The notes under the pieces were generated by a model, which was given only the letters and a program-made list of their open reading frames with translations, did no database searches and was not told where the DNA came from. A DNA stretch of 24,000 nucleotides. It comes from an uncultured Actinomycetota bacterium. GTDB taxonomy: Bacteria > Actinomycetota > Actinomycetes > Actinomycetales > Dermatophilaceae. This document shows, one piece after another, positions 1 through 24,000 of the stretch; positions within the stretch are counted from its first letter, which is position 1, and each line of letters begins with the position of its first letter. A program made the translations under genes and the position numbers. Where the stretch lies: the NCBI GenBank assembly GCA_963783735.1, contig CAWAOO010000001.1:326295-350294 (forward strand), read 5' to 3'.

Positions 1-1785
<1,785 letters not shown>

Positions 1786-1793
<8 letters not shown>

Positions 1794-2682
1794 GGCCGTA
1801 CCTCGCTTCGTCCCGCCAGAACACGACGACGCCGACCGTGAGGAGGATGACCGCCCACCCGGCCGAGGCCGCCCAGTAGCTCCACGCGAAGGTGAACTCG
1901 TTCATGAGCGACTGCCGGCCGAGGGTGAGCGGCAGGGCGAACGGCTGGTACTCGAGGACGAACCCGACGGCGCCGTGGGCGTAGTGGGAGATGGGGAAGA
2001 ACACCCCGGAGACGTAGCGGAGCAGCCGGATGGCGACCGGGATGAGGTTGGCGATGTCCCGCGAGATGTTGACGACCCGGGCGAGGACGAACGACATCCC
2101 CGTGAGCATCATGATCATGAGGAGGACGACGACCGGCCAGAGGAGCCACTCCCACCTCGGCGCCTCGCCGGTGACGAGCATGAGGACGAAGAGGAGGACG
2201 AACGCCGGGATGTTCGCGAGGAACTCGGTCAGGGTCACCGACAGCGGCAGCAGCGCGCGCGGGAAGCGGAGGGCACGGACGAGCCCGATGTTGTTCGTCA
2301 CCGCCCGGGCGCCGCTGCCGACCGCCGAGGAGATGAACGCGAAGAGGACGACGCCGATGGAGAGGAACCCGATGAAGTTGTCCACCCCGCGGCTCGTCTT
2401 GAGCAGGAGCCCGAAGACGAAGAAGTAGCTCGCGATGAGGAACAGCGGGTTGAGGACCGCCCAGAGCTGGCCGAGGCGGTTGTTCTGGTGCCGGGAGGAG
2501 GACTGGCCGGAGGCGAGGGTGACGAGGAACGACCGGCGCCGCCAGACCTCGGCGAGGTAGGGACGCAGCGGCGGTCGCTCCCCGAGGGCGCGCAGGCCGT
2601 GGGCCTCGGCGAGTCGTGCCGCCTCCTCGAGGTCGAGCGCGTCCCGCGCGTCCCGGGAGGCGGAGGGTGGGCCCGCGGTCAC
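1786..2682 (-). CDS. ABC-2 type transporter permease (Wzm/TagG-like) for polysaccharide export
   Basis: 298 aa with multiple hydrophobic segments (LNPLFLIASYFFVFGLLL, FLSIGVVLFAFISSAV, IPAFVLLFVLMLV, WPVVVLLMIMMLTGMSFVLA, AGWAVILLTVGVVVFW). It sits immediately upstream of the cognate ATPase and overlaps it. The GTG start (2682..2680) overlaps the dehydrogenase TGA (GTGA). Confidence 0.85.
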
Positions 2683-3941
2683 AGACGGTGGACCTTCTCG
2701 CCCTCCGGCGCGACCCCGCGGGTGTCGAAGAACCGGCGGGCGGACGCCGACAGTGCGGCGACGTCGTACTCCCGGTGGTTCTGGACGAGGATCGTCAGGT
2801 CGGCCGAGGCGACGCTCTCCTCGAGGTCCTCGGCGCGGGTGACGGCGTCACCGGCCGCGGTCCACTTGAGGACGTGGGGGTCGTGGTAGAGCACCCGGGC
2901 GCCGCGGTCGGCGAGGTGCCGGGCGACGGGCACGGCGGGCGACTCGCGCTGGTCGGCGATGTTCGGCTTGTACGTCACGCCGAGGATGAGGACGGTCGAG
3001 CCGCGCAGCGGCTTGGAGTCCTCGTTGAGGAGGTTCTGGGCGCGCTGGACGACGTAGGCCGGCATCGTCGCGTTGATCTCCTGGGCGAGCTCGACGAACC
3101 GGAAGGGGTAGCCGAGGCGGGCCCGGACGTTGTACGAGAGGTAGTTCGGGTCGATGGGGATGCAGTGCCCCCCGACGCCGGGGCCGGGGAAGAACGCCTG
3201 GAACCCGAACGGCTTCGTCGAGGCGGCGTGGATGACGTCCCAGAGGTCGATGCCGAGGTCGTGGCAGAACCGCGCCATCTCGTTGACGAGCGCGATGTTG
3301 ATGTGCCGGTAGGTGTTCTCGAGGAGCTTCGCGGTCTCGGCCTCGCGCGTCCCCTTGGCCCGGACGACGGTGTCGACGAACCGGCCGTAGAACTCGGCGG
3401 CCCGGTCGCCGCAGGCGGGGGTGTGGCCCCCGACGACCTTCGGGGTGTTCTTCGCCCCAAAGGTCGGGTTGCCCGGGTCGATCCGCTCGGGGGAGAACGC
3501 GAGGTGGAAGTCGGTGCCGGCCCGCAGGCCGCCGGCCTCGAGGGCCGGCCGGACGACCTCGTCGGTCGTTCCGGGGTACGTCGTCGACTCGAGGACGACG
3601 AGCGAGCCCGGCTGGAGCCGGGGGGCGATCGTGTCGACGGCGGAGCGGACGGCCCCGAGGTCGGGACCCCCGTCCTCGGAGAGCGGGGTCGGGACGCAGA
3701 TGACGAGGGTCTCGGCGCCCTTGAGCTCGGCCGGGTCGGTCGTCGCGCGGAACCCGGCGGCGAGCATCTCGGCGATGTCGGCGTCGCTAAGGTCGTCGAC
3801 GTGGGAGGTCCCGGCGTTGAGGGACGAGACCACGGGCTCGCTCACGTCGAACCCAAGGACGGCGAGCCCGGCCCGGGACGCCTCCTGTGCGAGGGGGAGC
3901 CCGACGTAGCCGAGTCCGATGATGGCGACGTGCGTCGTCAC
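2679..3941 (-). CDS. Nucleotide-sugar dehydrogenase, WecC/Cap5O/WbpA class (probable UDP-N-acetyl-D-mannosamine dehydrogenase)
   Basis: 420 aa. N-terminal Rossmann motif VAIIGLGYVGLPLA. Catalytic-Cys motif GPGVGGHCIPIDP, which is the GGHCI class rather than the GGSCFPKD of Ugd. UDP-binding C-terminal domain (ILGVTYKPNIADQRESPA). A WecB epimerase is encoded in the divergent operon. The GTG start overlaps the upstream GT4 TGA (GTGA). Confidence 0.85.
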   Translation of the reverse strand: MTTHVAIIGLGYVGLPLAQEASRAGLAVLGFDVSEPVVSSLNAGTSHVDDLSDADIAEMLAAGFRATTDPAELKGAETLVICVPTPLSEDGGPDLGAVRSAVDTIAPRLQPGSLVVLESTTYPGTTDEVVRPALEAGGLRAGTDFHLAFSPERIDPGNPTFGAKNTPKVVGGHTPACGDRAAEFYGRFVDTVVRAKGTREAETAKLLENTYRHINIALVNEMARFCHDLGIDLWDVIHAASTKPFGFQAFFPGPGVGGHCIPIDPNYLSYNVRARLGYPFRFVELAQEINATMPAYVVQRAQNLLNEDSKPLRGSTVLILGVTYKPNIADQRESPAVPVARHLADRGARVLYHDPHVLKWTAAGDAVTRAEDLEESVASADLTILVQNHREYDVAALSASARRFFDTRGVAPEGEKVHRL

Positions 3942-5722
3942 TGTGTGTTCTCCTCCACCTGGTCTGGGACGGTGCTGGTCACGGAGCGGTAGACGTCTGC
4001 GTACCGTTCGGCCGCGGTCGACCAGGTGCGGTGACCGGCAACCCAGTCGCGAGCCAGCCGCCCTCGGCGTCTTCGGCCCGTCGGATCATACAGGAGCGCA
4101 CTCATCGCCTCGGCCCACGCCGCGGGGTCGTCGGGCGTGGCGAGGAGCCCGACGTCGCCGCCGTCGAGCAGCTCGACGAGCGGCGGGAGGTCGCTGAGGA
4201 GGACCGGTCGCCCCGTCGCCATCGCCTCGAGCGGCTTGAGCGGAGGGACGACCGACGTCACCGGAGTCCGGCGCCGGGGGACGCAGAAGACGTCCGCCGC
4301 GGCGTGGAACCGGCGCACGTCCGCGTGCGGGACCCGGCCGGGGAGGACCGCCCGGACGCCGAGCTCCGCGGCGAGTCCCCGGAGGTCGTCGGCGGCCGGG
4401 CCCGACCCGACGACGAGGACGACGACGCCCGGGTCGTCGAGCCGGTGCGCCGCCCGGAGGAGGGTGTCGACCCCCTCGTAGTCGTTGAGGGTGCTCACGA
4501 CGGCGAAGACCGTGTCGCCGTCGCCGATCCCTAGGGCACGCCGGGTCGGGCCCGGGTCGGGGACGGGGCCGAGGAAGGTGTCGTCGACGGCGTTGGGGAC
4601 GAGGTGGACCCGGTCCGGGTCGATGCCCCGGTCGAGGATCGCGTCCCGCATCGACCTCGAGAGGGTGACGACCGCGTCCGCGCCGGCCATGCACGACGAC
4701 TCGGTGGCCCGCGTCATCCGGTAGTGGTCGGTCTCGCGGGACCGCCCCCGGGACAGCCACGTCTCCTCGAGGAACCCGCGGACCTCGTAGACGACGGGCA
4801 CGTCGAGGCGGCGGGCGACGCGGAGGGCGACCTGGGCGTTGTCGTGCTTGCTGTGGGCGTGGAGGAGGTCGGGCCGGAGCCGGTCGCAGAGCCGCCCGAG
4901 CTCCTCGACTCCGAGGTCGAGGCGGGGGCCGGCGCCGGCCGGGAGGGGCCGGCGGGGGAGCAGGCGGTGGTAGGGCACGCCGTCGACGACGGCCTCGGGA
5001 CCGGCGCCGACGCTGCCGCTGTCGACGGGGAACCCGACCCGGGTCACGACGTGGGCGTCGAGCCCGGCCGCCCGCTGGGCGGCGGCGATCCCCTGGGTGC
5101 GGAGGGTGTAGCCCGCCTCGACCTCGGGGAGGGCGTTCGTCACGACGTGGAGGACCCGGGTGACGGGGCCACCGCGCCGGGGCCCCACGCCGGCACGCGG
5201 GGCGGGGAGCCCGTGCCCGTCCAGCCCGGCCCGCTCGTCCGCGAGCCGGGCCCGCAGCCGCGCGGCCGGCCTCCCGGGGACGCCGGCGAGGGTCGCGTCC
5301 GCCTCGCCGAGACGCCCCTCGGCGAGGTCGAGGAGGGCGGTGAGGCGCGCTCGCTCCGGGTCGGCCGCGGGGAGGCGGGCGAGCGCCCGGGCGGCGGCCG
5401 CGGTGTCGCCGAGCGTCGCGGCGGCAGCGGAGGCCCGGCGGAGCTCGGCGGGGGTCCCGGTGTCGATGACGTCGGCGAGGAGGGCCCGGGCGGCGTCCCG
5501 GCGGCCGTCCGCGGCGAGCCCGAGCGCCGTCGTCACCCGCAGCGGGGACCGGGTCGCCGCGCGCAGCGCCGCCCGGCGCACCGACGGGGGGGCGCCGCGC
5601 CACAGCACGGACACCGCCTTCCAGCGGTCCTGGCCGACGTGCCGCGCGAGCACCGAGGCCGTGACCGGGAGGTTGTGCGCGACCGCGCGTGCTCGGCGGA
5701 TCGGGACCGGCACGGGCGACAC
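3938..5722 (-). CDS. GT4 glycosyltransferase (GT-B fold) with a ~190-aa Ala/Arg-rich helical-repeat (TPR-like) N-terminal extension
   Basis: The C-terminal ~400 aa form a typical GT4: RVLHVVTNALPEVEAGYTLRTQ...LLHAHSKHDN...VVYEVRGFLEETW...VPNAVD...PLKPLEAMATGRPVLLSD (E-x7-E-like). High GC3 continues upstream to the GTG at 5722..5720, which is preceded by GGGGAG. The start is uncertain because no in-frame ATG exists. The rest of ORF 3938..6727 is antisense to wecB. Confidence 0.75.
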   Translation of the reverse strand: MSPVPVPIRRARAVAHNLPVTASVLARHVGQDRWKAVSVLWRGAPPSVRRAALRAATRSPLRVTTALGLAADGRRDAARALLADVIDTGTPAELRRASAAAATLGDTAAAARALARLPAADPERARLTALLDLAEGRLGEADATLAGVPGRPAARLRARLADERAGLDGHGLPAPRAGVGPRRGGPVTRVLHVVTNALPEVEAGYTLRTQGIAAAQRAAGLDAHVVTRVGFPVDSGSVGAGPEAVVDGVPYHRLLPRRPLPAGAGPRLDLGVEELGRLCDRLRPDLLHAHSKHDNAQVALRVARRLDVPVVYEVRGFLEETWLSRGRSRETDHYRMTRATESSCMAGADAVVTLSRSMRDAILDRGIDPDRVHLVPNAVDDTFLGPVPDPGPTRRALGIGDGDTVFAVVSTLNDYEGVDTLLRAAHRLDDPGVVVLVVGSGPAADDLRGLAAELGVRAVLPGRVPHADVRRFHAAADVFCVPRRRTPVTSVVPPLKPLEAMATGRPVLLSDLPPLVELLDGGDVGLLATPDDPAAWAEAMSALLYDPTGRRRRGRLARDWVAGHRTWSTAAERYADVYRSVTSTVPDQVEENTQ

Positions 5723-5800
5723 CTCCCCATTCGTGCGTCTGCGTCGGACGTGCGCCACACTAGCGCTCGGACCCCCGCTCGCCCGACCCCGAAGGCACCC
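5723..5800. promoter_or_regulatory. 78-bp divergent intergenic region, presumed to carry the promoters of both envelope-polysaccharide operons
   Basis: It is the only non-coding gap between the two head-to-head operons. A TAnnnT-type hexamer TAGTGT (minus strand, 5757..5762) and a GAAGG RBS 5 nt before the wecB ATG are visible. No convincing -35 element was found. Confidence 0.3.
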
Positions 5801-6883
5801 ATGGCTCCCCTCGTCCTCCACGTCACCGGCGCTCGCCCGAACTTCCCCAAGGTCGCCCCGGTCATCGCGGCCCTCGAGCACCATCCCGTCGAGCAGCTGC
5901 TCGTCCACACCGGGCAGCACTATGACGAGCGGATGTCCGACGTCTTCTTCCGCCAGCTCGGGATCCCGATGCCGGACGTCAACCTCGAGGTCGGCTCCGG
6001 CACCCACGGGCACCAGACCGGCGCGATCATGGCCGGGCTCGAGGACCTCTTCGTCGAGCGGCGTCCCGACCTCGTCGTCGTGTACGGGGACGTCAACTCG
6101 ACCGTGGCCGCGGCCCTCGTCGCCTCGAAGATGGGGATCACCTTCGCCCACGTCGAGGCCGGGCTGCGCAGCTTCGACATGACGATGCCGGAGGAGGTCA
6201 ACCGCCTCGTCACCGACCGGCTCTCCGACCTCCTCCTCACGACGAGCGTCGACGCCGTCGCCCACCTCGGCAACGAGGGCGTCCCGGCCGAGAAGATCCA
6301 CTTCGTCGGCAACCCGATGATCGACACCCTCCTGCGCAACCGCGAGCGCTTCGACGCCGACGCGGCCCGGGCGGCCGTCGGCGTCGACGGGCCGTACGTC
6401 GTCGCGACCCTCCACCGCCCCGGCAACGTCGACGACCCCCGGGACGTCGGCGAGCTCGTCCGGGCCATGCACGCCGTCGCCGACCAGGCCGAGGTCGTCA
6501 TCCCGCTCCACCCGCGCGGGCGGGCGCGCCTCGAGCAGGCCGGGTTCCTCGACCACCCGGCGATGACGGTCATCGAGCCGCTCGGCTACATCGAGTTCAT
6601 GGGGCTCGTCCGCGGGGCCGCCGCCGTCGTCACCGACTCCGGGGGCGTCCAGGAGGAGACGACGGTGCTCGGCGTCCCGTGCCTCACCCTCCGGCCGAAC
6701 ACCGAGCGGCCCGTGACGATCACGCACGGGACGAACCGCCTCGTCAGCCGCGACACCCTCGCGGCGAACGTCAAGGACGTCCTCGCGACCGGTCCGCTCT
6801 CGACGTGGCCCGTCCCGCCGCTCTGGGACGGCAACGCCGGGCCGCGGATCGCCGCCGTCCTCGCGCGGGCCGTCGCGGCGTGA
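5801..6883 (+). CDS. wecB: UDP-N-acetylglucosamine 2-epimerase (non-hydrolysing)
   Basis: 360 aa: MAPLVLHVTGARPNFPKVAPV...HTGQHYDERMSDVFF...GDVNSTVAAALVASKMGI..AHVEAGLRSFDMTMPEEVNR...VTDSGGVQEETTVLGVPCLTLRPNTERP. These are the canonical WecB/MnaA motifs. GAAGG RBS lies upstream. Confidence 0.92.
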   Translation: MAPLVLHVTGARPNFPKVAPVIAALEHHPVEQLLVHTGQHYDERMSDVFFRQLGIPMPDVNLEVGSGTHGHQTGAIMAGLEDLFVERRPDLVVVYGDVNSTVAAALVASKMGITFAHVEAGLRSFDMTMPEEVNRLVTDRLSDLLLTTSVDAVAHLGNEGVPAEKIHFVGNPMIDTLLRNRERFDADAARAAVGVDGPYVVATLHRPGNVDDPRDVGELVRAMHAVADQAEVVIPLHPRGRARLEQAGFLDHPAMTVIEPLGYIEFMGLVRGAAAVVTDSGGVQEETTVLGVPCLTLRPNTERPVTITHGTNRLVSRDTLAANVKDVLATGPLSTWPVPPLWDGNAGPRIAAVLARAVAA

Positions 6884-8793
6884 CGCCGGCCGCTCCCGGC
6901 CCGCGACCCGGGGCCTCGTCCGGCGGCGTCGGCCGGATCGCCGCCGACGCCAAGCGGGCGCGCGAGGTCGTCGCCGCCGCCCGGACCGACCCCGAGCTCC
7001 GCCGCGAGCTCCCGGCCCGGGTCCGCCGCAACCTCGCCCACCGCGTCCCCCGCCGCCGGGTCCGGACCCGGCGCGCGCTGCCCGACGTCCCCGTGCCCGA
7101 CGGGCCGGTCGCCCGCCCCGACCTCACCGTTGCCGTCATCCTCGACCCGTTCTCCGAGCTCGCGTTCCGCTACGAGTGGGACCAGCTCGCCCTCCTGCCC
7201 GGGGGGCGGTGGCGGGTCCAGGCCGGGGACGCGGCGCCGGACCTCCTCTTCGTCGAGTCGGCCTGGCAGGGCAACGGCGGCGCGTGGCGGCTGGCGATGT
7301 CGACCGAGGACGGGCCGAGCGAGGAGCTGCGCGAGCTCGTCGCCTGGTTCCGCGACCGCGGCGTCCCGACGGTGTTCTGGAACAAGGAGGACCCGCCGAA
7401 CTACGACCGGTTCCTCGAGACGGCGAGGCTCTTCGACCACGTCTTCACGGTCGACGCCGAGCGGCTCCCCGCCTACCGCGCCGACCTCGGGCACGACCGG
7501 GTCGCGCTCCTGCCGTTCGCGGCGCAGCCGCGGATCCACACCCCCGTCCGCCGCGGGCCGGGCCGGGCCTACGACGTCGCGTTCGCCGGGACGTACTTCG
7601 CCGAGAAGCACCCCGAGCGGCGCGCGCAGATGGACTACCTCCTCGCCGGGTCGAAGGACCTCGGGCTCGACATCTACTCGCGGCTGCAGACCGACGACGC
7701 GCGGTACCGCTTCCCGCGGGAGTACCGGCGCCACATCGTCGGGTCGCTGCCGTACGAGCAGATGCTCGGGGCGTACACGTCGTACAAGGTCTTCCTCAAC
7801 GTCAACAGCGTCACGGGGTCGCCGACGATGTGCTCCCGGCGGCTCTTCGAGCTCTCGGCCGCGGAGACGGCGGTCGTCACCGCTCCCGCGGCGGCGGTCG
7901 AGCCGTTCTTCGGGGACGACCTCACCGTCGTCCACGACACCGAGTCGGCGCGCCTTGCCATCGGCGCGCTCGTCGGGCAGGCCGAGCTGCGCGACCGGAC
8001 CGCGCTCAGGGCCCGGCAGCGGGTCCACCGCGAGCACCTCTACCGGCACCGGGTCGACGCGGTCCTCCGCACGGCCGGGCTCCCCGTCCACGAGCCGGAC
8101 CGGTCGGTCTCCGCGGTCGTCCCGACGATGCGCCCCGGACAGGTCGACCACGTCGTCGACTTCCTCGGTGGCCAGGCCCACGGCGACATCGAGCTCGTCC
8201 TCGTCACCCACGGGTTCGAGGTCGACGAGCGGGACCTGCGCGCCCGGGCCGCCGACGCGGGCCTGGAGCGGGTCGTCGTCGTCCCCGCCGCGCCCGACCT
8301 CACCCTCGGCGCGTGCATGAACCTCGGAGTCGTCGCCTCCTCGGGCCGGTACGTCGCGAAGATGGACGACGACAACTCCTACGCCGCGAACTACCTCGCC
8401 GACCTCCTCGCGGTCTTCGACTACACCGAGGCCGCGGTGGCCGGGAAGTGGGCGCACTACGTCCACCTCGCCGCGAGCGACGCGACCCTCCTGAGGTTCG
8501 CCCACGCCGAGCACCGCTACGTCGACCTCGTCCAGGGCGGGACGCTGCTCACCGAGCGCGCGACGGTGACCCGGACCCCGTTCGAGGACGTGCCCCGCCG
8601 GGTCGACACGACGTTCCTCGAGAACGTCCGGCGGCAGGGGGGCCGGGTCTACTCCGCGGACCGGTTCAACTTCGTCTCCCGGCGGGCGGCGACGACGGCC
8701 GGGCACACGTGGGGCGTCACCGACCAGGAGCTGCTCACCCGGTCCTCCGACCTGCGCTTCTACGGCGACCCGCTCCACCACGTCACCGTCTGA
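6880..8793 (+). CDS. Two-domain glycosyltransferase: N-terminal CgeB-like (Glyco_trans_1_2-type) domain plus C-terminal GT2-like domain
   Basis: The GTG at 6880 overlaps the wecB TGA (GTGA). N-terminal half: DLLFVESAWQGNGGAW, VPTVFWNKEDPPNYDRF, FLNVNSVTGSPTMCSRRLFELSAAETAVVT (CgeB/YkvP-like). C-terminal half: VSAVVPTMRPGQ..., LGACMNLGVVASSGRYVAKMDDDNSY (GT2 DxD region). Confidence 0.75.
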   Translation: MTPAAPGPRPGASSGGVGRIAADAKRAREVVAAARTDPELRRELPARVRRNLAHRVPRRRVRTRRALPDVPVPDGPVARPDLTVAVILDPFSELAFRYEWDQLALLPGGRWRVQAGDAAPDLLFVESAWQGNGGAWRLAMSTEDGPSEELRELVAWFRDRGVPTVFWNKEDPPNYDRFLETARLFDHVFTVDAERLPAYRADLGHDRVALLPFAAQPRIHTPVRRGPGRAYDVAFAGTYFAEKHPERRAQMDYLLAGSKDLGLDIYSRLQTDDARYRFPREYRRHIVGSLPYEQMLGAYTSYKVFLNVNSVTGSPTMCSRRLFELSAAETAVVTAPAAAVEPFFGDDLTVVHDTESARLAIGALVGQAELRDRTALRARQRVHREHLYRHRVDAVLRTAGLPVHEPDRSVSAVVPTMRPGQVDHVVDFLGGQAHGDIELVLVTHGFEVDERDLRARAADAGLERVVVVPAAPDLTLGACMNLGVVASSGRYVAKMDDDNSYAANYLADLLAVFDYTEAAVAGKWAHYVHLAASDATLLRFAHAEHRYVDLVQGGTLLTERATVTRTPFEDVPRRVDTTFLENVRRQGGRVYSADRFNFVSRRAATTAGHTWGVTDQELLTRSSDLRFYGDPLHHVTV

Positions 8794-8872
8794 CGGCGCC
8801 CGGGTGCCGCCGGAGTGGCCGCCGCGCCGGGGATGCCGGAGTGGATGGCGGGCGGGCGGGTAAGAACGGGGC

Positions 8873-9988
8873 ATGATCGGGTCCATGACAACGGCCAACC
8901 GGACCGGTGGCGCCCGGGAGCGGCGCCCGGCGCCCGAGCCGGTCCTCCTCGAACCGGCCGGCGACGCTGGCCGGCTCCGGGAGGCCGCCGGCGCGGCCGC
9001 CGCGGCGCGCGGGAGCACGCGCGCCGCGCTCGGCCTCGCCGGCGACGTCGGCACGTGGGCGCCCCTTCCCGGCGAGGGCCGCACCCGGCAGCTGTGGGAG
9101 CTGCTCGCCACGCTCGCCGCCGTCGACCTCACCCTCGCCCGGACCGTCGAGCCCCACCTCGACGCGCTCGCGATCCTCCACCAGTCGCGGGCCCGGGGGC
9201 TCGAGCGCGTCGGGGCCGGGAGCGACAGCGTCTGGGGGGTCTACGCGGCCGAGGGGGCCGGCGCCCGCCTCGACGCCGTGCCCCAGGCCGGCGGCTGGGT
9301 GGTCACCGGTCGGAAGCCGTGGTGCTCCCTGGCCGGAGACCTCAGCCACGCCCTCGTCACCGCCCACCTCCCCGGTGACCGGGGCCGGCAGGCCTTCGCC
9401 GTCGCCCTCCGGGGGCCGGGGGTGACCCCCGTCGGGGCGCCGTGGGCTGCCCGGGGACTCGCCGACGTCCCGAGCGGGCCGCTCGACCTCGACCGGGCCC
9501 CCGCCGTCCCCGTCGGCGGTCCGGGCTGGTACCTCACCCGTCCCGGGTTCGCGTGGGGTGGGATCGGCGTCGCCGCCTGCTGGTACGGCGGCGCCGTCGC
9601 GGTCGGGCGACGGATGCTCCGGCAGGCGGGGGAGCGCGAGCTCGACCAGGTCGGCCACATGCACCTCGGGGCCGTCGACGCCGCGCTCCACGCGGCCCGG
9701 CTCGCCCTGGGCGATGCCGCGCGCGCGGTCGACGGCGGTCGGGCCGAGGGGGCGGCGGGGGCGACCGCGGCCCTGCGGGCCCGGCACGTCGTCGCCCGCT
9801 CCGCCGAGGACGTCCTCCGCCGGGCGGCGCACGCGCTCGGCCCGGCCCCGCTCGCCCTCGAGGAGGAGCACGCCGCCCGGGTCGCCGACCTCGATCTCTA
9901 CCTGCGCCAGGAGCACGCAGAGCGGGACGAGGCCGCACTCGGCCGAGCTGTCCTGGCCGGCTCCGCATCCACCGAGGGCTCCCGATGA
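8873..9988 (+). CDS. Acyl-CoA dehydrogenase-fold flavoprotein (atypical, short N-terminal domain; function unknown)
   Basis: 371 aa with an ACAD-like middle beta-domain and C-terminal helical bundle: WVVTGRKPWCSLAGDLSHALVTA, RGLADVPSGPLDLD, WGGIGVAACWYGGAVAVGR, ...VADLDLYLRQEHAERDEAALGR. The start could instead be the ATG at 8885. The stop overlaps the next gene's start (ATGA). Confidence 0.65.
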   Translation: MIGSMTTANRTGGARERRPAPEPVLLEPAGDAGRLREAAGAAAAARGSTRAALGLAGDVGTWAPLPGEGRTRQLWELLATLAAVDLTLARTVEPHLDALAILHQSRARGLERVGAGSDSVWGVYAAEGAGARLDAVPQAGGWVVTGRKPWCSLAGDLSHALVTAHLPGDRGRQAFAVALRGPGVTPVGAPWAARGLADVPSGPLDLDRAPAVPVGGPGWYLTRPGFAWGGIGVAACWYGGAVAVGRRMLRQAGERELDQVGHMHLGAVDAALHAARLALGDAARAVDGGRAEGAAGATAALRARHVVARSAEDVLRRAAHALGPAPLALEEEHAARVADLDLYLRQEHAERDEAALGRAVLAGSASTEGSR

Positions 9989-11376
9989 CGGACCGGACGA
10001 CCGGGCCGAGGACGGAGCCGAGGTTCCGGCACGACGACCTCGGGACGCCCGAGCGGCTCTGGGCCGGGGAGCCCGCCTTCGACGGCCTCCCGCGGATCGA
10101 CCTCGGCGCCTGGCCGGGCCTGCGCCGGGTGCTCGTCGTCGCGGCCCACCCGGACGACGAGACCCTCGGCGCGGCCGGCCTCGTCCGGGCCGCCGCCGAC
10201 GCCGGCCTCGGCGTCGAGGTCGCCGCGGCGACGTCCGGCGAGGGCTCCCACCCGGGGTCCCGGACCCATGACCGTGCTCGGCTCGCACGGGTCCGCGACG
10301 TCGAGCTCGAGGCTGCCGTCGGCGTCCTCGCGCCCGCGTGCCGGGTCCACCGCCTCGGCCTCCCGGACGGCGGGCTGGCCGACCGTGAGGACGAGCTCGC
10401 CGAGCGCCTCTCCGGACTCCTCGGCGAGGGGGCGTCGACGCTTGTCGTCGCGCCGTGGCGCTCCGACGGCCACCCCGACCACGAAGCCGCTGGACGCGCC
10501 GCGGCCCGCGCGGCCCGGGACGGCGGCGCACCGCTGCTCGAGTACCCCGTGTGGCTCTGGCACTGGGGGTCCGAGGACGACGTCCCGTGGGACGACGCCG
10601 TGCGCCTCGACCTCGACCGCGACGCGCGGACGGCGAAGACGGCGGCGATCGCCGCCCACCGGAGCCAGAGCGAGGCCCTCTCGCCGGAGCCGGGCGACGA
10701 GCCGGTCCTCCTTCCGCACACCCTCGAGCACTTCGCCCGGGCGTTCGAGGTCTTCCTCGCCGGTGCGGAGGCCCGCGGCGTGGTCGCCCTCGAGGACCTC
10801 CACCGCCGCGAGCGCGACCCGTGGGGGGTCGGTGAGGGGTGGTACGAACGCCGCAAGCGGGCCCTGACGCTCGCGAGCCTCCCGCGCGAGCGGTTCGCCC
10901 GGGGCCTCGAGGTCGGCTGCTCCGTCGGGGCGCTCGCCGCCGACCTCGCGACCCGGTGCGACCGGCTCGTCGGCCTCGACGCGAGCGCCTCCGCCCTCGC
11001 CGAGGCTCGGGCCCGGGTCGGGGGCCTCGGCACGGTCGAGCTCGCCCACCTCCACGTCCCCCGGCAGTGGCCACAGGGCCGGTTCGACCTCGTCGTCCTC
11101 TCGGAGGTCGGCTACTTCTGCGAGCGCGACCAGCTCGCGGGCCTCGTCGAGCGGGCTGTCGGGTCGCTCACCGACGACGGGGTCCTGCTCGCGTGCCACT
11201 GGCGGCACCCCGTCACCGGCTGGCCGCTCGACGGGGACGAGGTCCATGCCGTCCTCGGCGGCCACCCCGGCCTCGAGGTGCTCGCCAGACACGTCGAGGA
11301 GGACTTCGCGCTCGACGTCCTCGTGCCGCCCCCGGCGACCTCGGTCGCCCGTCGCAGCGGCCTCCTCGGCGGGTGA
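9985..11376 (+). CDS. Bifunctional PIG-L/LmbE-family de-N-acetylase :: NodS-like class I SAM-dependent methyltransferase
   Basis: 463 aa. PIG-L motifs: VLVVAAHPDDETLGAAG and DGHPDHEAAGRAA. The C-terminal half reads RERDPWGVGEGWYERRKRALTLASLPRERFARGLEVGCSVGALAADLATRCDRLVGLDASASALAEARAR, i.e. SAM motif I preceded by the DPW...YE..K signature I associate with NodS-type methyltransferases. ATGA and GTGA overlaps occur at its two ends. Confidence 0.8.
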   Translation: MTDRTTGPRTEPRFRHDDLGTPERLWAGEPAFDGLPRIDLGAWPGLRRVLVVAAHPDDETLGAAGLVRAAADAGLGVEVAAATSGEGSHPGSRTHDRARLARVRDVELEAAVGVLAPACRVHRLGLPDGGLADREDELAERLSGLLGEGASTLVVAPWRSDGHPDHEAAGRAAARAARDGGAPLLEYPVWLWHWGSEDDVPWDDAVRLDLDRDARTAKTAAIAAHRSQSEALSPEPGDEPVLLPHTLEHFARAFEVFLAGAEARGVVALEDLHRRERDPWGVGEGWYERRKRALTLASLPRERFARGLEVGCSVGALAADLATRCDRLVGLDASASALAEARARVGGLGTVELAHLHVPRQWPQGRFDLVVLSEVGYFCERDQLAGLVERAVGSLTDDGVLLACHWRHPVTGWPLDGDEVHAVLGGHPGLEVLARHVEEDFALDVLVPPPATSVARRSGLLGG

Positions 11377-12122
11377 GCGCCTGCACGGCCGTCCGGGTCG
11401 TCGTCCCGGCCCGCGACGAGGAGATCCTCCTGCCGGGGTGCCTTCGGACGCTCGCCGTCGCCGTCGCCCGGCTCGCGGGGGAGGCCGCCGACGGGCCGGA
11501 CGGCCATGCCGCGCCGCTCGACGCCGGGATCGTCCTCGTCCTCGACCGGTGCACCGACCGGTCCGCCGCGGTCGCCCGCTCCGTGCCCGGCGTCGACGTC
11601 CTCGAGGTCGACGCGGGCAGCGTCGGGTCGGCGCGCGACCTTGGGGCTCGACGCGCGCTCGCCTCGTGCGCGGCGGAGCCGCGGCACGTCTGGCTCGCGA
11701 TGACCGACGCGGACTCGCAGGTGCCGGCCTCGTGGCTCACCGGCCAGCTCGACCACGCCCGCGCGGGGGCCGACCTCGTCGTCGGCACCGTCGAGCCGGA
11801 CGTCGACGTCTCCCCGCACGTCCTGGCGCGGTGGCGCGCCGCGCACGACCTCCGGGAGGGCCACCCCCACGTCCACGGAGCGAACCTCGGGATCCGGGGC
11901 GACGCCTACCTCGCCGCCGGTGGGTTCCGGGCGTGGGCGTGCGAGGAGGACGTCGACCTCGTCGCCCGGGTCACGGCCGCCGGCCGGGCGGTGGCCCGGA
12001 CCGACCGGGGACGCGTCCGGACGTCCGCGCGGCTGCTCGGCCGGGCGCCGGGCGGGTTCGCCGCCCACCTGCGACGGCTCGCCCTGCCCGAGGAGCCGAC
12101 CACCCTCGACCCGGCGACCTGA
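11373..12122 (+). CDS. Small family-2 glycosyltransferase (GT-A fold)
   Basis: 249 aa from the GTG at 11373, which overlaps the upstream TGA. Motifs: RVVVPARDEEILLPGCL, IVLVLDRCTDRS, WLAMTDADSQVP (DxD), GANLGIRGDAYLAAGGF, EDVDLV. No obvious TM segments. Confidence 0.75.
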   Translation: MSACTAVRVVVPARDEEILLPGCLRTLAVAVARLAGEAADGPDGHAAPLDAGIVLVLDRCTDRSAAVARSVPGVDVLEVDAGSVGSARDLGARRALASCAAEPRHVWLAMTDADSQVPASWLTGQLDHARAGADLVVGTVEPDVDVSPHVLARWRAAHDLREGHPHVHGANLGIRGDAYLAAGGFRAWACEEDVDLVARVTAAGRAVARTDRGRVRTSARLLGRAPGGFAAHLRRLALPEEPTTLDPAT

Positions 12123-12136
12123 CGGCGGGCGCCGTC
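12121..12136. terminator. Small GC hairpin between the convergent GT2 and heliorhodopsin genes (possible bidirectional terminator)
   Basis: GACGGC-gggc-GCCGTC (6-bp stem, 4-nt loop) within the 24-bp convergent gap. An alternative CGGCGG...CCGCCG pairing is possible. No U-tract follows. Confidence 0.3.
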
Positions 12137-12146
12137 CGTCCGCCGG

Positions 12147-12944
12147 TCAGCCGGCCAGGGAGCCGCCGAAGATCTGCCACGCGAGGACGGACTTCGCGAC
12201 GAGGCTGAGGACGAGGTAGGCCTTCTCGCCGTACGCGTAGTCGGCCCAGCGCCCGACGCCGCGGTACTGGAGCCACTGGTTGAGGCCGAAGCTGAAGAAG
12301 AAGACCGCCTGGGCGACGAGGATCCCGTAGACGAAGCCCGGCACCGTGGCCGACCCGACGATGTTGATGCCGAGCGCGACCCACGGGGCGAGCCCGACGA
12401 GGGTCCCGAACCAGAACGGGAGCATCGTCGTCGAGGACCGCCCGGGCGGGTTCATGAGCTCCTGGACCCAGCCGAAGAGGATCATCGCGACGTTGGCCCC
12501 GATGATCCCGACGACGGCGCTGATCCCGGTGATGCCGGAGTAGAACCCGATGAGGACGACCATGAGGGTCGCGCTCAGCGAGTATTCGACCCAGCGGAAC
12601 CGGTTGATCCCGCGCCGGAGGTCGCGCTCGTACACCCCGCGGCCGAACGTCGCGGTGAGGAGGTGGTCGAGGGCCGCGAGCGCGAGGAAGAGTGCGACCG
12701 CCCAGCCGATCGGGACGTCGAAGAGCGCCCCGGGGGCGGGTGGCGCCGCCCCCGGCGGGCCCTCGGGGAAGGAGGACGTCACCGTGATCGCGAAGCTCCC
12801 GGCGAGAGCGACGACGACGACCGCCTGGGCGAGGTGGAGGACGCTGAGGGCGAGGTTCCACCGGCGGAGGCCGGCGAGCCGCACGTCGGTGACGCCGGGG
12901 GCCACGAGCGGCCCGACGGACGTGCTGGCCTCAGGCGCGCTCAC
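12147..12944 (-). CDS. Heliorhodopsin (inverted-topology, retinal-binding seven-TM protein)
   Basis: 265 aa. By-eye alignment to the recalled HeR 48C12 sequence: RWNLALSVLHLAQ (His37 ~ H23), LAALDHLL (His94 ~ H80), INRFRWVEYSLSATLMVVLI (Glu120 ~ E107 counterion), NVAMILFGWVQE, MLPFWFG, VPGFVYGILV, WLQYRGVGRWADYAYGEKAYLVLSLVAKSVLAWQIFGGSL (Lys251 ~ K241 Schiff-base lysine, codon at 12192..12194). The GTG start is preceded by GAGGA with 6-nt spacing. Confidence 0.9.
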   Translation of the reverse strand: MSAPEASTSVGPLVAPGVTDVRLAGLRRWNLALSVLHLAQAVVVVALAGSFAITVTSSFPEGPPGAAPPAPGALFDVPIGWAVALFLALAALDHLLTATFGRGVYERDLRRGINRFRWVEYSLSATLMVVLIGFYSGITGISAVVGIIGANVAMILFGWVQELMNPPGRSSTTMLPFWFGTLVGLAPWVALGINIVGSATVPGFVYGILVAQAVFFFSFGLNQWLQYRGVGRWADYAYGEKAYLVLSLVAKSVLAWQIFGGSLAG

Positions 12945-12978
12945 ACCGGGTCCTCGGAGTCGAGGATGACGTGGGCCA

Positions 12979-13407
12979 TCAGCCGGCGAACGACGTCTCC
13001 AGCGTGATGGGCACGGCGGCGAGGGCCTGGCTCACCGGGCAGTTCGCCTTGGCGTCCTCGGCGGCCGCCGTGAAGTCGTCGGCGGTCATCCCGGGGACGG
13101 CGCCGGTGACCTTGATGGCGATGCCGGTGATCCCGGTCCCGGGCTGGAAGGTCACCTCGGCGGTCGTGTCGAGCGTCGTCGGAGGCGTCCCGGCCTGCGC
13201 GAGCCCGTTCGAGAGCGCCATGGAGAAGCACGTCGAGTGCGCCGCGGCGATGAGCTCCTCCGGGCTCGTCCTGCCGTCGGCCTGCTCGGCGCGCGAGGGC
13301 CAGGTGACGTCGTACGTCCCGAGCCCGGACGACTCGAGGGTGACCTGGCCCGCCCCTTCGAACAGGGAGCCTTCCCAGTGGGCGGACGCGGTACGGGTCG
13401 TGGCCAT
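12979..13407 (-). CDS. osmC: OsmC-family peroxiredoxin (organic hydroperoxide reductase-like)
   Basis: 142 aa. Both conserved cysteines are in their typical contexts (AAAHSTCFSMALS and DAKANCPVSQAL). The N-terminus ASAHWEGSL is typical of the OsmC subfamily. AGGAG RBS lies 6 nt before the ATG. Confidence 0.88.
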   Translation of the reverse strand: MATTRTASAHWEGSLFEGAGQVTLESSGLGTYDVTWPSRAEQADGRTSPEELIAAAHSTCFSMALSNGLAQAGTPPTTLDTTAEVTFQPGTGITGIAIKVTGAVPGMTADDFTAAAEDAKANCPVSQALAAVPITLETSFAG

Positions 13408-13439
13408 CGGGCGCTCCTCGGTGCGGCGGTCGGGCCCTC

Positions 13440-13469
13440 ATCCTCACCCGCGCGGCGCGCGCTTGGCAA
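13440..13469 (-). promoter_or_regulatory. Candidate sigma-70-type promoter for the osmC-heliorhodopsin transcription unit
   Basis: On the minus strand: TTGCCA (13469..13464), an 18-nt spacer, then GAGGAT (13445..13440), about 32 nt upstream of the osmC ATG. The -10 element is weak, so this is sequence-pattern evidence only. Confidence 0.3.
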
Positions 13470-13495
13470 CACCCGTCCGTGTCCGGGCCGGCCGG

Positions 13496-14779
13496 TCAGG
13501 GGATGACGACCTGCCGGGTCACCTGCCCGTTGTTCTCCCAGTAGGTCTGCCGGTTGACGATGGAGGCGTCCGTCTGCGCGGGCTGGACCTCCCCGTCGTC
13601 GGCGACGGCACGCGAGGTGACGGTGTGCGCACCGGGCGCCGGACCGCCCCACTCCCAGGTCCAGAAGACCCACGCGCTCCCGCTCCTGCCTCTGGCGCGG
13701 GTCCGGTGGAGCCGGGCCCGGTGCCACGGCCCGGAGTCGACCCTGACCTCGACGCGGTCGACCCGGCCTCCCCAGGCGGCGCCCATGACGGCGTACTGCT
13801 CGCCGCGGCGGAGGACCTTCGCCGGGGCGGACTTCAGCCGGGCGTGGCCGACGGTCGTGAACGTCCACACGGTCTCGCCGTCGTGCTCCTCCTCGCGGAC
13901 GGTGACGTAGTCGCGGGCCATGAAGCGTCCGGCGTACCGGCCCTCGCGGAGCTCGATCCGGGTGAGCCACTTGACGTTCGCGACGCCGTACCACCCGGGG
14001 GCGATGAGGCGCAGGGGTCCGCCGTGGTCGGCGGGGAGGTCGGCGCCGTTCATCTCGTCGCAGAGAAGCTTCTCCCCGTCGAGCGCGTCCTCGAGGGGCA
14101 TGCTCCGGGCGAACTGCTCGGTGACGGTGAGGTCGAGCCCGCCCCCGGCGTCCTGCTCGGTCCCGCCGGTGAGGCCGCCCCCGGTGACGCCGGAGTTGTC
14201 CCGAACCGTCACCTCGCCGCGGTCGACACCCCAGAAGACGACCTCGGTGGCCCGGTCCTTGGGCCGGGCCAGCCGGAGGACGTGGGCGAGGGAGGTCCCG
14301 CCCCAGCGGGCGGTGCCGACGCCCCCGATGAGGAACGGGAGACCGTGGTTGCCCGCGCACTCGAGGGTGAAGTCGACGCTCCGCCGGTGCCGCCCGCGCA
14401 GGTCCTCGAGGCCGAGGGACTGGGGGTGCTCGACGAGGCCGTCGACGGTGAGCCGCCACCGGTCCCGCTCGAGCACCGCCGGCGACGGCTGGCCGTAGTG
14501 CTTGACGGTGAAGAAGGCGTCGTTCGGGGTTCGCCACGTGTCGAGGTCCTCCCAGACCAGCGGGTGCCCGAGGAGGTCCGTGGCGGGGCCGGGGATGTCG
14601 GCCGGCTGGTCCTGCCACGGGATGACCACCCCCGGGTCGTGCCCCCGCGGGGATGACCCGGAGGCGTCTGCGGAGAAGGCCTCCGCAGGGCCGGCGAGGC
14701 TCGTCACGGTGAGGCCCGCCACGCCGGCGGCTGCGCCGCCCTTGAGGACCGAACGTCGGGGGAGATCGTGCTTGTCCAT
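13496..14779 (-). CDS. Tat-exported molybdopterin oxidoreductase of the sulfite-oxidase family (catalytic plus dimerisation/Ig-like domains)
   Basis: 427 aa. Twin-arginine signal MDKHDLPRRSVLKGGAAAGVAGLTV...AEA. FFTVKHYG; Mo-ligand Cys context FTLECAGNHG; HGGPLRLIAPGWYGVANVKWLTRIEL; C-terminal beta-rich domain. Confidence 0.85.
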   Translation of the reverse strand: MDKHDLPRRSVLKGGAAAGVAGLTVTSLAGPAEAFSADASGSSPRGHDPGVVIPWQDQPADIPGPATDLLGHPLVWEDLDTWRTPNDAFFTVKHYGQPSPAVLERDRWRLTVDGLVEHPQSLGLEDLRGRHRRSVDFTLECAGNHGLPFLIGGVGTARWGGTSLAHVLRLARPKDRATEVVFWGVDRGEVTVRDNSGVTGGGLTGGTEQDAGGGLDLTVTEQFARSMPLEDALDGEKLLCDEMNGADLPADHGGPLRLIAPGWYGVANVKWLTRIELREGRYAGRFMARDYVTVREEEHDGETVWTFTTVGHARLKSAPAKVLRRGEQYAVMGAAWGGRVDRVEVRVDSGPWHRARLHRTRARGRSGSAWVFWTWEWGGPAPGAHTVTSRAVADDGEVQPAQTDASIVNRQTYWENNGQVTRQVVIP

Positions 14780-14868
14780 GGCGCACCCACTTTGCGGCCG
14801 CTACACCCGGATAACGTTTGAGGATCCCAGCCTCTGCGCGGTTGTCAACCCCCCGGCCCGCCGCGCGC

Positions 14869-16065
14869 TCAGGACCCCGGGTGGCAGTGCGCGATCGCCG
14901 AGCCGACGAGCCGGAACGCCTGGCTCTCGTCGATGTCGGGGTTCACGCCCGCCTGGAACAGGACGATGATGTCGGACCCGCCGAACTGGAAGTACCCGAA
15001 CTCGTCGCCCTTGGCGACCTCGGCGCCGGCGGCGGGGGTGACGGTGACGGAGGCGACGTGGGACATCCCGACCGGGACGACGGCGACGAGGCCGACGTCG
15101 CCCTGCCCGGAGGCGGCCGTGTCGAGGACGAGGACCCCCCTCGTCTGCGAGAACTCGTACCCGGTCCGGGCGCTGTCGCGGGCGGTGAGCCGGCCGTCCT
15201 CGAGGTCGACCTCGACGTAGACCCGGCCGGTGACGACGAAGGACTCCTTGACGGTCCCGGCGACCGGCAGGTGGTAGCGGTGGTACGCCGACGGCGGAAG
15301 CATGTAGTGGGTGAACGTCCCGCCGGCGAAGGCCTCGGCGTAGTCGCTCCCCTCGAGGAGCTGGCGGACGTTGCCGTACCGGTGGGTCCCCTTGACCGTC
15401 GTCGCCGGGATGTTCGAGTCGGCGTCGACGTCGAAGTGTCCGCGGAAGCTGCAGTCGGCGGGGGAGGTGACGACCCGGTTGTCGGTCGGGTCGCTCACCG
15501 GCCGGAGGCCGGCGTTGAGCCGGCGGGCGAAGAACTGGTTGAAGGTCAGCCACCCGCTCGGCATGTTCGGGCGGCCGTCGACGAGGGAGTCCGCGACGCC
15601 GTACTCGGGGGCGTTCTCGACGAACGAGGCGAGGATCTCCTCGCTGAAGGACTCGGGGGTGTCGAGGTAGCCCCCCCACGCACGGGCGAACTCGGTGAGC
15701 CAGTCCCGGAACGCCTCGGAGCTCTCGGCGACGGCGGTCCCGTCGACGTCGACCTTCTGGTCGACGAGCCAGTAGAAGTGGGCGAGCCGGTCGCTGACCT
15801 CCTTGGCGTACCGCTCCTCGGGGGCCGAGACCTTCCACGCCTCCGCGTCGGTCTGCTGGGGGATCCAGCGGAGGAACCGGGTGAGGTAGGCGAAGTACCC
15901 CGGCAGGTCCCGCGGCCACTCGAGCGCGTCCCGCAGGGTGGGCTCGAGTTCGGCCTCCGCCCGCTCGCTGGCCCTGACCAGCGAGCGCTCGAGGGTGGTC
16001 GCGAGGTCGCGGTCCTCCTCGAGCAGGCTCTCGAGGTCCCGGAGGATCCGGTCGGGGTCGGTCAT
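14869..16065 (-). CDS. Long-form phosphatidylserine-decarboxylase-family pyruvoyl enzyme (PsiD-like architecture; substrate unknown)
   Basis: 398 aa. Acidic helical N-terminal domain with no TM segment. Then GWLTFNQFFARRL, PSAYHRYHLPVAGTVKE, and the self-cleavage/pyruvoyl motif GDEFGYFQFGGSDIIVLF (G-S). AGGAG lies about 10 nt before the ATG. Confidence 0.8.
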   Translation of the reverse strand: MTDPDRILRDLESLLEEDRDLATTLERSLVRASERAEAELEPTLRDALEWPRDLPGYFAYLTRFLRWIPQQTDAEAWKVSAPEERYAKEVSDRLAHFYWLVDQKVDVDGTAVAESSEAFRDWLTEFARAWGGYLDTPESFSEEILASFVENAPEYGVADSLVDGRPNMPSGWLTFNQFFARRLNAGLRPVSDPTDNRVVTSPADCSFRGHFDVDADSNIPATTVKGTHRYGNVRQLLEGSDYAEAFAGGTFTHYMLPPSAYHRYHLPVAGTVKESFVVTGRVYVEVDLEDGRLTARDSARTGYEFSQTRGVLVLDTAASGQGDVGLVAVVPVGMSHVASVTVTPAAGAEVAKGDEFGYFQFGGSDIIVLFQAGVNPDIDESQAFRLVGSAIAHCHPGS

Positions 16066-16355
16066 CGTCGTCGTGCTCCTTCGGGTGTCGGGATGCTTCC
16101 CCGAGGACGTACCCGTGCCGCCGGGGTCCCATCACGGTAGCGGGGACGACGACCCGTGGACGTCGTGGGTCGTGAGTCCTCGCGCTCGCCGCCGGCCCCT
16201 GGCGAGGATCCGGGTACGGGGCCGGCAGCGCGACGAGGCGGGCGTGGACGTCGTCGACGTCCAGCATCGGCGCGTTCCTCGCCCTCGCCGTCGGCCGTCC
16301 CGGAAGGACCCGGGGCGCCGAACACCCACCCGCCCTTTCGAGAAGGACGTGCCCG

Positions 16356-16529
16356 ATGCCCGTCGTCGGCGCCGCGCTCGTCGCGCACGCCAGCATCGCG
16401 GCCCTGACGTGGAGGGATCTGCGCCGGCGCACGCCCGAGCAGGTCCGCGGCAACCCTCGGCTGTGGCGGGTGGCGAGCGCGGCCAACACGCTCGGCTCGG
16501 TGGCGTACTGGCTCGTCGGTCGCCGCTGA
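16356..16529 (+). CDS. 57-aa small membrane protein, PLDc_N (cardiolipin-synthase N-terminal domain)-like
   Basis: Not in the ORF track (too short). ATG at 16356 with a GAAGGA RBS 8 nt upstream. Translation: MPVVGAALVAHASIAALTWRDLRRRTPEQVRGNPRLWRVASAANTLGSVAYWLVGRR. It has two hydrophobic helices, the R..P..VRG.....W motif and a C-terminal Y.L.GRR typical of this family. GC3 is high. Confidence 0.6.
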   Translation: MPVVGAALVAHASIAALTWRDLRRRTPEQVRGNPRLWRVASAANTLGSVAYWLVGRR

Positions 16530-16591
16530 CCGGGTTCGGCGGGCTCGCTGCACGGCGGCGGAGGCGCCGTCGCGCCGTCGCGCCCAAGGGT

Positions 16592-18127
16592 TCAGACGGT
16601 GAAGTCCACGCCCTGGGCGAGGGGAAGCTCACCGGAGTAGTTGACGGTGTTCGTCGCCCGGCGCATGTAGGAACGCCAGGCGTCCGACCCGGACTCCCGG
16701 CCGCCGCCGGTCTCCTTCTCCCCGCCGAACGCCCCACCGATCTCCGCGCCGGAGGTCCCGATGTTGACGTTGACGATGCCGCTGTCCGCCCCCTCGGCGG
16801 AGACGAACGCCTCTGCCTCGGCCTGGTCGGACGTGAACACGCTCGAGGACAGGCCCTGCGGGACGGCGTTGTTCAGGGCGACGGCCTCCTCGAAGTCGTC
16901 GTACGGCAGGACGTAGAGAACCGGCGCGAAGGTCTCCTGCCGGACGATCTCGGTCTGGGCGTCGATGCGGACGATGGCCGGCCGGACGTAGAAGGCGTCC
17001 GGAGCGGCCTCCTCGAGCTCGCGCGCGCCGCCGGCGACGAGCTTGCCGCCCTCGGCGTCGGCCCGCTCGAGGGCCCGCTCCATCCCCTCGTGGGCGGCGC
17101 GGTGGATGAGGGGCCCGACGAGGGTGCCCTCCGCCAGCGGGTTCCCGACGGGGAGGCGGTCGTAGGCCGAGACGAGGCGCTGGGTGAGGTCGTCGACGAT
17201 GCTGCGGTGGGCGATGACGCGCCGCATCGTCGTGCAGCGCTGCCCGGCGGTGCCGGCCGCGGAGAACACCACGCCGCGGGTCGTGAGGTCGAGGTCGGCG
17301 CTCGGGCCGACGACCGCCGCGTTGTTCCCACCGAGCTCGAGCAGGCACCGCCCGAACCGGGCCGCGACCCGGGGACCGACGGCCCGGCCCATGCGGGTGG
17401 ACCCGGTGGCGCTGAGGAGGGCGACGCCGGGGTGGTCGGTCAGGGCCTGACCGACGTCGGCGCCGCCGAGAAGGACCTGGCTGAGGTCGGCCGGGGCACC
17501 GCACTCGGCGATGGCCCGGGTGAGGAGGGCCTGGCTGGCGAGGGCGGTGAGGGGCGCGAGCTCGGAGGGCTTCCAGACGACCGGGTCGCCGCAGACGAGG
17601 GCGACGGCGGTGTTCCACGACCACACCGCGGCCGGGAAGTTGAAGGCGCTGATGACGCCGGCGACGCCGAGTGGGTGCCACGTCTCCATGAGCCGGTGCC
17701 CGGGGCGTTCGGAGGCCATTGTCCGGCCGTAGAGCTGGCGGGAGAGGCCGACCGCGAAGTCGCAGACGTCGATCATCTCCTGGACCTCACCGCGGGCCTC
17801 GGAGGTGATCTTGCCGACCTCGAGGCTGATGAGCCGGGCGAGGTCGTCCTTGTGGGCGGTGAGGAGCTCGCCGAGCCGCTTGACGAGGGCGCCGCGGACG
17901 GGCGCGGGCACCGAGCGCCACTCCCGGAAGGCGTCGGTGGCCCGCTCGACGGTGTCGTCGACCGCCAACCTGTCGGCCCACGTGACGTCGATGAGGCGCT
18001 CGCCGTTGACCGGCGACGTCGTCGCGACGTCTCCGGCGACCATGTCGACCCCGCACCGGCGCGCCGTCGCGAGGGCGAGCTCGTGGAGGGCCCCGGCGGT
18101 GGGGATGTCGTGCATCGTGGGGGGCAT
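16592..18127 (-). CDS. ALDH7-type aldehyde dehydrogenase (L-piperideine-6-carboxylate / alpha-aminoadipic semialdehyde dehydrogenase; Pcd/AmaB-like)
   Basis: 511 aa. Catalytic Glu in LELGGNNA and catalytic Cys in GTAGQRCTTMRR. The C-terminus IGGAFGGEKETGGGRESGSDAWRSYMRRATNTVNYS is the antiquitin/ALDH7 signature. AGGAG lies 5 nt before the ATG. Confidence 0.88.
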   Translation of the reverse strand: MPPTMHDIPTAGALHELALATARRCGVDMVAGDVATTSPVNGERLIDVTWADRLAVDDTVERATDAFREWRSVPAPVRGALVKRLGELLTAHKDDLARLISLEVGKITSEARGEVQEMIDVCDFAVGLSRQLYGRTMASERPGHRLMETWHPLGVAGVISAFNFPAAVWSWNTAVALVCGDPVVWKPSELAPLTALASQALLTRAIAECGAPADLSQVLLGGADVGQALTDHPGVALLSATGSTRMGRAVGPRVAARFGRCLLELGGNNAAVVGPSADLDLTTRGVVFSAAGTAGQRCTTMRRVIAHRSIVDDLTQRLVSAYDRLPVGNPLAEGTLVGPLIHRAAHEGMERALERADAEGGKLVAGGARELEEAAPDAFYVRPAIVRIDAQTEIVRQETFAPVLYVLPYDDFEEAVALNNAVPQGLSSSVFTSDQAEAEAFVSAEGADSGIVNVNIGTSGAEIGGAFGGEKETGGGRESGSDAWRSYMRRATNTVNYSGELPLAQGVDFTV

Positions 18128-18172
18128 GGGCGCTCCTCGGGTTGGGTGGTCGTCCGGGACGGTGGTTGGTGT

Positions 18173-19333
18173 CTAGACGATGGTGAGCTCGGGGCGGGGG
18201 CTCGCGTCGGTGAACCGGCTCGCGGTCAGCGAGGCGACGTCGACGGCGGGGGGCCGCCCGAGGTAGAGGTCGCGGACGACCTCGCCGACGGCCGGGCCCA
18301 TGAGGAACCCGTGCCCGGAGAAGCCGGTCGCGTAGAGGAATCGGGCGACCCCGTCGGCCTCGCCGACGAGGGCGTTGTGGTCGGGAGTCATCTCGTACAG
18401 GCCGGCCCAGCCGCCCCGGAGACCGGCCTCGCGGAGGGCGGGCGCGCGGCGCTCGACGGCCTCACCGAGTCGGGTGAGCCACGCGTCGGACCGGTCGAGC
18501 GCGAACCCGGGCGTCTCCTCGGGGTCGGACATGCCGAGGAGCAGGCCCTCCCCCTCGCCGTGAAAGTAGAACGAGGTCGTGAAGTCGATGGTGAACGGTG
18601 TCCGGGGGTCGAGGCCGGGGATCCTTTCTGTGGTGACGATCTGGCGCCGGAGGGGCTCGACCGGGAGGTCGACGCCCACCATGGCGCCGACCCCCCGGGA
18701 CCAGGCGCCGGCCGCGCAGACGACCGTGTCGGTTGCGACGACGCCGCGCTCGGTGACGACCTCGGTGAGACGTCCCCCGCTGGAGCCGATCGCCGTGACC
18801 CCGCAGTGGGGGAGGAGGTGGGCGCCCGCCCGTCGTGCCGCGCGGGCGTACCCGGCGACGACGCTCTCGGGAGTGCAGTGCCCGTCCGACGGGGAGTAGG
18901 CGGCCGCGAGCACCCCGTCGGTCCGCACGAGCGGGGAGAGCGCCGCCGCCTCGGCGACGCCGAGCATCCGCGAGGGCACGCCGAGCGCGTTCTGCAGGGC
19001 GACGTTCTCCTCGAACGCCACGACGTCCGCCGGGCGGTCGAGGAGGAAGAGGTAGCCGACCTGGTGGAGGTCGATCTCCTGGCCGAAGGTCTCCGCGAAG
19101 GTCTCGAAGACCCGCAGGCTGCGCGCCCCGAGCTCGACGTTGACGGCGTCGGAGAACTGGGCCCGGACCCCCCCGGCGGCCTTGCACGTGGACCCGGACC
19201 CGAGCGCGCCCCGCTCGAGCAGGACGACGTCGGTGACCCCGGCGCGCGCGAGGTGGTAGGCGGTGCTCAGTCCCACGACCCCGCCGCCGACGACGACGAC
19301 GGAGGCGCGGGGCGGGAGCGCGGTCCGTGCCAC
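18173..19333 (-). CDS. FAD-dependent oxidoreductase, DAO family (sarcosine-oxidase-beta / L-pipecolate-oxidase-like)
   Basis: Rossmann motif VVVVGGGVVGLSTAYHLARAG...LLERG, and the C-terminal GFSGHGFLMGPAVG motif. I chose the GTG at 19333 because it is preceded by GGAGG (5-nt spacing). The track start at 19468 would overlap the uvrA-like 3' end and add a Pro/Arg-rich leader. Confidence 0.8.
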   Translation of the reverse strand: MARTALPPRASVVVVGGGVVGLSTAYHLARAGVTDVVLLERGALGSGSTCKAAGGVRAQFSDAVNVELGARSLRVFETFAETFGQEIDLHQVGYLFLLDRPADVVAFEENVALQNALGVPSRMLGVAEAAALSPLVRTDGVLAAAYSPSDGHCTPESVVAGYARAARRAGAHLLPHCGVTAIGSSGGRLTEVVTERGVVATDTVVCAAGAWSRGVGAMVGVDLPVEPLRRQIVTTERIPGLDPRTPFTIDFTTSFYFHGEGEGLLLGMSDPEETPGFALDRSDAWLTRLGEAVERRAPALREAGLRGGWAGLYEMTPDHNALVGEADGVARFLYATGFSGHGFLMGPAVGEVVRDLYLGRPPAVDVASLTASRFTDASPRPELTIV

Positions 19334-19361
19334 GGGGGCCTCCGCTCGGGCTCGGGGTGGG

Positions 19362-19382
19362 ACCGGCGGGGGTCCCGCCGGT
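19362..19382 (-). terminator. Strong GC hairpin downstream of the uvrA paralog (possible I-shaped terminator or attenuator)
   Basis: ACCGGCGGG-ggt-CCCGCCGGT: a perfect 9-bp stem with a 3-nt loop. It lies 55 nt after the uvrA-like stop and 29 nt before the DAO-family start. There is no U-tract. Confidence 0.35.
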
Positions 19383-19436
19383 GGGGTGTCCAGGACCCAG
19401 TCTGGCCCGCGAGGACGGGAGAGGAAAGGTGCCCGC

Positions 19437-21827
<2,391 letters not shown>

Positions 21828-21864
21828 CCTGTCTCCGTCCTGAGAGCGGCCGCCCTCGCAGCAG

Positions 21865-21902
21865 GTCTCGTGCCCGACCGGCTGGAGTCTCGTGGCCCGA
21901 CC
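21865..21902. promoter_or_regulatory. Two direct repeats (15/16 bp) in the uvrA-paralog upstream region; candidate operator
   Basis: GTCTCGTGCCCGACC (21865..21879) and GTCTCGTGGCCCGACC (21887..21902), start-to-start spacing 22 bp. They lie 38-75 nt upstream of the ATG at 21827. Confidence 0.3.
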
Positions 21903-21946
21903 AGCCGACGCTAGTCGGCGCGGCCTCGTGCCGCCAGTGCCGGCCG

Positions 21947-22655
21947 TCAGGCTCGGAGGGGACGAGCGGGGATGCCCCCGACGCCGACGTTGATCGCGAT
22001 GTGCAGGACGGCTCGGGGTCGACCGCCTGCGCGGTCCCGGAGCATCCCGTCGAGCGCCCGCCGAAACTCCGTGACCTGCTCGTCGGTGAGCTCGGCGGCA
22101 ATCGCGGCGCCGAGCGCTGGGCAGCGCCGCGCGGACCCCGGCGACGACGAAGGTGAGGAACTCGACGTGCGGCGGCGGACCGAAGGACGAGGACGCGGCC
22201 ACCGGGCCGGGTGACCCGCGCCATCTCGCGGAGCCCGCGGGCCATGTCGCCGAACCCCCAGACGCCGTGCATGGACGCGGAGACGTCGAGGTCGAGGTCG
22301 AGGTCGTAGCCGTCCATCACCCGCGCGTCGACCGCGAGGCTCTCGTCCTGGGCGCGGGCGGTGAGCCGCTCCACCATGACCGGCGAGATGTCGGTGCCGA
22401 CCACCCGCGCGCCCCAGACGAGCGGCCCGGATCGCCAGCGCGCCGCTGCCCGCGGCGACGTCGAGGACCCGGGTCCCCGGCGGTGACGTCGTAACGGCGC
22501 AGCAGCGCGTCGCCGCGGGCGATGTGGAACGGTGTCAGGTGTTCGTCGAAGCCGGGTGCCACCCGGTCCCGGGCTGCCCGGACCTGCTCGGGCGTCGGTG
22601 CAGTGGGCGCGCGCGGTCCTGACGGGCTCCTGTGCGTTCGAGCGGAACTCGTCAC
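21947..22655 (-). pseudogene. Class I SAM-dependent methyltransferase (Methyltransf_11-like), disrupted by about four frame changes and a probable internal deletion
   Basis: The protein can only be followed by hopping frames. The segments are PTPEQVRAARDRVAPGFDEHLTPFHIARGDALLRRYDVTAG, then RVLDVAAGSGALAIRAARLG, then ARVVGTDISPVMVERL...MARGLREMARVTRPGGRVLV, then SSFGPPPHVEFLTFVVAGVRAALP, then LGAAIAAELTDEQVTEFRRALDGMLRDRAGG...*. The shifts fall near 22468-22478, 22405-22416, 22180-22190 and 22108-22125. Confidence 0.75.
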
Positions 22656-22692
22656 GACGCTAGGCAGCGAACAGCGGCGCCGCGTCAGGAGG

Positions 22693-22729
22693 ACGACCCA
22701 GATCGATGCGACCTCGTGAGATGGGTCGT
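22693..22729 (-). terminator. Hairpin just after the LuxR-type HTH stop codon
   Basis: ACGACCCA (22693..22700) pairs with TGGGTCGT (22722..22729): an 8-bp stem, extendable to about 10 bp with a G-U pair, and a 21-nt loop. It begins about 19 nt downstream of the TAG at 22748. Confidence 0.3.
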
Positions 22730-22747
22730 TCTGTCCAGAGGCGCCGA

Positions 22748-23610
22748 CTAGAGCTCGTGCTCGTACGCGTAGGCGGTGGCCGCGGCCCGGTTCGGCAGGC
22801 CGAGCCGGGTGAACATGTTGTTGAGGTGACGAGCGACGGTCTTCACGCTGATGACGAGCGCGTCGGCGATCTCCGCGTTGGTCAGCCCGGCGGCGACGAG
22901 CCGGATCACCTCGACCTCGCGTGCGGTCAGTCCGGCGGCGGCCTCCGGACGGCGCCGGCGGGCGCGCTCGTCGAGCGGCGCAAGGTCGGGTCGGGCGCCG
23001 ACCTCGCGAAGACCCTCGATGCGGCGGCCTCCTCCATCCGCGCGGTGTCGGTGTCGCCGAGACCTCGACACGCGGCCGCGAGCAGCACCTGGACCCGGGC
23101 GACCTCGTAGGGAGCCAGGAGCGACTTCCATGTCGTCCGGGAGCGGTGCAGGGCGGCGACGGTGCCGCGGGCGTCCCCCTCGGCGAGCAGCACCGCGCCG
23201 TCGGCCTGCGCCGACATCGCCCGCAGCAACGACACGGCGAGCATGATGTCGACGCATGCGGCGAGCACCCTCGCGCGGTCCCCAGAAGGTTGCGTCTCGC
23301 CGACGACGCGCCGGATGGCACCCGAGGCGCCTCCGATGCGTCTCTGCGCGAGCCGCAGCAGCGCCAACCCCGGATGTGCACCGCGTCCCCACCGGTTCGC
23401 CTGGGCGTACGCGCGCTCGGCCTCGGCGAAGTCGCCGCGCAGCCGGTGCAGCTCGGCTACGTGCTCATCCCGACTGGGCCGGGGCGAATGGGCGCCGGCG
23501 GGTGGCTCGCGGACCTGCGCCAGCTGGGACCGGTGGACGAGGCACTGGCCCCGGTAGGGCAGGAGATCCGGCTGCGCGTCGGACCAGTCGTTCAGGGCCA
23601 CCGTCCACTG
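22748..23610 (-). pseudogene. LuxR-family regulator remnant (TPR-like helical domain plus GerE/LuxR HTH) that is frameshifted and N-terminally truncated
   Basis: The HTH is intact in one frame: [61 protein letters not shown]. The preceding helical domain is in a different frame (ORF 22927..23781): [23 protein letters not shown]...[34 protein letters not shown]...[27 protein letters not shown]. The junction lies near 23001-23010 (...SRVFA / [11 protein letters not shown]...). Many codons rare for this genome occur here (cca, cat, agt, gta, aga, caa, tct). Confidence 0.65.
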
Positions 23611-23614
23611 CTGC

Positions 23615-23791
23615 GCTCGGCGCACTCGGTGCCGGCGGCGGCGACCACCCGGGCGGCGCGGCCGAGCCATCCTCCGCCCATGCGGGGGCGGTGGACTCGT
23701 CGAGGTAGGTGCCCGCGTTCTCGACGAGCGTCGTACGGACGCCGGAGGGGAGCTGATCCCACGCGCCCGGGCCGAACGCAACCTTCTCCAC
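23615..23791 (-). pseudogene. Alpha/beta-hydrolase fragment fused by deletion to the LuxR remnant
   Basis: [31 protein letters not shown] resembles the W..LP..R..L..NA.TFLDE segment of alpha/beta-fold hydrolases. It appears to continue after a frameshift as [16 protein letters not shown]. There is no recognisable N-terminal catalytic part (a stop lies upstream in frame) and no C-terminal end. Confidence 0.35.
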
Positions 23792-24000
23792 CCAACCCCG
23801 ACGTCGCCCGCTCCTACCGGCTGCTCCTCACCGAGGACGCAGCCCGGTCCCCGAGAACGCCGGCGCCCGCTTCCTCCCCGTGCTGGAGGATGTCGAGACC
23901 GCGTTGGGGCGGTCCGCCAGGACGGTCCAGCGCGCGTTGGCGGCGGCTGCGTCGGGCGCTCGCCTCTGCGCGACCCCGCGCGCCAACCACCTGAAGCCCG

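Follow-up and report, generated by a model that had tools for sequence, protein, structure and literature searches.

The three genes at positions 8873 to 12122 of the window (the whole 24,000-nucleotide stretch of actinobacterial DNA that was analysed) are best explained jointly as the actinobacterial version, with two of its enzymes fused, of a widespread and uncharacterised four-enzyme cassette, by which a HexNAc glycoside would be made, deacetylated, N-methylated and oxidised. We give this joint reading a probability of roughly 55%, and the cytoplasmic synthesis of such a deacetylated, N-methylated and oxidised glycoside is the most likely function of the cassette. The fusion, which joins the PIG-L deacetylase to the methyltransferase, is evidence of the Rosetta-stone kind for a coupling of deacetylation with methylation. 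In many bacteria the four enzymes have stayed together although their genes were shuffled or fused, and they tend to be encoded near the genes for Dps, catalase and Ku, which suggests a conserved, undescribed metabolite or glycoconjugate. The small size and autonomy of the cassette, the solubility of its enzymes and the solved structure of a close homologue of the methyltransferase make the question directly testable.

GC3 frame analysis resolved three plus-strand genes at 8873-9988, 9985-11376 and 11373-12122. They are translationally coupled, and the overlaps described in the sequence-only reading, ATGA at 9985-9988 and GTGA at 11373-11376, were both read in the sequence. The first gene (8873-9988) encodes a flavoprotein of the acyl-CoA dehydrogenase (ACAD) fold, P0001, of 371 residues, assigned by Pfam, a fold model and alignments. 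The second (9985-11376), whose start overlaps the upstream stop codon in the ATGA, encodes the bifunctional P0002 of 463 residues; here Pfam, motifs and PDB matches delimit a PIG-L/LmbE deacetylase domain (about residues 47-262, plus-strand positions 10123-10770) and a NodS-like class I SAM methyltransferase domain (about residues 276-446, plus-strand positions 10810-11322). The third (11373-12122), which starts in the GTGA overlap, encodes P0003, a small GT-A glycosyltransferase of the GT2 family with 249 residues. The enzyme content claimed earlier, namely a protein of the ACAD fold, a PIG-L deacetylase fused to a NodS-like methyltransferase, and a small GT2, was thus upheld by Pfam and the fold models. 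Hydropathy analysis predicted no membrane segment in any of the three proteins, all of which are soluble as judged from their sequences.

The same three genes were found in the same order in 78 to 80 of the 80 actinobacterial loci. The ACAD-like gene lies directly upstream of the fusion in every one of the 80, and the GT2 gene, found in 78, lies directly downstream of the fusion in all but one. In a sample of 401 genomes of the phylum, 22 had an ACAD-like match, which in 20 was located within 300 bp of a PIG-L/methyltransferase match. The combination is far beyond chance, and the genes form a conserved unit, so that a lack of co-occurrence, which the sequence-only reading had named as grounds for its refutation, does not apply. 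Unfused cassettes of the same content exist in the window's own phylum, where each of the four domains has a gene to itself and at least five gene orders are seen. In the tree, a single branch (SH-aLRT 99) has all 84 fused proteins on one side, such that one change suffices to explain the fusion. The family placement depends only on G165, of the same family, which lies next to Phycicoccus in this tree. One lineage carries a variant of the cassette that lacks PIG-L, indicating that deacetylation is not obligatory everywhere.

In Acinetobacter, the same four-gene cluster is depicted next to blsA and is assigned no function (PMC9020721, Fig. 3), which places the cassette in Gram-negative bacteria as well. 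The genes of the window thus belong to an orphan ACAD/PIG-L/methyltransferase/GT2 cassette: they are adjacent, co-oriented and conserved across genomes. In the unnamed cassette, annotated as acyl-CoA dehydrogenase / GlcNAc-PI de-N-acetylase / methyltransferase / glycosyltransferase, the same four domains are encoded by adjacent genes, whereas in the window's form the deacetylase and the methyltransferase are one polypeptide and the order ACAD, fusion, GT2 is fixed. A literature search for this gene combination yielded neither a functional study nor an assigned product, in agreement with the sequence-only reading, which knew of no product assigned by experiment. Two genes annotated as encoding a PIG-L family deacetylase, PA5002 (dnpA) and PSPTO_4989, were considered and set aside, as they are LPS-core genes and do not belong to this cassette.

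The flavoprotein P0001 matched the Pfam model of the C-terminal domain, Acyl-CoA_dh_1, with 24.6 bits (cut-off 22.4), and its score against Acyl-CoA_dh_M (31.1 bits) was just under the cut-off of 33.3; no NCBIfam model assigned the protein to a family. The AlphaFold2 model (pLDDT 87.4) has a full three-domain ACAD fold. Residues 1-30 are modelled without secondary structure, pLDDT being below 50 for residues 1-15, and the helical domain spans only residues 32-113, consistent with the short N-terminal domain noticed previously. In the fold search the model resembled many ACADs and the oxygenases DszC, KijD3 and DnmZ, the last two being amino-sugar nitrososynthases, alike (TM 0.70-0.75), with only 16-22% sequence identity; dehydrogenases and oxygenases ranked equally, and profile matches of the family were likewise to DszC (7e-7) and to ACADs (2e-7).

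To examine the catalytic loop, the cassette family was aligned by MAFFT L-INS-i to seven canonical ACADs that the same genome encodes. The sequence-only reading had read the C-terminal segment as LYLRQEH, which is right: the canonical catalytic Glu is missing, and Q346, in the motif L-R-Q-(E/H)-H, takes the column of the catalytic Glu of I-Y-E-G-T. This Gln is invariant across the cassette flavoprotein family. The ACAD-fold (group D) flavin monooxygenases, such as DszC, SfnB and the nitrososynthases, are not known to carry the catalytic Glu either, and its loss in P0001 would fit that oxygenase class. In the same alignment the flavin-contact motif is kept as GxKPWCS, the canonical WITN being replaced by WCS, and the canonical TEPxxGSD is replaced by AEGPG. 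The window's cassette contains no flavin reductase gene; in the variant cassettes of three genomes (L108-L110) a gene for a ferredoxin-NAD+ reductase-like flavoprotein adjoins the ACAD-like gene, which fits a reductase-dependent oxygenase role of the ACAD-fold protein.

The flavoprotein might instead be a working acyl-CoA (or acyl-carrier) dehydrogenase, in which case the cassette would build or modify a glycolipid whose acyl chain is unsaturated. The full ACAD fold, the many acyl-CoA dehydrogenases among the top fold matches and the retained flavin-contact motif are what one would expect of such an enzyme, and in the window's protein E347 adjoins the catalytic position. However, position 347 is variable in the family (E, D, H or W, mostly H) next to the invariant Gln, and the alternative base position of IVD/LCAD in helix G corresponds, when aligned by eye, to the invariant Gly G229. 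With TEPxxGSD altered as well, and neither an acyltransferase nor an acyl-CoA ligase encoded in the cassette, we consider a dehydrogenase role improbable.

The deacetylase, methyltransferase and GT2 active-site motifs are, as read from the sequences, intact. In P0002, residues 50-176 matched the PIG-L model PF02585 (2.9e-25, 89.7 bits, cut-off 28.2), and the metal-binding and catalytic motifs AHPDDE (H55, D57, D58) and DGHPDH (H163, H166) are present, all five of these residues being invariant among 15 aligned sequences. PDB matches of the domain were TT1542, diacetylchitobiose deacetylase, BshB and MshB. The best NCBIfam matches were BshB2, BshB1 and Mca, yet the scores were far below the equivalog cut-offs (BshB2, 62 against 195; BshB1, 52 against 182; Mca, 23 against 277; MshB, 12 against 224).

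PIG-L-fold relatives that do not act on sugars, including LnmX, Mca-type amidases and 4-oxalmesaconate hydratase, were also matched, and one could envisage that the PIG-L domain works on a non-sugar substrate as an amidase or hydrolase. The cassette would then glycosylate, methylate and oxidise a xenobiotic or secondary metabolite and so modify or detoxify it. Glycosylation combined with methylation is a common set of tailoring or inactivation reactions. Such a role is nevertheless unlikely, given that the cassette is conserved much like a core unit in distantly related lineages, that no scaffold-forming genes (PKS, NRPS or similar) lie nearby, and that it is surrounded by stress genes and not by biosynthetic clusters.

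Residues 276-407 of P0002 matched the NodS model PF05401 (5.3e-14, 53 bits, cut-off 24), compared with 41, 39 and 38 bits for Methyltransf_12, 25 and 11, respectively. With the family profile, NodS (3OFJ/3OFK) was the best characterised PDB match (78.9 bits), whereas generic methyltransferases scored no higher than 45 bits, and the N-terminal DPW...YER signature aligns with that of NodS, the shared motif being DPW...(F/Y)ER. The proposed grouping with NodS rather than with the generic Methyltransf_11/25 families was therefore borne out. The score against the NodS equivalog NF041650, however, was 52.4 bits with a cut-off of 300, and by sequence NodS is the nearest characterised enzyme but not an orthologue. 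The domain contains the lid motif DPW...WYERRKR, has LEVGCSVG as its SAM motif I, and carries an acidic residue at D332. By sequence comparison its close homologue is PDB 4ISC, a structure deposited without annotation, which the family profile matched with an E value of 5.5e-44 over 160 residues, at about 55% identity as estimated by eye.

The sequence-only reading had also raised the possibility of action on the adjacent wall polymer. If so, the cassette would tailor a ManNAcA-type polymer by addition, deacetylation and N-methylation of an amino sugar, and its genes would be the last to be transcribed in the WecB / CgeB-GT2 operon. It is indeed co-oriented with the polysaccharide genes and starts 79 bp downstream of them, and a TagGH-like ABC exporter gene is located nearby both in the window and in the closest relative, L084. 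The WecB, GT4, CgeB-GT2 and UDP-sugar dehydrogenase genes, however, lie beside the cassette in none of the 80 loci. L084 keeps the ABC exporter, the cassette and OsmC in the same order and has neither this wall-polymer block nor the heliorhodopsin gene of the window, arguing that the cassette, which in L084 retains the promoter-like element described below, is autonomous. Taken with the solubility of the three proteins and the presence of the cassette in Gram-negative bacteria, these results leave the wall-polymer proposal with little probability, and we conclude that the cassette is a self-contained unit, separate from the adjoining cell-wall sugar genes. A link between heliorhodopsin and the cassette, prompted by the blsA neighbour in Acinetobacter, was rejected as coincidence, as the heliorhodopsin gene is beside the cassette in 0 of the 80 loci.

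The gap upstream of the cassette contains a promoter-like element, GGAGTGG and GGGTAA separated by 13 nt (plus strand, 8838-8863), which ends 9 nt before the ATG at 8873. Its −35-like part is the second copy of a 10-bp repeat, GCCGGAGTGG. At the same place, L084 has GAGTGG-N14-GGGTAC-N8-ATG, and this conservation is a further argument against transcription as the tail of the upstream operon. No Shine-Dalgarno sequence precedes 8873. Across the loci, GGGTAN was found 8-10 nt before 9 of the 306 codons considered as possible in-frame starts of the ACAD gene, compared with 0.17% of all start-like codons, although the element was seen in only about a tenth of the loci. Among the upstream motifs only this start-proximal signal holds up; a SigF-type GTTT-N-GGGTA motif was not enriched upstream of the ACAD gene (5 sense and 5 antisense occurrences). 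These sequence features suggest that a GGGTA-type (SigB/SigF-like) −10 box at the start of the cassette gives rise to a leaderless mRNA, and the operon is probably driven by this promoter of its own. MSMEG_1097, a SigF-dependent GT2 gene of M. smegmatis, was considered as a regulatory link and rejected, since its flanking genes encode urease and an acyl-CoA synthase and it does not belong to a cassette.

P0003 matched Glycos_transf_2 (PF00535) with 33.4 bits (cut-off 23.3) and carries D58/D62, an invariant DxD motif (D112-A-D114), and E192-D193. A plain sequence search found no PDB match; the predicted model (pLDDT 93.7) matched only GT-A enzymes in Foldseek. Fold and profile matches were generic (TIGR04283, EpsD, ArnC, WrtF, TarS/TarP), and the fold search gave no hint of the donor or acceptor. 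No transmembrane segment was predicted (maximum 19-residue hydropathy, 1.55) and no QxxRW motif was seen on inspection of the sequence, which, at a length of 249 residues, makes P0003 unlike a NodC-type processive synthase.

The order GT2, de-N-acetylase and SAM-dependent N-methyltransferase is the logic of Nod-factor tailoring by NodC, NodB and NodS. NodB, however, is of the CE4 fold while the cassette deacetylase is of the PIG-L fold, NodC is a membrane-bound chitin-oligomer synthase while P0003 is small and soluble, and the cassette has an added ACAD-fold protein. A true Nod-factor-like pathway, in which the GT2 makes a chito-oligosaccharide that then undergoes deacetylation, N-methylation by an orthologue of NodS, and N-acylation with an ACAD-desaturated fatty acid, would account for the step order and the NodS match, but is very improbable in view of the non-orthologous methyltransferase, the properties of P0003, the missing catalytic Glu and the lack of a NodA-type acyltransferase in the cassette of every locus examined.

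According to the preferred reading of HexNAc glycoside synthesis, the GT2 would work in the cytoplasm and use a nucleotide sugar to attach a HexNAc, probably GlcNAc, to an acceptor, the PIG-L domain would take off the N-acetyl group, and the fused NodS-like domain would methylate the freed amine. The flavoprotein would catalyse a further oxidation other than α,β-dehydrogenation of an acyl-CoA, the candidates being N-oxygenation or another flavin-dependent oxidation, and this step and N-methylation could occur in either order. The opening steps would resemble those of mycothiol, bacillithiol and GPI synthesis (MshA/MshB, BshA/BshB and PIG-A/PIG-L), where a GlcNAc glycoside is likewise made and then de-N-acetylated by a zinc-dependent enzyme of the PIG-L fold. 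The transferases of the MshA/BshA/PIG-A type, however, are of the GT4 family, and the cassette has no Cys ligase but a methyltransferase and a flavoprotein instead. A more specific proposal, which we regard as tentative, is an undescribed stress-protective cytoplasmic glycoside of N-methylated, possibly N-oxygenated glucosamine, made by mycothiol/bacillithiol-like logic with different chemistry, with channelling in the bifunctional PIG-L::methyltransferase and with oxygenation of an amine or a sugar by the ACAD-fold protein.

The function of the cassette is probably linked to stress, and what it makes is probably a small conjugate of a modified amino sugar that serves the cell in stress or stationary phase. 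Genes for Dps (12 loci), catalases (9 matches in 8 loci), Ku (6 loci), SDR and DUF6766 proteins lie within 7 kb of the cassette in 29 of the 80 loci, each of them in a minority of loci and in related genomes that are not independent samples. In the closest relative the gene directly downstream of the cassette encodes OsmC; in the window the heliorhodopsin gene lies between the GT2 and OsmC genes.

The G+C content of the window is about 75%, and third-position GC marked three genes on its + strand: P0001 (8873-9988, +), encoding an ACAD-fold flavoprotein of 371 aa; P0002 (9985-11376, +), encoding a PIG-L::methyltransferase fusion of 463 aa; and P0003 (11373-12122, +), encoding a GT2 of 249 aa. 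The junctions are overlaps, ATGA between P0001 and P0002 and GTGA between P0002 and P0003, and no hydrophobic segment was found in any of the three proteins. Wall-polymer genes lie 5' of the cassette (ABC exporter, UDP-sugar dehydrogenase, GT4, WecB, and a CgeB-like::GT2 fusion ending at 8793), and the genes on its 3' side, which are convergent with it, encode heliorhodopsin, OsmC, a Mo-oxidoreductase and a PSD-family protein.

The P0002 fusion has more than 2,500 relatives, and the named ones among the best 120 were all from Actinomycetota. When 80 actinobacterial genome loci were compared, an ACAD-like gene was directly 5' of the fusion in every case, and a GT2 gene was present at 78, directly 3' of the fusion in all but one; WecB, GT4, CgeB-GT2, heliorhodopsin and OsmC were near the cassette at none of the 80. 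These results confirm the coupled three-gene cassette that had been recognized in the sequence-only reading: it is a real, autonomous and conserved operon, and the fused deacetylase-methyltransferase is the specific feature of the operon in this lineage. The closest relative, L084 (68% identity), lies on a metagenome contig with the gene order of the window, that is, ABC exporter, cassette and OsmC (protein identity 61-84%), and lacks the wall-polymer block of about 6 kb (2679-8793; UDP-sugar dehydrogenase, GT4, WecB and CgeB-like::GT2) as well as the heliorhodopsin gene (12147-12944). The block and the heliorhodopsin gene were either inserted in the window or lost in L084.

Unfused forms of the cassette were found in a sample of 401 genomes from the phylum, 22 of which had an ACAD-like match at E ≤1e-12. 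The match was no more than 300 bp from a PIG-L or methyltransferase match in 20 of the 22, and at ten of these loci the four domains are encoded by separate genes, in five different orders. In a quick tree built from the PIG-L and methyltransferase domains, all 84 fused sequences fell on one side of a branch (SH-aLRT 99), and a genome from the family of the window organism adjoined Phycicoccus, which makes this organism a probable relative of the Intrasporangiaceae/Dermatophilaceae. The branch is compatible with a single origin of the fusion but does not prove it, because the fused set was picked by similarity to the query. A variant cassette, composed in this order of ACAD-like, NodS-like methyltransferase, ferredoxin-NAD+ reductase-like flavoprotein and GT2 genes, occurs in three genomes of another family (L108 3000-7100, L109 and L110, in G056, G384 and G325, respectively), and no PIG-L gene was detected within the 10 kb examined at these loci. 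Methyltransferase-only matches of the variant type were seen in 21 of the 31 sampled genomes of that family. A genome from the order of the window organism, G009, carries ACAD-like fragments in two pieces (contig 15, 155928-156830; 52-53% identity) and has no PIG-L::methyltransferase match anywhere; the two pieces could be what is left of a cassette that has decayed.

Pfam placed a PIG-L domain (2.9e-25) ahead of the methyltransferase in P0002, and the top model for the latter was NodS (53 bits against a cut-off of 24), with Methyltransf_12, 25 and 11 scoring lower. The NCBIfam cut-offs did not assign P0002 as an ortholog of NodS, BshB, MshB or Mca. When a 15-sequence family profile was searched against the PDB, the top match for the methyltransferase half was 4ISC (212 bits), a 164-residue entry titled 'Methyltransferase' with no function given there, followed by the NodS structures 3OFJ/3OFK (78.9 bits) and by generic methyltransferases at 45 bits or less; P0002 alone matched 4ISC at E 5.5e-44, with roughly 55% identity by eye. 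The DPW...WYER motif of P0002 lines up with DPW...FER of NodS, and the PIG-L motifs AHPDDE and DGHPDH, SAM motif I and the acidic residue D332 are invariant. Two further elements were observed: an F-x-H-x-D-x-G-T-P-E-x-x-W motif common to the fused proteins, N-terminal to the PIG-L domain (residues 14-26 of P0002; window 9985-10120, +), and a tail, P-P-A-x-S-V-A-R-x-x-G-L, that follows the methyltransferase domain in most of them (residues 447-461; 11323-11376, +) and is outside the coverage of 4ISC, the alignment of which ends at residue 445. Both may be docking elements.

The predicted structure of P0001 has an ACAD fold (pLDDT 87.4), and Foldseek matched it about equally to acyl-CoA dehydrogenases, DszC, the nitrososynthases KijD3 and DnmZ, and Rv3094c (TM 0.70-0.75, identity 16-22%), a ranking with which profile searches were in accord. 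Alignment to seven canonical ACADs of the same genome showed that the flavin-contact motif G-x-K-x-W-I-T-N is G-T-K-P-W-C-S-L in P0001, that AEGPG stands in place of TEPxxGSD, and that Q346 occupies the column of the catalytic Glu (I-Y-E-G-T). The Gln is invariant in 22 family members, and the residue after it is E in P0001 and H in most of the others. The earlier reading of this segment as LYLRQEH was therefore correct. Judged from these residues, canonical alpha,beta-dehydrogenation by P0001 is unlikely, and an oxygenase would be a candidate role only.

P0003 was assigned to GT2 by Pfam (33.4 bits, cut-off 23.3) and has the invariant residues D58, D62, D112-A-D114 and E192-D193. Its model (pLDDT 93.7) matched only generic GT-A enzymes, and the closest family models, TIGR04283, EpsD, HpnB, MftF and GpgS, were all far under cut-off. 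The best-supported mechanism that we infer is one in which the glycosyltransferase would act first, the deacetylase after it and the N-methyltransferase after the deacetylase, with a flavin-dependent oxidation added to this sequence. The earlier interpretation in terms of Nod-factor-like tailoring is partly supported: the NodS-like character of the methyltransferase stood, and the oxygenase proposal did not advance beyond candidacy.

At least one of Dps (12 loci), KatE (5), Mn-catalase (4), Ku (6), SDR (7) and DUF6766 (4) is encoded within 7 kb of the cassette at 29 of the 80 loci, but this link to stress genes is suggestive only, because the genomes are related. The only literature found on the gene set was a paper on Acinetobacter BLUF photoreceptors, in which blsA is drawn next to genes for DUF2171, acyl-CoA dehydrogenase, GlcNAc-PI de-N-acetylase, methyltransferase and glycosyltransferase, with no remark on what they do (PMC9020721). 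MSMEG_1097 was rejected as a published lead; it is not part of such a cassette. A light sensor adjoins the cassette both in the window (heliorhodopsin) and in Acinetobacter (the BLUF protein BlsA); this looks like coincidence, given that heliorhodopsin was found at none of the 80 related loci and is missing from L084.

No Shine-Dalgarno sequence was present before 8873 in the 79-bp gap 5' of the cassette, which reads GGAGTGG-N13-GGGTAA-N9-ATG; the counterpart in L084, where the cassette and the ABC exporter are divergent with 278 bp between them, is GAGTGG-N14-GGGTAC-N8-ATG. Across loci, GGGTAN lay 8-10 nt 5' of 9 of 306 in-frame start candidates, compared with 2 of 384 out-of-frame candidates and a background of 0.17% of all start-like codons. 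This agrees with leaderless transcription at some of the loci, driven by a promoter of SigB/SigF-like type. The full GTTT-N-GGGTA motif showed no general enrichment, and a sigma-70 scan found nothing. The gap also contains a 10-bp direct repeat remarked in the sequence-only reading, GCCGGAGTGG, at 8810-8819 and 8836-8845; the second copy supplies the GAGTGG that is kept in L084 at a -35-like spacing from GGGTA, and the first has no counterpart there. In two genomes of one genus with a GT2-first cassette order (L097 7660-7720, −; L099 8290-8340, −), GGTGTGAAAA, 12 nt and GGCTA(T/A) precede the GT2 start codon by 8-9 nt, a candidate for a conserved SigF-like promoter of the leaderless type.

Follow-up and report, generated by a model that had tools for sequence, protein, structure and literature searches.

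The window, by which we mean the whole stretch of 24,000 nucleotides of DNA that was analysed, carries three neighbouring genes on its minus strand, which encode a sulfite-oxidase-family molybdoenzyme, an OsmC-type organic hydroperoxide reductase and a heliorhodopsin (HeR). Coordinates and profile matches place all three where an earlier note on this DNA had put them (Table 1). What heliorhodopsins do is still mostly an open question, on which hypotheses come chiefly from gene neighbourhood, and the earlier note had read this neighbourhood as a hard-wired pairing of OsmC with HeR that, together with the exported molybdoenzyme, formed a redox-themed light module.

Table 1. Features of the osmC-HeR locus, with positions counted in the window
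Feature	Position	Strand	Basis or remark
Sulfite-oxidase-family molybdoenzyme, 427 aa	13496-14779	-	Oxidored_molyb and Mo-co_dimer domains
osmC promoter-like element	13440-13469	-	TTGCCA 13464-13469, 18-nt spacer, GAGGAT 13440-13445
osmC, OsmC-subfamily organic hydroperoxide reductase, 142 aa	12979-13407	-	TIGR03562
osmC-HeR spacer, 34 nt	12945-12978	-	Between stop 12979-12981 and GTG 12942-12944
Heliorhodopsin (HeR), 265 aa, GTG start	12147-12944	-	PF18761, NF038020
Spacer of the convergent HeR and GT2 genes, 24 nt	12123-12146	.	Putative degraded terminator remnant, by alignment
GT2 glycosyltransferase, convergent to HeR	11373-12122	+	Pfam GT2 and gene call

The identity of the HeR gene is well supported by profile searches, with a match to PF18761 of 323.2 bits (cut-off 26.7) that spans profile positions 1-242 of 242, and a match of 269 bits to the NCBIfam equivalog NF038020 (cut-off 100). 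Residues K251, E120, H37 and H94 are invariant in an alignment of 15 HeR sequences and K251 would correspond to the Schiff-base lysine, and E120 to the counter-ion glutamate, of HeR 48C12. The public gene call gives an identical product of 265 aa, and the length of the N-terminus agrees with that of relatives. HeR is single-copy, and no other rhodopsin-family gene was found in the source genome. Profile searches of the genome for a type-1 rhodopsin (PF01036) and for a Blh-type retinal-forming dioxygenase (PF15461) gave no match, as did the search controls in each case; a phytoene synthase gene is present. Within the family HeR is patchily distributed (9/36 genomes), and the protein of the window groups with HeRs of Streptomyces, Sanguibacter and Dermatophilaceae at 77-84% identity. 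Its codon usage is host-like (GC3 0.98), so that its composition carries no sign of recent transfer.

The OsmC protein scores 170 bits on TIGR03562 (cut-off 85.8) and 46 bits on the Ohr model, which is below the cut-off of 88.85. Both catalytic cysteines, Cys60 and Cys123, are present; in the alignment with E. coli OsmC (1nye; E 1.5e-28), AAHSTCFSMAL and AKANCPVSQ fall on the cysteine motifs of that protein. In subfamily score, length and the two catalytic cysteines it resembles E. coli OsmC (PDB 1nye, 1qwi) and the TIGR03562 group, from which the protein itself shows no notable difference; what is unusual is the downstream gene alone. From what is generally known of OsmC, the osmC promoter is expected to be stress-responsive. 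A TTGCCA-18-GAGGAT element does lie upstream of the gene, as the earlier note stated, and in the sister species (G001) identical hexamers with the same spacer length, separated by a diverged spacer sequence, stand upstream of the osmC ortholog. In five further orthologs, reading by eye revealed hexamers of a related kind, TTGNCN or TTGTGT followed at a distance of 17-19 nt by (A/G)AGGNT. The element was missed by a generic sigma-70 scan, which is uninformative for this DNA (74% GC), since it returned no sites either there or in shuffles. The three terminator-like matches of a generic terminator scan all fell within coding sequence.

The molybdoenzyme combines a molybdenum-binding domain (PF00174, 142 bits) with a dimerisation domain (PF03404, 27.6 bits). 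A twin-arginine motif, RRSVLKG, is visible at its N-terminus, where the TAT_signal match of 20.7 bits falls under the Pfam cut-off of 22.7. Its best PDB matches are the sulfite oxidases, SorA, SorT and SoxC. The MsrP/YedY branch, which had been raised for this enzyme, receives 37.4 bits on NF003767 against a cut-off of 207; structures of YedY/MsrP are absent among the PDB matches at E <= 1e-5, and msrQ is not adjacent, the neighbours being a PSD-family gene and osmC. The Mo-co dimerisation domain is moreover present, and we reject an MsrP/YedY identity. Both domains and the twin-arginine N-terminus are shared with the branch that holds SorA, SorT and the eukaryotic sulfite oxidases, and the LECAGN motif presumably holds the Mo-ligand cysteine. 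The enzyme differs from that branch in that a Gly-rich insert interrupts its Mo domain, and from SorA, SorT and SoxC in having neither a cytochrome c subunit nor another cytochrome partner gene adjoining it and in scoring far under every equivalog cut-off of that set (124 against 600, 124 against 420 and 105 against 570 bits). Its sequence points to a SorA/sulfite-oxidase-like protein with a dimerisation domain, assignable to the sulfite-oxidase family at the Pfam level only. Orthologs in the sister species and in a further genome (G020) adjoin neither osmC nor HeR, and the adjacency to osmC is not conserved. The osmC promoter-like element sits between the molybdoenzyme gene and osmC, and the former is most likely a transcription unit separate from osmC.

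The junction of osmC and HeR is largely as it had been described. The two genes are 34 nt apart on one strand, and a GAGGA ribosome-binding site for HeR (12951-12955) precedes the GTG by 6 nt. The statement that the gap holds no hairpin is essentially right, since it folds no better than shuffles (z = -1.07 and -1.13). The sole structure there is a 6-bp stem at 12951-12966 that covers the ribosome-binding site, and in several other osmC orthologs GC-rich inverted repeats, read by eye, directly follow the stop codon. Two features could speak against a shared transcript: the 3' end of osmC may contain a weak promoter, and the 6-bp hairpin could limit translation of HeR or, though it has no U-tract, terminate transcription weakly.

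The sister species provides an empty site for comparison. Its osmC ortholog is 85% identical and occupies the syntenic place; it is followed by 76 nt and then directly by the GT2 / PIG-L-methyltransferase / ACAD cassette of which the GT2 gene of the window is also the last member, and HeR is absent there. The GT2 gene marks the conserved far side of an indel, and the length by which the two sites differ is almost exactly that of the HeR ORF. The 76-nt spacer can be aligned, in collinear order, with the two flanks of HeR in the window. On the left, the sequence AGGACCCGG in the osmC-HeR spacer is common to the osmC 3' spacer of the sister species. On the right, the 24 nt at 12123-12146 align locally, with a score of 27 that 12/2000 shuffles reached, to the region of the hairpin into which the 76-nt spacer of the sister species folds; its 15-bp core is perfect, and the spacer folds at -74 kcal/mol (z = -9.1, 0/200 shuffles). 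The 24 nt themselves fold with z = -0.5 and -1.4, and they appear to be a degraded remnant of a strong bidirectional terminator hairpin of the kind seen in the sister species. The tetranucleotide CCGG occurs to either side of the HeR ORF, and the empty site has a single copy. The sister species has a HeR of its own, only 52% identical to that of the window and on another contig. Outside the genus, synteny around osmC breaks down.

Co-transcription of osmC and HeR as a two-gene unit is plausible, and on these sequences we favour it with moderate confidence, because the gap between these two genes of the same strand is 34 nt and holds no terminator-grade hairpin. A shared transcript is further supported, indirectly, by the recurrence of the promoter-like element upstream of osmC in orthologs, and by the fact that the strong hairpin of the sister species follows osmC, while its degraded remnant in the window lies downstream of HeR.

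Our preferred reading, to which we assign a probability of roughly 0.7, is a lineage-specific juxtaposition in which HeR stands behind a vertically inherited osmC and likely shares its mRNA, most likely without a dedicated pairing of the two and with a separate molybdoenzyme. Under it, osmC would be an ordinary, vertically inherited gene with its own promoter-like element, and the HeR indel would be located between the osmC stop codon and the former osmC terminator, so that HeR would most likely be the distal cistron of the osmC mRNA. Translation of HeR would proceed from the GAGGA site, part of which apparently stems from the former osmC 3' spacer, and HeR would come under the putative stress-responsive osmC promoter; a dedicated partnership of the OsmC and HeR proteins is not implied. 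As to the direction of the event, we lean with modest confidence towards gain of HeR at the osmC site in the window lineage over its loss from the sister species.

The reverse history, in which the tandem is ancestral to the genus, the window retains the older operon and HeR was cleanly deleted from the sister species, is possible, if rather unlikely. The CCGG pair that flanks HeR, one copy of which remains at the empty site, is compatible with a microhomology-mediated deletion. The fully host-like codon usage of HeR also counts in favour of this history, as does the occurrence of a different HeR type in each of the two species, which demands at least two events under any history. Against this history, no genome of the family other than the source has HeR beside an osmC of the window type, the nearest relatives of the window HeR are found in other families and orders, and an insertion after which the terminator decayed would be more probable than an ORF-exact deletion that spared a perfect 15-bp terminator stem.

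Transcription of HeR alone, from a promoter within either the 3' part of osmC or the 34-nt spacer, would leave the tandem without regulatory meaning. At about 40% of 82 related HeR loci the gene before HeR is encoded on the other strand, so that a promoter of its own is common for HeR; in close relatives the non-coding DNA upstream of HeR measures 60-200 nt, and the 6-bp hairpin after osmC could be a weak stop. We nevertheless consider this unlikely for the window, where the room for a HeR-specific promoter outside the conserved osmC coding sequence is 34 nt only. Neither the generic scan nor reading by eye found promoter-like hexamers in this spacer, 9 nt of which beside the HeR start match the osmC 3' spacer of the sister species. 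The 3' coding sequence of osmC is itself constrained, as the 85% identity of the protein to its sister ortholog indicates, and the fold of the junction, as noted, does not exceed that of shuffles.

The dedicated pair of the earlier note, with HeR as a light-dependent regulator or partner of OsmC and the molybdoenzyme completing a redox-themed light module, draws on the tight same-strand tandem and on published precedent. Redox proteins have been reported to be enriched near HeRs, the genes concerned being those of glutaredoxin, thioredoxin, peroxidase, catalase and peroxiredoxin, and a role of HeRs in mitigating light-induced oxidative stress has been proposed (Bulzu et al. 2021, mSphere, PMC8612252). 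For a soluble enzyme encoded in the same operon as HeR, glutamine synthetase, both binding and regulation by HeR have been reported, with experimental evidence for the AbHeR pair (PLoS Biol 2022, PMC9529153). A survey of HeR neighbourhoods for adjacent OsmC-family genes argues against such a dedicated OsmC-HeR pair. It covered 168 other HeR-bearing genomes of Actinomycetota, made up of an order sample of 59 and a phylum sample of 109, and OsmC was adjacent to HeR in one genome of the former (1/59) and in none of the latter (0/109). The adjacency is thus missing from 167/168 genomes as well as from the sister species, and a combination of tblastn and phmmer --max found no OsmC-family gene within ~6 kb of HeR at any of 80 further loci, the closest HeR loci (0/80). 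Arithmetic from the survey counts gives a chance expectation of ~0.3 adjacencies, or ~0.1-0.25% per genome; the adjacency is not enriched. HeR-bearing relatives have their OsmC orthologs at a distance of 100-470 kb from HeR, or on a different contig.

The single other case, which counts in favour of a dedicated pair as a second HeR-OsmC adjacency in the family, is genome G036, where HeR, osmC and G6PD lie on one strand and are followed by a two-component system. Compared with the window, the gene order is reversed, the OsmC belongs to a different subclade (50% identity) and the HeR is not sister to that of the window. The locus has no neighbours in common with four genomes that carry the same OsmC subclade, and therefore no empty site can be defined there. 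This case may reflect a weak selective pull of HeR towards peroxide-defence genes.

No neighbour family occurs in more than 10 of 82 HeR loci. Most of the recurrent neighbours, at scattered positions, belong to large generic families (SDR, AMP-binding, acyl-CoA dehydrogenase, CoA-transferase, histidine kinase and PAS/GAF-SpoIIE phosphatase), and none of the OsmC, peroxiredoxin or sulfite-oxidase families is among the recurrent neighbours of these loci. A conserved HeR-partner operon would be expected to show one partner family beside HeR, in the same orientation, across lineages of independent origin; in the genomes and loci surveyed OsmC does not recur in this way. The molybdoenzyme, for its part, is neither MsrP-like nor a conserved neighbour, and a literature search found no paper that names both heliorhodopsin and OsmC; OsmC is likewise unnamed in the main text of PMC8612252 and in the heliorhodopsin papers which that search found. 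We therefore regard a dedicated pair as very improbable. The redox-light module fails by a refuting condition that the earlier note itself had named, since the OsmC-HeR adjacency is not enriched in other genomes, and a pairing confined to one species and missing from its sister points to local insertion or retention, not to a conserved light-and-redox module. That HeR reached OsmC genes twice independently within one family by selection, its placement near peroxide defence or a stress promoter being adaptive, is highly doubtful, and if true would make the capture of a promoterless, ORF-sized HeR in the osmC 3' UTR a natural experiment linking HeR to lipid/organic-hydroperoxide stress in light.

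Seen as a juxtaposition, the locus still resembles the published systems in outline. As in the neighbourhoods of Bulzu et al. (PMC8612252), a HeR from a monoderm actinobacterium lies directly beside a same-strand gene for an antioxidant enzyme; the 34-nt gap exceeds their operon criterion of <10 bp, the pairing is known from one species only, and OsmC is not enriched near HeR across the 168 genomes and 80 loci. As in the AbHeR-glutamine synthetase operon (PMC9529153), an actinobacterial HeR stands beside a soluble-enzyme gene in the same putative operon; that pair has experimental backing for binding and regulation, whereas osmC-HeR is a putative unit that lacks comparative conservation. We see in the tandem an unremarkable case, from one lineage, of an idea that has been published before.

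A tidy "light plus redox" operon can therefore be a one-species juxtaposition, and as such osmC-HeR should not count towards the oxidative-stress model of heliorhodopsins. The locus is of modest value as a clean example of HeR gene movement, in which a bare ORF stands between a resident gene and its terminator, and the strain offers a convenient system for asking whether HeR expression follows the osmC promoter.

The window has a GC content of 74% and belongs to a 3.4-Mb actinobacterial genome in which, on a genome search, heliorhodopsin (HeR) is single-copy. A GC3-based gene call combined with Pfam and NCBIfam scans gave a minus-strand run of four genes, a PSD-family decarboxylase, a molybdoenzyme, osmC and HeR, and a plus-strand cassette convergent with HeR. 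An independent public gene call holds the identical 265-aa HeR product and orders the contig as molybdoenzyme 3′ end, OsmC, HeR. Residues K251, E120, H37 and H94, invariant across a 15-sequence alignment, are kept in the window HeR, whose relatives carry N-terminal extensions of similar length, and the window OsmC aligns to E. coli OsmC (1nye) with both cysteine motifs included.

Coordinates of features in the window and in extracted loci of comparison genomes (L-numbers)
Feature	Position	Strand	Basis
PSD-family decarboxylase	14869-16065	-	gene call + profile scans
Sulfite-oxidase-family molybdoenzyme, twin-arginine N-terminus	13496-14779	-	gene call + profile scans
Promoter-like element	13469-13440		sequence
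OsmC	12979-13407	-	TIGR03562 170 bits
osmC stop	12979-12981	-	sequence
6-bp stem	12951-12966		
HeR GTG	12942-12944	-	sequence
HeR	12147-12944	-	PF18761 323 bits; NCBIfam equivalog 269 bits
GT2	11373-12122	+	convergent cassette
PIG-L/methyltransferase	9985-11376	+	convergent cassette
ACAD	8873-9988	+	convergent cassette
Sister-species osmC-GT2 spacer	L097:7902-7977		
Gene run in G036	L101:5085-12892		
HeR-adjacent ~490-530-aa protein	L025:3929-5527		
same	L026:4355-5953		
same	L095:4520-5986		
same	L037:3051-4547		
same	L094:4532-5995		
same	L031:4485-5345		

The osmC mRNA probably (about 0.65) extends through HeR, which would be its second cistron. The two-gene operon proposed in the earlier note drew on features that were confirmed in the sequence: a gap of 34 nt between the genes, a GAGGA ribosome-binding site 6 nt ahead of the HeR GTG, a TTGCCA-18-GAGGAT element upstream of osmC, and no hairpin at the junction, where terminator-grade structure is absent (z = -1.07 and -1.13) and the sole structure is the 6-bp stem covering the ribosome-binding site. 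The element, which lies in the 88-nt molybdoenzyme-osmC gap, was not called by a generic promoter scan. When printed sequences were read by eye, osmC of the sister species G001 had identical hexamers around an 18-nt spacer of diverged sequence, and five further osmC orthologs had related hexamers (TTGNCN or TTGTGT, then (A/G)AGGNT) 17-19 nt apart. We take this recurring element as a putative promoter footprint; it belongs to osmC, which it accompanies also in genomes without an adjoining HeR.

Besides the window's species, the comparison covered one species of the genus, G001, and inspection of its syntenic site found no HeR between osmC and GT2: 76 nt after the osmC ortholog (85% identical) come convergent GT2, PIG-L/methyltransferase and ACAD orthologs. 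Folding of this spacer gives an unusually stable hairpin (-74 kcal/mol, z = -9.1, 0/200 shuffles), the core of which pairs perfectly over 15 bp and which looks like a strong bidirectional terminator. Both HeR flanks in the window align collinearly with the spacer, with AGGACCCGG immediately ahead of the HeR start and, past the HeR stop, the next 24 nt matching the hairpin's left half (score 27; 12/2000 shuffles); CCGG flanks the HeR ORF on both sides and occurs once at the empty site. Given the collinear flanks and the empty site, what separates the two species here is an indel that matches the HeR ORF almost exactly in extent and sits between osmC and its terminator. The hairpin remnant downstream of HeR is weak (z = -0.5 and -1.4); compared with the G001 spacer, the region is shortened and degraded in the window, where the GT2 stop codon falls within it. 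The HeR of G001 itself (52% identical to the window HeR) and its molybdoenzyme ortholog (68%) each lie on a different contig, the latter flanked by none of the window's other genes. On balance, we infer that HeR was gained in the window's species rather than lost from G001. The 8 kb around osmC occurs twice in the G001 assembly (contigs C9 and C12, loci L097 and L106; 99.95% identity), which probably reflects redundancy in the assembly, not a true duplication.

The earlier note had gone further, joining osmC, HeR and the exported molybdoenzyme in a redox-themed light module. Neither such a module of three genes nor a dedicated pairing of OsmC with HeR is supported, and both appear very unlikely: the G001 site is empty and adjacency is not enriched. 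HeR was borne by 15/61 relatives, 52/401 order-level and 110/401 phylum-level genomes, the last two samples being searched for the OsmC family with PF02566. An OsmC-family gene adjoined HeR in one (G036) of 59 other HeR-bearing relatives and order-level genomes and in none of 109 at phylum level. The 80 best HeR loci among GTDB species, screened over as much as 6 kb on either side with tblastn (E up to 10) and, for 807 called proteins, with phmmer --max, contained no such gene. OsmC-family genes number ~3 per 3.8-Mb genome in the order and ~1.3 per 2.9 Mb in the phylum; by our own arithmetic, chance would give ~0.3 adjacencies in 168 genomes, and one was observed. Elsewhere, the OsmC-family gene lay 4.3 kb from HeR on the opposite strand (G161, order sample), ~90 kb away at the closest on the same contig (phylum sample), and, for the ortholog in HeR-bearing relatives, 100-470 kb away or on other contigs. 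In several Actinomycetota genomes (G471, G501, G528, G519, G658, G664, G697, G720, G795), OsmC-family matches contained a single in-frame TGA, as would fit the known family of OsmC-like selenoproteins.

The single adjacency, in G036, is independent of the window's. Its one-strand order (ADH, ADH, HeR, OsmC, G6PD, unknown gene, response regulator, histidine kinase) reverses HeR and OsmC; its OsmC, which shares 50% identity with the window OsmC and 66-73% with a second ortholog set, falls in another subclade; and the HeRs of the two loci do not group as sisters, the node that unites them (weak support, 0.65) comprising 21 leaves, of which the remainder have no OsmC beside HeR. Set against four genomes with the same OsmC subclade, the locus showed no neighbours in common, and no empty site is definable. 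Both ADHs are Zn-ADHs, G6PD is glucose-6-phosphate dehydrogenase, the unknown gene encodes 146 aa, and a GC-rich inverted repeat follows osmC.

Assignment of the molybdoenzyme to the protein-repairing MsrP/YedY branch did not hold, with 37 bits against a cut-off of 207 on the MsrP equivalog. Pfam finds Mo and dimerisation domains, the top PDB hits are sulfite oxidases, SorA, SorT and SoxC, and scores fall well under every NCBIfam sulfite-dehydrogenase equivalog cut-off; by these comparisons the enzyme is SO/SorA-like, though divergent, and not of the MsrP type. It is rare in the family (3/37 genomes, the window's counted) and has no adjoining cytochrome partner gene. A Gly-rich insert (~residues 195-215) splits its Pfam Mo-domain match in two.

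That HeRs are located near oxidative-stress genes is already published (PMC8612252), and our literature search found no paper naming both OsmC and heliorhodopsin. A ~490-530-aa protein adjoins HeR in 6/82 loci; in L025, the one representative scanned, it carries DUF2867 and an NmrA-like NAD(P)H-binding domain. PMC8612252 does not mention this type of protein in its main text. In three loci, whose HeRs fall in two subclades (at 70-73% and 50% identity to that of the window), its gene and the HeR start overlap by 4 nt, and it was the only tightly coupled recurrent neighbour seen in the 82 loci. HeR and its upstream gene lie on opposite strands in ~40% of these loci, so a promoter of its own is usual for HeR. 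Codon usage of the window HeR is host-like (GC3 0.98), with no compositional sign of horizontal movement; its grouping with HeRs of Streptomyces, Sanguibacter and Dermatophilaceae (77-84% identity) and the patchiness of HeR in the family (9/36 genomes) would be compatible with such movement. No neighbour family recurs in more than 10 of the 82 loci, the recurrent ones being large, generic and scattered in position; within this clade, HeR thus has no fixed neighbours.
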